IMG/VR virus record: IMGVR_UViG_3300031813_000013
Span: 12,842-76,841 of that record
Length of the DNA: 64,000 nt
DNA from: a virus
Taxonomy: Duplodnaviria; Caudoviricetes
Reading direction: 5' to 3' (one strand)
Shown: positions 1 to 64,000 of the stretch, piece after piece
Position numbering within the stretch: position 1 is the first letter of the stretch
Layout: every line of letters starts with the position of its first letter
The notes under the pieces: generated by a model
Told to the model about the DNA's origin: nothing
What the model saw: only the letters and a program-made list of their open reading frames with translations
Database searches by the model: none
Translations under genes and position numbers: made by a program

Positions 1-234
1 GTAAGCAGTTTTAGTTCCCAAATTAACTACGTTAGATGTGCTTGTCCAAGGAGTAGTTGTGCCATTACCTGCATAGAATGTAAAGTTTCTTGCGTTGGCA
101 CTAGAATCTGGCCAAGTGTTACCTGACGTATAATTTGCCATGTCTAGATTGTAATATAAACTATCTTGAACCATGGTTAAGTTGGCCGTGTTTATATAAA
201 CCACATTATTCATAATCATCATTGAACTGAGCAT
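1..234 (-). CDS. Partial (runs off window start) putative LamG/concanavalin-like virion protein, N-terminus
   Basis: Not in ORF track. ATG at 234 overlaps the TAA of the upstream fibre gene (TAATG). Reads MLSSMMIMNNVVYINTANLTMVQDSLYYNLDMANYTSGNTWPDSSANARNFTFY..., resembling the 'L-x-LDA-x-N-x-GTTW-x-D-x-S-x-N' start of phage LamG proteins. Confidence 0.6.
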   Translation of the reverse strand, partial: MLSSMMIMNNVVYINTANLTMVQDSLYYNLDMANYTSGNTWPDSSANARNFTFYAGNGTTTPWTSTSNVVNLGTKTAY

Positions 235-2126
235 TATACTACTCCAGAACCATTAATGTACCATGTATTGGCAGCAGTCATAATTAGTGTTGCCATACCG
301 TATGTTGTAACATTGCGTGAAGCACTTGTTGTGTTGCCAGCAAGATACATGTTCACACCAACATTTGGTGTTACTGTCACATTTGAACTTGTATGAGAAA
401 TAATTGTGATTGATGTACCAATTGCATATGTTGTATTTGATGTCCAAGGAATATACAAGTTTACAGGTGAACCATTGGTATAATAAAGGTGTTTACCTGC
501 ATCTGTATTGGCCAAAACATAATTTGATGCTTGTGCATTTTGTGGAATTATTGTTGCTGCTGCATTAGCCGCTGCAAAAGCAGAATTAGCTTGTGTAAAT
601 GCAGCATTCGCTTTTACAAATGCAGCGTTAGATGTAGCACTTGGTGTGTTTGCGGTATTTGCATTGCTCAATATCTGACTTATATAAGTGTTTGAGAATG
701 CTGTTGTTTGAACAGTGTTATCTGGCCAAATTTGTTCTGCGTATGATGTAAAGTTCCAAGTTTTTGCACCACCAGCTGCACTGGTTTGTATCAATGTATT
801 GCTTGTGCTTTGTAAATCTAATAAGCCTGTAATCAGTGTGTTGCCATTAAATGTGCTATTATCTGCAAAAATAATTTTATTAGGTATAGTTAGTGAGCCG
901 TCACTTCCAAAATTAAAAGTATGTTGTGTTGTACCATCATTTGTATCAATAGCTGCAAATACGGTATTTCCATTGGCCTGAATATAGATATCTCCTAAAT
1001 TGCCATTATATTCATTTGAGATATTCATTAAATTGTAGCCTATACCCGCAGCACTATTTGCTTCTGATACAAGGCCTTGGCCACCCCAATGTGATGTGGA
1101 AAGACTTGCGCCACCAAAATCAATAGTATTCGCTTTGATATTTCCATTATTGTCAATAGATACTTGACCAATGTTTACTCCGGAAGAACTGATGTTCATG
1201 GCATCGGTTGCTCCACCATTTACAACAAAGTGTAATACGTTTTGTGAGGCGGTTCCTATAACCAAATCTGTGTTATTTGCATACAAATATACATTGTTTG
1301 CTGTATTTAATGAACCTGATCCAACAAAATTTGGACCATTGATACCAAAATCGCCATACAGAAAACCGTCTGTGCTATAATAATTTGACACAACATAGTC
1401 GGCCGATGCTTGTGTGCCTGTGTTTGAATTTTGCAATATCACTTGTTGGTATGTGTTTGCATTTGCGGAGAAAGTTCCAAACAATCCAGATGCATAAAAA
1501 CTCAATGTGCCTACGTTGAGCGAATTCAAATACAGCTGATTTAGTTGCAAATTGCCTGGAAACGTAGCACTACCATCTGTATTGAAATACCATGAATTGG
1601 AAGTTGTATAACTTGTACCCGGATTGTTTGCGGTTAAAACAATCTCAGCACCCTCAAGCTGCAAACCATTTGGTGTATCACCTCTAATGTGTGCGTAATA
1701 CGTGTTACTTTGTGGTATGTGTAAAACACCTTGTGTATCTAATAATGTGGTATAAGTTTGTGTTGTTGAACCAGTATTTCCAGTGTTTGATAGTGCAGAA
1801 AAACCATTTCCTGAAGCCGTATTGGCTTTGGCGAACGCCGCATTTGCTTGCTGGAAAGAATATGCTCCATAAACAGTAGCAGTAACTGCTTGTCCGTATG
1901 CGGTTAGAGCAAGAGAAAGTGCAGCATTTGATTGAAAGAAGACTGCATTTGAACCTGGGTTTTGTTCTGCAAAACCTTCAGTAGCAAGACGAACACCACC
2001 GGCACGAACACCATCATGAACTGTTATAGTATAATTTGTGTCGTCAATAATGATTTCACCATTTGCGCCTGTTGTATTGGCAACTGAGGCCTGAGATTGT
2101 CTTTTAAACTGTAGTGTTCTTGCCAT
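234..2126 (-). CDS. Tail fibre / adhesin-like virion protein with Mtd_N-like N-terminal anchor (630 aa)
   Basis: N-terminus TLQFKR...GANGEIIIDDTNYTITVHDGVRAGGVRLA matches the major-tropism-determinant N-terminal motif; ANAAF heptads; C-terminal beta domain ending TWYINGSGVV. Confidence 0.7.
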   Translation of the reverse strand: MARTLQFKRQSQASVANTTGANGEIIIDDTNYTITVHDGVRAGGVRLATEGFAEQNPGSNAVFFQSNAALSLALTAYGQAVTATVYGAYSFQQANAAFAKANTASGNGFSALSNTGNTGSTTQTYTTLLDTQGVLHIPQSNTYYAHIRGDTPNGLQLEGAEIVLTANNPGTSYTTSNSWYFNTDGSATFPGNLQLNQLYLNSLNVGTLSFYASGLFGTFSANANTYQQVILQNSNTGTQASADYVVSNYYSTDGFLYGDFGINGPNFVGSGSLNTANNVYLYANNTDLVIGTASQNVLHFVVNGGATDAMNISSSGVNIGQVSIDNNGNIKANTIDFGGASLSTSHWGGQGLVSEANSAAGIGYNLMNISNEYNGNLGDIYIQANGNTVFAAIDTNDGTTQHTFNFGSDGSLTIPNKIIFADNSTFNGNTLITGLLDLQSTSNTLIQTSAAGGAKTWNFTSYAEQIWPDNTVQTTAFSNTYISQILSNANTANTPSATSNAAFVKANAAFTQANSAFAAANAAATIIPQNAQASNYVLANTDAGKHLYYTNGSPVNLYIPWTSNTTYAIGTSITIISHTSSNVTVTPNVGVNMYLAGNTTSASRNVTTYGMATLIMTAANTWYINGSGVV

Positions 2127-2127
2127 T

Positions 2128-3222
2128 TTAGGTTCCCTGACTTAGGTCTGTAATGTTTTCTTGTTCTTTGTTCAAATCGTCCACACCAATTTCTGTGGTC
2201 ATGTCTCCAGCAAAATTTGTATTTGTGGTGAATGCGTGAATGTCGATTGTTTCTTTTATGTCTGTGGAGTATGTATAAGAAACATTTCCATTTGCATCCG
2301 TTGGTTCTGGAACAACGATTATTCTAGCCATTTGTTGTGGTACCAAGTTATATCCATAGAATGACCAATTGGCATTTGAGTTTTGTCCAATCAGTGCTGT
2401 GTTAGAAAGGAAGTTTCCGTTCATGTTTGAAACTGTTAATACCTTATCAAAGTCCCAAGCAACAACAGTAGCTGATGCTGTTGATAATGTTGGACTTACA
2501 CCTTGATAGACAGATTCTCCAACAATATAATCACCAGAACCACCAGTATTCATGTTGAATTTGATGTTTTGTTCTGTAGAAATTTCATTGTATATGTTTG
2601 TGATAGATGTTTTAATCAAGTTAGCACTTGTATTTGCACCAAACACAAAACCTTTGGCTGTGAAGTTCAACGTCCAAATAACCATTCTGGTATCAGAATC
2701 TCTGTCACCTTCATATGTAACATCATATTTAACATCGTTCAAAATCACTGGAACTTCTTTGACGATACCCATCTCTGGAATCATGTTCACTTTGATTGTA
2801 TAATCTGGTGCAAAGAATGGTAAAATATGTTCAATGATTTGGTTGCCATCTTCAATGTTTCTTACATAAAGATACAAAGAAAAGTCAAAATCATATGGTA
2901 CTGGCATGTATTGTGACAGTATTGCACCATTATTTTTTGCAAAGTTTTGTATGTTTGTGTTCTGTTTTCTTGTCGAATCGTATGTTAGTCCATTCATTTC
3001 ATATGACATGCGAGGCAAAGTCATTTGAACTTTTTTATCTAAATTTGGGTCACCTTGAATACGCATTACATACAATTCTTTTGTTGCATAGTCAATAGGA
3101 ACAACAAAACGTTCTTGTTCTGTTTGGTCTGGATTGTATCTGACTAATGTAATATTACTAAACAGTTCGCCAAAAGCAACAGTAATCTTACGAATCATTC
3201 GGTTATAAACTACATTAGCCAT
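2128..3222 (-). CDS. gp15: Tail sheath stabilizer / tail completion protein
   Basis: YNRMIRKITVAFGELFSNI, VPIDYATKE, TLPRMSYEMNGLTYDSTRK, PVPYDFDFSLY, QIIEHILPFFAP; follows gp13-gp14. Confidence 0.92.
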   Translation of the reverse strand: MANVVYNRMIRKITVAFGELFSNITLVRYNPDQTEQERFVVPIDYATKELYVMRIQGDPNLDKKVQMTLPRMSYEMNGLTYDSTRKQNTNIQNFAKNNGAILSQYMPVPYDFDFSLYLYVRNIEDGNQIIEHILPFFAPDYTIKVNMIPEMGIVKEVPVILNDVKYDVTYEGDRDSDTRMVIWTLNFTAKGFVFGANTSANLIKTSITNIYNEISTEQNIKFNMNTGGSGDYIVGESVYQGVSPTLSTASATVVAWDFDKVLTVSNMNGNFLSNTALIGQNSNANWSFYGYNLVPQQMARIIVVPEPTDANGNVSYTYSTDIKETIDIHAFTTNTNFAGDMTTEIGVDDLNKEQENITDLSQGT

Positions 3223-4109
3223 TATAGACCACCAATCGGATTGATTTCGGAATTATTGACATATGGCTGTGCTGTTGTCACAGTAACTTCATTATCATAA
3301 GATTCTTTATTTGCCGGTGAAGCCAATGGGTCAAATGTGGCCAATGTGTATGCTGCACCACTGGTGTAACCAAGTATGTAACCGCCATCAACAAATTCAC
3401 CAGTAATATTAGATACAGATAATGTATTTGAAGAAGGTGTCCAGCCTTGAACTGTAGCAAATACTGTAGCATTTGCATAAGTGTTATCAGAAGAATAGTA
3501 TACTTGTTCTGCTAATTGATAAGAACCTGAACCTGCACCAACATTTAGATGTAGTGTGTAAGCTGAATCTGTGACAACAGAATCAATATCTGCCACACCA
3601 GTAGCAATAACTTCTTGTGAGTATTTGAATTTCTCAAGTTCCAATTCGTAATAGTATGGAACTTTACGACCTAACATAAAGAAGTCTTTAGTCTGGTTTG
3701 TGAACTTGATTTCATACAATTCACCACTACCATTTAGAAAAGGAATATAAATTAAGTCACCTTCATTTGGTCTGCTTAATGAAGCATTTGGTGGTACTCT
3801 TTGTGAGAATGCTCTTTTAGAAACAATAACTGTGACTTGATTACGAATTTCTAGACCAAATTTGGTAAACATTTCTCTCTCACCCATGTATTCATTGGCG
3901 GAAGAAAGATACATTTCCAATGGAAAAGCAGTATTGAATTTCTTAACCGGGTCTTCACCATAGATTAAGTCTCTGGCCTGACTGTTGTTATTCGGTAAAT
4001 AGTATGCGTTGAACCCCATAATCTGAATTGATTCAGTTATGAGGTCTTCTACTAAACGCTGTTCATCATACTTAGCGTTATAATTATTGAAATAAGGACT
4101 TGTTGCCAT
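3222..4109 (-). CDS. gp14: Neck protein
   Basis: EQRLVEDLITESIQIMG, YGEDPVKKFNTAFPLEMY, KFGLEIR, RPNEGDLIYIP, ELEKFKYSQE; T4 13-14-15 order. Confidence 0.92.
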   Translation of the reverse strand: MATSPYFNNYNAKYDEQRLVEDLITESIQIMGFNAYYLPNNNSQARDLIYGEDPVKKFNTAFPLEMYLSSANEYMGEREMFTKFGLEIRNQVTVIVSKRAFSQRVPPNASLSRPNEGDLIYIPFLNGSGELYEIKFTNQTKDFFMLGRKVPYYYELELEKFKYSQEVIATGVADIDSVVTDSAYTLHLNVGAGSGSYQLAEQVYYSSDNTYANATVFATVQGWTPSSNTLSVSNITGEFVDGGYILGYTSGAAYTLATFDPLASPANKESYDNEVTVTTAQPYVNNSEINPIGGL

Positions 4110-4110
4110 C

Positions 4111-4887
4111 TTAGTTCATGAACCATTCTAGCGGACCGCCATAGTTTTCAATCATATCGGTTTCTAATCTTTGAATTTCACCCATGGCTTCTTCATAAGT
4201 TTCTTTACCATTCAATACTACACCACCTGGTAACTGAATACCACCAAATTTCTTCATGTTTTCACCCCAAGTTCTCTTGATGAGTGCTGTAGCATATTCT
4301 TTCAACCAACGGTCATTCCATACGTTTGGATATGTGTTTGGATCAATTGCTCCGTAGCATTCGGCAACAACAACCTGACCGGTATTAATTTCAAATCCGT
4401 TACCCCAAGCCCAATCTATGTATAGACGGTTCATATTACGCACCCAACGAATTGGAACTTCACCAGTGAACTGAAGTTCTAAAGAACGTAAGTGTTGTTG
4501 AGTTAGTGTGTAATTGATGTAGGATGCTGAGGTAAAGTCATATAATTCGTTTAGACGCAATTGGTATCTCAAATCAAACATGTTGATGGTTGCCTGAGAA
4601 TCGGTCAAAGGGAAAATACGAGTAATACCAAGAATGCTTACGGTATTGCCGTTTTGGTCGGTGGCCTGTGAAGCATCTAGGTATTGATTAGCAATGTCTT
4701 GGTCTGTAACATAATGAATCCAATAGAACTTTTGTGCACCATCAAAATGGTAATCTTGCCAATATTGAATAGCATCATCCACACGGTCTTCCACTTGTGT
4801 GTCGTCTACGTTGATGTTAATTACTGGCGCACCAAGTCTACGGAGACAATAATTTTTAAAATCTTGTCTTGTTTGTATTGTTGCCAT
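4111..4887 (-). CDS. gp13: Neck protein / head-tail adaptor
   Basis: YCLRRLGAPVININVDDTQVEDRVDDAIQYWQDYHFDG, WLKEYATALIKRTWGENMKKFGGIQLPGGVVLNG. Confidence 0.93.
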   Translation of the reverse strand: MATIQTRQDFKNYCLRRLGAPVININVDDTQVEDRVDDAIQYWQDYHFDGAQKFYWIHYVTDQDIANQYLDASQATDQNGNTVSILGITRIFPLTDSQATINMFDLRYQLRLNELYDFTSASYINYTLTQQHLRSLELQFTGEVPIRWVRNMNRLYIDWAWGNGFEINTGQVVVAECYGAIDPNTYPNVWNDRWLKEYATALIKRTWGENMKKFGGIQLPGGVVLNGKETYEEAMGEIQRLETDMIENYGGPLEWFMN

Positions 4888-4908
4888 TGAGAATCTCCTA
4901 TTATTCTC

Positions 4909-4916
4909 TATTTATA
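4909..4916 (-). promoter_or_regulatory. T4-type (gp55) late promoter TATAAATA upstream of gp13
   Basis: Exact TATAAATA on minus strand, 21 nt before ATG, with a GGAG SD between. Confidence 0.8.
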
Positions 4917-4934
4917 TTGGCAAGAAACGGCCCT

Positions 4935-5717
4935 CTATGGAAGCACCGTATACTCATTCCACCACTTTTGCCAGTCTACGTATGGGTCAATGTGTTGTTC
5001 AAACTGTACATGTAGAGCCAAACTAGGTATAGGACTGAATCTTACAGCATGGTTTTTCCATATCTCGCAGATTGTATTTCCTTCATGTACATGTGGTGGT
5101 GGTCTGGAATAGTCTGAATTATATTCTGTTGCAAGTTTATAAAATAATGGCCAATGTTCTTCCACCAGTTGAGGTCTTAGTAAAAAGGTATTGGTTGTCC
5201 AGAAGCCTGTTCTCCAAGGACCATTGCTACCACGAACAATGTAACTGGGATACATTGCATCCGGCCTGTAATCGCCTTCAAAATCATATGGATAGATTAC
5301 AGTTTCACGACCAGTTTTGTTCTTAAAGTCAATGTAGTTATCTATCATGTGTGTCAGGGCCATCGGACAATGTAAATAATCATCCTCAACAGAATAAACC
5401 AAGTCTGCACCCGAGTTCTTGCAATATTCAAACTGTTTTAGTGCCGAATAGTTATAACCTGGTTTGGACATACGAAACAATTCATACGACCAAACCGATT
5501 TATCCATGATTTTGTATATGGAATCGATGAGTTCGTTTGAACTGTGGTCATCTAATATTTTATAATTGATTGTATGACCTCTAACCAAGTTAGCAGAATT
5601 TACTAAAGAAATTAGACACTTTTCAACCAAAGTCTTTTTGTCACTACCACAATACCGTTCTTTATCGGTGTGTACATTAGACTGGTCGTGTGTTCTTAAA
5701 ATGATTTCTATATTCAT
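4935..5717 (-). CDS. GT-A fold (family 2-like) glycosyltransferase
   Basis: KILDDHSS, ALKQFEYC, YSVEDDYLH (DxD-like), late TTNTF and PIPSLALH motifs; paralog of the N-domain of the next gene. Confidence 0.7.
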   Translation of the reverse strand: MNIEIILRTHDQSNVHTDKERYCGSDKKTLVEKCLISLVNSANLVRGHTINYKILDDHSSNELIDSIYKIMDKSVWSYELFRMSKPGYNYSALKQFEYCKNSGADLVYSVEDDYLHCPMALTHMIDNYIDFKNKTGRETVIYPYDFEGDYRPDAMYPSYIVRGSNGPWRTGFWTTNTFLLRPQLVEEHWPLFYKLATEYNSDYSRPPPHVHEGNTICEIWKNHAVRFSPIPSLALHVQFEQHIDPYVDWQKWWNEYTVLP

Positions 5718-7117
5718 ACTTTAAATAAATCCTGTTCAAAAACTGCACTCGGTGGTTCTTCTTTGAATAAGAATGCAACTACTTCTAAATTTGACTCTTT
5801 GACGATTGCTTTTATTCCTAATGATTCTAATATTGTTTCCATAGAATTTTTTGTGAATCCTGTTTTGTGGGCCATACCTTCACCCCAAGTTTCAACAAAA
5901 AGTCTGTGTCCATACAACATATCTAATGCACTAACAGGTCCAGCTGGAGAGTTGTACACCGTTCCCAATATATCTTCTTGTATAAAACCAGCAATTGATG
6001 CTAAGTTTGGTACTCTAATGATTGCAAAACCATCATCTTTCAATACTCTCATAATATTTGAGAATATTTTAGGTAAGTCGTGCCAATAATTGTGTTCAAC
6101 AACGTGAGAAGCCCAAAGTGCATCTGCACAAGAATCTGGTATTCCTTCAAACTCAACAATAGAACTTATTACATCCGCTGTTGAGTTTTCAAAAGCGTCC
6201 ACTCTTATTTCTTTCCAGTCTGAAAAATAATTTGTTTGTAAGTTTAACTCTGTTTTACCACATCCAACATTCAAGACTATTTTTTTATCTGTGTTGAATA
6301 GATTTGGATCACTTACTTTTGGATCAGCAAAAGATTCCCAAAATGGTTCCCAATCGAAATATGGATCTTTTTCTCTTTCTGTTTGGAAGTGTATGGCCAA
6401 AGATGGTATTGGAGACATAACAATGTATTCTCTTTTTTGCCATAACTGATTTATTGATTCGTCTTCCAGTGCAGGATCCAGAGCATCACCATTACAAATT
6501 TTATCAAACAAATCCCACTCATTGACCATAACAGAGTGGTGAGTCATGAATGTGCATGGTACTTGATATGTTTGTCTCCAGTGTCTATCTGGTCCTTGTA
6601 CGATTCTTACTGGTACGATATTATCATCTGCATAACGATAAGGATCATTCCAATGTAATAAAGAAAGTGGCTTTTCAAATCTAGGTGAAAACTTTGACCA
6701 CATAATTACGAGTTGTTCAAAACATTCTTCATGAAAAAGATAGTCATCCTGAATTTGCATGACTAAATCTTTACCATTATCTCGCATGTCCTCATAACAT
6801 TCTCTTAATGATGTGAGTAGACCTCGACCTTCAATTTGAAATAACTCAGTTTCAAACATGGCCAGTTTCAAATTATTTTTAATATTTTGGACACCAATTT
6901 CGGAAGAATGGTCATCAAAGATATGTAATTTGAATTTGACATCCGGTAAACGTAACTTTGCATAGTTTATGGCTTGTACCAAAGAACGTATACTTCGTTT
7001 ACTTATTTCTGTTCTATCATTAGATCCATATCTTTTAAATACAAATCCTGGCCAAGGTTTATGTTTGTCTTGGCTATTCCCACCATCATGAGATTGTACT
7101 GCTATTAGAAATTCCAT
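5714..7117 (-). CDS. GT-A glycosyltransferase fused to class I SAM-dependent methyltransferase
   Basis: N-domain HIFDDHSS, MQIQDDYLF, SPIPSLAIH; C-domain VLNVGCG, IRVD, DALWASHVVEH, RVLKDDG...IRVPN. Confidence 0.75.
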   Translation of the reverse strand: MEFLIAVQSHDGGNSQDKHKPWPGFVFKRYGSNDRTEISKRSIRSLVQAINYAKLRLPDVKFKLHIFDDHSSEIGVQNIKNNLKLAMFETELFQIEGRGLLTSLRECYEDMRDNGKDLVMQIQDDYLFHEECFEQLVIMWSKFSPRFEKPLSLLHWNDPYRYADDNIVPVRIVQGPDRHWRQTYQVPCTFMTHHSVMVNEWDLFDKICNGDALDPALEDESINQLWQKREYIVMSPIPSLAIHFQTEREKDPYFDWEPFWESFADPKVSDPNLFNTDKKIVLNVGCGKTELNLQTNYFSDWKEIRVDAFENSTADVISSIVEFEGIPDSCADALWASHVVEHNYWHDLPKIFSNIMRVLKDDGFAIIRVPNLASIAGFIQEDILGTVYNSPAGPVSALDMLYGHRLFVETWGEGMAHKTGFTKNSMETILESLGIKAIVKESNLEVVAFLFKEEPPSAVFEQDLFKV

Positions 7118-7133
7118 AATATACCTGCATCAC

Positions 7134-8903
7134 TTAGTTAACTTTTTTTTGAAATGCTGCTTTCGCTTCTTTTTTAAATTCTTCAACTGTATATCTTGCT
7201 GGTTTGTGAACCTGTAATAACATAACTGTTGAGTGTGCCACATTGTTTTGTGTCATCAGAGCAATGTCTAGTTCTTCTTCTGTTATCTTTTTGTTCTGTA
7301 ACATTTCTAGCCAATGGTCAACGTAAAAATATTTCACTTCACAAACTTCAATATCAATTCCTAATTCAAATGCTAGACAAGAATCTGACCTTCCTGCTTG
7401 AATGCCGTCAAATTGTCTTTTCTGGTTGAACAGTTGAAAGGTAGAAGGTGTAATAATATTTCTGTGTGTTGGATCATCAAACGCATGGTCACATCTATGG
7501 TGAGGAACTTGAACTTCCCACACAGCACCATTCTCTGAAACACGATACATCTCTTTTACGATGTCAACCAAAGAGGCTTTTTCATTTCCTAAATGCTCCA
7601 ATATATCTTTTGCAACAACGTGATTGAATTCATCGGTTTCAAATGGCCAAGGTAATTGATTCAAATCGACCTTCATATCTGGCTCAACGATATCAGAATT
7701 ATCAACATTTAGGAAATTATTCATTTTCATGAAACCACATCCTATATTGATACCTTTGGACACTTTGTCGTGATTTTTATGTTCTACGTGTGGTAGTTTG
7801 AATTTCTTTTCAAAGTCCTTATACAATTTTTGAAAGGTAGAATTCCATTTCTTAGCGTCTTCTTGTCTGTATAATGTTACACACTCATAGTATGGTGATT
7901 TTTTAGAATGTGGTGCTCCAAATGTCCATGTATGATATGGTAAAATTGGAGTTAACACCCAAGTTTCTTTACCCAATGCAGCAGCGGCGTGTGCAATACT
8001 TGTACAAGAAGTTATAACCAGGTCCAGATTTTGAATTGCACCTAATGTTTCTTCCCAAGTATCCAATTGGTCTTGCAAGTCAATAATGTTTTCTGGTAAT
8101 TCTATGATGTTTTGGTCACGCTGTAATGAGTATAACTGTACATTCTCGTAACTGCTCAATTCAGTTAAGAATTTTGGTGGAAATCTACGAAACTGTTGGT
8201 GTTCAAATTTTGGATTACCCGCCCAACGAATACCAATTTTTAGTTTGTCTGTTTTTATGATATCTTTCCATTTTTCAACCATCTCAGGCACTGCGGTAAT
8301 GTATGGTTTATTTGGGAAATCTTTAAACGTATGACCTGCAATCCAGCCGGCAGAAAACCCTGGAACCCAATAATCATGTGCAACCGAGTTGGCCGCATTT
8401 CTCAATATAACACCATCACAACCTTCAATTCTACCTAATACAGAAACGAGTTCAGGTGCAGCAGCCAAGTAAACCTTTTTTGCTCCCATTTTTTTGTAGG
8501 AGGTTGCAAATCTTGCGTGTATGATTTCGTCACCATAACCACCTTCAAGTGAAATGATGATTGATTTGCCTTTGATATCGTCTTTTGTTGGATTGTAAAT
8601 TGGTGCAGTTGTTGCTAATGGTTTGTTACCATAAACATCAATAAATCTTCCTGATTCTAGCAATTGGCAACCAAGTTGATAGTCGCCTTCTTGAATCATA
8701 AACCAACCACGATTGAAACTATGTCTGGTCCACATATCTGGATTACCATACTCACCTTTGGTGTCTGGAATTCCATTTGGTCCCAAATTTTGCAACTTGT
8801 CTGAAATTGCTCTAGCTTCTTTAAACTTTCCGGCCAACATCAATTTCAATTCAGTATCAATATCGTGACCTTGACGATTGATGGTGTTCTCATTTTGATT
8901 CAT
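7134..8903 (-). CDS. GT-B (GT9/heptosyltransferase-like) glycosyltransferase fused to methyltransferase-like domain
   Basis: SLEGGYGDEIIHARF, KIGIRWAGNP, DLVITSCTSIAHAAAALGKETW; C-domain INIGCG...LNVD, KDILEHL, EMYRVSENGA, FDDPTH. Start moved from the track's TTG (8915) to ATG 8903, which has a GGAG SD. Confidence 0.75.
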   Translation of the reverse strand: MNQNENTINRQGHDIDTELKLMLAGKFKEARAISDKLQNLGPNGIPDTKGEYGNPDMWTRHSFNRGWFMIQEGDYQLGCQLLESGRFIDVYGNKPLATTAPIYNPTKDDIKGKSIIISLEGGYGDEIIHARFATSYKKMGAKKVYLAAAPELVSVLGRIEGCDGVILRNAANSVAHDYWVPGFSAGWIAGHTFKDFPNKPYITAVPEMVEKWKDIIKTDKLKIGIRWAGNPKFEHQQFRRFPPKFLTELSSYENVQLYSLQRDQNIIELPENIIDLQDQLDTWEETLGAIQNLDLVITSCTSIAHAAAALGKETWVLTPILPYHTWTFGAPHSKKSPYYECVTLYRQEDAKKWNSTFQKLYKDFEKKFKLPHVEHKNHDKVSKGINIGCGFMKMNNFLNVDNSDIVEPDMKVDLNQLPWPFETDEFNHVVAKDILEHLGNEKASLVDIVKEMYRVSENGAVWEVQVPHHRCDHAFDDPTHRNIITPSTFQLFNQKRQFDGIQAGRSDSCLAFELGIDIEVCEVKYFYVDHWLEMLQNKKITEEELDIALMTQNNVAHSTVMLLQVHKPARYTVEEFKKEAKAAFQKKVN

Positions 8904-8950
8904 AATAAACTCCAAAATTTTAATAATATAAGATATATATGTGCTGTAAA

Positions 8951-9190
8951 TTAGCTGTTATAAATGCTCCAAGCCCTCTGTACGATTGTGTTTGCATATT
9001 CATCTTCACTTAAATCTGTTTCAAACTTAACAATATTGTTTGTGATATTAACCCAATCACAACGCTTTTTAAATTCTATTAAATCAATTTGGTTATCAAT
9101 TTCATACTGCTGATGAAAAACGTGACATCCCATAACTAAATCCTGATAACTGTTTACTACCCATCCTGGATTATCACTTGTGTCTGACAT
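8951..9190 (-). CDS. Hypothetical protein (79 aa)
   Basis: Fills the gap between RCC1 and GT genes on the same strand; GGAG SD. Confidence 0.6.
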   Translation of the reverse strand: MSDTSDNPGWVVNSYQDLVMGCHVFHQQYEIDNQIDLIEFKKRCDWVNITNNIVKFETDLSEDEYANTIVQRAWSIYNS

Positions 9191-9199
9191 TTCTTCTCC

Positions 9200-12100
9200 T
9201 TATTGCCTAATGATTGTGTTTGATGATGATATTAAAGATTTTCCGTACTGTGATGCAGACATTAGTACTGGTGTTTGTGTAAAAGTTGTTGTGGTGCCAT
9301 TACCAAATTGACCAGATTGATTTATTCCCCATCCATACGAGTTAAAAGGATTTGCATTTGCGGACCTTGTTGCATTAGTCATTGCAATTGTCGTATAGAT
9401 ACCGGTAGCAATGTCTTGCACCAAAGGATAATTTGAACCAGCATATATAGCCACAGGTGAAGATTGACTCGTAGCAGTGCCTGTTCCTAGACCCCACCCC
9501 GGTCCATAACCCCATGCATAAGCTTTTTGTCCTATTAAACCTGATAACTGATCTTCTCCCGAAGAAATACTAGACCAGCTGGATGTGCCTATTTGTACAG
9601 GTGATGAATAGTTAAGTGTGTTACCCTGACCCAGGTTGCCGTAAAGGTTATAGCCCCATGCAAATAATCTTCCATTGATATCTAATGCACCATTTTCATA
9701 CCAACCGACTGAAACTTGTGACCAACTGGATGTTCCTATCTTTACTGGCGAAGAACTGTTTATCGTTAATCCATTACCTAATTGGCCAAATGAATTGCCG
9801 CCCCATGTCCATAGATATCCTGTAGAATCTATTGCGGCCATGTGTGTATAACCAACAGAAACTTTAGACCAACTAGAATTTCCTATTTTAACTGGTATAG
9901 AACGGTTTGTTGTGGTGCCATCACCTAGTTGGCCTTGGCCATTGTAACCCCAAGTCCATAAAGCTCCAGTATAATCTATTGCAGAAGTTGATTCAATGCT
10001 GCCATTTCCAACACTAACAGTTTTCCATGATGAATAATTGTAGTTGGTATAACCTGCTCCCGTTCCAAAGAAAACTGGTGAAGAAACGTTAGTTAATGTT
10101 AGGTTACCTAATTGGCCTGAGGTATTAAGACCCCATTCTGCTAATTGACCAGTTGCATAAAGTAAATAATTGGTGTACCAACCAAGGGTAAAGCTTGAAG
10201 GTGTTCCACTTGTAATTAAAACAGGTGAAGAATAATTTGTTGTGGTTCCTGTTCCCAATTGACCATATACATTAGCGCCCCAAGTATATACAGCCGTTGT
10301 TGTTGCGGCCGCACACTCATTGTGGAAACCTACAGATACTGATTTCCAGGATTTTGAACTATCAACCAACACTGGTGATGATGCACTAATTGTTGTTCCA
10401 TTACCGAGACCCAAATTGCCAGTACCCCATGCATATAAACTTCCATTCGTTGTTATTCCTAAAGAAGTGTATCCAATTGCTACTGCTGTCCAAGAACTTG
10501 TTCCTATTAAATATACTGCTGAAGTGCCTGCTGTTGTACCCGCAGATACTGTTGTACCATTACCTAATTGTCCTACGCTGTTGTAACCCCATTCCAATAA
10601 TGTTCCTGTAGTCTGTTGTGCATATAAACTGCTTGAACCAATTGTAACTTTTGCAAAACTTAAACCGGTCGCTATTTGAACTGGCGAAGACCTATTTATT
10701 GTGGTACCGCTTCCTAATACACCAGCTGTATTATTTTGTCCCCATGTATATAAAAGACCATTTGTCAATATTCCTGCCGATATATACGAATTTAAAGCCA
10801 CGGAAGTCCAAGAGCTTGTTCCAATTTGTACTGGTGATGATGTGTTAATTGTTGTACCGTTACCAAATACTCCAAGCCCATTATATCCCGCAGCAAAAAG
10901 CAAACCATCTTTACGTATGTAAAAGCTAGTTGATGCTCCCATTGTCACGGCTGTCCAAGATGATGAGCCAATCAATACGGGCGAAGAAACGGCTAACGAG
11001 GTACTGCCATTACCTAAACCACCAACGTTATTGATTCCCCATGTAAATAATCTTCCATTGATATCAATAGCGCCAGATGTTACTTGACCGGCAGAAATAA
11101 CACTCCAGCTTGAAGTTCCTACTTTTACGGGAGAAGAATAATTAAGATATGTTCCTGTTCCTAATTGTCCATTAGGGCCAGTCCCCCAAGAATATAATGC
11201 TCCGGTTGTTGTGAGTGCAAGAATGTGATTATCACCACAAGCCAATTTGGCCCATGAAATTCCAGAACTGGGTAAAATTTGTACAGGTGAAGAAGAATTG
11301 ATTGTTGTTCCATTACCTAATTGACCAACATTATTCGCTCCCCATGCCCATAAATTTCCTGCACTATCTAATCCAACACCGTGACTAGCACCAACACCTA
11401 CTTGTACCCACGAGGTGCCTATACCAATTTGTACAGGAGTTGATTTGTTAACTGTAGTTCCGTCACCTAATTGTCCAAATGAATTGCCGCCCCATCCCCA
11501 TAAAGTTCCATTAATACCTATTGCCATTGCATGTGAATTTAGGTTACTTGTGACTGAACCTAATGCTGTCCAAGAACTATATGTGACTGAACCGAATGTA
11601 ACTCTGGTTGGAGAACTAACCCCTACTGTTGTGCCTATACCCAAATATCCATTACCATTGCTGCCCCAAGTCCATAAAGCTCCTGTGGTATCTATTGCCG
11701 CTGTGTTGGATTGCCCAGCAGAAATTTCAGTCCAGTTCGAAGCAGCGCCGACCTGTGATGGTGAAGAAAATGCTGTTACAGTTGTGCCAAGTCCTAATTG
11801 TCCAAGGCTGTTAGCGCCGGATGCCAATAAAATTCCACTTGTTGCAGATGCTGAAGAACCTAATAAAGCAACCATGTGACCATCGCCAGCAGAAACGGCT
11901 ATCCAACTTGAGAGTGTGCCGACCTGTACTGGTGATGATAAATTTACTGTTGCGCCTGTACCATTTGCATATGCGATACTACTACCCCAACCAAATAACC
12001 TTCCGACAGCATCAATTGCTACTGTAAAATTAAAACCGCCTGAAACCGCAGACCAACTAGAATTTCCTATTTTAACCGGAATAGAACGGTTTGTTGCAGT

Positions 12101-13675
12101 ACCATCACCCAACTGACCGGACGTATTAAGGCCCCAAGCCCATAGTGATCCATCGGGTGCTATTCCAAATCCAGATTCTGTGGCCGTTCCCGTTCCAATT
12201 GCTTTCCATGAATTGACCTGAGTTTGTATTGATACTTGTACCGGTGAAGAACGATTAGTTGCGGCTGTATCGCCTAAACCTAAATTCTGCTGTGGGTTGA
12301 AACCCCATGCAAATAATCTTCCATTGATATCAATAGCAGCAGTATAACCATATCCAGATTGTACCAGAGTCCAACTAGATGTACCAATTTGTACCGGACT
12401 TGATTTGTTGACTGTGGTGCCATCACCTAATTGACCATATTGATTATACCCCCAAGTCCATAAAGCACCGGTTGTATCGATTGCAGAACTTGAAGACCAA
12501 CCGGATGAAACCATCGACCAGCTTCTACCTAATCCAATTTGAGCAGGTGAAGAACGTAGTGTTACGGTACCATCACCTAATTGTCCTTGTGCATTTGTAC
12601 CCCAAGCATACATATTGCCAAGAGTGTCAATTCCTAAACCATGGTCGGCGGTGGAAGACATTGCTACTTGTTTAAAATTTATTAAGGCCCAATAATTAGG
12701 TAATGCCACCGCCACTGGCGAAGAAGAATTGAGTGTTGTTCCGTTACCAAGTTGGCCAAGTGCGTTGTATCCCCATGTATATACATATGTGTCCGACATT
12801 GCAATAGCATTAGCTCCACCCGCTTGTACTTTAGATACAGGAGGAATGCCAACAACCTGACCCAAGGGACCAGAAGTAGTGGAAATATTCTGGCCAAGTT
12901 CACCAAAAAAATTTGCACCAGCACTGTATATTGCTCCATTGGCATATGAAAAATATGCAGTAGAAAGTGGTGTTGCTGTGATGCCTGTTATAGACGTATT
13001 TGGTGATGGAAAAGGCTGATTCGCATACATCGGTGCTGTAATAATCGGCGATGCGGTTTTGTTTATACCTGAAATACCATAAGCCTGATTGTTATAACCC
13101 CAATAATATATTGCACCTGTAGTCGCACCTCTTGCAAATGCAAAATTTCCGTACGGTATGTTTGATATTAAATTGAAAGATGTATCGCCTGTTCCAGATA
13201 TTTGCACGGGTGAAGAAACGTCAATAGTTGTACCATTACCCACTGCACCGTTTACATTGCTACCCCATGCCCACAATAAGCCATTTGTTGTTATTCCATA
13301 AGTTGTGTTCTGTCCAGTACCAATTGCTGACCAACTATTACCAGGTATTTGTGTTGCATTACTTCTATTGAGGGTATCGCCGGTGCCTAGTTGTCCGTTA
13401 GTATTAATACCCCATGTATACAAATTACCTAAGGTATCCAATGCGGCAAAGTGATTATAACCACTAACGATTTGTTTAAACGATTGATTGGTTCCTAAAA
13501 AGTTGCTAATTGCAACTGCAAAGGATACGTTATTGGTGTTGCCAGTTCCTAGTTCACCAAACGTGTTATCACCTGACACATACAATGATGTGTTTTGCGA
13601 AGCTTGTATGTAGCTTGCTAAATTTGCTGATGGTGCATTAAAAAATAGCGGTGCTTGAAATTGTGATGTTGCCAT
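9200..13675 (-). CDS. Giant RCC1/BLIP-II-like beta-propeller repeat protein (1491 aa)
   Basis: Tandem ~50-aa repeats of the form (L/A)W(A/T)WGxNxxGQLGxGTTxNxSSPVQIGxSSWxxVSxG along nearly the whole length. Confidence 0.9.
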   Translation of the reverse strand: MATSQFQAPLFFNAPSANLASYIQASQNTSLYVSGDNTFGELGTGNTNNVSFAVAISNFLGTNQSFKQIVSGYNHFAALDTLGNLYTWGINTNGQLGTGDTLNRSNATQIPGNSWSAIGTGQNTTYGITTNGLLWAWGSNVNGAVGNGTTIDVSSPVQISGTGDTSFNLISNIPYGNFAFARGATTGAIYYWGYNNQAYGISGINKTASPIITAPMYANQPFPSPNTSITGITATPLSTAYFSYANGAIYSAGANFFGELGQNISTTSGPLGQVVGIPPVSKVQAGGANAIAMSDTYVYTWGYNALGQLGNGTTLNSSSPVAVALPNYWALINFKQVAMSSTADHGLGIDTLGNMYAWGTNAQGQLGDGTVTLRSSPAQIGLGRSWSMVSSGWSSSSAIDTTGALWTWGYNQYGQLGDGTTVNKSSPVQIGTSSWTLVQSGYGYTAAIDINGRLFAWGFNPQQNLGLGDTAATNRSSPVQVSIQTQVNSWKAIGTGTATESGFGIAPDGSLWAWGLNTSGQLGDGTATNRSIPVKIGNSSWSAVSGGFNFTVAIDAVGRLFGWGSSIAYANGTGATVNLSSPVQVGTLSSWIAVSAGDGHMVALLGSSASATSGILLASGANSLGQLGLGTTVTAFSSPSQVGAASNWTEISAGQSNTAAIDTTGALWTWGSNGNGYLGIGTTVGVSSPTRVTFGSVTYSSWTALGSVTSNLNSHAMAIGINGTLWGWGGNSFGQLGDGTTVNKSTPVQIGIGTSWVQVGVGASHGVGLDSAGNLWAWGANNVGQLGNGTTINSSSPVQILPSSGISWAKLACGDNHILALTTTGALYSWGTGPNGQLGTGTYLNYSSPVKVGTSSWSVISAGQVTSGAIDINGRLFTWGINNVGGLGNGSTSLAVSSPVLIGSSSWTAVTMGASTSFYIRKDGLLFAAGYNGLGVFGNGTTINTSSPVQIGTSSWTSVALNSYISAGILTNGLLYTWGQNNTAGVLGSGTTINRSSPVQIATGLSFAKVTIGSSSLYAQQTTGTLLEWGYNSVGQLGNGTTVSAGTTAGTSAVYLIGTSSWTAVAIGYTSLGITTNGSLYAWGTGNLGLGNGTTISASSPVLVDSSKSWKSVSVGFHNECAAATTTAVYTWGANVYGQLGTGTTTNYSSPVLITSGTPSSFTLGWYTNYLLYATGQLAEWGLNTSGQLGNLTLTNVSSPVFFGTGAGYTNYNYSSWKTVSVGNGSIESTSAIDYTGALWTWGYNGQGQLGDGTTTNRSIPVKIGNSSWSKVSVGYTHMAAIDSTGYLWTWGGNSFGQLGNGLTINSSSPVKIGTSSWSQVSVGWYENGALDINGRLFAWGYNLYGNLGQGNTLNYSSPVQIGTSSWSSISSGEDQLSGLIGQKAYAWGYGPGWGLGTGTATSQSSPVAIYAGSNYPLVQDIATGIYTTIAMTNATRSANANPFNSYGWGINQSGQFGNGTTTTFTQTPVLMSASQYGKSLISSSNTIIRQ

Positions 13676-13704
13676 GATTTCTTATTATTATTTCAATTCA
13701 AACA

Positions 13705-13712
13705 TATTTATC
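13705..13712 (-). promoter_or_regulatory. Late promoter variant GATAAATA upstream of the RCC1/GT operon
   Basis: ATAAATA core overlapping the stop of the giant fibre gene. Confidence 0.6.
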
Positions 13713-16700
13713 ACATGTTCAGACCAGAAACAACGGCTTGATATGTGGTTCCTCCATCAATTGTCATTAAAGTAAACATATCTCGTTTGCCGTTTGTGAA
13801 TGTTAATGAAGGAGCAACACCACTTGGCCAGCGGAATGATGTTGGCCAAGCCACAGAATATGATGTGCCGTTATATGTAAATATCACTACAAATGAACCA
13901 ACAGAAGGAGAACTTGGTGCACCTGAAATGGTAATTGTAGAAATTGCAGAACTTACTGCAACGTTAAACACCGATGCTGCTGCCAAGTTTAGTGTTAAAG
14001 TACCTGCTGAAATTGCTGGTGCACTTGATGTTATTGTCGAACTACCACCACCAGTGGAGATTGGTTGTCCATTTGCAGCATAATACAATCCATTTGTATA
14101 TACGTTTGCGGCGTATACGTTACCAGAAATACCAACACCACCAGTAACAATCAATGCACCAGTTGTACATGAGGTTGATATTTGTGTGTTTGGTAATAAA
14201 TTAATTGCAGTACCGCTATGTGTTATAAGAGTACCGGTATTTGGTAAAGCATTGTTTGCTGTTGTAAATGCTGCATTGGCTTGTGTGAATGCACCATTAG
14301 CATACAAAGCAGCACTATTTGAAATTGGTAGTGGTGTATTTGCCTGTAAGAATGCTGCATTAGCGGCTGTGAAAGCCGCATTTGCTTGGATGAAAGCAGC
14401 ATTCGCAGTAGTTCTTGCATAGTTGTCAATAGAACCTGATGCTAAACTATTTGCATAAGCATAGGCGGCATTAGCTTGGATGAATGCACCATTTGCATAC
14501 AAAGAAGCACTATTAGCAACACCAAATGCACCGTTGGCATACAAACTGGCACCAGCAGCATTATTAGTGGCAGTATTAGCTTGTGTATAAGAGGAGTTGG
14601 CTTGTACGAAAGCACCATTAGCATACAAAGCACCAGAGTTTGCTGTACCAAAAGCACCATTGGCATATAAACTGGCACCAGCCGCATTATTAGTTGCTGT
14701 ATTGGCTTGAGTATAAGCACTATTAGCATACAAGGAAGCACCTGCCGCATTATTAGTTGCTGTATTAGCCTGATTATATGCACTGTTAGCCTGTACAAAA
14801 GCTGCATTGGCATATGAACCACCAACAACTAAAGTGTTTGCATATGCATAAGCGGCATTAGCTTGTACAAATGCACCATTTGCATATAAGGAAGCACCGG
14901 CAGCATTATTGGTAGCAGTATTGGCCTGTGTATAAGAAGCATTAGCCTCAACAAAAGCACCATTAGCATATAGAGATGCACCAGCAGCATTATTGGTTGC
15001 TGTGTTAGCTTGAATGAATGCACCATTGGCATAAATTGCACCACTATTAGCAACACCAAATGCACTATTAGCTTGTATGAAAGCGGCATTGTCTTGTGCA
15101 AACACCGCATTTGCTTGGATAAATGCCGCATTTGCAGTAGTATATGCAGCATTAGCTGTTGTTCTTGCATAGTTGTCAATAGAACCTGATGACAAACTAT
15201 TTGCATAAGCATAAGCAGCATTGGCTTGCACAAAAGCCGCATTAGCATACAATGAAGCACCTGCTGCATTATTAGTAGCAGTATTAGCTTGACCATATGC
15301 ACTGTTGGCTTCCAAGAAAGCACCGTTGGCATATGTTTGTGCACTGTTTGCTGTGCTATAAGATGCATTGGCTTCTAGGAAAGCACCATTGGCATATAAG
15401 GATGCACCAGCAGCATTGTTAGTTGCTGTGTTGGCTTGGCCATATGCCGCATTTGCTTGGATAAATGCCGCATTAGCATACACACCAGCAGAACTACCAG
15501 ACAATAAGGTGTTTGCATAAGCATATGCCGCATTAGCCTGAGCAAATGCACCGTTGGCATATAATGCACCAGAATTTGCCTGTGAATATGCTGCATTTGC
15601 TTGGTTCAATACTTCAATACCATTATCATAAATTCTATTGGCAGAAATTGAAGGTACTGTAATTTGATTTGTTGATACATTATAAACCAAATTAACATTC
15701 GCACTTAGTGCCAATGTACCTGATGTGCTTGGACTAAAGTTAATGTAATAAGAACCAGAACTTGGATTAGTTACAACTAAAGAATTAGCAATGTTGGAAA
15801 TATTTGCTACGTTTGCAGTGCTTACACCAGAAGAATTTAATGCAGAAATAATTCCGTTTGCATATGCATAAGCACTATTGGCTTGTAAGAACGCTGAGTT
15901 TGCATATTGTGCACCAGAGTTTGCTGTACCAAATGCGGAGTTGGCTTCTACAAAAGCACCATTTGCATACAATGAAGCACCAGCAGCATTATTGGTTGCT
16001 GTGTTGGCTTGGTTGTATGCACTGTTAGCCTGAGTAAATGCGGCCGAAGCATTGGTTCTTGCTGAAGTATCTGTTGCGCCGCCAGTAGATAAAGAATTGG
16101 CGTATGCATAAGCAGCATTAGCTTGAATGAAAGCGGCGTTAGCTTGTACTCTAGCAGAAGTGTCTGTTGCACCACCTGTTGTTAGTGAATTTGCATAGGC
16201 ATATGCAGCATTAGCCTGTATAAATGCCCCATTAGCATATGAGGATGCACCAGAAGCATTATTAGTAGCCGTATTGGCTTGGTCATATGCTGAATTGGCT
16301 TCTACAAAAGCACCGTTGGCATATAGAGATGCACTGTTGGCAACAGCAAAAGCTGCATTAGCATAAGCACCAGTTGCACCACCAGAGATTAGTGAATTTG
16401 CATAAGCATATGCTGCATTGGCCTGGTTGAATGCACCATTAGCGTATAGGCTGGCCCCAGCCGCATTATTGGTTGCTGTATTGGCTTGTACGTATGCAGC
16501 ATTAGCCTCTACGAATGCACCATTTGCATATAGTGCAGCACTATTAGCAACACCAAAAGCGGCATTAGCATATGAACCAGTTGCACCACCAGAGATTAAT
16601 GAATTTGCGTATGCGAAAGCTGCATTTGCTTGTGTGAACGCACCATTTGCATAGTTGCCGGCCGATGCTGATGATGTTGTCTGAGTTGTACCATCAACAA

Positions 16701-19700
16701 AAGTAATTCCATTACCTGTACCAGCAATCGTAATGTTACCAGCAAACAAACTTGCAGGTGCGGCCGATGAATAAGATATTACATTACCAGTTGGATTTGT
16801 GTTTAGGTTTTTAAACAGGTAGAAAGAACCAGCATTTGTTCCACCAGAACCTTCACGTACCAAACCGTGATATTGAACCGATGTTCCTGTGTTAGATGCA
16901 CCATAGAAACCAATATCAACAACATCACTTACTGTATTGTTTGCAGCAAGTTCAATCAATGAATCTACTGACTGTAATGTGGCTGTATTGACATAACTTG
17001 CAGTACCTAAAATGTTTAGGTTACCAGTTACATTTAATTGTCCGGAAACTGTTACAGAACCACCAACTGTACCACCAGAATTTACAAATGTTTGACCAAC
17101 GTTTGCAGCAGTGAAAGCACCGTTAGCATATACAGATGCACTATTCGCTTGAGCATATGCTGAATTGGCTTGTAAGAATGCCGCATTAGCATAAGCACCA
17201 GTTGCACCACCAGAGATTAATGAATTTGCATAATCAAAAGCAGCATTTGCTTTTACAAAGGCACTGTTAGCATATAGTGAAGCGCCGGCCGCATTATTGG
17301 TTGCCGTGTTGGCTTGTGTATAAGAAGCATTAGCTTGAGTGAAGGCACCGTTGGCATATGTTGCGGCACTATTAGCTTGACCATATGCTGCATTAGCTTC
17401 TAAGAAAGCACTATTGGCATATGAACCAGTTGCGCCACCAGAGATTAATGAATTTGCATAATCAAATGCTGCATTGGCTTGTAAGAAAGCACCATTGGCA
17501 TACTGGGATGCACCAGAAGCATTGTTGGTAGCAGTATTAGCCTGTGTATATGCTGAGTTTGCATATTGTGATGCACTAGCCGCAGTATTATTTGCAGTGT
17601 TTGCTTGTGTGTATGCTGCATTAGCCTCAATGAAAGCACCGTTGGCATACAATGAAGCGCCAGCCGCATTATTTGTAGCAGTATTGGCTTGGTTATATGC
17701 CGAATTGGCTTCTACAAAAGCACCATTTGCATACAGAGAACCAGAATTTGCTGTAGCGTAAGCCGCATTGGCTTCTAAAAAGGCACCATTAGCATAAACA
17801 CTAGCTGAAGTGCCTGACAACAAAGTGTTGGCGTATGCAAAGGCTGCATTAGCTTGACTAAATGCTCCATTTGCATATAGTGCTGCTGAATTTGCTTCAG
17901 CAAAGGAAGAATTAACTGAATTGGAAACATTAGCCAAGTTGTTGGCGGTAGTATTTGCCAAAATGTATACTGCATTTGCTTGAATGAATGCGCCATTAGC
18001 ATACAAACTAGCACCAGCAGCGTTTGTGGTTGCCGTATTTGCTTGTCCATATGCACTGTTGGCTTCCAAGAATGCACCATTTGCATATAAGGCAGCACTA
18101 TTAGCTACAGAATATGCACTGTTGGCTTCTACAAAAGCACCATTTGCATACAGAGATGCACCAGAAGCATTATTAGTAGCCGTATTGGCTTGGTCATAAG
18201 CTGCATTGGCCTCGGCGAAAGCACCATTAGCGTATATACCAGCACTAGCAGAATTATTAAATGCTAAGTTGGCTTGGCTATATGCACTGTTGGCCTCTAC
18301 GAATGCACCATTAGCATATAAAGCACCAGAGTTTGCTGTGCTGTAAGCTGCATTTGATTGTAAGAAAGCACCATTAGCATACAACGAACCAGAATTGGCT
18401 GTATTGTATGAACCATTAGCTTGAATGAAAGAACCATTAGCATATAGAGCAGAACTATTAGCCTCAGCAAATGATGCATTAACAGAGTTGGATACGTTTG
18501 CTAAGTTACTATAAGTCGTATTAGCTAAAATGTATACAGCATTTGCTTGTACAAAAGCACCATTAGCTTTTAAGAATGCTGAATTGGCGTAAGAAGAACC
18601 AGAGTTTGCTGTATCATATGCTGAGTTGGCTTCCACAAAGGCACCATTAGCATATGAAGACGCATCAGCGGCATTATTGATTGCCTGTATTGCTTGGTTA
18701 TATGCATCATCAGCACGGCTCTGTGCACTTGCTGCCGCACTTGATGCACTACTTGCAGAACTGAATGCACTGTTGGCTTCATAGAATGCCGCATTAGCCT
18801 GTGCAAAGGCACCATTAGCATACAGAGATGCTGCCGCCGCACCTGCGGCCGAATTAGCTGCCGCATAAGCTGCATTAGCGGCAATGAAAGCAGCATTAGC
18901 ATAACGTGATCCAGAATTTGCCGTATCATATGCACTATTAGCTTCTAGGAAAGCACCATTGGCATATAAGGATGCACCTGCGGCATTATTAGTTGCTGTG
19001 TTGGCTTGACTATAAGCCGCATTAGCTTCTCTAAACGCACCGTTAGCATAACTTGCAGCACTATTGGCTTCTGCAAATGCACTGTTAGCTTGAGTAAAAG
19101 CTGCAGTAGCTTGTGAGTAAATTACATTACTGTAACCAAAAGATGCAGCAGCAGTATTTTGTGTGGTACCATCAGCAAATGTAATTGGATTTTGTTTTAG
19201 TACAAGACCAATATTGTTTTTGAATCTTGCAACTTCATTTTCAATATTGACACCACCTGTTGTAAAGATGATATCGTTTTGTTGACCCGTGGAAACAATC
19301 ATGTTACCACCACCAGTATTTGTATTGCCGTATGCAATCAAATAACCATCATTAGGACCAATCATTGTGTAGCCAGGATATGCATATGTGCTACTTGCCA
19401 TACCCATGTCTAAGAATGTGTCGTTTGGTGTTCCGTTATCTGGTGTAATAAAGATATCAAAAGAAGCATTGTTGCCACTATTAATATTTTGCATATTCAA
19501 ACCAGAATAACCATTAAAGTTACTGGTGAATTGCGTTACTGTTTGTGGCTCAATCAAAAATCCTGAAGGAATACCAGCATACAGAGCATTGAAACCGTTG
19601 CTTGGATATCCAAAGAATTCACCGGTATTACCAGAGATAACTTGAGTTGTTATATTACCCGTGTATGTAATATTTCCTGTGACAGATAATGTACCATTGA

Positions 19701-21747
19701 CTGTTACATTACCGTTGATTGATCCACCGTTAGATGAGAATCTAGTGTTTGCAAAATTGTATGCGGCATTGGCCTGTGTAAACGCACCATTTGCATACAA
19801 TGATGCACTGTTGGCTTGGCCATATGCTGAATTGGCTTGTAAGAATGCAGAGTTTGCATATGTGCCTGCTGCTGCCGCACCAGAGTTAGAATTAGCTGCC
19901 GCATAAGCTGCATTAGCTTGAGCAAAAGCTGCATTAGCATATTGTGCACTAGAGTTTGCAACACCAAATGATGCGTTTGCCTCTATAAAAGCACCATTCG
20001 CATACAATGCACCAGAATTTGCAGTGCTATAGGCGGCGTTTGCTTCCAAGAAAGCACCATTTGCATACAATGATGCACTATTGGCCTGAGCATATGCTGA
20101 GTTAGCTTCAACAAAAGCACCATTAGCATATAAAGCACCAGAGTTTGCTGCACCAAATGCTGCATTTGATTTTATAAATGCTGCATTAGCATACAATGCA
20201 CCAGAATTTGCGGCACCAAAAGCCGCATTTGCTTGGTCTAATACTTCAATACCACTATCATAAATTCTACCGCCACTAAACACATTTGAATATAGTGTAT
20301 CTGTTGCAGCATTATAAGTTAGATATGCATTTGCGCTGGTGTTTGAAATGCCACTTGTTACATCACCCAATTGAATCCAATAAGTTCCAGTGGATTGGTT
20401 TGTAACATTGATTGCTAGTGCAAGGTTGGCAGTTGATGCTACTCCAGCAGCATTATAAGCAGTTGTTTGTACTGTGCCATCGCCAAACGTTATGCTATTA
20501 CTTGAACCAACTGTGATATTACCTGAGTAAATGTTTCCAGATACACCAAGTCCACCAGTAACTACTATTGCACCAGTATTATTGTTAACGGCCGGTGTTG
20601 GATATACAGCATAGTATGGTGAAAATGGTGAAAGTGATTGGAAATATGCACCTGAACCATTATAAATCGTGGTGCTTTTGCCACTAGATTCAGTAAAAGC
20701 GTGATTTGAATCTAGTGCATTCAACAACAATACTGTATTTGGTGTTGCAGGCAATGGCTTTGTGCTTGGTGTAAAGTTTGATGTATATGCCGCAGTACCA
20801 TTAATTACTCTAAGTGAAGTAATATAACCGTATGAATAATGAGATAACGCATCAGTGAAAGTTCCACTATAACCAATTAAAGTACTTAATGAAGTTGACG
20901 ATGATCCAGTTGCAGAAGATACACCATTAACATAAATTGTATATGTGCCGCTATGTTTTACTAATGCCAAATGGTACCAAGTACCTGTATTAATTGTCGT
21001 TGATGCTGTTATCGTTGTGCCGCCAGAAATGTACACTTCTGGTTTAGCAGTATTTTGATTAACATAGAAACTAAATCCAGTACCACTATTTGTACCTATA
21101 TCAAAAATTGAAAATGCGTAAAAATAACCTTGAGTATTGACCCATGCTTCAACTGTGAAATCGTTTGAACCAAAATTGAAACCACTAGATGAATATGCTT
21201 CAATATAAGAAGTATTGAAATTATAATAAATGCTTCCAGGTACAGTATAAGATGGTACAGGATATACATTCAATGAGGGTGTGTATAGTGTATCTGTTGC
21301 AGAGTTAAATGTTAACCAGTTATTACTAATTGTATTTGCTATACCCGATACACTATCACCCAACTTAACGTAATATGTTCCTGTATTTGCGTTTGTTGAT
21401 GTGTATGCTGCATTTGCCTGTTTGAAAGCAGCATTTGCATATGTAAATAATATGCTAGAATCAACGGTAAATGTTTTTGTTGATGTGCAAGCGGTTATTG
21501 ATGTACCATTGGCACCAAGAACTGTTAATGTATCTGTTGGTGAACCAGCAAGTATCAACGAACCGCTTGCATTGACTGTAGCAAACGAAGATGGATTATA
21601 GAAATATGATGTGCCACCACCTGCATTTTTATAATACAGTTTGCCATCATAGTAATTCAGACCTAACTGGCCATATACCAAACTTGATGGTACGTTACCG
21701 GTGGTGCCAGAATTTAATAAAACTATCGTTGTGTTTGCTATTGTCAT
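13711..21747 (-). CDS. Giant tail fibre / adhesin (2678 aa): N-terminal anchor, LamG domain, long AN-x-A-(F/Y) heptad stalk, C-terminal adaptor
   Basis: N-term VPSSLVYGQLGLNYYDGKLYYK; LamG motifs DFTVEAWV, WYHLALVK, YVNG, YITSLRV; >150 ANxAF/Y-type heptads; C-term WPSGVAPSLT...DMFTLMTIDGGTTY. Confidence 0.85.
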   Translation of the reverse strand: MTIANTTIVLLNSGTTGNVPSSLVYGQLGLNYYDGKLYYKNAGGGTSYFYNPSSFATVNASGSLILAGSPTDTLTVLGANGTSITACTSTKTFTVDSSILFTYANAAFKQANAAYTSTNANTGTYYVKLGDSVSGIANTISNNWLTFNSATDTLYTPSLNVYPVPSYTVPGSIYYNFNTSYIEAYSSSGFNFGSNDFTVEAWVNTQGYFYAFSIFDIGTNSGTGFSFYVNQNTAKPEVYISGGTTITASTTINTGTWYHLALVKHSGTYTIYVNGVSSATGSSSTSLSTLIGYSGTFTDALSHYSYGYITSLRVINGTAAYTSNFTPSTKPLPATPNTVLLLNALDSNHAFTESSGKSTTIYNGSGAYFQSLSPFSPYYAVYPTPAVNNNTGAIVVTGGLGVSGNIYSGNITVGSSNSITFGDGTVQTTAYNAAGVASTANLALAINVTNQSTGTYWIQLGDVTSGISNTSANAYLTYNAATDTLYSNVFSGGRIYDSGIEVLDQANAAFGAANSGALYANAAFIKSNAAFGAANSGALYANGAFVEANSAYAQANSASLYANGAFLEANAAYSTANSGALYANGAFIEANASFGVANSSAQYANAAFAQANAAYAAANSNSGAAAAGTYANSAFLQANSAYGQANSASLYANGAFTQANAAYNFANTRFSSNGGSINGNVTVNGTLSVTGNITYTGNITTQVISGNTGEFFGYPSNGFNALYAGIPSGFLIEPQTVTQFTSNFNGYSGLNMQNINSGNNASFDIFITPDNGTPNDTFLDMGMASSTYAYPGYTMIGPNDGYLIAYGNTNTGGGNMIVSTGQQNDIIFTTGGVNIENEVARFKNNIGLVLKQNPITFADGTTQNTAAASFGYSNVIYSQATAAFTQANSAFAEANSAASYANGAFREANAAYSQANTATNNAAGASLYANGAFLEANSAYDTANSGSRYANAAFIAANAAYAAANSAAGAAAASLYANGAFAQANAAFYEANSAFSSASSASSAAASAQSRADDAYNQAIQAINNAADASSYANGAFVEANSAYDTANSGSSYANSAFLKANGAFVQANAVYILANTTYSNLANVSNSVNASFAEANSSALYANGSFIQANGSYNTANSGSLYANGAFLQSNAAYSTANSGALYANGAFVEANSAYSQANLAFNNSASAGIYANGAFAEANAAYDQANTATNNASGASLYANGAFVEANSAYSVANSAALYANGAFLEANSAYGQANTATTNAAGASLYANGAFIQANAVYILANTTANNLANVSNSVNSSFAEANSAALYANGAFSQANAAFAYANTLLSGTSASVYANGAFLEANAAYATANSGSLYANGAFVEANSAYNQANTATNNAAGASLYANGAFIEANAAYTQANTANNTAASASQYANSAYTQANTATNNASGASQYANGAFLQANAAFDYANSLISGGATGSYANSAFLEANAAYGQANSAATYANGAFTQANASYTQANTATNNAAGASLYANSAFVKANAAFDYANSLISGGATGAYANAAFLQANSAYAQANSASVYANGAFTAANVGQTFVNSGGTVGGSVTVSGQLNVTGNLNILGTASYVNTATLQSVDSLIELAANNTVSDVVDIGFYGASNTGTSVQYHGLVREGSGGTNAGSFYLFKNLNTNPTGNVISYSSAAPASLFAGNITIAGTGNGITFVDGTTQTTSSASAGNYANGAFTQANAAFAYANSLISGGATGSYANAAFGVANSAALYANGAFVEANAAYVQANTATNNAAGASLYANGAFNQANAAYAYANSLISGGATGAYANAAFAVANSASLYANGAFVEANSAYDQANTATNNASGASSYANGAFIQANAAYAYANSLTTGGATDTSARVQANAAFIQANAAYAYANSLSTGGATDTSARTNASAAFTQANSAYNQANTATNNAAGASLYANGAFVEANSAFGTANSGAQYANSAFLQANSAYAYANGIISALNSSGVSTANVANISNIANSLVVTNPSSGSYYINFSPSTSGTLALSANVNLVYNVSTNQITVPSISANRIYDNGIEVLNQANAAYSQANSGALYANGAFAQANAAYAYANTLLSGSSAGVYANAAFIQANAAYGQANTATNNAAGASLYANGAFLEANASYSTANSAQTYANGAFLEANSAYGQANTATNNAAGASLYANAAFVQANAAYAYANSLSSGSIDNYARTTANAAYTTANAAFIQANAVFAQDNAAFIQANSAFGVANSGAIYANGAFIQANTATNNAAGASLYANGAFVEANASYTQANTATNNAAGASLYANGAFVQANAAYAYANTLVVGGSYANAAFVQANSAYNQANTATNNAAGASLYANSAYTQANTATNNAAGASLYANGAFGTANSGALYANGAFVQANSSYTQANTATNNAAGASLYANGAFGVANSASLYANGAFIQANAAYAYANSLASGSIDNYARTTANAAFIQANAAFTAANAAFLQANTPLPISNSAALYANGAFTQANAAFTTANNALPNTGTLITHSGTAINLLPNTQISTSCTTGALIVTGGVGISGNVYAANVYTNGLYYAANGQPISTGGGSSTITSSAPAISAGTLTLNLAAASVFNVAVSSAISTITISGAPSSPSVGSFVVIFTYNGTSYSVAWPTSFRWPSGVAPSLTFTNGKRDMFTLMTIDGGTTYQAVVSGLNM

Positions 21748-21750
21748 TTG

Positions 21751-22326
21751 TTAAAATGTTCCACCGTCTTTTGTTGTTTCTTCTGTATCATCAACAAATT
21801 CAGGTAAAACACTTGTACTTTCACCTGCTTGTTTAGATTCTTCTAACTTCTTACGTTTCGCAGGAGACAATTGCAAGTATTCAATTTTGTCATTCAACTC
21901 TTTGAGTTTTATTTCATACTCAGTACGAGTTCTTTCGTGTTCATTTCGTTCTTTTATCAACTCATTTCTGAACGTATCAATATGATTCAATTGATGTCTC
22001 ATGTTCTCCACTGAACTCTTGGATCTATTTAGTTCGTCAATTTCTTCCCTTTGTTGGTATATGGTTCTTTCTTTTTCCAACAAAGCATCGGCGTGTTCAC
22101 GTTCTTTATTTTCAAACCAGATTTCTCTATCGGCCACAAGTTTTTTAATGTCGCCATCTAGTTCTGTGATTTGTTTTCTTAGACCATCGTTTTCGGCTTG
22201 TACTTCACCGACTAACTCATCAACAAACTTTGCGTTTGCCTGTAGAGATACGCCACGGAGAATTGACTCTTGCAATGTGCCGGTCAATACCTCCATGTAA
22301 TACTTCATATATTTTTCATTACTCAT
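21751..22326 (-). CDS. Coiled-coil hypothetical protein (191 aa)
   Basis: Charged heptad pattern throughout; AGGAG SD; TATAAATG at 22343-22350. Confidence 0.7.
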   Translation of the reverse strand: MSNEKYMKYYMEVLTGTLQESILRGVSLQANAKFVDELVGEVQAENDGLRKQITELDGDIKKLVADREIWFENKEREHADALLEKERTIYQQREEIDELNRSKSSVENMRHQLNHIDTFRNELIKERNEHERTRTEYEIKLKELNDKIEYLQLSPAKRKKLEESKQAGESTSVLPEFVDDTEETTKDGGTF

Positions 22327-22360
22327 ATCAAACTCCTATAAACATTTATATAGTCAACGC

Positions 22361-24508
22361 TTAGAATCTTCCTCCGTCAAGCGTTGATGTCCATACTGGA
22401 GTTCCTGCATTGGTAACAGTCATCAATTGATTTGAATATGTTTGGTCCGATACACCCGCAGCTTGAGTAATTTGTAGGCCTTGTGAACCATTACCATACA
22501 CCAATCCGTTTGGTGTAAAGTATGTTTGGCCAGTACCGCCATAAGGTACTGTCAATGCTTGTGATAGTGCAACAAAGTTATTACCATAAATGGTCATTGC
22601 ATCCGTAGCACCATTATTCACAACAAAGTGAATTGAATTTGCCAATGCTGTACCAAATACCAAGTCGCTGTTAGAAGCATACATGTAAACAGCATTTGCT
22701 TTATTCAAGCTTCCTGTTCCTGTGAACTGCGAACTGTTCATGCCAAAGTCACCGTAGAATCCATTGTCTGCACCTAAGTCATTAGATACAACAAAGTCTG
22801 CCGATGCTTGTGTTCCGTTATTGGAGTTTTGAACAATAACTTGTTGGTAAGAATTTGAATTACCAGTAAACTGTGCCATAGCACCAGCAGCAGTAAATGC
22901 TGGTGTATTTGCAAGCAATGTTTGTACATTGATTTTAGCAAATGTTGCAGTTCCTTGAATTGTTGGACTATTATTCAATACAACTGCACCAGAACCTGTT
23001 GTACTTTGATTCAGGTTGTTTGCGTCAATTTTAATTATGGTGTTTGCAACAGAGATTACACGGCCAAAATTGTCTGTTGTGATGACAGGCAGATAAGAAT
23101 TGTTACCATATGTGCCAGCAGTATTAGTGTTTGCTAATGATACAATACCAGAACCGTTATAGAAAACAAGTTCATTATTAATAAATGAACCATTATTTGT
23201 ACCGCCTTGAGAGATGGCCAATTGTCCACTTGTTACTTGGCTCGCATCAATAGAAATTGCTGTGTTGTTTACAGCAGAAATTCTACCCCATGCATCTGTA
23301 GTAAACACTGGTACTTGACTTGCTGTGCCATATGTTGCTGCTGTACCTGCATTTGCCAATGGTTGCAATGCACCAGTGCCGTTGCCAATGATAATTTGAC
23401 CAGAAGCAAACGATGTATTGCCTGTGCCACCATTAGGTACAGTTAACTGATTTAATAATTGCAAGCTACCAATTGTTGCATTGGTAATGTTTGCGGTGTT
23501 TGCTCTAACTTGGAAAGCAACTAAGTTAGCATGTAGTGTTGCTGTGTTTTGGCCGGTAAATTCGTTAGCATTAATAACATTACTTGCAATAGAACCATTA
23601 ACTTGAATGTTATTAAACAAGTAGTAGTCTTTAGAACCAGCATCACGCACAAGACCAGTTAAGTTATTTTGTGTACCGTTGTTATAGATACCGTAGAAAC
23701 CGATATCAACAACGTCACCAACTGTATTGTTTGCAGCCAACTCAATCAATGAAGAAGTTGTTTCATAGATTGTAGTATTAACATATGAAGTTGAACCAGT
23801 AACTGTCAAGTTACCAGTAATTGCAACGTCTGTACCAATGACCTGTGTACCAACAAGTGCAGTATTGGTACGCATAATTGATGTATTAGTACCAATAACT
23901 AATCTACTACCACTAACTTGTGTTGTGATACCACCAATGCCGTCAATTTCCCATGTATTTCCGTTAGCAATAGAAATGGTATTAGCACCATCAAACACAT
24001 TGAATTGAGTATACAGTGCAGCAGTAGAAACGCCAAGAATACGACCGTTTGCGCCGTATTGAATAACTGGAATAGCAGTTGTGCTACCAACTGTGCTGTT
24101 GGATAGACCAGGAACTGCATTGAGAGAAGCTGCTAATGTTACAGAGTTGTTGCCACCAAACAAAACTTTGGCTGCATACATGTCTCCACCAGAAATGGAG
24201 AAATTCTGTGGATTTTGTAGATATGTTGCTGTGTTTGCGTTACCTACAAAAGTACCAAAGACATAATTGAAAGATGCATTACCTGAAGCATCTCGTCTAA
24301 CTAGGCCTAATGGTGTATTTGCATCAGTTGCACTGTCAATCTGGCTGGTATAGAATACACCGCCGACATTAAGAACACCATCACCAGCTACAGTACCTAA
24401 AAATAATGTATTTGAAAGGTACGAGTAAGCAAATTCACCTGCTTGGAGAACTCCGGGTGTTGAATTTGCACTCGAACGTTTAATTAGTAGACTGGTATTT
24501 GATGCCAT
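22361..24508 (-). CDS. Tail fibre-like virion protein (715 aa)
   Basis: N-term LLIKRSSANSTPGVLQAGEFAYS anchor; DAWGRISAV and DNFGRV fibre repeats; C-term LDGGRF; shares modules with other fibres in the window. Confidence 0.75.
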   Translation of the reverse strand: MASNTSLLIKRSSANSTPGVLQAGEFAYSYLSNTLFLGTVAGDGVLNVGGVFYTSQIDSATDANTPLGLVRRDASGNASFNYVFGTFVGNANTATYLQNPQNFSISGGDMYAAKVLFGGNNSVTLAASLNAVPGLSNSTVGSTTAIPVIQYGANGRILGVSTAALYTQFNVFDGANTISIANGNTWEIDGIGGITTQVSGSRLVIGTNTSIMRTNTALVGTQVIGTDVAITGNLTVTGSTSYVNTTIYETTSSLIELAANNTVGDVVDIGFYGIYNNGTQNNLTGLVRDAGSKDYYLFNNIQVNGSIASNVINANEFTGQNTATLHANLVAFQVRANTANITNATIGSLQLLNQLTVPNGGTGNTSFASGQIIIGNGTGALQPLANAGTAATYGTASQVPVFTTDAWGRISAVNNTAISIDASQVTSGQLAISQGGTNNGSFINNELVFYNGSGIVSLANTNTAGTYGNNSYLPVITTDNFGRVISVANTIIKIDANNLNQSTTGSGAVVLNNSPTIQGTATFAKINVQTLLANTPAFTAAGAMAQFTGNSNSYQQVIVQNSNNGTQASADFVVSNDLGADNGFYGDFGMNSSQFTGTGSLNKANAVYMYASNSDLVFGTALANSIHFVVNNGATDAMTIYGNNFVALSQALTVPYGGTGQTYFTPNGLVYGNGSQGLQITQAAGVSDQTYSNQLMTVTNAGTPVWTSTLDGGRF

Positions 24509-24541
24509 TTTTATGACCCTTTATTATTATTCTTATATTTA

Positions 24542-25165
24542 TTAAAATGAGCCTGCGTCAACATGACCAAAAATTTGTCCACCTACAGAAACATTTCCTG
24601 GTACGACCAAGTCTCCACCTGGCGTAGATGTTATTCCGTGTGCTTGTAATGCCGATGATGCAACACTATATGCATAAGATGCCGATGCTAATGCAACATT
24701 TGCTTCAGCATAAGATGCTTCAGCTAGTATAGTGGCCGCTTGTGCACTTGCCTCTGCCAAGTTTGCAACATTCAATGAAGTATTTGCTAATTCAAGTGCA
24801 ATATTTGCCGTAAATGCTGCGGATGCACCAGTAACATTTGCGGTATTCGCAGTAAAACTGGCAAGTCCTGCTAAAATATTTGCAGTATTCGATTGATTTA
24901 AAGCTAAAATAGCATTTGCCGCCGCACCAATAGCAACAAGAGTTGCAGCATTTGCCGTACTTAAAGCATTTAGAGCATTTGACTGTGCACTATTTGCTGT
25001 AAGCAAAGAAACGTTTGCATATTGTCCAATATTTGCAATTGCGGCTTGTTGTTCTGGATTCAAATAAGAACCAACAAACGTTGCTGTCGTGCTTACATCA
25101 ACCGGTGCCGCAGGACCAACCCGAACAGCAATTGTTTTTGGAGGATTTACAACTACATTAACCAT
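24542..25165 (-). CDS. Ala-rich helical virion protein (207 aa)
   Basis: Ala/Asn heptads; C-terminal DAGSF motif like LDGGRF of the neighbour. Confidence 0.6.
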   Translation of the reverse strand: MVNVVVNPPKTIAVRVGPAAPVDVSTTATFVGSYLNPEQQAAIANIGQYANVSLLTANSAQSNALNALSTANAATLVAIGAAANAILALNQSNTANILAGLASFTANTANVTGASAAFTANIALELANTSLNVANLAEASAQAATILAEASYAEANVALASASYAYSVASSALQAHGITSTPGGDLVVPGNVSVGGQIFGHVDAGSF

Positions 25166-25530
25166 TATACATTAAATCCATATGATGAATTAACTCCTGT
25201 TACACCAGGATTAACAAAAATTCTACCTTCAAGAACTCTTGAAATGTTATTAGAGGCATCTTTGACAACAACATCATAAACAAGAGTGCCGGCTGGAACA
25301 TTAGATGAATTGGCCGCATCTAAAGAAAGACCTATAACACCAGTTGCAGCATCCAATACTGTTGTAGAGAAATTAATTGCTACGTTTGGTGAAATATATG
25401 ATTGTTTTGCTTGGCTAGCCACACTAAATCCTGACAAATTGTATGCGTTACCATAGTTGTCGGTTAGTGTTAGCTGTGTGGTGAATGTTGAGCCTTGATC
25501 CAAGTATTGGTCTGAGTAACCTGCGGCCAT
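25165..25530 (-). CDS. Small BppU-like/Ig-fold virion adaptor protein (121 aa)
   Basis: LDQGSTFTTQLTL, YNLSG, GVIGLSL, YDVVV, RVLEGRIFVNPGVT, a pattern typical of T4-like fibre adaptors; CATAAATA at 25559-25566. Confidence 0.65.
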   Translation of the reverse strand: MAAGYSDQYLDQGSTFTTQLTLTDNYGNAYNLSGFSVASQAKQSYISPNVAINFSTTVLDAATGVIGLSLDAANSSNVPAGTLVYDVVVKDASNNISRVLEGRIFVNPGVTGVNSSYGFNV

Positions 25531-25593
25531 TTTGAAGTCCTCTTATAATATTATCACCTATTTATGAATGATAATATTTGCCGGACTCTCAAA

Positions 25594-26178
25594 CTATACC
25601 CATTTTGGTCCTTCAAACCATGCGGCGAGGGAATATCTTGTACCTTTAGTTACCGGATTAGCTTGATGATATACAAAAGATGGTAAAATTATGGCTGAAC
25701 CTTGTTTTTTCATTTGAATATTATCAGTTTCAGATGGATATGAACTCAAATTTGACATTTGAAATTCACCACCTTCATATTCGCTAGGATCAGTCAACTG
25801 GATGACACAGGTTAATTTTCTATGTCGTGTGTCATTGTTGATCCAAAAAACGTCCTGGTGGGTCTTATATTCACCCCGGTAAGATGCATCATACTCTGCT
25901 AGTTGTATGAAGGATAGATTGGTGATGTGAAAATTAAAGAAGTCTTTATTGGTGCGAATGCCTAACTTCCAGATATCATCAAATAGCCATTGAAATTTTG
26001 TGTTGGTGTCTTCAATGAAACGAACTTTACTCTTTCGTATACTATCGTCTGTGCGAATTTTTCCACCACTGACACCAACTTCCGAATCTCTAGGCTCAAT
26101 TTTTAAGCCTTCTTCTAAGATGAATTTACATTTTTCTTTGTTGAGGTATTCGCCCCAATAGCACCATTCACCAGTCAT
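25594..26178 (-). CDS. 2OG-Fe(II) oxygenase, prolyl-hydroxylase/PKHD-like
   Basis: HxD (YKTHQD), RKLTCVIQL, EYEGGEF, distal His (VYHQANPV), RYSLAAW. Confidence 0.88.
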   Translation of the reverse strand: MTGEWCYWGEYLNKEKCKFILEEGLKIEPRDSEVGVSGGKIRTDDSIRKSKVRFIEDTNTKFQWLFDDIWKLGIRTNKDFFNFHITNLSFIQLAEYDASYRGEYKTHQDVFWINNDTRHRKLTCVIQLTDPSEYEGGEFQMSNLSSYPSETDNIQMKKQGSAIILPSFVYHQANPVTKGTRYSLAAWFEGPKWV

Positions 26179-26212
26179 AATATATCCTTTATAAACCTAC
26201 AATTATGTAGGC

Positions 26213-29200
26213 TTACTTTTTCAGTGCATCAACTTCTGCTTTAAGTTCTTTGATGGCCTCAACAATCAGTGGAACCAAACGTGCATAGTCCAATGTCAAA
26301 TATTGGTTATCAATTGGCGCTGGCTTAACAACTTCTGGTTGAACTTTTTGCACATCTTGTGCCGAAAGACCAACTTCACGACCAGCGGAGATATATCCCA
26401 ATTCTTTAGCAATTTCATTAGGTTCATAGTAGAATGCTGACAATGACAATAGTTTTTCTAGGGCATTTTCAATTAAACCTAATCTGTTTTTAAGTTTATC
26501 GTCAGAGACACCGGCAACTACGTTACCAGCAGCATAAATCCAACCGGCTGTACCAGAAGGTGTGCCAACACCTAAAGCATTCATTTGATATGCAGCATTT
26601 GGATTAAATTGTCCTGTTGGTCCAGGTGATCCTGGTGAACCTGTAGCACCAGGACTACCTGGAGCACCAGGACTACCTGTAGCACCAGGAGTGCCTGTTG
26701 GACCAGGAATAATAGAACCTGGACCTGTGGGTCCTGTTGGACCTGTTGGTCCCGTTGGGCCTGTGGGTCCTGTCGGGCCGATAGGACCAGAACTTCCGTT
26801 ACTACCAGGAGTGCCTGCTGGTCCAGTAGGTCCAGGAACTGTAGATGGTGAACCTGGAGAACCTGTTGGACCAGGACTACCTGTTGGTCCTGCTGGTCCT
26901 GTTGGGCCTGTGGGTCCTGTTGGTCCAGTAATACCACCAGAAGAACCTACCCATTGTCCTGAACTGTTGATAATTTGAGTAGAACCAACATATACTCCGG
27001 AATTTAAATGTGATATTCCGGTAACTGTTAGTGCACCCGACACTGTGCCGCCGCTTGCAGGTAAAGCTGCTGCTGCAAGGCTATATGCCGAATTGGCTTC
27101 TGCGTATGCTGCTTGCACGTATGCACTTGTACCTGCTGCATTAGCAACTGCAAAAGCCGCATTGGCTTGGTTAAAGGCTGGCTGTGCATATAAACCAGCA
27201 TTATTAGCTTGTGCATAGGCTGCATTAGCTTGAATGAAAGCTGCACTGATGCTTGTGTTTTGTGTTATTTCAACACCATTCAGTAGACTAATTTGTGTGT
27301 TAGCATAACCATAAGCTGCATTAGCTTGTACAAAAGCACCATTAGAATACAGTGAAGCACCATTTGCTTGTGCATATGCAGAATTTGCTTGTAGGAACGC
27401 TGCGTTAGCATATGTTCCAGTCACATTTTGTGATTGATAAGCAGAATTCGCTTCAACAAATGCACCATTAGCATACAATGAAGCACCATTTGCTTGTGCA
27501 TATGCAGAATTTGCTTGTAAGAAACTACGTTGTGCGAATGTGTAAAGTGTATTTGCACCATCCGACCTCAAGATTGTTCCTGTATTTGTTGTCACCAAAC
27601 TTGGTGACATCATGTTTGCAGTTAGAATTTGCGAATATGCTGTTGACAGATCAGAATTATTAACGTCACGAATATCCCAATAGTAATTTGGCTCATCCCA
27701 ACGAATAGAAGCATTGCTGGTGCCTAAACCTCTATACACAGAGAAATAGCTTATTAGTCCAGTGTTTGTATTAGGACTCAATGTTAGTTGGTTAGTGTTC
27801 AACAATGCGGTACCATTGATAACAAAAGCACCATTAACTGACAACTGATTCAACACTTGCAAATTATTGATAAAACCATTTGCAGATTGTGCATTGAATG
27901 TTCTATCAACTTCAATATAAGGTGTTGTTATGTTTGTATTTGCTGTAATGTTGTTGGCATTGATTGAGTTGTTTGCACTCAATGCTGCTGTCTGAATAGT
28001 CAGATTTGCAACAAGGTATGGTGTAGTAATACTTGTGTTGGATTGTAATGTATTTGTATATAATCCACCAGATAAAGACTCTGTGTTTGCAACGATGTTA
28101 TTTGTTGTTAAGGTTGCAAGCAGTGCATTGATAGCAGTACCGTAAACTGTTAGGTTTGCACCAACACCGATATTGGTATTAGCATTAAGTGCATTAACTG
28201 TTTCTGTGCCGCCAATCCAAGAAGAAGCATTAACACTGATTGTATTTGTGTATGTGTTTGTTGAAACACTCAATGATTGTGTATTGATTTGTGTATTTGC
28301 TTGTAATGTGCCTGTAAACACATTGGTGTTTGCTTGTAGAACACCAGTAACAATGTTTGTGTTGGCCAATACTGTAGCAGTGAATACGTTGCTATTGGCT
28401 TGTAATGTTGTTGTTACAATGTTGTTGTTTGCCAATATGGTAGCTGTGATTACATTACTATTTGCTTGTAGAGTATTTGTATATACATTGTTGTTTGCCT
28501 GCAATGCCGAGGTATATACATTTGTATTTGCTTGTAATGTACCAGTGACCACGTTTGTATTGGCCAAAACAGTAGAAGTAATTACGTTACTGTTTGCTTG
28601 TAGTGTTGTGGTGGTAACTTGATTGTTTGCAAGAATTGTATTGCTGTAGATATTGTTGTTGGCTTGCAATACATTAGTTACAACTCTATTGTTTGCTTGT
28701 AATGTGGAGGTTACAACGAATGTATTTGACAATAAGAATGCTGTTGTGACACTAGCATTTGCCTGTAAGGTAGCGGTTAATACACTGGTGTTTGCTTGAA
28801 TGCCATTGGTCCATACGTTATTAACAATAGAAGCGTTTGCAAAACCAAGAATATTATTGGTCACATATAATGTATTTGCAATGTTGGTGTTGCCAGAAAT
28901 CCATGTATTGCCACCGATATAAGTATTACCAGTAATATCAATCCAACCATTCATTGTGGTGTTGCCTGAAACAACCAAAGCCGGCACAGCGGTATTTGTG
29001 ATATAAACGGAACCATTCATGTATGACTGACCAGCCGCATACATACTGACAACGGTGTTGTTTAGATATAATTGACCACCACCTGTTGCTTGGGGAATGG
29101 TAGGACCCACGGTCAAGTTATTCTGTATATAACCAGAAGAACCTGTTCCTTGAACCTGTAATGCTCCAGATACCAATGCATTATTTGCAACAGTTACGCC

Positions 29201-29350
29201 GTAACCCGAACCTTGCAAAATTAAAGTACCGGAATTTTTGGTATAATTACCAAAGCCTAGCGTATTAAGTTCACCTGCGGCAGTAATACTGGACGCAATT
29301 AAGTCACCGAATGAATTTGCATAACTTACGACTGGTACTGTATTAGCCAT
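26213..29350 (-). CDS. Tail fibre with 11-residue beta repeats, collagen-like Gly-X-Y segment and C-terminal intramolecular chaperone (peptidase S74)
   Basis: (L/I)QANxxVxTxT repeats; (GPT)n; VSDDKLK...[16 protein letters not shown]...[17 protein letters not shown]. Confidence 0.88.
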
Positions 29351-29573
29351 TTAGATTCTTACCTATTAGTTGTTGCAATAAGGATTTGATTTCTGACACA
29401 TCATCCTTAACGCTTGATATTTCTTGTTTGACTTTATTTATTTCATCTTTTTGAGTCTTCAATACGGCCATCTTAGATAAGTAGTCATTTTTTTGTGTAT
29501 TATCCGCAGGCAAGAGAGCCATATTGGTGGTATCTCTCATCAAATTACTATTAGGAATTCTCACCAAGGCCAT
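29343..29573 (-). CDS. Small conserved T4-like virion-module protein (76 aa)
   Basis: Start reassigned to MALVRIP (29573), 1 nt after the upstream stop; [11 protein letters not shown] plus C-terminal coiled coil. Confidence 0.7.
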
Positions 29574-29574
29574 A

Positions 29575-31728
29575 TTACAGTCCCGTTCCTGCTGGTAATG
29601 CAAGTGCTGTCAATGAATTCACTGATGGAATGACTGTTGGGTCGCTTGTAGTCAATACAACCTTGATAGCAAACTGAATAAACGATGTGTATGTTTGACC
29701 GTTTACGTTTGTATAAGAGATGTTATTGTTTGCCTGATTACTCAACAATACACCAGGTGCATATTCATATTCAATAATGTTGTCAGGATTTGCAGAGTAT
29801 GCTGTGAAATTATTAACACAGGTCATCAATTGCCAGCTACCAGAATCAAATGTCGATGTATCTTGAGAACTCAAAATTTTGTAATAGACATATATGCCGG
29901 TGCCAATTGGTTGATATGCGTCTAAGAATACACGCAAGTCTCCGGAATCATTACCTGGAGCCATAACAACCTTCTTGGTGAAATACTTGGCAAATGAGTT
30001 ACCACCAGTAGAACCTGTTTCACCGTGCACGGAGATAACAGCGTTTGCATTACCACTTCTTGTTGTTGGATCGTAGATTGAGATGGTTGGATTGGTTAGA
30101 TAACCAGAACCACCACTAATCACATATACAGAAGTGATAGAACCATTGTTTGCGGTGAAACCAAGAGTTGCAGAATTGGATCCAATATCAGGACTTGAGA
30201 TGGTTACAGATGCTGTGTTCACATTGTAACCACTGCCTCCATTGACCAATGTCAATATGTTGTTACTGATAGGCATATTGTTGATGATGTTTTTGACCGC
30301 ATACAACGAAACGCCATCATCCGAGATAATAGGAGAAACATTTGGATCACTTGATTGCAAGGTTGCAAACATTGTGAATGAGTTATTTGATGATTGCAAC
30401 AGTATGCGTTCACCATTACCATCATTTAGTGGAATATTATTTGGCATAGCAGTACCTAATTCAGCAGGAGTCACCGACTGTGCTACTGTTTGGACATTTC
30501 CAGATGCCAATGTTGTTTGATAAGAATACAGAATATCAGTACCAGTTGGACTAAAATCTGTTGTTGATAGATTCAATGCATGATATTTACGGTTGCCAGA
30601 GAAAACGTTACCGGCATTCAATACTGTGTTAGCATCTAGTTTGTGTCTCAAATCTTGGTGGGCCAATTTTCTATATGGTAGTCCAGCTGGTATAACAAAC
30701 GGAACTTGTGCTGGTGTACTTGTTGCAAAAACACATTGGTCAATAACAAACATCAAATCGGATGTTTGGTCGGCAGTCCATGTAATTGAGTTTTGTGATT
30801 CAAACAATGCACCAATGTAGGGTGCTGTACCAACTTTAGTTGGGTTGGATGGGTTTGGATCGGTTGGTTTTGCTTTTGCTGTTGATGGTATTGCTATTTG
30901 GTTTTGTGTTGCGTAATACAAATAGTAGTCTGGTGAGTTAGATTTTACCAAAATAGCGTACAATGTTCCCGGTAGAATGTAGACTGGTGCTTGGAAAACA
31001 AATTCAGTATATGTTGTTGGATCCAAAAAGTGTGGGTTCTGAGAAACTTGACATTGATTTGCTTGTAATGTAACAGTGGAATAACTCAATGCTTGACCAC
31101 TTGGATAACCGTTGACTGTAGGTACAATTGAAACGGTGACTGGTGAATTTCCAGATGGAACAGATTGGAAGAATAACTTAACGCTATTTAAGAACAGTCC
31201 ATTTGGATAATTCTTTACGTCAACCAAGAAGCTTTGTGCAATAGGATCGTATGGAGATTTTGTCACAATCACGCTTGTTTGTGCCTGTTGGCTAACTTGT
31301 GTAAATGATTGTGAAGAAGAATCAACAGAAGGAGCAAAATCTAGTTGCTGCGATTGTGTAGATAGACCTGATGCAGTGAATGTCGCTTCTGCATATGTTG
31401 TCGCTGTTGTTGGATCGGTTAAAACTTTTCTATTATCAATACGGAAAACTCTGGAACCAGTTTGAAATGTTCCTGGTGGCACATTAAAAATGCCAACAAA
31501 ATTACCAGCCTCATCAGTAGACAGTTGTAAAGGCTTGCCTGATGAAATAGCATTCAGAACGTTTGTTTGCAATCCTCTGATGCTATATGTTGAGTTGATA
31601 TCTTGGCCACCATTTACACCTAAAGAAATATTTACGGGAGTATCTAATGTTGCAATTTTGGTTGCACCATTATAAGCCGTAATGTTTGCGGTAAAATTCT
31701 GAATGCTTGAGAACGATTGTGTTGCCAT
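29575..31728 (-). CDS. C-terminal half of the DUF4815-type large virion structural protein
   Basis: YDPIAQSFLV, GLFLNSVKLFF, VNGYP, YIGALFESQNSITWTADQTSDLMF, FAIKVVL...IP; motifs I recognise as C-terminal parts of this family. Confidence 0.75.
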   Translation of the reverse strand: MATQSFSSIQNFTANITAYNGATKIATLDTPVNISLGVNGGQDINSTYSIRGLQTNVLNAISSGKPLQLSTDEAGNFVGIFNVPPGTFQTGSRVFRIDNRKVLTDPTTATTYAEATFTASGLSTQSQQLDFAPSVDSSSQSFTQVSQQAQTSVIVTKSPYDPIAQSFLVDVKNYPNGLFLNSVKLFFQSVPSGNSPVTVSIVPTVNGYPSGQALSYSTVTLQANQCQVSQNPHFLDPTTYTEFVFQAPVYILPGTLYAILVKSNSPDYYLYYATQNQIAIPSTAKAKPTDPNPSNPTKVGTAPYIGALFESQNSITWTADQTSDLMFVIDQCVFATSTPAQVPFVIPAGLPYRKLAHQDLRHKLDANTVLNAGNVFSGNRKYHALNLSTTDFSPTGTDILYSYQTTLASGNVQTVAQSVTPAELGTAMPNNIPLNDGNGERILLQSSNNSFTMFATLQSSDPNVSPIISDDGVSLYAVKNIINNMPISNNILTLVNGGSGYNVNTASVTISSPDIGSNSATLGFTANNGSITSVYVISGGSGYLTNPTISIYDPTTRSGNANAVISVHGETGSTGGNSFAKYFTKKVVMAPGNDSGDLRVFLDAYQPIGTGIYVYYKILSSQDTSTFDSGSWQLMTCVNNFTAYSANPDNIIEYEYAPGVLLSNQANNNISYTNVNGQTYTSFIQFAIKVVLTTSDPTVIPSVNSLTALALPAGTGL

Positions 31729-31729
31729 G

Positions 31730-34700
31730 TTATTTCTTATCTTTGTATAGTGATTTCCAGATAGACTCTGCTTTTTCTTGGCTTACGAATAAGCCAGTAA
31801 CAAACATTGCTGCCATCCATGGTAAAGTATTCAACACGGACAATTTATTATATTTCTTACCTTGCAACATGTTTGTGGCATTATTGAAAGACCAAGTAAT
31901 ATATTTTGCCGCAATACCTTTTTTATTTATCATAGGTATTAAAGCCTTAGGACCAATTACATGATATCCTCTGTGCAGTGTACTACCAAGTTTATTGTTG
32001 TCCAATTTTCTCAAAGCCCATGCTTCCAGTCTAGCTAAACGCATTGGAGACCATTCACCACGCTCAGTTAATGCTGTTGCAACAACACAGCAACCTCCGC
32101 CACCACCAGAAGTTGGTTGTGAATTTGGAACTGTCGGCGGCACATATGTTGATGCAACATTTACACCATAGATATAGTTTGATTGAATACTGATTTGTGA
32201 ACCTTGGTAATAATTGTTTACACTAGATGCATTTGGTCCAAGATATACTTGATACACACCTTGGAACCATGCGCCACCACCATACATAACTGTTTGTGTA
32301 CCACCATTAATGTATTGTAGATTTGGTGGCGCAATAGACGAGAACACAACTGTTCCAGATGCATCAGCAATTGTTAAAGCAAATGCAGATTCTGTTGTGC
32401 CTGAACTTGTTGCATTCCATCCAACTGTTACAGAAGATGAAGGTGCTGTGATTGTATATGTGCTTAGTGTACTTGGCGAATTGCTTGGTGAAGTATATGT
32501 GGTGCCTAAACCACTAATTACAACACTTGCAGTACCAGAACTAGCAACAGACAATGTGTATGTTTGACCAGAAATCAAAGACACATTAGGGAATGAAGCA
32601 TTGTATGCTGTACTGTTATTTGGATCACCCCATACACCATACAAGTTCAAGAATGATGAATATCCTTGAGTTGTTGCAGACAAATACAATTGAGTTGTCA
32701 CATTTGATGATAGAACGTTTGCGTAACCACCACCAACACCTGAGATTTCTCCACTTAGAGAGATGCTTGTTGATGATGAAACTGTTCCAGATGCGGTTTG
32801 TGAGCCAGCAACGTAGTTACCATTAACATCAAATGTTCCGTTAACCAATGTTGAGGTGCCAATACTGTTTGGTGCATTAACTGTGTCAGCAACATACAAA
32901 CGAGATTGTGTTCCGTTTGGATAGTTATAAACACTCAACACACGAGCAATTGGATAGAAAGTGCTTGAGATGTAAAAACCAACAACATCACCGGAATTAA
33001 ATGTTCCAGATACACCAGTCAATTCAATGGTGTTTGGTGAAGTCATGTATTTGTCAACATTAACACCATCAAACCAGGTGTATATTGGTGAGTTAACCAA
33101 TAGGCCAGCAGCTTGGACAATGATTTGTTGTTGTCTGATATATGGCAGAATTGCAATGTTTGTCAGATAACCATTGTTTGTTGCAAAGGTAGATGATGTT
33201 GGGTTGTATGCAGAGGATACAACATTTTGCAGTTGGCTGGAATATGTCTGTGTGGTTGTTTGTGTGAAACCAACATAACCATAAGGACTTACTCCACCAG
33301 ATGTAATGCCTGCTTGATTGTGTGAGACATAATTTGCTGTTGTTGTTGTGGATGATGAAGTTCCTGGAATTGTTTGGAAATCACCAGCATTTGTCAAATT
33401 GATACCAGCAGAAGCTTGGTACACTTGCATATTTGGGTCTGTAACCAAAATTGCAGGTGCAGCAGAATTATCAACCCAATTGTCCATAGGTGGTGTCAAC
33501 TGTGCAACACCTTGGTCAACCACAACCGAGAATGGATTAGCAGAAACAACACTTGTTGCCAAAGGTTGTGTTATAACATTAGCTGCTGTATAAGGCAATG
33601 TGAAGATATTGGTCTGTGTGCCTTGAATGCTGTTGATTGCATATGTGTTTGTGTTGTTTAGCGTACCCAAACTATTCAACACCGCAGGGTTTTGCAACTG
33701 GAAGTTATTCACTACTTGCACTGGACCCATCTGGTTTTGTCTAATGTTAATTTTGGCGGCATAGTCTGCGTTGCCAGAATCAGCAGTAGCATAACCAGAA
33801 AAATCATCAACCAAGATACCATAGTTTGGTCGAGCAACACCGTTTGAATTGACAACTTGTGTAGAAGCCGCAGTAGACTCCATAACGCTCAATGATGTAT
33901 AGTACTCAAGATTGTTGATGCGTGTTTCTAAATCTGTAATGTCAGATTTGGCCCAACGTTTGTGTAGTACCTTTTTAACTGATAGGTTAGGTGTCAAACC
34001 AGCAGGTCCTTCACCTGGCACATATGCAGTGTATGGGTCATGATAAAGATTTGCCAACAATAATGTACCAGCTGGTTGTGCTGGAAGTTGTGGAGTTGAT
34101 GATGGATTGCCATTAACAATTTGGAAAGTCTGGTCTTTGGTCAACACCAACAAATCATTTCTTCCCAAATAGTAGCCGTAGTTGCTTTGGAAGTTTGATA
34201 AGTTTTGCGGAATAAGAACACCAACGTCACTTGAACCTGATGGTTGTGTGCCTGTTGAATATTCCCAGATATATGATGTTTGTCCGTTCACACGAGAAGT
34301 TCTAAAGTCCACACAGTCTCTTAGTTTGTATGTGCTACCGTCTTTTGCTGTGTAAACAGGCAATTGGCCATATTGTTCGGGTGATGTTGAGACACCACCA
34401 TAAGTTGAGTTTGCAGCCATGTATGATTGCAAGCTGAAATAGCCGTCACCAGATGAAGCTTGAGTGTGTGAATAATAATTGAACACAACAAGTAGATTAC
34501 CTGATGGTAATGGTGCACCTGGAATCAAAGAAAGTGAACCAAAATCATAAAAACTGTCTCTTTGGCCATTGTCTAATGTAAAGAAGTTTGTGATATCAGT
34601 CAATGAAGACAATGCTGTACCTGATGCGGTACATGCGGATGAACCAGTATCATAGATTTTTACAATGTTTTTAATGTCTGTCACATATAAAGACATTTTG

Positions 34701-36937
34701 GTGTTATAAGAAACCGCAGCTTTATTGATTAATGCTTGTGCATTTGTTAGGTCAATAAAGGTGTTACCTGTAACAGAAGTCATGGTTGAACTGCCAACTG
34801 TTGTGTTGCCACCCACCAAGTTTTTAGATTTCAGAACATAGTTATTGTTGTCTGCATTCGATACAGAAACTTGAGCAATAATATCAACAGCCATACCCGC
34901 ATATGTTGCTGAATAGAATGTTGCTGTTGTTTTGTCTGAAGAAATGGTAATTGTATTTCCAGATGATGTAAAATCTAGAATATTACCGGTCGATGTGTTG
35001 ATAACAATAAAGTTCTGTTGGTTTACAGTACCAGTTGATGTTGTGGTTGGTCCCTCAAAACGCAATGGACTACCGCCATTTCCAGATGTGGCCAACAATG
35101 TCAATGTGTTGCCTGTAAATGATTTGTTGCGATAAACACGCTGTGAGTAATAACTTGAACTTGATAGGTTGGCAACATATTGGTAACCAATCGGGAAAAT
35201 CAATTCGGGACTACCTGGATTATTTAATAATGTTGGATTACTACCCACACCTTGCAGTTTACCGTATGCAGCATTGACGTTAGCCTGTGCGGAGTTTGTG
35301 GGAGTGGTCATCGAATTAATGTTTGACGCATTAAAATTCAATGTGAAAGTTGTTGCAGAAGAAGGTGTTACGGTGAAAGCTGGAGTAACTGTGAAAGTTT
35401 TGGTTGCTCCAGATGATGTATACTGTGTGATAGTACGAACATCAACAACCGCACCTGTGGTTGCAGTTATTGTTACACCGGTATAAGCATTTGCTGTTGC
35501 TGAGAATATGTCGGCCGTATCATTCACAACCAAAGTTGTTGGTGTGGAGCCTGTGGTGTTTGCAGTTCCAGATAATGTGTTTGCTGTGAAATCCGATAGA
35601 TAAGCATTATAGACATATGTTTTGGTGTTGGAACCAGAACCTGCCACATATGTTAAGTTTCTAAGGAAAGCAGTACCTGCAATTGTTGAACTGAATGTTG
35701 TTGTATTGGAATAATTTACACCAGAAGCACCAACACAGTGCAAGAATACTTGTTGTACTTGGCCAACATCAAAAACACCATTGATAGTATCTACTGTAAT
35801 GTAGTTACCATAATCAACATAAATTGCATTTTCAATGATAGAATTTGTATTTCTTGCACGTTGGTTGGTCAAGACTTGGGGTGATTGATTTTCAACACGA
35901 TAACCATGAACATACGCAACACCTTTACCAATTTTCAAATCATATTCACTAGAAACACCCATCGAATTTGCGGTTGGTGTTAAAGAGAAATCGTTAACGA
36001 TGTAATCTCCGTTTGTTTCATAGTCACGTTTTGCAAAATAATCATCAAGTGTTGAGTATGAGGTACCATTCACTTGGCTTACAATTTCACCATTCACGAT
36101 ACGAAGCAGTTCAATGAAACTTTGGTCATTACCCAATGTCAATGGAAGCTGAACCAACGACAATGAGATAACATAACGGTCTGCACCTGGTGCTTGGTAG
36201 TTTGACGCACCGATGGCTGGATCCAACAAAGATGGATCGTCCACATAGTCATAAATTGTTTCTGTAATTTCTAGACCAATACGGCAATTTGGTGAATTGT
36301 CATATTTGTCCAAAACGATAGTTTGTGGTACAACATCAACAAAATTACCAATAGAGTATGTTTGACCTGTTGATGCTGATTGTGAGTATCCATTGACAAT
36401 GTAGAATACGCCGTTTGCAATAGATGCTGTTGAAGAAGGTCCTATGGTAGCATTTGTGGTGGTGGCTGTCGCAATTGTTGCATAATATGATGTTTCACCA
36501 GCAGATTGAATTGTCAAACCATCAGTAAATTGTGTTCCAGATAGATAAGAAACAATTAGCGTTGGTGGATCACCAACTGTGGTTCCGCTAGATGTGGATT
36601 CTACAGTTGCAATAACACGGGCAAGAATTGTACCTGTTGCGCTGTCAAAAATAACTTGATTTGCAAAATTGGATGCTTTAATGTTCTGACCGTTGTATGT
36701 TGGGTTCAACTTCAGATAAAAACAATTGAAGTTGGTAGTAACTTGACCGCCAGTTACAGGAGTATTTTGTGAATAAACAGCAGAAGCAAACTCAGAAATC
36801 TGATTTTGTAGAATTGTTTGTGATTGCGTCAACTCACGGGCTTGAACAGCATATCCAGGTTTGAATAAAATTCTATGGAAGTTTTTGCTTGGGTCGAAGT
36901 CATCGTAATATGGACCCGTATCGAAATTAATAGCCAT
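31730..36937 (-). CDS. DUF4815-type large virion (baseplate-associated) protein, N-terminal part, ending in a Gly-linker + Cys-initiated domain
   Basis: PYYDDFDPSKNFHRILFKPGYAVQARELTQSQTILQNQI; DYFAKRDYETNGDY; DITDLETRINNLEYYTSLS; GILVDDF. Confidence 0.85.
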   Translation of the reverse strand: MAINFDTGPYYDDFDPSKNFHRILFKPGYAVQARELTQSQTILQNQISEFASAVYSQNTPVTGGQVTTNFNCFYLKLNPTYNGQNIKASNFANQVIFDSATGTILARVIATVESTSSGTTVGDPPTLIVSYLSGTQFTDGLTIQSAGETSYYATIATATTTNATIGPSSTASIANGVFYIVNGYSQSASTGQTYSIGNFVDVVPQTIVLDKYDNSPNCRIGLEITETIYDYVDDPSLLDPAIGASNYQAPGADRYVISLSLVQLPLTLGNDQSFIELLRIVNGEIVSQVNGTSYSTLDDYFAKRDYETNGDYIVNDFSLTPTANSMGVSSEYDLKIGKGVAYVHGYRVENQSPQVLTNQRARNTNSIIENAIYVDYGNYITVDTINGVFDVGQVQQVFLHCVGASGVNYSNTTTFSSTIAGTAFLRNLTYVAGSGSNTKTYVYNAYLSDFTANTLSGTANTTGSTPTTLVVNDTADIFSATANAYTGVTITATTGAVVDVRTITQYTSSGATKTFTVTPAFTVTPSSATTFTLNFNASNINSMTTPTNSAQANVNAAYGKLQGVGSNPTLLNNPGSPELIFPIGYQYVANLSSSSYYSQRVYRNKSFTGNTLTLLATSGNGGSPLRFEGPTTTSTGTVNQQNFIVINTSTGNILDFTSSGNTITISSDKTTATFYSATYAGMAVDIIAQVSVSNADNNNYVLKSKNLVGGNTTVGSSTMTSVTGNTFIDLTNAQALINKAAVSYNTKMSLYVTDIKNIVKIYDTGSSACTASGTALSSLTDITNFFTLDNGQRDSFYDFGSLSLIPGAPLPSGNLLVVFNYYSHTQASSGDGYFSLQSYMAANSTYGGVSTSPEQYGQLPVYTAKDGSTYKLRDCVDFRTSRVNGQTSYIWEYSTGTQPSGSSDVGVLIPQNLSNFQSNYGYYLGRNDLLVLTKDQTFQIVNGNPSSTPQLPAQPAGTLLLANLYHDPYTAYVPGEGPAGLTPNLSVKKVLHKRWAKSDITDLETRINNLEYYTSLSVMESTAASTQVVNSNGVARPNYGILVDDFSGYATADSGNADYAAKINIRQNQMGPVQVVNNFQLQNPAVLNSLGTLNNTNTYAINSIQGTQTNIFTLPYTAANVITQPLATSVVSANPFSVVVDQGVAQLTPPMDNWVDNSAAPAILVTDPNMQVYQASAGINLTNAGDFQTIPGTSSSTTTTANYVSHNQAGITSGGVSPYGYVGFTQTTTQTYSSQLQNVVSSAYNPTSSTFATNNGYLTNIAILPYIRQQQIIVQAAGLLVNSPIYTWFDGVNVDKYMTSPNTIELTGVSGTFNSGDVVGFYISSTFYPIARVLSVYNYPNGTQSRLYVADTVNAPNSIGTSTLVNGTFDVNGNYVAGSQTASGTVSSSTSISLSGEISGVGGGYANVLSSNVTTQLYLSATTQGYSSFLNLYGVWGDPNNSTAYNASFPNVSLISGQTYTLSVASSGTASVVISGLGTTYTSPSNSPSTLSTYTITAPSSSVTVGWNATSSGTTESAFALTIADASGTVVFSSIAPPNLQYINGGTQTVMYGGGAWFQGVYQVYLGPNASSVNNYYQGSQISIQSNYIYGVNVASTYVPPTVPNSQPTSGGGGGCCVVATALTERGEWSPMRLARLEAWALRKLDNNKLGSTLHRGYHVIGPKALIPMINKKGIAAKYITWSFNNATNMLQGKKYNKLSVLNTLPWMAAMFVTGLFVSQEKAESIWKSLYKDKK

Positions 36938-36946
36938 TTTATTCCT

Positions 36947-38374
36947 TTAGAAACCTAATACAAACTTAAATTGTTCAATGCCATCATCACTTCTTTGAAC
37001 GCCTTGTCTATTCTCTATGTATGTGATGTAACCAGAATACGGAATAACTTCCGGTTCTGTAACATTAAACACAGTTCTGGAACATCCAGATAGAACACCA
37101 GTGATGGCTTGACCAATGATAAAAGTACCTGTTGTATTTATTAACTGTAATAGATTGGTTGATGTGTTAAATGATAAAACTGTACCAGAAAAAACCAAAT
37201 TTGGTGGAGAATTGGTGTCATATTGTGTGACAACCTCATCTGGCTGAAAATAACCAAGGCCGCCAGCACACTGGACTTGTAGTGTGGTGTTGTATAGTGG
37301 ATTTGTAGCTAAGACTGCTCCAGATGCACCATATGTTTGTGGATTAGAGATTAAACCAACTTGTCTATATGTTACACCATCAGTGGGTATGACTCCACCT
37401 TCTGTACCGTTGAATTCAACAGCAAACATAATGCTGGAACAACCCAACTCGGAAATTGGATCATATCCGTGTCCACCAATAGGTGAAATAGGTGCTTGGA
37501 GCACAGCCGAGTTTGCAATTGCTATTTGATACTGCATATTTGATGAAGTATAAACATTCACAGAAACATTGGCGTTTGTATAATTTGTTCCTGGTGCAGT
37601 GACAGCAACGTCAGTAATCGTGCCATTGACAACTAATGGTGGTGTAATGTTTGCGATTGCACCAGTTCCGTCACCAGTAATGCTTACGGTTATAAATGTG
37701 TTAACTGCATCATAGCCAGAACCACCACTCAATACATTGACTACTTCAATATCACCGCAGCCGGCTGGAGTTAGGTATGGTTGTGGTGTTTGTTGACTTG
37801 CTGGTATAGGCATCCAAGTTGAATCCATGAATGTCTTTTTGCTTCCTGCGTCAATGGTATACATGTATTTCCATTTGTACAGGTCATTATTTTCATAAAT
37901 GTTGTTTGTGCTATATGAACCTGGTTCAAAATATGGTTCATAAGTTGATGGCGCACCATTGTTATTCCACAAGCACTTGAAAACTTGGTCATAGCGATTC
38001 TTAACATAGAATTGATAAATCAACAAATTGTTTTCGTCTTTTGCTTGTATGTCTAGTGTATCGATATAAGCGGTATAAACAGTATTTGCTGTCCAGTTTA
38101 CACGTTGAATGACTGGAGATATGTTATAACTGTTCAATTGCTTGATTGCAAACATGTTTCTGAATACTTTTTTCAGATAAGCCGCATCTTCTGTTGGTTG
38201 TACTGGAGTTTCTACACCATTTACAGTTGGCCAAGAATCTTCTTGTCCCAAGAACGCATACAATGTTGCAATTTGGTTACCGCCTGCTACAATAATAGGC
38301 ACATAGTAATCCAGATTGACCTGGAATAGAGGTGTGTTGTATGTGAGTTTGTTTAAATTTAAAATATTTGCCAT
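36947..38374 (-). CDS. gp8: Baseplate wedge subunit
   Basis: QRVNWTANTVY, FYVKNRYDQVFKCLWNNNG, DLYKWKYMYTI, ISPIGGHGYDPISELG, YIENRQGVQR...EQFKFVLGF. Confidence 0.88.
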   Translation of the reverse strand: MANILNLNKLTYNTPLFQVNLDYYVPIIVAGGNQIATLYAFLGQEDSWPTVNGVETPVQPTEDAAYLKKVFRNMFAIKQLNSYNISPVIQRVNWTANTVYTAYIDTLDIQAKDENNLLIYQFYVKNRYDQVFKCLWNNNGAPSTYEPYFEPGSYSTNNIYENNDLYKWKYMYTIDAGSKKTFMDSTWMPIPASQQTPQPYLTPAGCGDIEVVNVLSGGSGYDAVNTFITVSITGDGTGAIANITPPLVVNGTITDVAVTAPGTNYTNANVSVNVYTSSNMQYQIAIANSAVLQAPISPIGGHGYDPISELGCSSIMFAVEFNGTEGGVIPTDGVTYRQVGLISNPQTYGASGAVLATNPLYNTTLQVQCAGGLGYFQPDEVVTQYDTNSPPNLVFSGTVLSFNTSTNLLQLINTTGTFIIGQAITGVLSGCSRTVFNVTEPEVIPYSGYITYIENRQGVQRSDDGIEQFKFVLGF

Positions 38375-38387
38375 GATTTATTTATCT

Positions 38388-40931
38388 TTATGAACCAACT
38401 CTTAAAATAGCCCAATTCAATACAACAGAATCGGAGTGAGCAGAACCGCCACCTGATGAGGTGTTATACAAACTAATAACGAAACTACCAACAGCAACAT
38501 CACCGACAGTTACCACATATGGGTTTGGTGTTGTTACTGGGTTTTGTATATTAACAATAATAATATCATTAACGTGTAAGACGTTTGGATTATTAACTGT
38601 AAATGATACTTGAGTTGAACCGGCTAAAGATGAGCCAGCCATTTGAATTTGACCAGTAATGCCGCTTACAGAAACAGAAGTTGATTTGTTACCCGTTTGT
38701 GTGACTAATGAATTTGCTGTAGCGGAGCCATATACAAGTGTATTTGCAACCAATGTATTTGCTGTTGTTGTATTTGAAGTGATTGCAAATAGTGAACTGT
38801 TAACAGTTGCTGTTGCACTTCTTACATTTGTACCATTTGGTGTGGTATTAAATGTAATTGTAGAACCCTTGGTAGAATCTGTATAATTTTCTGCCGCAAT
38901 GAAATCCACCGAAGCGCCACCAGTTAACGTGAAACCTGAAGTTCCGTAGCCATTTCCACCAAGACGCATCAATAAGTCACCAGTTTGTACTGTACTTGGA
39001 TTCGATGAGTTGCCTCTTGCAGCACGACCAGCAATCAACGGATATGCGGCAGTATTACCTAGACTATAGTTGTCAACAATCATGCGTGTTGCATAACCAC
39101 CATCAAGACCAGTTAACTGCAACATTGTGCCTGATGCAGTGGTTTGTTGTGCAATACCGTTGTTTGAACCATCAATTCTTACACTAGATGTTGTTGCGGG
39201 GAATGTAGAACTTTGAATGGTAACAGTGCCATTCATTGTCAATGTATTTTGTATAACATTAACAACAAATGTATTATTAACAGCCAAGTTACTTGTCACT
39301 TGAACATTAGGTGCTGCAATAGTTCCGTTTGCATAAATTGCTGTATTACCAACAATAAAGACATTTGCATTGTTGACTTGTAATGCACCAGACCGAACTG
39401 TAATTGATGTATCATTACCGGTAATTTCATCAATGATGTGTAGTGATGCACCACCAAGATATAGGTTTTCAAATCTGTTTGTTGGTGAACCTAGACTATA
39501 TGTGTTTGATGATGTTGGTAAAATGTTACCGGTTATTTGTAGATTGCCAGCAAATAGTGCATTGTTTGTATTTGCAAGTGCATTATTAGCAGTTGTGAAT
39601 GCTGCATTAGCTTGTGTAAATGATGCCGCAATACTTGTATTTTGTGTTAAATTCACACCAGCCAAATTGACGGTGTTTGCTGCCGCTGTGTTTGCAGCAG
39701 AGAATGCAGAATTAGCATATGAGCCAGCACTGTTTGCTGTATTATTTGCCATAGTGTATGCGGCATTAGCTTGAATAAACGCAACATTTGCATACAGAGA
39801 AGCACTATTAGCAACACCAAATGCGGCATTAGCATAAACGCTTGTAGTATTTTGTGAAGCGTATGCGCTATTAGCTTCCACAAATGCACCATTAGCGTAT
39901 AGGGAAGCAGAATTTGCTTGAGAGTATGCCGCATTGGCTTCTAGGAATGCACCATTAGCATATAAAGATGCGCTGTTTGCAACACTAAATCCTGAGTTGG
40001 CTTGCAAAAATGCTGCTGTGATACTTGTATTTTGTGTTAAATCCACACCAGCCAAATTGACGGTGTTTGCAGCCGCTGTATTGGCTGCTGTAAATGCACT
40101 ATTTGCTTGTGTGTAACCAGCATTGGCTTCTACAAATGCACCATTTGCATATAAGCTGGCGCCATTTGCTTGTGCATATGCACTGTTAGCCTGCAAGAAA
40201 GCAGCATTGGCTTCGGTAAATGAAGCTGTAATACTTGTGTTTTGTGTTGCTTCAACACAGTATAACAAACCAACTTGTGTGTTAGCATATGTAAATGCGG
40301 CATTAGAATAAGCATATGGTGCGGCCGCAGTTGACTGTAATGTGCCATCACCAAAAGTCATATAAGATTGTGTGTTTAGTGACAATCCATTTGCAGAAAT
40401 CCAACCGACAATATTGTTTGAATTGGTGCCACCAAGCATAAACTTCAAATTTGCATTAGTTGTTGCAGTACCAATCAATAAATTTCCTTGATAACTCGCA
40501 AGACCTGTGGTTGCATTTGCTCCTTGAACATACAAATAAGCATCATATGAATTGAATGCTGTATAACCTGCATTATTTCCCGTTACTTGTGAGTTATTGA
40601 TACCAAAATCTGCAAAATAATTATAATTTGCTTGTGTTGCTTGGTCAGCCGACAAGACATAATCTGCCGAACCCATTGAGTTGAAGTTTTGATTATTAAC
40701 TTGTATAAAGGATGGATCAGAACCAGAAAATTGTGCAATAGTATTTGTGAATTGAAGATTATTGTTGCCAACATTCAAGTAACTATTTCTGAAAAGACCT
40801 AAAGCCAATGTGTTGGCAGTCATTTGGAAAGTGGTATCTGTAGGAACATCAACACCCACAAACAAGGTGTTTGCCGTATTGGCATTGATTACAGTGAATA
40901 CTGGTAGTTGTGATATTTTTATTAATGACAT
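38388..40931 (-). CDS. Fibre-like virion protein between gp7 and gp8 (847 aa)
   Basis: KISQLP N-terminus; ANxAF heptad stalk; ILPTSSNTYSLGSPTNRFENLYL fibre motif; C-terminal beta domain. Confidence 0.7.
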   Translation of the reverse strand: MSLIKISQLPVFTVINANTANTLFVGVDVPTDTTFQMTANTLALGLFRNSYLNVGNNNLQFTNTIAQFSGSDPSFIQVNNQNFNSMGSADYVLSADQATQANYNYFADFGINNSQVTGNNAGYTAFNSYDAYLYVQGANATTGLASYQGNLLIGTATTNANLKFMLGGTNSNNIVGWISANGLSLNTQSYMTFGDGTLQSTAAAPYAYSNAAFTYANTQVGLLYCVEATQNTSITASFTEANAAFLQANSAYAQANGASLYANGAFVEANAGYTQANSAFTAANTAAANTVNLAGVDLTQNTSITAAFLQANSGFSVANSASLYANGAFLEANAAYSQANSASLYANGAFVEANSAYASQNTTSVYANAAFGVANSASLYANVAFIQANAAYTMANNTANSAGSYANSAFSAANTAAANTVNLAGVNLTQNTSIAASFTQANAAFTTANNALANTNNALFAGNLQITGNILPTSSNTYSLGSPTNRFENLYLGGASLHIIDEITGNDTSITVRSGALQVNNANVFIVGNTAIYANGTIAAPNVQVTSNLAVNNTFVVNVIQNTLTMNGTVTIQSSTFPATTSSVRIDGSNNGIAQQTTASGTMLQLTGLDGGYATRMIVDNYSLGNTAAYPLIAGRAARGNSSNPSTVQTGDLLMRLGGNGYGTSGFTLTGGASVDFIAAENYTDSTKGSTITFNTTPNGTNVRSATATVNSSLFAITSNTTTANTLVANTLVYGSATANSLVTQTGNKSTSVSVSGITGQIQMAGSSLAGSTQVSFTVNNPNVLHVNDIIIVNIQNPVTTPNPYVVTVGDVAVGSFVISLYNTSSGGGSAHSDSVVLNWAILRVGS

Positions 40932-40934
40932 TTC

Positions 40935-43900
40935 TTATCCTATTAGAAGTTCGTTTCCTTGTTCGTCCGTCAATGTGTTTCCATTTTCATCGGTCAACAT
41001 CACAAAGTATTGTGTTCCTACTGGTCCAAACACTTGAACATTTTCATAGGTAGAAATCATGCTTCTGCCTATAGAAATCAAACCATTCGAACCATTAGCC
41101 AACGGACCACTTAGTCCAACTTGATTCAATGTGTAATTTATAGAAACTACTGTTTGTGCTGCACCATTGATATACAAATTGTCATTAACACGAATCACAT
41201 CCATCATTGGATATGTGGTGTTGCTATATGCTCCGTAATTTATTAAATTGTATGTTCCGGTCAACGATGTTATATTTAGTTCTGTGTTGCTGTTACCATA
41301 CTGTTGTGAAACTGCAACATTTCCAAAATATGTCCAAACATTGTCTTGTAGTGTGATGGTTGTGTTGCCAACATTGACAACTAATGATTTAACGGAATCA
41401 TTTAGTCCTGTTCCATATTCAAATACAACTGTTGTAGTGTTTGCAAAGAAAATGTTAGACAAGTTTGCACCATACAAATTAGCAAATGTAATAATGTTAT
41501 TACTCTTGTTTGTAGGTGTACCAGCAGAAATTGTTGCTATTGTACCAGTATTTGCATAGTGGTCTAGCGGAACACCAGATTGTAACGCATCAACTGTTGA
41601 CAATTTAATGTTATCATTGGACCTCATCGAATAGCGACCAATAACTCTCATGCCTGTTGGATGCAACAAGTTCATCAACACATCACGATACTTGGCAATT
41701 TCTTTTTCAACTGTAATTTCGTATGTGTAATTATTGTATTCTGTGCTTTGCAATACATCATAACCGCTAGGCTGGCCAGAATTGTTCAAGTATTGACCGT
41801 TACCGATTACAAGACCATTCAAGAATGTAGTTGTTGCTAGTGCATGTCCGTCACCATATTGCATGATACCATTTGCTGCATCAAATCTAGTATCTAGAGT
41901 TGAGTTATCAAATGTAGTTGTTCTGATATTGGTGAAATTAGGCACCAGATTCATACTAGCATTGATAGATGTAATTTTTAAAGGTGCTGTATTTGCTGGT
42001 TTAGATGTATAGTTGTACACACGCATTTGGTATACACTATTGTTTGCAGGATATGCTTGCTCTACAACAAATATCGAATCTACTGTTGCAATGTATGTTG
42101 CAACGTTCAGGTTTGCACCCTGGAATACAGTTTGACCTTTTTGTGGCAATGCATTTAAGTACACATTTGAAACAATCAAATCTTGTATGGCCAAAGATAC
42201 ATTGGGTGCAGCAATATAATCATCGCCGTTATCCAATATGTTGAATGTTATGATAGAGCCAATACGGTTAGCAACCTCAGAGAAAGTTGCGCCGGCTCCA
42301 AGATAACCATCAACTGATAGTATTGCTGTACCAAGATAGAATGAATTTGCAACTACGTTTGTTGTTGCATTTGATGTCAAAATCAAAGTATTTGCATTGA
42401 CAACCGATTGTACGGTACCAAGAATTACGTTAGAATTTGTAACAAGTAAGCCACCAACATTAATTTGTGTGTTGAAACTTGTTCCGTTACCAGTAACAAT
42501 TGTGCTTGCATTGCTTGTAGTAACATTACCTAATGCGGTGTGCACAACAATAGGTGTTGGTAGTGCATCATAATAACACATACCACCCAATGGATATGGG
42601 TTTGCGGAGTTACCTAATGGTTGTTGCACGTATGTAATTGATGTAATTGCACCTGTTGACGCATTAACAGAAGTAACTTGTGCATATGCACCAACACCAG
42701 AACCACCAGCCAATAAAACTGTATCTCCTACACTATAACCAGTACCACCACTTCTAATTTTTACTGGTGCAAGAATGCCCAAGTTTGCAAGATTGGAGAT
42801 TGAATACTCATCTTCATTGTAGAATGTGTTAACTTCAATTGTTGGTGGTTGTGTAAATCCACCACCTTGGTTCTCAACAATCAATGAAGAAATTGGATAT
42901 GTCTGGAAACTGGTAAAACTAAATGCATTACCCATCGGTGTGTTTGCATTAGAATATGCTATATTGATGGTGTTTGCATAAGACTGTGAAACATAACCAT
43001 GCAATTGTTGTTGCAAGTTGACTGTACCGACAACATTATTCAATTGTAGCACCACATTTCCTGTGCTGTTTGTAGAAATGTTTACAATACCAGCACTAAA
43101 CGAACTATTTGCAAGGTTTGTTCCTTGATAAACACCCTCACTTGGATAAAACTGTCCATTACTATATTGAATACGAACGTTGTTTGTTCCTTGGCCTTGC
43201 CATGCACTAATATATCTTTTTGCACCAGTGTTAGCACCAATTATGAATGCTGAGTTGGAAATTGTTCCTGTTGTATTTGAAACCAGCAACAATACGTTGT
43301 TTGCTGGATCCATGTTCACAATCTTACCACTGAATGTGTTTGATGCCAGTGATGTTCCTTGATAGATGTATTCACTGTTAGCAAACTGTACTGGTGCATT
43401 AACAGTCAAATAGTTTCCTGATGCAAAGAAATAGTTGTTTGCACCTAATGAAATGTGTTCTTTCAGTAGTAGACTGTCCACAGGAACAAAAGTTGCATTT
43501 GCTGCACCAACTGGATCTAAGCCACCAACAATAACTATAGGAGCCTTAGGACTTTCACCAACAAGATTCGTAAATGTTATTTGTGTGTTTGCGCCGCCGA
43601 CAATATTGTTTGGTGTTGAAAATGTGTAACCATAACCTTCATTGTCGGTGTGAATAGACTGAATAGAACCTGTTGTAACTGAACCAATTACTGCTGTTGC
43701 ACCAACGGGATTAGGTGTATTTGGATTCAAACCACCATAGAATACAACTGGATCACCAACCGAATAGCCTAAACCTCTATTGTTCTTATCAATTATAATT
43801 TGGCTAATTTGACCAACGATAAGTGCTGTAAGAGTTTCCGCACCAACTGTTCCTGCTGGAACTTGTTGGCCATTCTTAAAATATACAGGTTGATTTCTGT

Positions 43901-44501
43901 TATCTACAACAGTAACAGTTTCACCAGATTGAAACAAACGTTCAATGTTTGAAATGAAAACTTCTGTCTTAACACCATCATATGTCGATGCTTCAATCGT
44001 AGCAATAGATTTTGATATGTTGCCGAACACACGCAAGTTTTGTGTGTTCAAGAAATTTGGATCATCAGTAGCAAGTTTTAGACTTCTTGGAACATACCAA
44101 GTACCACCGGATGCTTTAAGAACTGCATCTTTGTTGTAAAAAATATCAACGTCAGAGTTGTAAAGAATTCTAAACAAGAACTCAAACGATGCTGGCGTAC
44201 CTTTATTTTGGTATAATTGTTTGGCTGCTTTGATTGTCTTTACTGGATCGGCCAGAATGTCCTGTGGAAAATAGGACATGAAATCATTGATATAATACTG
44301 CAAAAATTCTTGTGTGGTACTATCGATATCAATGAGTGAAGGAATGCTTTTAGTAAAGTCTAAAACATTACCTTGTTCTTCCATCCATTCATAGTACGCT
44401 TTAATGAATAGAGTGAAATTGGCGTAGTTCGGATCCTCACTAATGAACTTAGGTAGTTCGTAAGGTACCAGTAACGATGTTTTCTGATTGCTTTGTATCA
44501 T
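40935..44501 (-). CDS. gp7: Baseplate wedge initiator
   Basis: LPKFISED...FIKAYYEWME, IDIDST, KQLYQNKGTPASFEFLFRILY, YQ-type C-terminal YRDVLMNLLHPTGM; follows gp6. Confidence 0.8.
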   Translation of the reverse strand: MIQSNQKTSLLVPYELPKFISEDPNYANFTLFIKAYYEWMEEQGNVLDFTKSIPSLIDIDSTTQEFLQYYINDFMSYFPQDILADPVKTIKAAKQLYQNKGTPASFEFLFRILYNSDVDIFYNKDAVLKASGGTWYVPRSLKLATDDPNFLNTQNLRVFGNISKSIATIEASTYDGVKTEVFISNIERLFQSGETVTVVDNRNQPVYFKNGQQVPAGTVGAETLTALIVGQISQIIIDKNNRGLGYSVGDPVVFYGGLNPNTPNPVGATAVIGSVTTGSIQSIHTDNEGYGYTFSTPNNIVGGANTQITFTNLVGESPKAPIVIVGGLDPVGAANATFVPVDSLLLKEHISLGANNYFFASGNYLTVNAPVQFANSEYIYQGTSLASNTFSGKIVNMDPANNVLLLVSNTTGTISNSAFIIGANTGAKRYISAWQGQGTNNVRIQYSNGQFYPSEGVYQGTNLANSSFSAGIVNISTNSTGNVVLQLNNVVGTVNLQQQLHGYVSQSYANTINIAYSNANTPMGNAFSFTSFQTYPISSLIVENQGGGFTQPPTIEVNTFYNEDEYSISNLANLGILAPVKIRSGGTGYSVGDTVLLAGGSGVGAYAQVTSVNASTGAITSITYVQQPLGNSANPYPLGGMCYYDALPTPIVVHTALGNVTTSNASTIVTGNGTSFNTQINVGGLLVTNSNVILGTVQSVVNANTLILTSNATTNVVANSFYLGTAILSVDGYLGAGATFSEVANRIGSIITFNILDNGDDYIAAPNVSLAIQDLIVSNVYLNALPQKGQTVFQGANLNVATYIATVDSIFVVEQAYPANNSVYQMRVYNYTSKPANTAPLKITSINASMNLVPNFTNIRTTTFDNSTLDTRFDAANGIMQYGDGHALATTTFLNGLVIGNGQYLNNSGQPSGYDVLQSTEYNNYTYEITVEKEIAKYRDVLMNLLHPTGMRVIGRYSMRSNDNIKLSTVDALQSGVPLDHYANTGTIATISAGTPTNKSNNIITFANLYGANLSNIFFANTTTVVFEYGTGLNDSVKSLVVNVGNTTITLQDNVWTYFGNVAVSQQYGNSNTELNITSLTGTYNLINYGAYSNTTYPMMDVIRVNDNLYINGAAQTVVSINYTLNQVGLSGPLANGSNGLISIGRSMISTYENVQVFGPVGTQYFVMLTDENGNTLTDEQGNELLIG

Positions 44502-44505
44502 TTAC

Positions 44506-46584
44506 TTAAATCTTTGCTGAGACAGAGACACTTATCGCCGCTGGATCGTATGGGTCTATAGTAATAATTCTATTTAACGAAGATGAAATTAAGGTTGTTG
44601 TGGGTTTAGCAGAAATCGTTAATTCACACAAAGGATTATCGACATTGATTGGATTCAAACCAACCATTGTGATGATACCTTTTTCATAATCGATAGTGCC
44701 TGCATTGTTACTTACAACAACTTTACCTGATGTGTTACTATTATAATATGTTCTTAGTGTGCCCAATTGGCCTGTTAGATTAACAACAAGAGAAGCACCT
44801 TTACCTGTTGTGTCACCTGGTGCAGGAATAACTGTTGCAACCGCTGAAGTATAACCAACACCATTATTTGCTACAGTAACACTGGCCAATGAACCATTGA
44901 TAATAGTTGCATATGCATTTGCACCTTGACCATCACCTGATATAATGATAGATGGTGTTTGTGTGTAATTGTAACCTGTTGTTGCTATGGTAACAGATTC
45001 AACCGAACTTGTAGCAGAAGGAATTTCTTCATAGAACACACCATCAATTGTGTTGATTGTGTTTGCTGGATCAATAACTCTAATACCAGGAGAACTAGAG
45101 ATGCCACTACCATACACACCACGTTGTAATGGGCTATTGAATACTAATGTGTATGTTGTTGCTGTTGATAGTGAAGGATAGAATTTCTTCTGCACGTTAG
45201 TAGTAAAATCCGCACTAATGATAGAAGGATCAAAAGTATTCATAACCTTCAACACATCATACGTATTGAATGTTGAATTAAATGTGTTCAAGTTGTTTGC
45301 AGCATAACCATAGATTGCTTGCTGAATGCCTGAAATTAAACCTGATGGTGTCAATGCTGTTTGTGATTGGTGATAAACTACGTTTGCATTAACTTGAATG
45401 TATGTATAGTCTGGATCCACAATGACAGGTTCAACTGTGACCACACTGATTGGTTTAATAATGTTGTTAATGATTAATGATTTCTGTGTCTGAGTTAAAT
45501 CATATGCACCGGCTGGTTTCAATGAAATAAAGACTTGACCATATGCTGGTGGATTGTTTTCTTCACCACCCCAAACGGACACAGCATCAAATGGTATACC
45601 TAGATTGTTTTGTTGTAAAGCGGTGATGTAATCGTTTTTGCTAACCGCTCTACCTTGAGCCGCAAACGCCTTTGGTGCTTGGAACTTAATAGATTGAATA
45701 GATTCTCTATCCATACCTTGAGATGCTGCCTGGAACGGTGTTACAAGCACGGAGGTATAATTGCCACCATTCACTGAATCCATTAGTGTGAAATTATTTG
45801 CCAAACCACCAGCAGAACCTGCGGTAGAAATATATTTTACGGTAATAATATTGCCATCCGACAACTGTAGTCCTAGAATGCCATCACCAAAATAGATTTG
45901 GTAGTTGCCGTTGATTGCTTCTTGTAAGAAATATACAGTATCTGTTGGTCCAAGTGACAAATAATTTGATGTGGGATTAAATATCTGTGAGTAACTGTTA
46001 GTTGAAGATTGTTGTACCGTTACTATCATTGTAGAAGTGTCAATACTTGCATCAGGAATTTCAAAAATGTAATTTGGATTGGTTGTTGAATTTACGGTAT
46101 AATTGTATATTGAATATGTACCTTGTTTAATTTCAACACCATTGAATGTGGCCACATTGTTATTTACAGCAACTGTATTGTCTTCTGTTGTAACATAGTT
46201 ATAATTGACACCTTGAATTGCTTCTGACATGAAGTTTGTATATCGTGGCAAAGTAAACAATGGTGTTGTAACACCAGAAAATGTCAAATTGATAAGTGCG
46301 ATAGGTCCAATGGATGATTGTGGTACATAATTTAATAGTTTTGCATGTGACACCACAGAAGAACGTTGGATTGAAGAATCCAAGAACATTTCATTGGCCA
46401 CCATGTTCAAATAGAATGCATTATACTGTGTATTGTATGCTAAAACATCCAATAGAGTAGACAAAGATGAACCGGTAAAGTTATAATCTTTAAATGTGTC
46501 TTGGGATTGCAGATAGTTAATGAAGTTTTGTTTAACACTGCTAAAATCTAGACTAGCAACTTGAATATTTGTATTAGATGCCAT
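44506..46584 (-). CDS. gp6: Baseplate wedge subunit
   Basis: LDFSSVKQNF, DYNFTGSSLSTLLDVLAYNTQYNAFYLNMVANEMFLDS, IYFGDGILG, AQGRAVSKNDY, VWGGEENNPPAYGQVFIS. Confidence 0.93.
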   Translation of the reverse strand: MASNTNIQVASLDFSSVKQNFINYLQSQDTFKDYNFTGSSLSTLLDVLAYNTQYNAFYLNMVANEMFLDSSIQRSSVVSHAKLLNYVPQSSIGPIALINLTFSGVTTPLFTLPRYTNFMSEAIQGVNYNYVTTEDNTVAVNNNVATFNGVEIKQGTYSIYNYTVNSTTNPNYIFEIPDASIDTSTMIVTVQQSSTNSYSQIFNPTSNYLSLGPTDTVYFLQEAINGNYQIYFGDGILGLQLSDGNIITVKYISTAGSAGGLANNFTLMDSVNGGNYTSVLVTPFQAASQGMDRESIQSIKFQAPKAFAAQGRAVSKNDYITALQQNNLGIPFDAVSVWGGEENNPPAYGQVFISLKPAGAYDLTQTQKSLIINNIIKPISVVTVEPVIVDPDYTYIQVNANVVYHQSQTALTPSGLISGIQQAIYGYAANNLNTFNSTFNTYDVLKVMNTFDPSIISADFTTNVQKKFYPSLSTATTYTLVFNSPLQRGVYGSGISSSPGIRVIDPANTINTIDGVFYEEIPSATSSVESVTIATTGYNYTQTPSIIISGDGQGANAYATIINGSLASVTVANNGVGYTSAVATVIPAPGDTTGKGASLVVNLTGQLGTLRTYYNSNTSGKVVVSNNAGTIDYEKGIITMVGLNPINVDNPLCELTISAKPTTTLISSSLNRIITIDPYDPAAISVSVSAKI

Positions 46585-46976
46585 TATCTGGACCTTTGAA
46601 GAAGAAGATTTAACGTTGTTGGTGATGTATTATTACCAATGAAAAAACTCACATCCGCAACAAAAGAGTTTTGGTCTGGTGACAATGTTACAGTCACATT
46701 ATATATGGACGCTCTTGGCTCAAAGTTTGTAATGACATTCTTAATTTCATCTGATATAACACTTGCGGTCAAATTGGTTGCTGGTTCAAACAACAATGCA
46801 GACATATTTGAACCAACGGAAGGCTGAAAAGGACGCTCATAGAAGTTGGTTGACAACAAATTTCTTACGGAAGCAATGACGGCCTGGTCGTCAAAACGCA
46901 TTGCAACATCACCAGTTACTGGTGTTCTGTTGAATGTTAAGTCCAAATCTGAATATAGGTGTTGTATTTTTGCCAT
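46584..46976 (-). CDS. gp25: Baseplate wedge / sheath initiator
   Basis: YSDLDLTF, SVRNLLSTNFYERPFQP, LLFEP, ITNFEPRA. Confidence 0.92.
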   Translation of the reverse strand: MAKIQHLYSDLDLTFNRTPVTGDVAMRFDDQAVIASVRNLLSTNFYERPFQPSVGSNMSALLFEPATNLTASVISDEIKNVITNFEPRASIYNVTVTLSPDQNSFVADVSFFIGNNTSPTTLNLLLQRSR

Positions 46977-46986
46977 CTACTATTTA

Positions 46987-47817
46987 TCAGTTTAAATTGG
47001 AGACTAGGGAAGGTGTGCCAATATAATTTTTCAACAAATAGTTCTCAGATTGTCCCAAATTATTAAATTGTTGCACAGTCGTGAAGTCTGAAACAACATT
47101 TGCAGAATTTTGGAAGAATTGTGAGTCTTGTGCTGGATAGGTTGTCATCAAATAATATGTTTGATACACAGTATTCATCAAATTTTGTGCATTGGCTACG
47201 TCTATTGAAGTTGTATTTGCCCAACCAACCACACCATTTCCTACAACAGTAATTGTTGTTGCAAGATAATTTGATATTGTATTCATTGTGGTATACAGAG
47301 AACTTAAAGTATTACCCAAGGTTATACTTGTAAAGTTGCCCATGATAACAGAATTATTTTGAACGCCATCAGTTTGGTTTGTCAGATAAGATAAGATTTT
47401 ACCTTGTGACATTGCTGTTTTATAGTGTGGTGTTGTTGTATCTGAGCCTTGGTCAACAACATTGGATTCTCTATTGGTGACGTATAGGTAGTTATTTGCT
47501 GTTGTGCTGGAAAGTGTTTTCACTGTGCTGTATACATTGGCCAATGCTGTGGTTATTGTAGAATTTGACGATGTTAAGTTATTTGCAATGACATTCAATG
47601 TATTTGCTACTGTCCAAATGGAAAGTGTTACATTGGCAACAGGATTCTGGAAATAGTTTCCTACTGTTCCCGAGGCTACAGCATTTGCTTGCCAAGGACT
47701 TAAAAGATTAGGCACCAAACTCATTTGAGTTGTGACATTGCTACTGTAATTAGTTACAGATGCCGCAGTCGTTGGGTCACTTGAATTGAAACCTAATCTT
47801 CCATAAATGCTACTCAT
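46987..47817 (-). CDS. Hypothetical Asn/Thr-rich virion-module protein (276 aa)
   Basis: Tightly packed ORF between the spike C-terminal gene and gp25. Confidence 0.65.
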   Translation of the reverse strand: MSSIYGRLGFNSSDPTTAASVTNYSSNVTTQMSLVPNLLSPWQANAVASGTVGNYFQNPVANVTLSIWTVANTLNVIANNLTSSNSTITTALANVYSTVKTLSSTTANNYLYVTNRESNVVDQGSDTTTPHYKTAMSQGKILSYLTNQTDGVQNNSVIMGNFTSITLGNTLSSLYTTMNTISNYLATTITVVGNGVVGWANTTSIDVANAQNLMNTVYQTYYLMTTYPAQDSQFFQNSANVVSDFTTVQQFNNLGQSENYLLKNYIGTPSLVSNLN

Positions 47818-47821
47818 AATA

Positions 47822-48685
47822 TTATGCTCCTATTTCACGAGGTATTGGTGGACCTGTAGGTCCTTTTGGTGATATGTGAATGTGTGTATTGTGTAAACCC
47901 AAATTCAACGTATCGAACGCCCACATGGCTTTCATTACCCCAAATAATGCCAATGGTGCTGATGTGGAAACGGTTGCATTAACTTGACCAAGCAAAGGAA
48001 TACCGGGTCCAGCTTGAACGCCACCAAGTTCTGTAACAAATCCCTGTGGACCTGCACCGACACCAAGTAATGCATCGATGCGTCCTGTTGATGTAATCTT
48101 TTGTGCAACAATTTCACCATCGGTGTGTAAATCGCCCTTGATGTGCATATAATCACCAGGTTCAACTTTTAAACCACCACCAATAGCACCGCCACATTGT
48201 AGAACGGTGTCTGACTGTGAGGTCATGTGAATTAAACCTTCAGAAGTGACAGACATATCACCTTTGACATGCAATTCATAGTTACCATCAACTTGTTCTA
48301 TCTTATCACCAACCACATGCATGTTCACATCACCATAAACTGTGATGTTGAGTTTAGCCAAAGTGCCTGCACCTTCTGTACCAATAACAATGTTGTGGTC
48401 ATTACAAGTTATGAAGAATCCATTGCCAGTAATCTTTTGAACCATGTCACCATTCGGTGCCATTTCAATAAAGGTATTTTTTCTATGCTGTAAACGAACT
48501 CGTTCACGGTCCAAAGTATCATCCATCTCAAACAAATGACCACTTTGAGTTTGTGTTACATTGTTAAATGGGTAGACGGGTTGGCTATTAGCATATGTTG
48601 TATTTGCAGCAGATTCTGGTTGAATAAAACCGCTGTATATTTGTGGTGGTGCCTGTACTTCTGGTGCGTCTGGTAAATCACTCAT
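47822..48685 (-). CDS. gp5: Baseplate central spike, C-terminal beta-helix part (gp5C-like) with HxH apex
   Basis: YPFNNVTQTQSGHLFEMDDT...RERVRLQHR (T4 gp5 post-lysozyme motif); VYGDVNMHVVGDKIEQVDGNYELHVKGD repeats; terminal HNTHIH...GPTGPP. Confidence 0.85.
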   Translation of the reverse strand: MSDLPDAPEVQAPPQIYSGFIQPESAANTTYANSQPVYPFNNVTQTQSGHLFEMDDTLDRERVRLQHRKNTFIEMAPNGDMVQKITGNGFFITCNDHNIVIGTEGAGTLAKLNITVYGDVNMHVVGDKIEQVDGNYELHVKGDMSVTSEGLIHMTSQSDTVLQCGGAIGGGLKVEPGDYMHIKGDLHTDGEIVAQKITSTGRIDALLGVGAGPQGFVTELGGVQAGPGIPLLGQVNATVSTSAPLALFGVMKAMWAFDTLNLGLHNTHIHISPKGPTGPPIPREIGA

Positions 48686-48686
48686 A

Positions 48687-49748
48687 TTATGGTCCTGAAG
48701 AATTGCTCAAAGTTGTTCCCAAAGAAGCGGGAGCATTAGATATAGCCGAAGTTACTGCACCATTTACACTAATCACATGTTGTTGTGTTGGTGGATTGCC
48801 GTATGAAATTTCTGTAATAATTGGTCTAATTATGGCTGCTGTGGTGTTTGATGTTACCACATTGCTTGATGCGGTTTGCGCTGTAGCCAATGTAGTGCCT
48901 GTCATGATATTAACATTATCTTGAACACTTTGCATTTGTAGTCCAACAGACTGTAAAGCATTGGTGAAATTTGCAAGACAACCTTTTAAAATTGCTTGTA
49001 TTTGACCAGGCAAACTTTTAATCCATGAGATGATTTGAGATAGGTCTTTCAACAAATAATATACAGCCGATGCATCTGTTATGTAACGTAAGATTTTGTT
49101 TATAATTTCATTAACATTTGCTAGAGTACCCTTTGCAACGGAAAAGCTGACAGAGTATTGGCCAGTAACGTCAAGATTTAATCCTGAAAGCAACAATTTT
49201 ATGGCTGCTCTAAATGTGTTGTTTAGAATGTTCATTGCCATTCTTATGGCTGCTGCTGCGGCTGATTTACCTTGTGAAATTGCTTTTTTGATTGCATTCA
49301 CTGGATTAACAACATTGATATCTATGTTTGGAATAACAAATTTGAAGTCACAAGCATGTGTTAGTGTTGAGTTTGTCGAAGCAATGCCTGTATTGATTAA
49401 TGCACCACGGGCTGTACCTGGAATTGTGGGTGTGCCAATAGTTAAAAATGATCCATTCCAGTTTGATGGCCATGCTGGCGCATTGATTTGATTCAATATA
49501 CCATTTACTGTGTTGGATTCTGGTAAGTTTAGAAATGAGGGTGTGTTTACACCAAGACTATTTGTTGCACCAGAAAATGCGTTACCAATTATAGAAGCCG
49601 CATCAGCAACACCAGTTGAAACAATATTGTTTAAGTCTGATAAATTTGGTAGTGAGCCAGTGGTTGCAGATACAGATATGCCAGCGTTTACATTAACGTT
49701 GGATACTGTTGTTGAACTTGTTGCTGTTGCTGTTGTTAAAGTTGTCAT
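48687..49748 (-). CDS. Hypothetical protein (353 aa) lying between the two gp5 halves
   Basis: Intact ORF; low-complexity termini and an amphipathic helical core with HACDF and KGCL. Confidence 0.7.
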   Translation of the reverse strand: MTTLTTATATSSTTVSNVNVNAGISVSATTGSLPNLSDLNNIVSTGVADAASIIGNAFSGATNSLGVNTPSFLNLPESNTVNGILNQINAPAWPSNWNGSFLTIGTPTIPGTARGALINTGIASTNSTLTHACDFKFVIPNIDINVVNPVNAIKKAISQGKSAAAAAIRMAMNILNNTFRAAIKLLLSGLNLDVTGQYSVSFSVAKGTLANVNEIINKILRYITDASAVYYLLKDLSQIISWIKSLPGQIQAILKGCLANFTNALQSVGLQMQSVQDNVNIMTGTTLATAQTASSNVVTSNTTAAIIRPIITEISYGNPPTQQHVISVNGAVTSAISNAPASLGTTLSNSSGP

Positions 49749-49791
49749 TTTGTTGTTTTAGGTGTAGATTTTTGTTGTTTTAGGTGTAGAT
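49748..49791. repeat. Perfect 22-nt tandem duplication
   Basis: TTTTGTTGTTTTAGGTGTAGAT at 49748-49769 and 49770-49791. Confidence 0.9.
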
Positions 49792-50093
49792 GCTGGAGCA
49801 ATAGCAGGTATGACACCGAACATAAGTGGAAATTGACCACTTTCGCCATCCATAAAGAATCCAAGAACCCATTCACCAATACGCAATGTTTGAAACTGAT
49901 ATGGCGTATTTATAGAGTGAATTGGATGTGCCCATGGCAAATCTGAGTCTGGAATTAAAGATTTGTTATCTGTATGCCAACCAAAAATACGCACCTTACA
50001 ACGACCAACACCTAGAGGGTCAGCATTGTCTACGACTTGGCCAGTCCACCATACAAATCCATTTAACCCTGCAAAATTGTTTACTGCTTTCAT
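49758..50093 (-). CDS. gp5: Baseplate spike N-terminal OB-fold domain (gp5N) as a stand-alone gene
   Basis: FVWWTGQVVDNADPLGVGRCKVRIFGWH, LPWA, GEWVLGFFMDGESGQFPLMFG. Confidence 0.9.
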   Translation of the reverse strand: MKAVNNFAGLNGFVWWTGQVVDNADPLGVGRCKVRIFGWHTDNKSLIPDSDLPWAHPIHSINTPYQFQTLRIGEWVLGFFMDGESGQFPLMFGVIPAIAPASTPKTTKIYT

Positions 50094-50094
50094 T

Positions 50095-51486
50095 TTAACT
50101 TATCGCTGTTTGCCAAGAAGAATCGTTTGGTGGTGAAGGATAACCTGTTGCAGAACTTTCTTTTGCCACCTCGATGATGGTTCTGTATTCATTCTCACTG
50201 ATTAGATGCCTTGTTGCTGTTATCAAATAGTTACCAGACATAAACAAGTTTGGTGCTTTTTCTGATGGATTATTTGATGGTAAAATGAATTCTATAACAG
50301 CACCAACTGTCAATTTAGGGTCACCAGGAACTACAAGTTTGATTCTGGTGTAGTTATCTAATGATAATTGTGCTGTTCTATATGGTATGTATGTCTCCGC
50401 ATTGATATTTGGTGCAATAGGTGAAGTATTTGGATATTTTGCTTGCTGTGCTTTAACGTATGAGTTGTTGACCTCATCAAAATTACTGTAGACCAATTTC
50501 AAAACGGCCTGATTTGTTTCATTTATTTGGTCACCATTTCTATTCACAAAGTTGTTTGTGATAGCATATTTGTTTAGACCTGATGAATTGGTTGGGCCTG
50601 CATAGTTCAAATAATCAAAATTTGTAGTGGTTGTTTTTCTGGTCAAGATATCAACAGATATCAATGAGTTTGCAAACATTCCATTATTCACACCATTCAA
50701 TGCATCATAAGTGTCAATGATTTCATACGCTATTACGTTTGTAAATTCTTCAACAATGTCTGGATTGGTTGTATTGTAATAGTTTTTGGGGTCATAGTAA
50801 TACTTACCTGCTGTGTTACCTGCGGCATTTGACATCATGTATTGCAATGACAAGAAGTTAAAACCATTCTTATTTTCAAAGAACACCATATCAGCACCAG
50901 GAATACCAGGTCTTGGTAATGCATACACCGATAGCCAATTGATTGCATCAAAAGGTTTCAAATTTGGAATTATAAAACTATAAAGTCCCGATGTTTTTTG
51001 TATGTTTAGTTTATTGCTTGGAATCTTTAGTGATTTGAAACCCGTACCAGCACCAGTTGTCCCACCTGAAGTGCAGATATCATAAATCACATCAGAAATC
51101 AGTCTGTTTGGATAAGATTTTGAGATTTTATATTGTTCAGACAACATCAATTCTTCAGAACAGAAATGTAAACAGTAAGATTCTGTATACATGTTCTCAG
51201 CCAATTTACGTTTGTCAATTTTATAAACTCTAAACCATCTATTGATTTGGTTTGTGGTGTCGCCAGACTTATTAAATTGTAAATGCAGAAACTCATTACC
51301 AGTTAAGGCCAAGAATTCAGCATAGCCTTGTGATTCAGCAACCAAAATATAACCAGAGACTACGCTGCTAAACAGGTCTTCCTGATATGATATCTCTACT
51401 GAAGTGAATGGTAATTTTACTGAGCCGGTCGCCGTTAAGAATGTCAGGTCAACCAGGTCATAGTCACGTACATTTCCAATACCCAT
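50095..51486 (-). CDS. Putative baseplate hub protein (gp27-like position)
   Basis: Between gp53 and gp5; YQEDLFSSVVSG, FIIPNLKPFDAINWL, FFENKNGFNF, VPGDPKLTVGAVI, SGNYLITATRH. Confidence 0.7.
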   Translation of the reverse strand: MGIGNVRDYDLVDLTFLTATGSVKLPFTSVEISYQEDLFSSVVSGYILVAESQGYAEFLALTGNEFLHLQFNKSGDTTNQINRWFRVYKIDKRKLAENMYTESYCLHFCSEELMLSEQYKISKSYPNRLISDVIYDICTSGGTTGAGTGFKSLKIPSNKLNIQKTSGLYSFIIPNLKPFDAINWLSVYALPRPGIPGADMVFFENKNGFNFLSLQYMMSNAAGNTAGKYYYDPKNYYNTTNPDIVEEFTNVIAYEIIDTYDALNGVNNGMFANSLISVDILTRKTTTTNFDYLNYAGPTNSSGLNKYAITNNFVNRNGDQINETNQAVLKLVYSNFDEVNNSYVKAQQAKYPNTSPIAPNINAETYIPYRTAQLSLDNYTRIKLVVPGDPKLTVGAVIEFILPSNNPSEKAPNLFMSGNYLITATRHLISENEYRTIIEVAKESSATGYPSPPNDSSWQTAIS

Positions 51487-51487
51487 G

Positions 51488-52147
51488 TTATGTACTCAAT
51501 AGGTTGATTAATTGGTTTTCGACTGCACCAGCATAGTTCAAGTTCAACAAATTGATTTTTCTCTTTGATTCATTCAATTGGTCTTCATACTGAAAGATTG
51601 TCTGTGGATAAGCCTGTGTATTAACTGTGACTGTCACACCATAAGAGAAGGTTGAGGTCTTTGAACCTTGAACAACATTTGCATATGCATTTTGGTCAAT
51701 GATGTAAGTCGTGGTGTTGCTATTGTTTGTTGCACCATCTATCGTGGTAACAGTCTTAACATATTGATAAATTGTATTCTGTGTATATTTCAACACTTGA
51801 TTCATTGTGACCGTGTTTGCAGTAATGTTTAAACTATTTGCTGTTGCACTTGAGTATTTGTCAAACAAATAATCTTTAAACAAACCTGGCTCCATTGGCC
51901 AATCAGCATATCTATCAAACATTTGATTGCTATACATCACCATCCAGTATCTGTAAGGATCAGTATAGTATTTGTTTGCAATCGTATCTGGTGTGTCACC
52001 ACTTTGTATGTTGTAATCATAGAACAACAAAGAGTTATTCAACAAACTAGGAATCATTTCAACACGTTCCAAAATGTTAACAACATTAATGCTGTTACCT
52101 TGATAGTCTGTTGTTGTTATTTTAGGAAATTGGTTAAAGTATTTCAT
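51488..52147 (-). CDS. gp53: Baseplate wedge protein
   Basis: MKYFNQFPKI, YNIQSGDTPDTIANKYY...YWMV, WP, YEDQLNESKRKINLL. Confidence 0.9.
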   Translation of the reverse strand: MKYFNQFPKITTTDYQGNSINVVNILERVEMIPSLLNNSLLFYDYNIQSGDTPDTIANKYYTDPYRYWMVMYSNQMFDRYADWPMEPGLFKDYLFDKYSSATANSLNITANTVTMNQVLKYTQNTIYQYVKTVTTIDGATNNSNTTTYIIDQNAYANVVQGSKTSTFSYGVTVTVNTQAYPQTIFQYEDQLNESKRKINLLNLNYAGAVENQLINLLST

Positions 52148-53181
52148 TAACGTAATCCTGAAGTTGAAGAATCGTTGTATGTGCCTGAAGCACCAGTAGG
52201 ATTGGAACCACTCATTAGTTTTGACTTTGTAACAATTTCAATTTCTCTGAAGTTCAATGTCAATGTTGTTTGCACAGGTGCACCATCAACGTGGGCCGCA
52301 TAGCCATTAGGTGCAAAGTTTACATCCATTGCTGTTAATACGCAGTCACCATATCTTGGTAGATAGATGTTTTCATTTGTTCCAAACATAAACTCAACAT
52401 TAAAGAATGATGGTGGCTGGAAGAAAAGACCACGATTAGATGATGCGGCCGACAAAACATCTGGTGCAAAATGATATCTAAATGTGCTAATGATGTTGTT
52501 TACTGTTTGTGCCTCGTCTTGCGAACTTGGTGTGAAAGTAAAACTTAATTGAAATTCTCTAAAGCCAACACCTCTAAAGATTGACTGCATTTGTGGGTTA
52601 ATTGCATAACCAAGAGAAGATGCAACTGCTGGTGCAAAGTTGTCACTCACACCTCGAATTTTATCAGCCAACATTAAACCACCGTAAGCAGCGGCACGTT
52701 GTGCTTCTTGACTCATTTTACCTGTTGGATTGCTTAGAGAAATGCCGCTGGCGATATCTACAGCAAACTGAATGCCTTTAATTGCTAAACCTAAGTCATT
52801 GGTTAGACTTAAAGTGTCAAAGTCTGCACTATATGCTGCATTGACAGTATCTGGCATATATAAACCAATGACAGCAAGAGACTGTGTTGTCGGTGGATTA
52901 ATGTTGAAATTTTGTATGAAGTTTCCAAAGTTTTGTAAATTTTCACCAACAGAATTGGATTTGAATTGTGCAACTGCGGCTTCAGTAGATGCAGCAATAT
53001 CTGTTGTTTTTATGGTTTTAATCCAAAACTTAACGTAATGTGCTTTTGTTGAACTACCTAAATCTTGTGGATAGTTCAATATAGTACCAAGTTGTCCCAC
53101 TGGAGGGCCATACAAAGCTGCTGTTGGACCAACCGTATTAAAAACGTCTGGCGTTGATACTGATGTGATTGTGATTGGCAT
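52147..53181 (-). CDS. gp48: Baseplate tail tube cap
   Basis: LYMP, GYAINPQMQSIFRGVGFREFQLSFTFTPSSQDEA, CVLTAMDVNFAPNG, LNFREIEIVTK; CATAAATA at 53205-53212. Confidence 0.88.
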   Translation of the reverse strand: MPITITSVSTPDVFNTVGPTAALYGPPVGQLGTILNYPQDLGSSTKAHYVKFWIKTIKTTDIAASTEAAVAQFKSNSVGENLQNFGNFIQNFNINPPTTQSLAVIGLYMPDTVNAAYSADFDTLSLTNDLGLAIKGIQFAVDIASGISLSNPTGKMSQEAQRAAAYGGLMLADKIRGVSDNFAPAVASSLGYAINPQMQSIFRGVGFREFQLSFTFTPSSQDEAQTVNNIISTFRYHFAPDVLSAASSNRGLFFQPPSFFNVEFMFGTNENIYLPRYGDCVLTAMDVNFAPNGYAAHVDGAPVQTTLTLNFREIEIVTKSKLMSGSNPTGASGTYNDSSTSGLR

Positions 53182-53209
53182 TGTTTTTTATAGGAAATAT
53201 ATACTATTT

Positions 53210-53644
53210 ATGGCTTATTCTGGACGATTCATACCTAAGAATCCACAAAAGTACGTGGGTGACTACAAAAACATCATTTATCGGTCAACCTGGGAAGCTA
53301 AGGTGATGACCTGGCTCGATAAAAATCCAGATATTATCTCTTGGGCATCGGAAGAACTTATCATTCCTTATATATCTCCTATAGATAACAGATACCACAG
53401 ATACTTTCCAGACTTTCTGGTCAAGGTCAAAACTAGAGACGGTTCTATGAAAACCATGCTACTTGAGGTAAAACCAAAGAAACAGACCTTGGAGCCAGTA
53501 AAAAAGAAACGTATGACTAAGCAGTACCTCAACGAAATAGCGACTTATGGTGTGAACCAAGCAAAGTGGAAGGCAGCCAATGAATACTGCCTTGACCGTG
53601 GTTGGGAGTTTAAGATACTGACGGAAGAACACCTAGGAATATGA
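53210..53644 (+). CDS. gp4: Head completion nuclease
   Basis: MAYSGRFIPKNPQKYVGD, IIYRSTWE, WASEELIIPY, HRYFPDF, EVKP, NQAKWKAA; start moved from 53165 to ATG 53210. Confidence 0.92.
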   Translation: MAYSGRFIPKNPQKYVGDYKNIIYRSTWEAKVMTWLDKNPDIISWASEELIIPYISPIDNRYHRYFPDFLVKVKTRDGSMKTMLLEVKPKKQTLEPVKKKRMTKQYLNEIATYGVNQAKWKAANEYCLDRGWEFKILTEEHLGI

Positions 53645-53655
53645 CTAAATAAAAT

Positions 53656-54285
53656 ATGACCTCTAAACTTACCACACTTGCAGAACAAAAAAAGGCAGCC
53701 GGACATGTAACTATGTCTAAAGATGCCACCGTATGGTTGCAGGACAAGATTAATGAACTGAAAAAGGCATCTATTGCACAGATACCTTCAACCATAAATC
53801 GTGAGAAGTTTAGACAAATGTCTCAGTTTAGACTGGGAATGATGTATTGTTTCTATTATGATCCTAAAACTAAGGCAGATTTGCCATATTGGGACAGATT
53901 TCCAATGGTTTTGGTGTTAGAACGATACAATGATGGCTTCTTAGGCTTGAACCTGCATTATCTGCCAGTCAAGTTTAGAGTTGCTTTTTTGACAAAATTA
54001 ATGAGATTTGCTCAGTTGACACCAGACAATGATATAAAAAGAATGAGAATTTCTTATGATATCTTGGATGCATTTAAGAAATATGCTGAGTTTAGACCAT
54101 GCTTAAAGAGATACTTGCATAGTCACATTCGTTCAAAGATGTTGATGATTCAACCTAATGAGTGGGATGTGGCCACAATGCTACCTATACAACAATTTAG
54201 AGGTGCAAAACCACAAGAAGTATGGAGAGATTCCGTACATGAGTGGAAAGACCACATGAAACATTTTAACACGGACGAAGAATAA
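53656..54285 (+). CDS. gp2: DNA end protector protein
   Basis: YYDPKTKADLPYWDRFPMV, GFLGLNLHYLP, RPCLKRYL, LPIQQF. Confidence 0.9.
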   Translation: MTSKLTTLAEQKKAAGHVTMSKDATVWLQDKINELKKASIAQIPSTINREKFRQMSQFRLGMMYCFYYDPKTKADLPYWDRFPMVLVLERYNDGFLGLNLHYLPVKFRVAFLTKLMRFAQLTPDNDIKRMRISYDILDAFKKYAEFRPCLKRYLHSHIRSKMLMIQPNEWDVATMLPIQQFRGAKPQEVWRDSVHEWKDHMKHFNTDEE

Positions 54286-54286
54286 A

Positions 54287-55042
54287 ATGCCAACAGATAT
54301 TAACGGTTTTGTTAATTCATTTATTTCAGACTTAGCTAGACCAAGCAAGTTTGAAGTTACTATTTTTCCTCCTCAAATCTTTTCAAGCTTCTACCTTCAA
54401 CAACAATCTGGTGGCGGTTTTGCATTACGTTGCGAAAATGCCAATCTTCCAGGTAGAACCTTTGGTACAACAGAACAAAAGTTTGGTTCAAACCCATCAC
54501 AAAAGTTTCCAATGCATTCATCATACAATGATATGGACTTAACTTTTGTGGTATCAGGTGATATGTCTGAAAGAAATTTCTTTGATATTTGGATGGAGTA
54601 TATCAACCCAACCACATCATTTGATTTCTCATACAAAAAAGATTCAACAAAAAACAATAGTCAGGGTTACTCTGCTACAATTTTGGTAACACAATACGAC
54701 ACATATAACAATCCTGTTTATACGGTTCAACTATACAATGCATATCCAATCTCAGTGAATCAAATGGATTTGGATTGGTCTACTGACACATATCACAAAT
54801 TAACTGTGGTGTTTGCATATGACTACTGGCAAAATGTGGAAGCAATAAAGAGAGAGCAAACTATACCACAGCCAAGCAATGGCCAAGCACCATTGAGTAT
54901 ACAATCTTTGGGTGTGGGTGGCGCTGGCCAACTTGCTGTAGCACAAACAAATGCTTCTGTATTGAATGCTATAGTGAAAAGAAACACGAACACAAATACT
55001 ACAAATGCTGTGCAAGTTTATCAAAACGCTCAGAATCAATGA
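54287..55042 (+). CDS. gp54: Baseplate tail-tube initiator / tube-fold protein (gp54/gp19-like)
   Basis: LARPSKFEV, LRCENANLPGR, FFDIWMEYI, LYNAYPISV, LTVVFAYDYW. Confidence 0.75.
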   Translation: MPTDINGFVNSFISDLARPSKFEVTIFPPQIFSSFYLQQQSGGGFALRCENANLPGRTFGTTEQKFGSNPSQKFPMHSSYNDMDLTFVVSGDMSERNFFDIWMEYINPTTSFDFSYKKDSTKNNSQGYSATILVTQYDTYNNPVYTVQLYNAYPISVNQMDLDWSTDTYHKLTVVFAYDYWQNVEAIKREQTIPQPSNGQAPLSIQSLGVGGAGQLAVAQTNASVLNAIVKRNTNTNTTNAVQVYQNAQNQ

Positions 55043-55062
55043 TTTTTTAATGGAGTAATATA

Positions 55063-55788
55063 ATGGCTTTACCAAAAATTGATGCGCCGATTTATGAATT
55101 GGAATTACCGTTATCTAAGAAACAAATTAGATACAGACCTTTTCTAGTAAAAGAACAACGTAACCTAATGATGGCAATGGAGTCTGACGATAAAGACACC
55201 ATTGAGAAAAACATCAAGCAGGTTCTAAACAACTGCACACTAACCAAAGGCGTCAACATTGATGCATTACCTATTTTGGACGTTGAATACTATTTCATTC
55301 AACTAAGAGCAAGGTCTGTTAGCGAAGTTGTAGACAACAAGTACCGTTGTGAGAATGAAGTTGATGGTAAGGTTTGCAATAACTCAATGGAAGTTAAGTT
55401 CAATCTATTGGATATCAAACTCGATAAAGAAGAAACCAACAAGAATGAGATTCAGTTGACCAAAGATATTGTGATTAAATTGACTTACCCACAATTCTCC
55501 GTATTGGAAAAAACATCTAAGTTAAACAATACAACTGATATGGCATTCAACATGATTGTTGATTGCATTGAATCTATTTTTGATGGCCAACAATTCCACT
55601 ATGCAAAAGAAACACCACGACAAGAGTTGGTTGATTTCATTGAATCTTTGAGTCATGAACAGTTTGCAAAGATTGAAGAATTTTTCAATAATCTACCAAG
55701 GTTAAATAAGAAGATTGAATGTACCTGTGGTAAATGTGGTTTTAAACACCTTATTGAAATTGAAGGCCTCGAAAATTTTTTCGGGTAA
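55063..55788 (+). CDS. gp26: Baseplate hub assembly chaperone
   Basis: MALPKIDAPIYELELP, YRPFLVKEQRNL, DVEYYFIQLRARSVSE, CxxC-like CGKC, IEGLENFFG. Confidence 0.9.
   Translation: MALPKIDAPIYELELPLSKKQIRYRPFLVKEQRNLMMAMESDDKDTIEKNIKQVLNNCTLTKGVNIDALPILDVEYYFIQLRARSVSEVVDNKYRCENEVDGKVCNNSMEVKFNLLDIKLDKEETNKNEIQLTKDIVIKLTYPQFSVLEKTSKLNNTTDMAFNMIVDCIESIFDGQQFHYAKETPRQELVDFIESLSHEQFAKIEEFFNNLPRLNKKIECTCGKCGFKHLIEIEGLENFFG
55773..55782 (+). promoter_or_regulatory. Putative -1 frameshift slippery site (A AAT TTT TTC)
   Basis: Two overlapping X XXY YYZ heptamers in the gp26 frame just before its TAA; the -1 frame is the gp51 frame. Confidence 0.65.
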
Positions 55789-55976
55789 TATTTCGTCATG
55801 ATAACTTAAGAAATTATTATAAGACAAACTTTGCATTGATACAGCACCACAAATATAGTTTGTCTGAACTTGAAGGTATGATACCTTGGGAGCGTGAAAT
55901 TTACGTTGCTATGCTTGCTCAGTATATTGAAGAAGAAAATGAGAAGATAAAACAAAGAAACAACGAACGTAGATAA
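55782..55976 (+). CDS. gp51: Baseplate hub assembly catalyst; no cognate AUG, probably read by frameshift from gp26
   Basis: Not in ORF track. RVIFRHDNLRNYYKTNFALIQHHKYSLSELEGMIPWEREIYVAMLAQYIEEENEKIKQRNNERR*. Confidence 0.85.
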   Translation, partial: RVIFRHDNLRNYYKTNFALIQHHKYSLSELEGMIPWEREIYVAMLAQYIEEENEKIKQRNNERR

Positions 55977-55978
55977 AC

Positions 55979-57418
55979 ATGTCCATTAAAGATACCATAC
56001 AAAAACTTGAAGAAGAAAAGAGAAAGGTCGATGAGAAACTCATGGACCATTTCCGCAAGGAAGTTTCTGAAGAAATGAAAAAAAAGATCCTTGAATATAA
56101 GGACCTTGTAGACCCATTTGTTCTGAAAAAAGTATTCGGTATCAAAGTAGCAAAATCAAGTGATGCTGGCGCTGTTAGACCAACCAAAAAGTTGAGTGAG
56201 AAGGCCTCTAGAACACCAAGAGATATCACACCTAAAGAAGCATTCTTTAACACCATCTCACAAAAAAGCAGCAAACTCAAAAAGGGTGACCACTTGGCCA
56301 ATATTGGTGCCAAGATTTTGTTGTTTATGGTGAAACAACGTGAAGAAAACAACTTAATGTCTGAGTTGGCAAGAAATTTCCAAAAGGCTAAAGAAGAAGA
56401 AATTAACGAACGCCACGATAACACCATTGGTAAGTTATATAAACGAGAGTTAAACAATAAAAGACAAGAAGAACGCAATACACGCAAAGGTAAATCCAGT
56501 CTATTGAAGACAGGTATTGTAGGTGCAGTGGGTGTTGGCCTATTATTGTTTGCAGAAGATGCACATGCAACTTTTTCTGACATGAAAAAGAAATTTGATA
56601 TGCTTACAACCGATATCAAAGATTTATTGCAGAAACCACCTAAAGAAGCAATTTCAGCCAACTTAGGTGATGTCTCATCATTAAAAGATATCATTGGTAA
56701 GGTCGAATCTGGTGGTAACTACAATCAATTGGTGTTACCGAAATCAGGACCAATGCCTGAAGAATTCAAAGGTATAGATTTATCCAAACTTTCATTAACA
56801 CAAGTGCAAGACTTACAATCAAAAATGAAACAGAGTGGAAAGTTTCCATCTCAAGCATTGGGTAAGTATCAGATTACACCAGACACACTAAAACATCTAA
56901 TTACGAAATTTAAAATTGATCCTAATGAAAAATTCACACCAGAATTGCAAGACAAATTGGCTGATGACCTGATTGAAGAAGCAGGTGGTTCTAAATTTAA
57001 AGCTGGAATCATAGACACAAACGAATTTCAAACCAATTTGGCAAAAACATGGGCCGCAATACCTGTTCCAACAGACATGAGTGTTAAGGATAATTTTGGC
57101 CAAAGAAATTTGAAAGCCGGTCAAAGTTATTATACTGGTGTCGGTGGAAACAAGGCAGCAAACATACAAGCACCTCTTACAACCGCTATATCTGGTATGA
57201 GAGGTTCAACTGCAACTCAGGTTTCTAATGTTTCAACCGCAGGTCAAAATGTTGTAGCAAAATCTCGTGATTTCATTGAAGAAGAAGGTGACAAATACAT
57301 ACCAATCATAGTGAATAGAGCAACAGTTTTACCAATTGGTCAAGTGAATTCTTTTATTAGAGATAAGGTTGCATTTGATGATAAAGCAACTATGGTCAGA
57401 GAATACTTTGGAAGATAA
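55979..57418 (+). CDS. Tape-measure-like (gp29-like) paralog 1 with lambda-R-like muramidase domain
   Basis: Follows gp26/51; central hydrophobic VGAVGVGLLL; IGKVESGG, ALGKYQITPDTL, FTPELQDKLA, WAAIP. Confidence 0.7.
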   Translation: MSIKDTIQKLEEEKRKVDEKLMDHFRKEVSEEMKKKILEYKDLVDPFVLKKVFGIKVAKSSDAGAVRPTKKLSEKASRTPRDITPKEAFFNTISQKSSKLKKGDHLANIGAKILLFMVKQREENNLMSELARNFQKAKEEEINERHDNTIGKLYKRELNNKRQEERNTRKGKSSLLKTGIVGAVGVGLLLFAEDAHATFSDMKKKFDMLTTDIKDLLQKPPKEAISANLGDVSSLKDIIGKVESGGNYNQLVLPKSGPMPEEFKGIDLSKLSLTQVQDLQSKMKQSGKFPSQALGKYQITPDTLKHLITKFKIDPNEKFTPELQDKLADDLIEEAGGSKFKAGIIDTNEFQTNLAKTWAAIPVPTDMSVKDNFGQRNLKAGQSYYTGVGGNKAANIQAPLTTAISGMRGSTATQVSNVSTAGQNVVAKSRDFIEEEGDKYIPIIVNRATVLPIGQVNSFIRDKVAFDDKATMVREYFGR

Positions 57419-57420
57419 AA

Positions 57421-59145
57421 ATGGCATCACTTAAACCACTATCAAACAAATCAGAAAAACCTAATATCTCAGCCACTACACTTGAGAGTATTTTGTCTGT
57501 GAGAAATACATTCGCCAATATGTTTGGTGAAATCTTTGGTGGTGCTGTCGATTCATCTTCTGTGCAAGGTGGCACATCAAGAAGTGTATCTAAGGGCAAA
57601 GCAAAAGCACAAACACCAGGCAACAATAGAACTAAAACAATTCAGCAGGCAGTTTATACCACAATAGCAGAAGGCCAAAACCAAAAACTAAAAAGTGGTG
57701 AAGGTGTTGCAAACGTATTTGCTAAAATCTACAATTTGATGAAGTTAGACCATGATGAGAAAAGAAAGCAATTCGAATTAGATAAAAACTTTGCAAGCGA
57801 AAAGAAAGAAAATCAAGAAAGACGAGACAAAGAATTGTTTGGTCTTTTGCATATGTTGACCGGTCATCCAAAAGCACCAGCACCTAAAGTTGAGAAAGAA
57901 AACAACAGTTCACTAATAACGAAAGTTCTTGGTGGTATGCTGTCTGGTGTTGCATCTATTTTTGGTGGTCTACTAAAGACTATTTGGTTTATTGGTAAAT
58001 TTATTGGTTCAATTTCTTTTGGCATAACAAAAGCACTAGGAAGCATAGTAACAACTGTTGTTGGTGCATTGACTCCTGTTTTGGCAAGCATAGCTACTTT
58101 TGTTTTTAAAGAAGTTAAAAATATAGTTATTGGTGCAGTGGAATTTCTCGGCAGAAAAATTTTGGGTTTACTCATTGGCCAAAAAGGTGGAAGAGTAAGC
58201 GGTAAAAATGAATTGGCCGCATCTCTAGCAGTAGGTGCTTTAGTTTCTGGTGTTAAAGATGACGATTGGCTGGCCGCAACCGCTGGAGGAATAGGTGCAA
58301 CTATTGGTGGTGTTGTCGGCGGTCCTGGAGGGGCACTTACGGGGTTCAATATTGGTGCCGGTGGAGTCGAGTCATTTAAAAGTATAGCCGGCCTCAATAA
58401 AGAACAAGAAGAAATAAGAAAATTTTTAATAGGTGAAGATGCGTTTAATTTGGAAAATTCCCAAAAAAGCTTTCTTGCCAGACTGTTCACCGATAAAGGT
58501 GCATTTACTGAAAGAGGTCAGGAAAAAATAGCAGAACTGCAACAACAAAAGATTGAAGCCGCACAAGAATATCATAAAGAAATGTTAGAGGCCATGGGTC
58601 CAAGATATAAACTGGTCGGATATACAGACGAAAAAAATCCTATAATTCCAATAGTCGAAAAAGATGGAAAAAGATTAGGACTTAAAGATTTTGCGGAAGA
58701 ATATGCTTTTAGAACACACTTTCAAGGCTTAGATAAAATATTGGGTGTTACACCAACAGGTGAAGCCGCACAACATCAATTAATTCAAGATACTGTTTCA
58801 GGTTTAATGAAACCACTAAACAACCTTAAAACTGAAGGCCTTGATATTTTGCAAGATGCGAAGGATGAATTCAATAAAGGTATGAGTTTTGCTTCATCAA
58901 AAATAGATGAAGGTATACAGAGTTTCGGTGGTTTGTTAGGTAATATTGGTGTGGATACAAAAGAATTGCCTAGCATATTCAAAGATATCAAAGGTAAATT
59001 TACATCACCAATTGTTATCAATAGCAATTCGGTTGCACCAACACAAGAGAAGCCACCAATTATATCTTCATTAGGTTTCACTCATGTTAGAAATGATGAA
59101 ACGACCTTGTTGAAGGTACAAAAACTAAATTATAGACCGGTATAA
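57421..59145 (+). CDS. Tape-measure-like (gp29-like) paralog 2
   Basis: 574 aa (T4 gp29 is about 590 aa); long Gly-rich amphipathic/hydrophobic segments; N-domain paralogous to the upstream gene. Confidence 0.65.
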   Translation: MASLKPLSNKSEKPNISATTLESILSVRNTFANMFGEIFGGAVDSSSVQGGTSRSVSKGKAKAQTPGNNRTKTIQQAVYTTIAEGQNQKLKSGEGVANVFAKIYNLMKLDHDEKRKQFELDKNFASEKKENQERRDKELFGLLHMLTGHPKAPAPKVEKENNSSLITKVLGGMLSGVASIFGGLLKTIWFIGKFIGSISFGITKALGSIVTTVVGALTPVLASIATFVFKEVKNIVIGAVEFLGRKILGLLIGQKGGRVSGKNELAASLAVGALVSGVKDDDWLAATAGGIGATIGGVVGGPGGALTGFNIGAGGVESFKSIAGLNKEQEEIRKFLIGEDAFNLENSQKSFLARLFTDKGAFTERGQEKIAELQQQKIEAAQEYHKEMLEAMGPRYKLVGYTDEKNPIIPIVEKDGKRLGLKDFAEEYAFRTHFQGLDKILGVTPTGEAAQHQLIQDTVSGLMKPLNNLKTEGLDILQDAKDEFNKGMSFASSKIDEGIQSFGGLLGNIGVDTKELPSIFKDIKGKFTSPIVINSNSVAPTQEKPPIISSLGFTHVRNDETTLLKVQKLNYRPV

Positions 59146-59170
59146 AAAACCCCGCACTAGGCGGGGTTCT
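59144..59170 (-). terminator. Rho-independent terminator after gp32 at the convergent junction
   Basis: AACCCCGC-ACTAG-GCGGGGTT stem; T-tract on the minus strand. Confidence 0.85.
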
Positions 59171-59174
59171 AATC

Positions 59175-60053
59175 TTACTCGTCAGCCAACTTGCTGAAGT
59201 ATGCCAAATCGTCATCATCATCGGTAACCAATTCAGGTTCTTCCTGAACTGGTTTCTTAGGTGCAGACTTCAATGTCTCTACTGTGGTCTTAGGCATTGG
59301 TGTATCACCATTCAATCCTAGAACCTTTTCAAGGCGAGTCTTCAAGTCATCATAAGACTTGAATTCTTTGTCTGCAACCAACTCTGCAAGAGAGTGTTCT
59401 GACTTCCAAATCTTTTCCAACTCATCGTCATCATCCAACAAAGCGGATGAAGCGGCGAATTCAGACTTGTCATAGTTTTGATAGCCAGCAACCTTAGTGA
59501 TACGCAACTTGAAGTTAGCACCAGTCCACAGGTCAAATGGATTGATTGCTGTTTCATCTTCAAAAGCAGGATTCATTGCACCTGTAATCTTCTCAAAAAT
59601 CTTAGCACCGAACTTGAACAACTTAACTTGTCCTTCATTTTCTGGATGCTTAGGATCAGAAACGATATACACGTTAGCAATGTAATTCAACTTACGTTTT
59701 TGCTTACGAACGATTTCTTTGTTGGCTTCAATGCCAGAATTCCACAACTTGTTGTTGTGTTCACACACAGGACATTGTTGGTTCTTGGTAGTCAGGCAGT
59801 TATCAATCAACCAGCCACCAGGACCTTGAAAGCCGTGGCCAAAAATCTTGACCCATGGCAATGCATCATCACCATCAACTGCTGGCGCAGGCAAGAAACG
59901 GATAACGGCAGAACCATTACCTGCTTTGTCTACTTCTGGTTTCCAATAGTTGTCTTTGTTGTCTGCGGCACCTGTAGAATTAAGTGCCTCAACTGCTTTG
60001 GCAAGCTTGTCTAAGTTGCCAGATTGACGTTTGAGATTTGCGAATGAACTCAT
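59175..60053 (-). CDS. gp32: Single-stranded DNA-binding protein
   Basis: MSSFANLKR, WKPEVDKAGNGSAVIRFLP, HGFQGPGGW..NC...CPVC, FGAKIFEKI, NYDKSEF, acidic tail DDDLAYFSKLA. Confidence 0.96.
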   Translation of the reverse strand: MSSFANLKRQSGNLDKLAKAVEALNSTGAADNKDNYWKPEVDKAGNGSAVIRFLPAPAVDGDDALPWVKIFGHGFQGPGGWLIDNCLTTKNQQCPVCEHNNKLWNSGIEANKEIVRKQKRKLNYIANVYIVSDPKHPENEGQVKLFKFGAKIFEKITGAMNPAFEDETAINPFDLWTGANFKLRITKVAGYQNYDKSEFAASSALLDDDDELEKIWKSEHSLAELVADKEFKSYDDLKTRLEKVLGLNGDTPMPKTTVETLKSAPKKPVQEEPELVTDDDDDLAYFSKLADE

Positions 60054-60120
60054 AGTATTTCCTTATAGAACGGAGTATTAAAATTAAAACGGATTGTCCA
60101 CATATTACATAATATAACCA

Positions 60121-60128
60121 TATTTATC
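60121..60128 (-). promoter_or_regulatory. Late promoter variant GATAAATA upstream of gp32
   Basis: ATAAATA core followed by an AT-rich leader of about 65 nt. Confidence 0.6.
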
Positions 60129-60615
60129 CACGTAGGAGTGTATCTAATATGGAGATGGTTGTCAAGGCATCCTTGTGAAGAATACCAGTACCACCTGCTT
60201 CATTCCACTCATCGATGTTAGAATCAGTATCATCAATAAGTATGGAATTTTCGTCAGCAAATTTTGCTTTCAGTTTTTTACCTGGAACAAAAATTGTAGG
60301 ATAGGTAATGCCATGTTGTTCTAGCCACGTAGTCTTTTGAAACTGTATGGCGGCATTGTTTTCTGGTCTTGCGGTAGAAGAAAGAATCTCAATAGGAACT
60401 GTTAAGGTCTTCAAATAATCCAGCAAAACTGGTGCATCTGGCATCATTTCCAGTGAGCCAAAGTTTTTACCTTGAATGAACTGTTTGAAATAATGACCAA
60501 ATTGTCCATGACTATCGGCTTGCACTGGCATTATACCGAAAAGGTCTTCAAACCTTTTTTCAAAGTTTGCAATGACACCATCCATGTCCAAATAGATTTT
60601 TGTAAAATTACGCAT
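60124..60615 (-). CDS. HAD-superfamily 5'(3')-nucleotidase-like protein
   Basis: IYLDMDGV (DxDG motif I), ILSST, KTTWL, ILIDD. Confidence 0.85.
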   Translation of the reverse strand: MRNFTKIYLDMDGVIANFEKRFEDLFGIMPVQADSHGQFGHYFKQFIQGKNFGSLEMMPDAPVLLDYLKTLTVPIEILSSTARPENNAAIQFQKTTWLEQHGITYPTIFVPGKKLKAKFADENSILIDDTDSNIDEWNEAGGTGILHKDALTTISILDTLLRG

Positions 60616-61213
60616 GTTCGACTACTACCTCTTTTAAAATGTTTTTAAACTTAACTTTGTCATATTGAATAAAAGGTGCATACTTTTCACTTTTCAATCG
60701 CCAGTTTGGCCATATAATATCATCACTGATTTTACGGTCCCACATGGGAAAGAAATTCATAATATCATTAAGTATGCACAAAGTTTCAACGCTAATTGTA
60801 CCTGACATAACCTCACGCAGTAAGGTTGGATGTTGACCGTCTTTGACAATCAACATTTGTTCAGGTGCATCATTACCAACAAGACCTAGTATATCATTTT
60901 CAAAGACATATGTCAAGCTTTGATTTATCTTTTGCCACTTTTTGTATGCGGCTTCACCTTCAGGTCCAGTCATTTCACCAACCCAAGATGCATCACCGTA
61001 TACAAAATTGGCCAAATAAAATTTTTGCATTTCTTCCAAGGAGAATTTCCGTGAAAGCTTGTAAAAACTATATTTGTCCTTACGCTTCAGAAATGTATCC
61101 TGTGAAACGTTGGTCTTACCGTTATATTTAAAAAAGTCGTAGGACTTAGAGGTGAAATGCGTTTTCAATGCATTATATAGTCTGAACGCCTCAAAGCCTG
61201 TGTTTTCGGTCAT
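60608..61213 (-). CDS. gp59: Helicase loader
   Basis: GFEAFRLYNALKTHFTSKSYDFFKYNGK, FLANF-like FYLANFV, ISVETL, KYAPF. Confidence 0.88.
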   Translation of the reverse strand: MTENTGFEAFRLYNALKTHFTSKSYDFFKYNGKTNVSQDTFLKRKDKYSFYKLSRKFSLEEMQKFYLANFVYGDASWVGEMTGPEGEAAYKKWQKINQSLTYVFENDILGLVGNDAPEQMLIVKDGQHPTLLREVMSGTISVETLCILNDIMNFFPMWDRKISDDIIWPNWRLKSEKYAPFIQYDKVKFKNILKEVVVEHA

Positions 61214-61434
61214 AGCGGAAGTTTAGATGATTTCTTGATTAAGTTAACTGATTGTGCTTCTTCACGGATTCTTGCTTTAAGGTGGGATGAAATTAAGGTG
61301 GCGGCCACCTCAATCTCAATACCAGTTTCATCACAATACTCCACAATTGCTTCCATACAATGCATAGAATGTGTGTTAGCCATTTCTTCAATCTTCAATG
61401 AGAAGTCACGGATTTCATCTTTAGTTGGCATCAT
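61210..61434 (-). CDS. gp33: Late transcription co-activator
   Basis: FSLKIE, MEAIVEYCDETGIEIEVAATLIS..LKARIREEA..NL; start set to ATG 61434 (ATGA overlap with upstream stop). Confidence 0.88.
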   Translation of the reverse strand: MMPTKDEIRDFSLKIEEMANTHSMHCMEAIVEYCDETGIEIEVAATLISSHLKARIREEAQSVNLIKKSSKLPL

Positions 61435-61664
61435 TTGGCCTTCAATGCATAGACCATGCAAAGGTTATCTGTCTGTGTTGCATATGCACACTTAACAGAG
61501 ATGGGGTCAATACCTTTTTGAATGGCTGTGTCCATGTTGCCTGCCATGTTGTTTCTGTCATTGATATTTGACAAATAACCACTAATGATTACTGATACAA
61601 TAACAATGGTGATACACACCATTGATGTAATAACAATTTTCATGTATGAATTTTGGTTTTCCAT
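61431..61664 (-). CDS. Small single-pass membrane protein (77 aa)
   Basis: Start reassigned to MENQNSYMK (61664, AAGGA SD); TM IVITSMVCITIVIVSVIISGYL; two C-terminal Cys. Confidence 0.7.
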   Translation of the reverse strand: MENQNSYMKIVITSMVCITIVIVSVIISGYLSNINDRNNMAGNMDTAIQKGIDPISVKCAYATQTDNLCMVYALKAK

Positions 61665-61665
61665 A

Positions 61666-62217
61666 TTAAATGATATCCTTGTTTCTGTCAATTGAGTCTT
61701 TGTTGGATCGGTAGAAGATGTGCTGTCCGATTTGCTTGACTTTCTGCAAATGATTCCACCCAGGATGGATGTAATCCGCATGGTAGTATGTCGCACCGTC
61801 TGTAACATCTTTTTGCCTTTCATAGTTAACAACCAAATTGGTTGCGAGATCCAAGATTTCATTATACAACCTTTTATCGGTGATTGGCAAGCCTTTACCG
61901 TCTTTCTTTTCGCAATACCAAGAGAACTGACATGTACCGCCTGTCTTTTGTTTCACCACGGAACAAATATCTTCACCATAGCCAGATTGCAATCTGTTTA
62001 AAGTAACAAAAGCAACGGCCTTCTTACCATCTAGTGGTTCGTGTGCGGCTTCATGGTAAATATTTTGTGCCAAACAATTCACTTGAATCTTAGTTTCCTT
62101 AGACAGTGCATCATATGTGGTCTTAAACGGTAAGTTATAAGTGTTTACATTTACACAAGATAACATCAGAATGATTGCTGAAAAGAATACTGCTACAAGT
62201 ATAAGTCTACTTTGCAT
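61666..62217 (-). CDS. SleB-like cell wall hydrolase (Hydrolase_2) with N-terminal signal/anchor
   Basis: CLAQNIYHEA, AVAFVTLNR, CQFSWYC, GATYYHADYIHPGW, IGQHIFY; hydrophobic N-terminus. Confidence 0.9.
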   Translation of the reverse strand: MQSRLILVAVFFSAIILMLSCVNVNTYNLPFKTTYDALSKETKIQVNCLAQNIYHEAAHEPLDGKKAVAFVTLNRLQSGYGEDICSVVKQKTGGTCQFSWYCEKKDGKGLPITDKRLYNEILDLATNLVVNYERQKDVTDGATYYHADYIHPGWNHLQKVKQIGQHIFYRSNKDSIDRNKDII

Positions 62218-62237
62218 GTAATTCTCCAGTTAAATGA

Positions 62238-62258
62238 GTGGGTTTTGTAAGAACCCAC
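62238..62258 (-). terminator. Hairpin, possible terminator or stabiliser after the OMP gene
   Basis: GTGGGTT/AACCCAC stem; U-tail weak. Confidence 0.4.
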
Positions 62259-62275
62259 CAAAACTTATTGGACTC

Positions 62276-62728
62276 TTAGAAAGAGAACTTTGCACCTACA
62301 GCAACGGTGTTACCATCGAAAGATTTAACTTTGCGGTCGCCATCTTGATAACGATAGTCAACAGTCAAAGCAAGTGCCTTGGTAACTGGAACGGTAACGC
62401 CAGCACCAACTTCAGCAACATAACGCTCATCGCTCTTGATACCTTTCTTGTCAAGGTAACCAACACCAGCCTTAGCGGTCAAAGCGGCATCACCCAACTT
62501 GAAAACATCATAACCACCGATAACGCTGAATTTGTCTAGGTTACGTTTTTGTTCACGGTCGGCTTCAGCAGTAACGCTGAACTTACCAAAATGTTCACCT
62601 ACAGTCAATCCATAACCTTCACGGTCTTTCTTGTTGTAGTTATCGATAGAACCATTAACACCAACTTCAACGGCTGATGCAACTCCAAATGCAGCCATCA
62701 AAGTGGCCAATAGAACTAACTTCTTCAT
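62276..62728 (-). CDS. Small outer-membrane beta-barrel protein (OmpA-TM/Opa/Ail-like)
   Basis: Signal peptide MKKLVLLATLMAAFGVASA; alternating beta strands; C-terminal VGAKFSF (terminal Phe, BAM signal); AAAGGAG SD. Confidence 0.85.
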   Translation of the reverse strand: MKKLVLLATLMAAFGVASAVEVGVNGSIDNYNKKDREGYGLTVGEHFGKFSVTAEADREQKRNLDKFSVIGGYDVFKLGDAALTAKAGVGYLDKKGIKSDERYVAEVGAGVTVPVTKALALTVDYRYQDGDRKVKSFDGNTVAVGAKFSF

Positions 62729-62754
62729 TAAAAACTCCTTTAAGTTGAGATAAG

Positions 62755-63100
62755 ATGGTTGGTTATTCTGTTACGAGGAAACCAACCGAAACCCTAGTCA
62801 GCGCTTAGGCTGCCAATGCGAACTTTTCATCGTTTGCGTTTGTTTTGATTTAGTGTTTACGTCAACTCTGACGGATAGCCTAATATAATACTTGTTACCC
62901 TGTCGAAACTATTTCTCGCCCATCATAAAAATTCAGGCTTGGATTATGTGGATGTCCGTGATACCTTAGTCATCTTCATTACCGCACGGCGCTGGCCTGA
63001 ATTTTTATGGTGGACGAGGGCGGTACTGCCCCGCCGTCCAGAATACTTTTCTTATACCAAGTTTACTATCATTATTAGCGCACCGATTCGGTGTGCTTAC
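62755..63100 (-). ncRNA. ssrA: Two-piece (circularly permuted) tmRNA, tag (A)ANDEKFALAA
   Basis: Acceptor piece first (T-arm GGCGG/CCGCC, CTCGTCC-A-CCA ending at 63008), then coding piece from G1 at 62921 (GGGCGAG, G3-U70 pair); tag ORF 62837-62805; P2 helices pair across pieces. Outer ends approximate. Confidence 0.9.
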
Positions 63101-63105
63101 ATAAA

Positions 63106-63654
63106 TTATCCAAAAATCATTGCGTGTACAAACCTATATGTATCAGCTGCTGCCGATTGTGGTCTTGCACAATGCGGAATGTCACCATCAGCGATAACAA
63201 TTCGTCCGGGAACACAAGTCAAAGCCAAATCAATCTCATTTAAATCTTCCGAGAAGAACAAGGTTTCACCATACCAATGTGGAAACCACAAGTTGTTTGC
63301 ATAGTAAATCAAAAACTTTTTGGCATTTGCATGTACATGTGGAAAATTTGAATCTTGCGAATTGGTCATGTTGATAACATATTTCAACAAATTCAAATCT
63401 TTGATTTTTTCTCCTGCGGCCGATTCCCTAATATACTTTAACAAACCTATTGTAAGGATTTCTTGTGTATTTAATTCAGCGTGCAAGAACTTATCTTTTG
63501 TGATTGTTTCAATATTTGGAGCATCACCCCAACCAAGTTTGAAATTTGCTGCGGCCGACAACGCAAGAGTTTTATCTCTCAAATCCATAGGAATGATATC
63601 ATCATAAACATCCACTTGTTTGCCGGTTGGCAAGATATAATTTTTATGTTTCAT
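63106..63654 (-). CDS. 2OG-Fe(II) oxygenase superfamily protein
   Basis: PHVH, LIYYAN..W...WYGETLF, PGRIVIADGDIPHCARP, RF. Confidence 0.8.
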   Translation of the reverse strand: MKHKNYILPTGKQVDVYDDIIPMDLRDKTLALSAAANFKLGWGDAPNIETITKDKFLHAELNTQEILTIGLLKYIRESAAGEKIKDLNLLKYVINMTNSQDSNFPHVHANAKKFLIYYANNLWFPHWYGETLFFSEDLNEIDLALTCVPGRIVIADGDIPHCARPQSAAADTYRFVHAMIFG

Positions 63655-63661
63655 AGTATAA

Positions 63662-63793
63662 TCATCGTGCAGCTTCTGTGTGTTTACCTTTGAATGATTT
63701 TTTTAACAATTTCATCCACAATTTCTTGGCTTTCTCCAAGTTGTGTTCAAATTCTGCACGGTTTAGTTTTTGGATTAGTTTTTGTACTTTCAT
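63662..63793 (-). CDS. Small basic hypothetical protein (43 aa)
   Basis: Not in track. MKVQKLIQKLNRAEFEHNLEKAKKLWMKLLKKSFKGKHTEAAR; ATGA overlap with upstream stop. Confidence 0.6.
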   Translation of the reverse strand: MKVQKLIQKLNRAEFEHNLEKAKKLWMKLLKKSFKGKHTEAAR

Positions 63794-64000
63794 TGATTTG
63801 GTACCAATACAATCTTTTTAGTGTTTGTTGCTGGATCAATCATTTCCTGCCAGTGATAACCTGGAGGAGGTGTTTGAACCACTGGTGGTTGAACATAAAC
63901 TGGTTGCTCAACGATAACAGTCCTAGGTTGTGATGCAATTTCTGCACCAATCACAACACCTGCGGCCAATGGAATCCATCCAATGCCAGGACCACCCCAA
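63790..64000 (-). CDS. Partial Pro/Val-rich small protein (PXPV-like), C-terminus
   Basis: Not in track. ...WGGPGIGWIPLAAGVVIGAEIASQPRTVIVEQPVYVQPPVVQTPPPGYHWQEMIDPATNTKKIVLVPNQ*. Confidence 0.65.
   Translation of the reverse strand, partial: WGGPGIGWIPLAAGVVIGAEIASQPRTVIVEQPVYVQPPVVQTPPPGYHWQEMIDPATNTKKIVLVPNQ

Follow-up and report, generated by a model that had tools for sequence, protein, structure and literature searches.

The window, a 64,000-nucleotide stretch of a Caudoviricetes genome fragment (IMG/VR record IMGVR_UViG_3300031813_000013), carries a gene for a gp26-like chaperone of baseplate hub assembly, the 3' end of which overlaps a short open reading frame for the C-terminal domain of gp51 (Table 1). 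As checked in the sequence, the gp26-like gene ends in GAA AAT TTT TTC GGG TAA. This end contains two heptamers, T_TTT_TTC and A_AAT_TTT (55773-55779), both in the X_XXY_YYZ phase, and a slip of one base backward at either of them would lead to the identical protein. The predicted fusion consists of 240 residues from the gp26 frame and 64 from the -1 frame (...ENFF/RVIFRHDNL...). Its junction peptide would be HLIEIEGLENFFR, and the C terminus of the zero-frame product is HLIEIEGLENFFG. The GAAGG word lies 9 nt 5' of T_TTT_TTC.

The -1 frame is closed by a TGA at 55761-55763 and is open thereafter. Its earliest canonical start codon is the TTG at 55836 (the leucine of FALIQ), which is already within the conserved domain, and its first ATG encodes the methionine of GMIPWER. 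The sole near-cognate start codon upstream of the conserved residues is the ATA at 55788. An earlier reading of this DNA, made from the sequence alone (the sequence-only reading), had the frame opening at 55764 after the TGA, found no ATG or GTG ahead of the conserved region with TTG as the first candidate, and predicted a 304-residue gp26-51 made by slippage. The sequence and the arithmetic agree with it on each of these points.

Table 1. Positions of the features at the gp26-gp51 junction and of the adjacent genes in the window
Feature	Position	Strand	Evidence
Tail-tube family gene, 251 aa, directly upstream	54287..55042	+	PF06841 Phage_T4_gp19 7.7e-08; phrog_45 tail tube 5.8e-38
gp26-like baseplate hub assembly chaperone ORF, short product, 241 aa	55063..55788	+	PF12322 T4_baseplate 2.7e-59; phrog_150 1.8e-64; AF2 pLDDT 86
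SD-like GAAGG, possible stimulator	55762..55766	+	GGAGG/GAAGG/GAGGG-type word 14-15 nt before the heptamer in 73/83 junctions
Slippery heptamer T_TTT_TTC, gp26 phase (wobble position of codon 238, codons 239 and 240)	55776..55782	+	T6 invariant in 83 aligned junctions
gp26 stop codon TAA, one codon past the heptamer	55786..55788	+	Single intervening codon in 73/80 junctions
-1 ORF, gp51 C-terminal domain; would be read from 55782 after the slip, 64 codons, stop at 55974-55976	55764..55976	+	phrog_634 1.1e-28; phrog_150 C terminus 9.4e-09; T4 gp51 BLASTP 2e-06
Predicted trans-frame gp26-51, long product, 304 aa, putative counterpart of T4 gp51	55063..55976	+	Inferred from the anatomy and the comparison with T4
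Two downstream genes, 479 aa and 574 aa, candidate hub or tape measure clients	55979..59145	+	479 aa: phrog_90; 574 aa: no family match

The product of the gp26-like gene scored 200.9 bits against PF12322, for which the Pfam cutoff is 24.5. The best-matching family of the -1 peptide was phrog_634, the "baseplate hub assembly catalyst" (gp51). The peptide also matched the C-terminal end of phrog_150 and that of phrog_23772, and fused forms therefore exist within these families. The gp26-like gene gave the only PF12322 match in the 76.8-kb IMG/VR record. Because this record is only 46% complete, the presence of a second PF12322 copy was tested in complete genomes of relatives (see below).

Further upstream (51488-54285) are genes for a baseplate wedge subunit (phrog_232), a gp48-like tube cap (phrog_230), a gp4-like head completion protein (phrog_218), and a gp2-like DNA end protector (phrog_429); downstream, on the other strand (59175-60053), lies the gene for the gp32 single-stranded DNA-binding protein (phrog_224). 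These neighbors are T4-like morphogenesis genes in a synteny typical of marine T4-like phages. The gene order given by the sequence-only reading (tube-like gene, gp26, gp51, tape measure-like genes) is borne out upstream by the tube-family gene; the 479-residue and 574-residue proteins encoded downstream had no tape measure match.

The 479-residue protein (55979-57418), encoded directly after gp51, has a coiled-coil N terminus, a hydrophobic segment, and a lysozyme-like domain, and its residues 237-430 match phrog_90 (1.6e-20). It could be a cell wall hydrolase associated with the hub or the tape measure. The 574-residue protein (57421-59145) has a long, hydrophobic middle part rich in Gly, Ala, and Val and is close in size to T4 gp29 (590 residues). 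The similarity between the two was not significant, and searches of Pfam, PHROG, and NCBIfam returned no match for the 574-residue protein. NCBIfam gave no matches for any of the four proteins searched.

Conservation of the heptamer across relatives

A profile search with the tail yielded 80 IMG/VR loci; once the window and four cyanophage isolates had been added, the set comprised 80 distinct junctions. T_TTT_TTN in the gp26 phase was present in all 80 of them, with C as the last base in 68 junctions, A in 8, and T in 4. The final base of the heptamer may turn Phe into Leu, the T6 run remaining unchanged. The codon preceding TTT TTN was AGT in 43 junctions, AAT in 28, TCT in 6, GCT in 2, and GAT in 1, and ended in T in every case. 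The background fractions of T-ending codons in the same genes were 0.56 for Ser, 0.73 for Asn, 0.33 for Ala, and 0.79 for Asp. When 62 gp26 genes were aligned by codon, only 2 of the 233 third positions proved invariant, those of codons 238 and 239, and both lie inside the heptamer. Nowhere outside these two codons did conservation of the third position reach 95% or more.

In these AT-rich loci, T_TTT_TTN occurs in phase at a background frequency of about 2 per 1,000 codons. For any single genome, a heptamer somewhere in the 8-codon overlap is thus no more than mildly improbable (~2%); the significance of the heptamer rests on its invariance across relatives. Five distant phages have the same heptamer, phase, and -1 frame, namely, Vibrio phage nt-1 (Straboviridae), Caulobacter phage Cr30, Rhizobium phage P10VF (Pootjesviridae; TTT TTG), Paraglaciecola virus GD1, and Pelagibacter phage Mosig. 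An alignment of gp26 3' ends, which had been proposed as a check for a retained TTT TTC and an overlap with gp51, thus gave the expected signal both in the 80 junctions and in these five distant isolates.

The sequence-only reading had pointed to two slippery heptamers. Both are indeed in phase, and T_TTT_TTC is the conserved one. A_AAT_TTT was rejected as a functional site, since it is not conserved: the codon preceding TTT TTN is AGT in 43 of the 80 junctions.

Homopolymer runs are prone to sequencing errors, and the window is a metagenomic fragment of an incompletely recovered genome. An indel in the T-run might in principle have split one continuous gp26-51 reading frame, artificially or as a step in gene decay, leaving the tail unexpressed. 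Against this stands the finding that the frames and the length of the run are the same in 80 independent junctions, which include finished isolate genomes and several phage families. In a locus from another metagenome (L006), the gp51 peptide of which is 98% identical to that of the window, the junction is the same, which argues against an assembly error. Moreover, 13 residues of the gp51 tail are invariant and 15 nearly invariant in 72 sequences, a pattern that indicates strong purifying selection on the tail. On these data, the probability that the junction is an artefact or belongs to a decaying gene is negligible, and this reading appears effectively refuted.

Start codons for gp51

Start codons were counted in the 80 junctions, from the point at which the gp51 frame opens up to the conserved YY motif. 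No ATG, GTG, or TTG was available for gp51 in 37 junctions; 22 had only GTG or TTG, mostly a conserved Leu codon within the domain, and 21 had an ATG. The near-cognate codons found at the aligned position in the start-less junctions differed (ATA, ACA, ACC, and GCT). Given that 37 of 80 junctions have no start codon and share no near-cognate codon, independent initiation cannot be the general route to the gp51 domain.

Database records have dealt with the missing start codon in different ways. In Pelagibacter phage Mosig (L091, 1457-1678), the annotated gp51 begins at the internal Met of the ALMQHH motif and loses about 24 conserved residues, and in S-WAM2 (L003) gp51 was left unannotated; both the truncation and the omission are due to the lack of a start codon. 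A joined coding sequence was annotated in none of the database records that we inspected. If the frameshift is true, hundreds of T4-like genomes would need a corrected annotation, as their gp51 is either called as an ORF of 45 to 60 residues, in some cases starting at an internal Met, or missed altogether.

The start codons bear directly on the possibility that gp51 is a separate small protein, made by ribosomes that terminate at the gp26 stop codon and restart nearby (translational coupling), using an ATG where there is one or else a near-cognate codon, for instance the ATA at 55788, and that it acts as a noncovalent partner of gp26. The 21 junctions with an ATG fit this possibility, as the ATG lies 2 to 5 nt past the gp26 stop codon or overlaps it (for example, TAAGTATG and TAATG). 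In the window, it is the ATA that overlaps the stop codon, and database records annotate gp51 as separately started. However, coupling has no canonical start codon to work with in 37 junctions and only a varying set of near-cognate codons there, and it leaves unexplained the invariance of T6 over two wobble positions. The heptamer is also retained in the junctions that do have an ATG. In phages with an ATG just past the gp26 stop codon (21 of 80), a free gp51 of 57 residues may be made as well.

T4 gp51 and phages with a separate gp51

Genes 26 and 51 of T4 lie next to each other in divergent orientation. Their products are listed as hub assembly chaperones, and the particles do not contain gp51 (Leiman et al. 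2010, PMC3004832). T4 gp26 (208 residues) consists of PF12322 throughout and nothing else, and ends in ...GLKEFFELL. In T4 gp51 (249 residues), a complete PF12322 domain (residues 1-201, 3.9e-52) is extended by a tail of about 48 residues. The -1 peptide of the window matched residues 200-244 of T4 gp51 in BLASTP searches, and the tail was also aligned to T4 gp51 directly. The two parts of T4 gp51 meet at the position of the slip site, where T4 reads ...DIVDVF/KLLVNPDEI... and the window ...GLENFF/RVIFRHDNL.... T4 gp51, a full gp26-like domain with a homologous tail joined to it at the slip site, is thus built exactly like the predicted gp26-51.

The short form is the domain only and the long form the domain plus the tail in both systems, and the gp26-like protein of the window is a clear member of the PF12322 family. 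The systems differ in how the two forms are supplied: T4 has two divergent paralogous genes, whereas the window has a single gene and a -1 ORF, and the end of T4 gene 26 (TTC TTT) has no slippery run. Complete genomes showed the corresponding gene counts, with two PF12322 genes in T4 and one each in P-SSM2, S-PM2, Vibrio phage nt-1, and Pelagibacter phage Mosig. The gp51 of cyanophages and marine vibriophages was described earlier as lacking the first ~200 residues, and no frameshift was proposed (Sullivan et al. 2010, PMC3037559); a frameshift, if true, would explain this apparent loss.

Phages with a separate full-length gp51 serve as a natural control. We examined seven of them, namely, T4, VR26, Acinetobacter phage Henu6, Proteus phage Pm5461, Aeromonas phage avDM3, Klebsiella phage Fraggle, and L097, an IMG/VR relative of the T-even phages. 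An in-phase T_TTT_TTN was found at the homologous end of gp26 in none of the seven. T4 and VR26 retain the two Phe residues and encode them as TTC TTT (GAG TTC TTT GAG in T4). In these comparisons, phages that would need a frameshift have the T-run, and phages that would not need one lack it. Translational coupling leaves unexplained the loss of the T-run from phages with a full-length gp51, and it is at odds with T4, where the functional form of the gp51 domain is fused to a gp26-like body. We therefore regard coupling as a very unlikely source of the gp51 domain.

A third arrangement was observed in Klebsiella phage vB_KpnM_Fraggle_ER53 (L099, 1501-2794), in which genes for a full-length gp51-like protein (247 residues) and a gp26-like protein (187 residues) lie in tandem on the same strand, as opposed to the divergent orientation in T4. 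The pair is located after the tube gene and before gp25. This tandem arrangement may be an intermediate in the history of the duplication.

Predicted frameshift and candidate stimulatory elements

It is very likely, on comparative grounds, that a conserved programmed -1 frameshift yields a long form of the chaperone, gp26-51. Most ribosomes would read the gp26-like gene to the TAA at 55786 and produce the 241-residue chaperone. A minority would slip back by one base while two tRNA-Phe occupy UUU UUC of U_UUU_UUC, continue in the -1 frame with CGG GUA AUA..., and so extend the protein by 64 residues that form a small helical domain. The resulting gp26-51 would be the counterpart of T4 gp51. A fixed, low ratio of the long to the short form would serve the initiation of the baseplate hub and the tail tube, as gpG and gpGT do in lambda, and T4 and its close relatives would obtain the same pair from the two paralogous genes 26 and 51.

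The -1 frameshift had been proposed by the sequence-only reading. The comparative evidence supports it strongly, through the heptamer found in every junction, the location inside it of the only two invariant wobble positions among 233, the 37 start-less junctions, the build of T4 gp51, and the loss of the T-run where gp51 is separate. A search of the literature found no report of a gp26/gp51 frameshift.

Two elements near the heptamer are candidate stimulators of the slip, the SD-like word and the stop codon one codon past the heptamer. The word, of the GGAGG/GAAGG/GAGGG type, overlaps conserved Glu-Gly codons, in which G235 is invariant. The SD-like GAAGG noted earlier at about 9 nt upstream is present, and a role for it as a stimulator is inseparable from the conservation of the Glu-Gly codons. 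The 98 nt past the site in the window folded no better than shuffled sequences (z = 0.10), and RNAalifold predicted 0 conserved pairs for the 83 aligned junctions.

A hairpin of 7 pairs, CTCGAAAATTTTTTCGGG (55768-55785), arises in the window from pairing of GAA with TTC and encloses the heptamer itself. It was rejected as a stimulator, as it contains the heptamer, is confined to the clade of the window, and is absent in cyanophages. The hairpin is probably incidental.

The same 304-residue protein would also result from transcriptional slippage, in which RNA polymerase adds an extra U on the T6 run and the transcript is translated in the ordinary way. The conserved element is a homopolymer run, a single inserted U gives the required frame, the run is extended to T7 or T8 in a few relatives (L035, L050, L052, and L061), and the analysis revealed neither an RNA structure nor another stimulator of ribosomal slippage; all of this would suit a slipping polymerase. 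Yet a run of six U is short for a polymerase to slip on efficiently; in the bacterial cases known, the runs have about 8 to 9 bases or more. In addition, every run is in the X_XXY_YYZ phase, and most have exactly six T, which fits tandem re-pairing of tRNAs; the phasing is not decisive, because the two reading frames also fix it. Transcriptional slippage is, on balance, an unlikely origin of the long form.

The predicted ribosomal frameshift can be compared with that in Escherichia coli dnaX, which takes place at A_AAA_AAG, has an SD-like element on its upstream side and a hairpin on its downstream side, and truncates the protein. The window shares with dnaX a possible SD-like stimulator about 9 to 10 nt upstream and, in one of the frames, a stop codon shortly past the slip site. 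In contrast to dnaX, it has no downstream hairpin, and the slip would extend the protein rather than truncate it.

Comparison with lambda G/GT

Xu, Hendrix, and Duda are said to have described, in 2004, a conserved -1 frameshift in the tail assembly chaperone genes of long-tailed phages. According to a later review (Atkins et al. 2016, PMC5009743), the G-T chaperone frameshift is a conserved trait of long-tailed phages "except T4", and the frameshift described here, if true, would remove this sole stated exception. In both the window and lambda, an X_XXY_YYZ heptamer lies a few codons before the stop codon of a gene for a nonvirion assembly chaperone. A -1 ORF supplies an additional C-terminal domain, so that one chaperone is predicted to exist in two lengths in the window as well. 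A tube-family gene is located upstream, and the signal is kept despite sequence divergence. In Caulobacter phage Cr30, an annotated tape measure gene follows, one small gene later.

There are also differences. The gp26-like protein has 241 residues and extra domains with Cys motifs, whereas typical chaperones have about 100 to 140 residues, and it has no sequence-level match to the Pfam chaperone families. The heptamer is U_UUU_UUC here and G_GGA_AAG in lambda, the extension comprises only 64 residues, and the clients in T4 are hub components.

Structural models were made for the two parts of the fusion separately. AF2 modeled gp26 with a pLDDT of 86 and a pTM of 0.79, and the gp51 tail as a three-helix domain with a pLDDT of 81. 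A sequence search for relatives with solved structures found none, and a Foldseek search of the PDB with the gp26 model returned no match at an E value of ≤0.001. In a wide VIA-align search with the same model, the top three matches were 3fgx (Z = 7.6), 3klu (YqbN; Z = 7.2), and 2ob9, the HK97 tail assembly chaperone (Z = 6.9). About 85 residues were aligned in each case, within residues 1-95 of the model, and the next match had a Z score of 4.6; a Z score of about 7 is within the range that the tool calls common. YqbN we take to be a tail chaperone of the XkdN type from a prophage. The models are suggestive of a moderate resemblance between the N-terminal domain of gp26 and the HK97 tail assembly chaperone.

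The functional analogy of gp26 and gp26-51 to lambda G and GT appears to be a good one. The sequence-only reading had inferred that the pair is the G/GT equivalent of the T4 family. This holds as an analogy, by virtue of the two forms, the slip at the 3' end, the upstream tube gene, and the moderate likeness in fold, rather than as established descent from G/GT. The analogy offers a testable model for T4 gp26 and gp51, according to which they would be the short and long forms of one chaperone, acting at a set ratio in the initiation of the hub and the tube.

A broader proposal is that gp26 and gp26-51 are the G/GT of the T4 superfamily by descent, that the chaperone frameshift is universal in long-tailed phages that use a tape measure, and that the frameshift form is ancestral, with genes 26 and 51 of T4 arising from a later duplication. 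We advance it tentatively, as a possibility that falls somewhat short of being probable. If it were true, the frameshift would be ancestral in Kyanoviridae, pelagiphages, KVP40-like vibriophages, and rhizobiophages, the duplication in T4 would have hard-wired the two forms, and the "catalytic" gp51, obscure for so long, would gain a concrete mechanism.

A Foldseek search of BFVD with the gp26 model recovered gp26/gp51-like proteins in many large myoviruses. These included Ralstonia phage phiRSL1, Pseudomonas phage PaBG, Bacillus phages SP-15 and BCD7, and Campylobacter phage CP220; a further match was a "cysteine-rich protein" of Ackermannviridae. Since the gp26 fold recurs in jumbo phages and other large myoviruses, the chaperone family is far wider than the T4-like phages.

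What the first reader, a model, noticed from the sequence alone, without database searches (positions are those of the whole stretch)
62755..63100. Phage-encoded two-piece (circularly permuted) tmRNA with an unusual T-loop and a beta-like tag
Seen in sequence (minus strand): the 3' tRNA-like half comes first (GGACGGCGG-GGCAGTA-CCGCC-CTCGTCC-A-CCA, ending at 63008). The 5' half follows at 62921 (GGGCGAG AAATAGTTTCGAC). GGGCGAG pairs with CTCGTCC including the G3-U70 alanine determinant. CAGGGTA/TATTCTG and TTATATTAGG/CTTGGTATAA form P2-like helices between the pieces. A tag frame GCA AAC GAT GAA AAG TTC GCA TTG GCA GCC TAA (ANDEKFALAA) lies at 62837-62805, followed by a GGTTGGTT/AACCAACC hairpin. 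Established: permuted two-piece tmRNAs occur in alphaproteobacteria, some cyanobacteria and some betaproteobacteria; from memory the GGCRGUA T-loop is the alphaproteobacterial signature, whereas ANDE-x-FALAA tags are betaproteobacterial. Inference: a phage ribosome-rescue RNA, possibly a distinct phage lineage, that standard ORF/tRNA annotation misses. No SmpB gene is seen in the window.
Basis: partly seen in the sequence, partly recalled or inferred. Interest (0 to 1): 0.88.

Follow-up and report, generated by a model that had tools for sequence, protein, structure and literature searches.

The report
Phage two-piece tmRNA, hybrid type
An uncultured T4-like water phage carries its own split ribosome-rescue RNA (tmRNA), a kind of gene already published for related phages, but this one joins the tRNA-like core typical of alphaproteobacteria to a short degradation tag typical of betaproteobacteria, and related phages swap the tag part as a cassette.

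Summary
ARAGORN calls a permuted tmRNA (tag ANDEKFALAA) and Rfam scores it above threshold (beta_tmRNA 117.5 bits, tmRNA_permuted 128 bits). The gene lies among T4-like phage genes on an IMG/VR contig, so it is not at a prophage junction.

Eleven variants from related phage contigs show strong covariation and an invariant G3.U70 pair. The spacer ends always form a 9-15 bp stem.

Phage-borne two-piece tmRNAs are already published (OM43 phage Melnitz, PMC9004378), at the same locus upstream of gp33-gp59-gp32. This scan has also met close relatives of this RNA on other phage DNA. The GGCAGUA T-loop is the alphaproteobacterial consensus and the norm in this phage clade.

What appears new is the combination: an alpha-type T-loop, D-loop and encoded CCA with a 10-residue betaproteobacterial-type tag and pre-tag region.
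- The exact T-arm occurs in 20 other viral contigs.
- It occurs in none of 185,579 bacterial species representatives.
- The RNA matches none of 50,697 deposited phage genomes.

The tag module is exchanged among these phages, with a breakpoint at the resume codon. No SmpB is encoded, so host SmpB, AlaRS and RNase P are presumably used. Expression and function are untested. Verdict: a real gene, a new variant of a known kind, of moderate interest.

The parts
63078..63096 (-). Leader hairpin directly upstream of the acceptor piece, immediately after the stop codon of the upstream ORF (63106-63108)
   Evidence: It folds at -11.3 kcal/mol. L003-type relatives have a different but still self-complementary sequence at the same place (alignment A1). 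Its role (5' protection, processing or termination) is unknown.
63008..63070 (-). Acceptor piece: P2 5' strands (63070-63066, 63061-63052, 63045-63039), T-stem 63035-63031 with 63023-63019, T-loop GGCAGUA 63030-63024, 3' acceptor strand 63018-63012, discriminator A 63011, encoded CCA 63010-63008
   Evidence: ARAGORN and Rfam alignments. The T-arm and acceptor stem are 100% paired in 11 homologues, with two acceptor pairs changed on both sides. P2a is 6/6 paired in six sequence variants. The true 5' end of the mature piece is not determined.
62922..63007 (-). 86-nt intervening segment (spacer). Its ends (63008-62995 with 62938-62925) form a 14-bp stem that extends the acceptor stem coaxially and encloses the CCA
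   Evidence: Folding of each homologue on its own gives the same extended stem in eight different sequence variants, with spacers of 37-108 nt. The position-anchored tally gives 11-12 of 12 pairs, with up to four or five pair types per position. No ORF lies in this spacer.
62757..62921 (-). Coding piece: 5' acceptor strand 62921-62915 (G3 at 62919), D-loop analogue 62914-62903, P2 3' strands (62902-62896, 62888-62874), pre-tag hairpin 62873-62860, tag ORF, stop-codon hairpin 62812-62799, post-tag hairpin 62787-62757
   Evidence: Rfam alignments, independent folds and pair counts. The post-tag stem changes on both sides at 7 of 8 pairs across homologues. The 3' end lies between 62757 and about 62745, before the ribosome-binding site of the next gene.
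62805..62837 (-). Tag reading frame: resume codon GCA at 62837-62835, ten codons (ANDEKFALAA), stop TAA at 62807-62805
   Evidence: ARAGORN. Homologues keep an open 10-codon frame with varied tags, ending in LAA, MAA or MVA.
61210..61461 (-). gp33-type late-transcription coactivator gene, the conserved downstream neighbour that defines the locus together with gp59 (60608-61213) and gp32 (59175-60053)
   Evidence: Pfam PF16805, PF08993/PF08994 and PF08804. The order tmRNA, gp33, gp59, gp32 is conserved in relatives with both short and long tags, and in Melnitz.

Best explanation
This is an intact two-piece (circularly permuted) ssrA gene of an uncultured T4-like aquatic myophage.

Anatomy (shown). 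One gene encodes, in order:
1. a small leader hairpin;
2. the acceptor piece (P2 5' strand, T-arm, 3' acceptor strand, encoded CCA);
3. an 86-nt spacer whose ends pair into a long stem;
4. the coding piece (5' acceptor strand with G3.U70, D-loop analogue, P2 3' strand, pre-tag hairpin, 10-codon tag ANDEKFALAA with the stop codon in a hairpin loop, post-tag hairpin).

Mechanism (inferred).
- The precursor is cut by host RNase P at G1. A 3' nuclease trims to the CCA, possibly after a double-strand cut in the spacer stem.
- The two pieces stay together through the acceptor and P2 helices.
- Host AlaRS charges the RNA through G3.U70.
- Host SmpB and EF-Tu deliver it to ribosomes stalled on broken mRNAs in the infected cell.
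- This keeps ribosomes free for phage translation and tags the truncated proteins for host proteases.

Evolution.
- The gene belongs to the phage ssrA lineage that sits upstream of gp33-gp59-gp32 in relatives of OM43 phage Melnitz and the pelagimyophages. Like them, it has the alpha-type T-loop, a D-loop with AG rather than GG, and an encoded CCA (shown).
- Its tag and pre-tag region are of betaproteobacterial type (shown).
- The tag module is exchanged among related phages (shown).
- Together this suggests the message part is tuned to a betaproteobacterial host (inferred).
For: Identity: ARAGORN and Rfam hits.

Phage context:
- The record is an IMG/VR virus record of 76.8 kb.
- Baseplate and tail genes are present.
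- gp32, gp59, gp33, a cell-wall hydrolase and an outer-membrane beta-barrel gene lie on one side, and a phage-family ORF on the other.
- The same gene order recurs in relatives at 36-96% protein identity.

Selection on structure:
- Pair counts and controls.
- Anchor-based tallies of P2a and the spacer stem.
- Independent folds.
- G3.U70 is invariant in 11 of 11 sequences.

Selection on the tag: open 10-codon frames with varied tags, ending in LAA, MAA or MVA.

Typing:
- Window: beta 117.5 and alpha 86.7 bits.
- Alpha-type phage tmRNAs: alpha 110-137 and beta 43-65 bits, one of five with no beta match.
- Bacterial beta tmRNAs: beta 169-330 and alpha 57-87 bits.
- The alpha consensus T-loop and D-loop match the window.
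- Bacterial beta tmRNAs have canonical T-loops and ANDExFA[LIV]AA tags.
- The pre-tag region of group members is 70-78% identical to an AT-rich bacterial beta tmRNA.

Lineage:
- Alpha-type phage tmRNAs lie at the same locus.
- L006 is 87% identical to Melnitz SsrA.
- The gp59 tree nests the short-tag phages in a supported clade with the Melnitz-like group.

Cassette exchange: window vs L053 is 98.7% identical before the resume codon and 49.4% after it; the reverse pattern is seen in other pairs.

No SmpB was found in this record or in five relatives, three of them at least 90% complete.
Against: - No expression or processing data exist.
- No convincing promoter lies upstream. There is only a weak 9-of-12 sigma-70-like match inside the preceding ORF.
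- The record is only about 46% complete, so an SmpB gene elsewhere in this genome is not excluded.
- P2 duplex energies are only modestly better than shuffles (z -0.4 to -2.6).
- The host is unknown. The betaproteobacterial assignment rests on the tag type and on kinship to an OM43 phage.
- The direction of the alpha/beta mosaic (which part is ancestral) is not resolved. Block identities are noisy, and the gp59 tree is midpoint-rooted with long branches.
Confidence: 0.85

Rival explanations
1. It is a straightforward capture of a betaproteobacterial host's two-piece ssrA. The GGCAGUA T-loop, the AG D-loop and the encoded CCA arose later by convergence or by small gene conversions. On this reading it is a true beta-lineage tmRNA, not a member of the alpha-derived phage lineage.
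For: - beta_tmRNA is the best Rfam model for every group member.
- Tags match the betaproteobacterial pattern.
- The pre-tag hairpin and resume context of L079-type members nearly match the bacterial G070 tmRNA. That bacterial RNA also encodes CCA and has the same post-tag loop motif.
Against: - Scores are far below bona fide beta members (85-135 against 169-330 bits).
- No tRNA-like GGCAGUA T-arm was found in 401 sampled genomes of that bacterial order, and the exact T-arm is in no bacterial species representative.
- The gene sits at the locus occupied by alpha-type tmRNAs in related phages, and those phages surround it in the gp59 tree.
- The T-arm and post-tag parts are closer to alpha-type phage tmRNAs.
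Confidence: 0.12
2. The RNA does not rescue ribosomes. It acts as a decoy that titrates host SmpB or AlaRS and shuts down host trans-translation, as proposed for the tRNA-like-domain-only RNA of mycobacteriophage DS6A.
For: - No phage SmpB was found.
- A tmRNA-like phage RNA with inhibitory behaviour is described in the literature (PMC4131195 and PMC11915505).
- The T-loop is non-canonical relative to the likely host's own tmRNA.
Against: - A complete, open tag frame with protease-type C-termini is maintained in all variants, and the stop codon always sits in a hairpin loop.
- The resume context and pre-tag region are conserved.
- A decoy would not need the message part. The same T-loop works in alphaproteobacterial tmRNAs, where it is the consensus.
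Confidence: 0.05
3. It is host DNA: a chromosomal ssrA at a prophage junction or attachment site, or a mis-assembled chimera, rather than a phage gene.
For: - tmRNA genes are common integration sites (PMC4383910 abstract).
- The gene is only about 900 bases from the end of the contig.
Against: - Phage-type genes lie on both sides.
- G+C content is uniform.
- T4-like lytic gene content is present.
- The same neighbourhood recurs in independent contigs from many samples.
- Both gene halves are complete.
- No bacterial genome holds the T-arm.
Confidence: 0.01

Closest known systems
SsrA of Methylophilales (OM43) phage Melnitz and the two-piece tmRNAs of related pelagimyophages (Buchholz et al. 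2022, PMC9004378)
   Same: - Phage-borne, circularly permuted, in T4-like aquatic myophages.
- Same locus directly upstream of the gp33 coactivator, gp59 and gp32.
- Same GGCAGUA T-loop and encoded CCA.
- No phage SmpB found in the relatives checked.
   Different: - Melnitz-type RNAs score as alpha_tmRNA, have 13-14-residue alpha-type tags, and are followed by a glutamine riboswitch (L006).
- The window RNA scores best as beta_tmRNA, has a 10-residue tag and a simple pre-tag hairpin, and has no riboswitch.
- blastn finds no match to any deposited phage genome.
Rfam beta_tmRNA (RF01850): two-piece tmRNAs of betaproteobacteria such as Rhodocyclaceae
   Same: - Best-scoring model.
- Same piece order, P2 junction (UUCUGGAC and UUUCGACAGGG), pre-tag hairpin, tag family and post-tag hairpin.
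   Different: - The bacterial members have canonical T-loops and a GG D-loop, and six of the eight examined lack an encoded CCA.
- They score 169-330 bits, against 117.5 here.
- The window lacks the model's terminal hairpin.
Rfam alpha_tmRNA (RF01849): two-piece tmRNAs of alphaproteobacteria
   Same: - T-loop GGCRGUA.
- D-loop analogue of the GAAAUAG type.
- Encoded CCA.
- Post-tag loop with AACAGAA.
- The window passes the family cut-off (86.7 bits against 50).
   Different: - Alpha tags are longer (12-14 residues, ANDN..AP..ALAA type).
- The region before the tag is different.
- The alpha score of the window is no higher than that of bacterial beta tmRNAs on the same model (57-87 bits).

Membership tests
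tmRNA, permuted (two-piece) form (RF04321) | Gene order with the 3' tRNA-like half (T-arm, acceptor strand, CCA) upstream of the 5' half, and the halves able to form the acceptor and P2 helices | tested here: met
   ARAGORN permuted call. RF04321 scores 128 bits over the full model. The helices are paired in all 11 homologues.
tmRNA, permuted (two-piece) form (RF04321) | G3.U70 alanine identity pair and discriminator A followed by CCA | tested here: met
   Read directly from the sequence. The U.G pair is invariant in 11 of 11 sequences (columns 65/189).
tmRNA, permuted (two-piece) form (RF04321) | Tag reading frame starting at an alanine resume codon and ending in a protease-recognition C-terminus | tested here: met
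   ANDEKFALAA followed by a stop. Homologues keep 10-codon frames ending LAA, MAA or MVA.
tmRNA, permuted (two-piece) form (RF04321) | Processing into two RNAs, alanylation, SmpB binding and trans-translation activity | not testable with these tools
   No RNA data could be obtained. This needs RACE or small-RNA-seq and biochemical assays.
beta_tmRNA (RF01850) | Score above the family gathering threshold, as the best model within the clan | tested here: met
   117.5 bits against a cut-off of 84, and 31 bits above the alpha model. This is far below bacterial members at 169-330 bits.
beta_tmRNA (RF01850) | Canonical T-loop (UUCGAUU type) with a GG D-loop, as in the consensus and in all bacterial members examined | tested here: not met
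   The window has GGCAGUA and an AG D-loop. Eight bacterial members have UUCGAUU, UUCGACU or UUCAAUU. No tRNA-like GGCAGUA T-arm was found in 401 genomes of the order.
beta_tmRNA (RF01850) | Ten-residue tag of the ANDExFA[LIV]AA type, preceded by a simple hairpin | tested here: met
alpha_tmRNA (RF01849) | T-loop GGCRGUA, D-loop analogue GAAAUAG type, encoded CCA | tested here: met
   Consensus shown; window sequence.
alpha_tmRNA (RF01849) | Long alpha-type tag (12-14 residues) and the alpha-type region before the tag | tested here: not met
   The tag has 10 residues. The pre-tag region aligns to the beta model, not the alpha model. The alpha score equals the cross-score of bacterial beta tmRNAs.
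Phage ssrA locus of Melnitz-like and pelagimyophage-like T4-type phages | ssrA upstream of the gp33 coactivator, gp59 and gp32 in a T4-like genome | tested here: met

The most novel reading that the evidence does not exclude
These hybrid phage tmRNAs may be the footprint of phage-mediated traffic of the permuted ssrA gene between Alpha- and Betaproteobacteria.
- The betaproteobacterial two-piece lineage (the 'third lineage') may have received its permuted gene from such phages, or donated modules to them, rather than arising by an independent permutation.
- Phages may swap tag cassettes to match the proteolysis adaptors of each new host.

Hints in the data:
- The AT-rich bacterial beta tmRNA G070 shares with alpha and phage tmRNAs the encoded CCA and the post-tag loop motif, and shares its pre-tag hairpin almost exactly with phage members.
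- Cassette exchange at the resume codon is directly visible among the phages.
Probability: 0.12. Interest if true: 0.75.

Novelty: new variant of a known kind. Interest (0 to 1): 0.4.

Why it matters
It adds a defined, phage-restricted subfamily of 21 viral contigs to the known phage two-piece tmRNAs.

It shows that the tRNA-like and message parts of a tmRNA can have different histories and are recombined as modules. That bears on three questions:
- how phages adapt a host-interacting RNA after host shifts, which is the SAR11-to-OM43 question raised for Melnitz;
- whether tag sequences can serve as host predictors for uncultured phages;
- how the three bacterial two-piece lineages arose.

Practically, Rfam subtype labels (alpha or beta) should not be read as host or origin calls for phage tmRNAs.

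Tried and rejected
- blastn of the tmRNA against 50,697 deposited phage genomes found no match.
- The exact T-arm was absent from bacterial species representatives.
- The Sharkady and Williams 2004 paper on the beta lineage is not held. Its view on independent permutation events could therefore not be checked.
- MAFFT put P2a, P2b and the pre-tag hairpin of the second subgroup out of register. I replaced this with anchor-based tallies and independent folds. No covariance model was built, because a full-length model exceeds the calibration limit.
- A single contiguous central-block swap (T-arm to D-loop) between the conserved UCUGGAC and UCGAC motifs looked attractive in alignment A3. Block identities do not support it cleanly, so it is kept only as a hypothesis.
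- A glutamine riboswitch like Melnitz's is absent from the window.
- The prophage-junction reading was rejected on context.
- The Melnitz supplement lists phages with permuted tmRNAs but holds no tag sequences, so it cannot show whether a beta-type one was already catalogued.
- Genome G031 is flagged unpublished.

Full report
**1. What is there**

- ARAGORN reports a permuted tmRNA at 62714-63100 with tag ANDEKFALAA.
- Rfam reports beta_tmRNA at 117.5 bits (cut-off 84) and tmRNA_permuted at 128 bits (cut-off 47), both over the full models.
- alpha_tmRNA also passes at 86.7 bits.

So standard tools do find it.

**2. Context**

The window is the last 64 kb of a 76.8-kb IMG/VR virus record that CheckV rates about 46% complete.
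- It encodes T4-type baseplate and tail proteins.
- Downstream of the tmRNA on the same strand lie an outer-membrane beta-barrel gene, a cell-wall hydrolase, the gp33 late-transcription coactivator, the gp59 helicase loader, a nucleotidase and gp32. Upstream lie a phage-family ORF and two small ORFs.
- G+C content is even, at about 0.35-0.43.
- The closest deposited phages are below 60% identical in gp32 and below 45% in gp59.

This is a gene inside an uncultured T4-like phage. It is not a host gene at an integration site.

**3. Relatives and selection**

About 95 of these show a proper T-stem, acceptor strand and CCA.

The exact 26-base T-arm of the window occurs in 20 other viral contigs and in none of 185,579 bacterial species representatives. 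All readable group members are permuted tmRNAs. Apart from L282 (which has a 284-nt spacer and was called only by tmRNA_permuted), all score best with beta_tmRNA, at 85-135 bits.

Across 11 distinct sequences:
- The acceptor stem, T-stem and inner P2 helix are always paired.
- Two acceptor pairs and two P2 pairs switch on both sides.
- The post-tag stem changes on both sides at 7 of 8 positions.
- G3.U70 never changes.
- Overall 94.7% of cells are paired, against 33-50% with slid partners. The covariation score is 0.334 against 0.126 in shuffles, with 0 of 500 as high.

Position-anchored tallies add two helices that MAFFT mis-registered:
- The outer P2 helix is 6/6 paired in six sequence variants.
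- The spacer stem is 11-12 of 12 paired in eight variants.

Folding each sequence alone shows two constant features. The two ends of the spacer extend the acceptor stem into one long hairpin, whatever the spacer length (37-108 nt). The stop codon always lies in a hairpin loop.

Tags vary but stay in frame as 10 codons ending LAA, MAA or MVA. These are the signatures of a functional RNA, not a relic.

**4. How it most likely works**

Shown: the anatomy above, and the absence of SmpB from this record and from five related records, three of them at least 90% complete.

Inferred from established tmRNA biology:
- The gene is transcribed as one precursor.
- RNase P cuts at G1 and a nuclease trims to the encoded CCA. 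The long double-stranded spacer stem may first be cut by a double-strand-specific RNase.
- The two pieces are held together by the acceptor and P2 helices.
- Host AlaRS charges the RNA through G3.U70.
- Host SmpB and EF-Tu deliver it to stalled ribosomes.
- Translation resumes on the tag frame, so truncated proteins receive the tag.

For a T4-like phage that degrades host mRNA, extra tmRNA would keep ribosomes available. The Melnitz authors also suggest tagging for amino-acid recycling.

No convincing promoter was found upstream. A small conserved hairpin sits between the upstream ORF and the gene.

**5. Comparison with what is known**

Phage-borne two-piece tmRNAs are published.
- Buchholz et al. 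[quoted passage not shown]
- They count 53 ARAGORN-called permuted structures among deposited phage genomes.
- The tmRNA database lists 79 phage sequences.

In my data the alpha-type phage tmRNAs sit at the same tmRNA, gp33, gp59, gp32 locus. One of them (L006) has a glutamine riboswitch and is 87% identical to Melnitz SsrA. The gp59 tree places the short-tag phages inside a supported clade together with that Melnitz-like group. The tree is midpoint-rooted, has some long branches, and needs at least three changes of tag class.

This scan has also flagged look-alikes of this RNA in 17 other genomes, as unchecked first-reader notes.

**6. What is different**

- The Rfam alpha consensus T-loop is GGCgGUA, with a GAAAuAG D-loop analogue, an encoded CCA and an AACAGAA post-tag loop.
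- Bacterial beta two-piece tmRNAs have UUCGAUU, UUCGACU or UUCAAUU T-loops, a GG D-loop and ANDExFA[LIV]AA tags, and six of the eight examined have no encoded CCA.
- The same tag family also occurs in one-piece betaproteobacterial tmRNAs. The tag therefore points to a betaproteobacterial host, not specifically to the two-piece lineage.

Cross-scoring separates the classes:

| tmRNA set | alpha_tmRNA (bits) | beta_tmRNA (bits) |
|---|---|---|
| Alpha-type phage | 110-137 | 43-65 (one of five had no match) |
| Bacterial beta | 57-87 | 169-330 |
| Window | 86.7 | 117.5 |

The window RNA is therefore a divergent beta-scoring molecule with an alpha-type tRNA-like core. No tRNA-like GGCAGUA T-arm was found in 401 sampled genomes of the bacterial order that holds the beta lineage.

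Segment comparisons agree in outline:
- The T-arm and post-tag part are closer to alpha-type phage tmRNAs.
- The tag, and in L079-type members the pre-tag region, is closer to an AT-rich bacterial beta tmRNA.

The segments are short and the numbers are noisy, so I do not claim a single clean swap.

**7. Module exchange**

Among the phages themselves, recombination is directly visible:

| Pair | Before the resume codon | Tag through post-tag hairpin |
|---|---|---|
| window vs L053 | 98.7% | 49.4% |
| L053 vs L003 | 67.9% | 82.7% |
| L003 vs L049 | 97.4% | 48.2% |
| window vs L007 | 49.0% | 82.7% |

L053 is a phage with 84-96% identical neighbouring proteins (except the nucleotidase, 66%) and the same downstream gene.

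The same T-arm also occurs in a complete 100.5-kb phage with terminal repeats and a tRNA array, with no gp59 or gp32 near the tmRNA. So the RNA, or parts of it, moves between phage types.

**8. Verdict**

The gene is real and phage-encoded, almost certainly functional, and dependent on host SmpB. As a phage two-piece tmRNA it is a known kind. The alpha-core and beta-tag combination, its restriction to viral contigs, and the tag-cassette exchange were not found in the papers I could search. Together they make it a new variant of moderate interest. Expression, processing, host and biological role remain untested.

Noticed in passing
L002:1470-1800 (also L027, L028, L056, L059, L061, L065, L071, L084, L100, L119): A group of viral permuted tmRNA genes (tag read as ANDNGSIALAA) has only four bases between the encoded CCA and G1 of the 5' piece. 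The acceptor stem of the precursor is therefore closed by a tiny loop rather than by a spacer. ARAGORN misses these genes.
   Followed up: partly
L282:6985-7270 (same in L286): A member of the same T-arm group has a spacer of about 284 bases. It holds an 86-codon cysteine-rich ORF, like the genes inside tmRNA spacers that this scan has reported in other phages.
   Followed up: partly
window 62276-62728 (-): A 150-residue outer-membrane beta-barrel protein gene with a signal peptide lies directly downstream of the tmRNA. It is 81-95% conserved in the closest relatives (L053, L097, L278, L279) and absent from the more distant ones. It is a possible host-surface-modifying moron.
   Followed up: partly
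window 63078-63096 (-): A small hairpin lies between the upstream ORF's stop codon and the tmRNA. L003-type relatives have a different but still pairing sequence at the same place. Its function is unknown.
   Followed up: partly
L287 (record G412, 100,539 bp, direct terminal repeats): A complete phage genome of a different type carries the same tmRNA T-arm next to a large tRNA array, and tblastn finds no gp59, gp33 or gp32 in the fetched 10.5-kb locus. This suggests transfer of this tmRNA between unrelated phages.
   Followed up: no
L251 (genome G070, 2.0 Mb): This bacterial beta-type two-piece tmRNA scores only 169 bits on beta_tmRNA. Unlike the Rhodocyclaceae members, it encodes its CCA and has the alpha- and phage-like post-tag loop motif. 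It is the bacterial form nearest to the phage group, and its taxonomy is not disclosed by the tool.
   Followed up: partly
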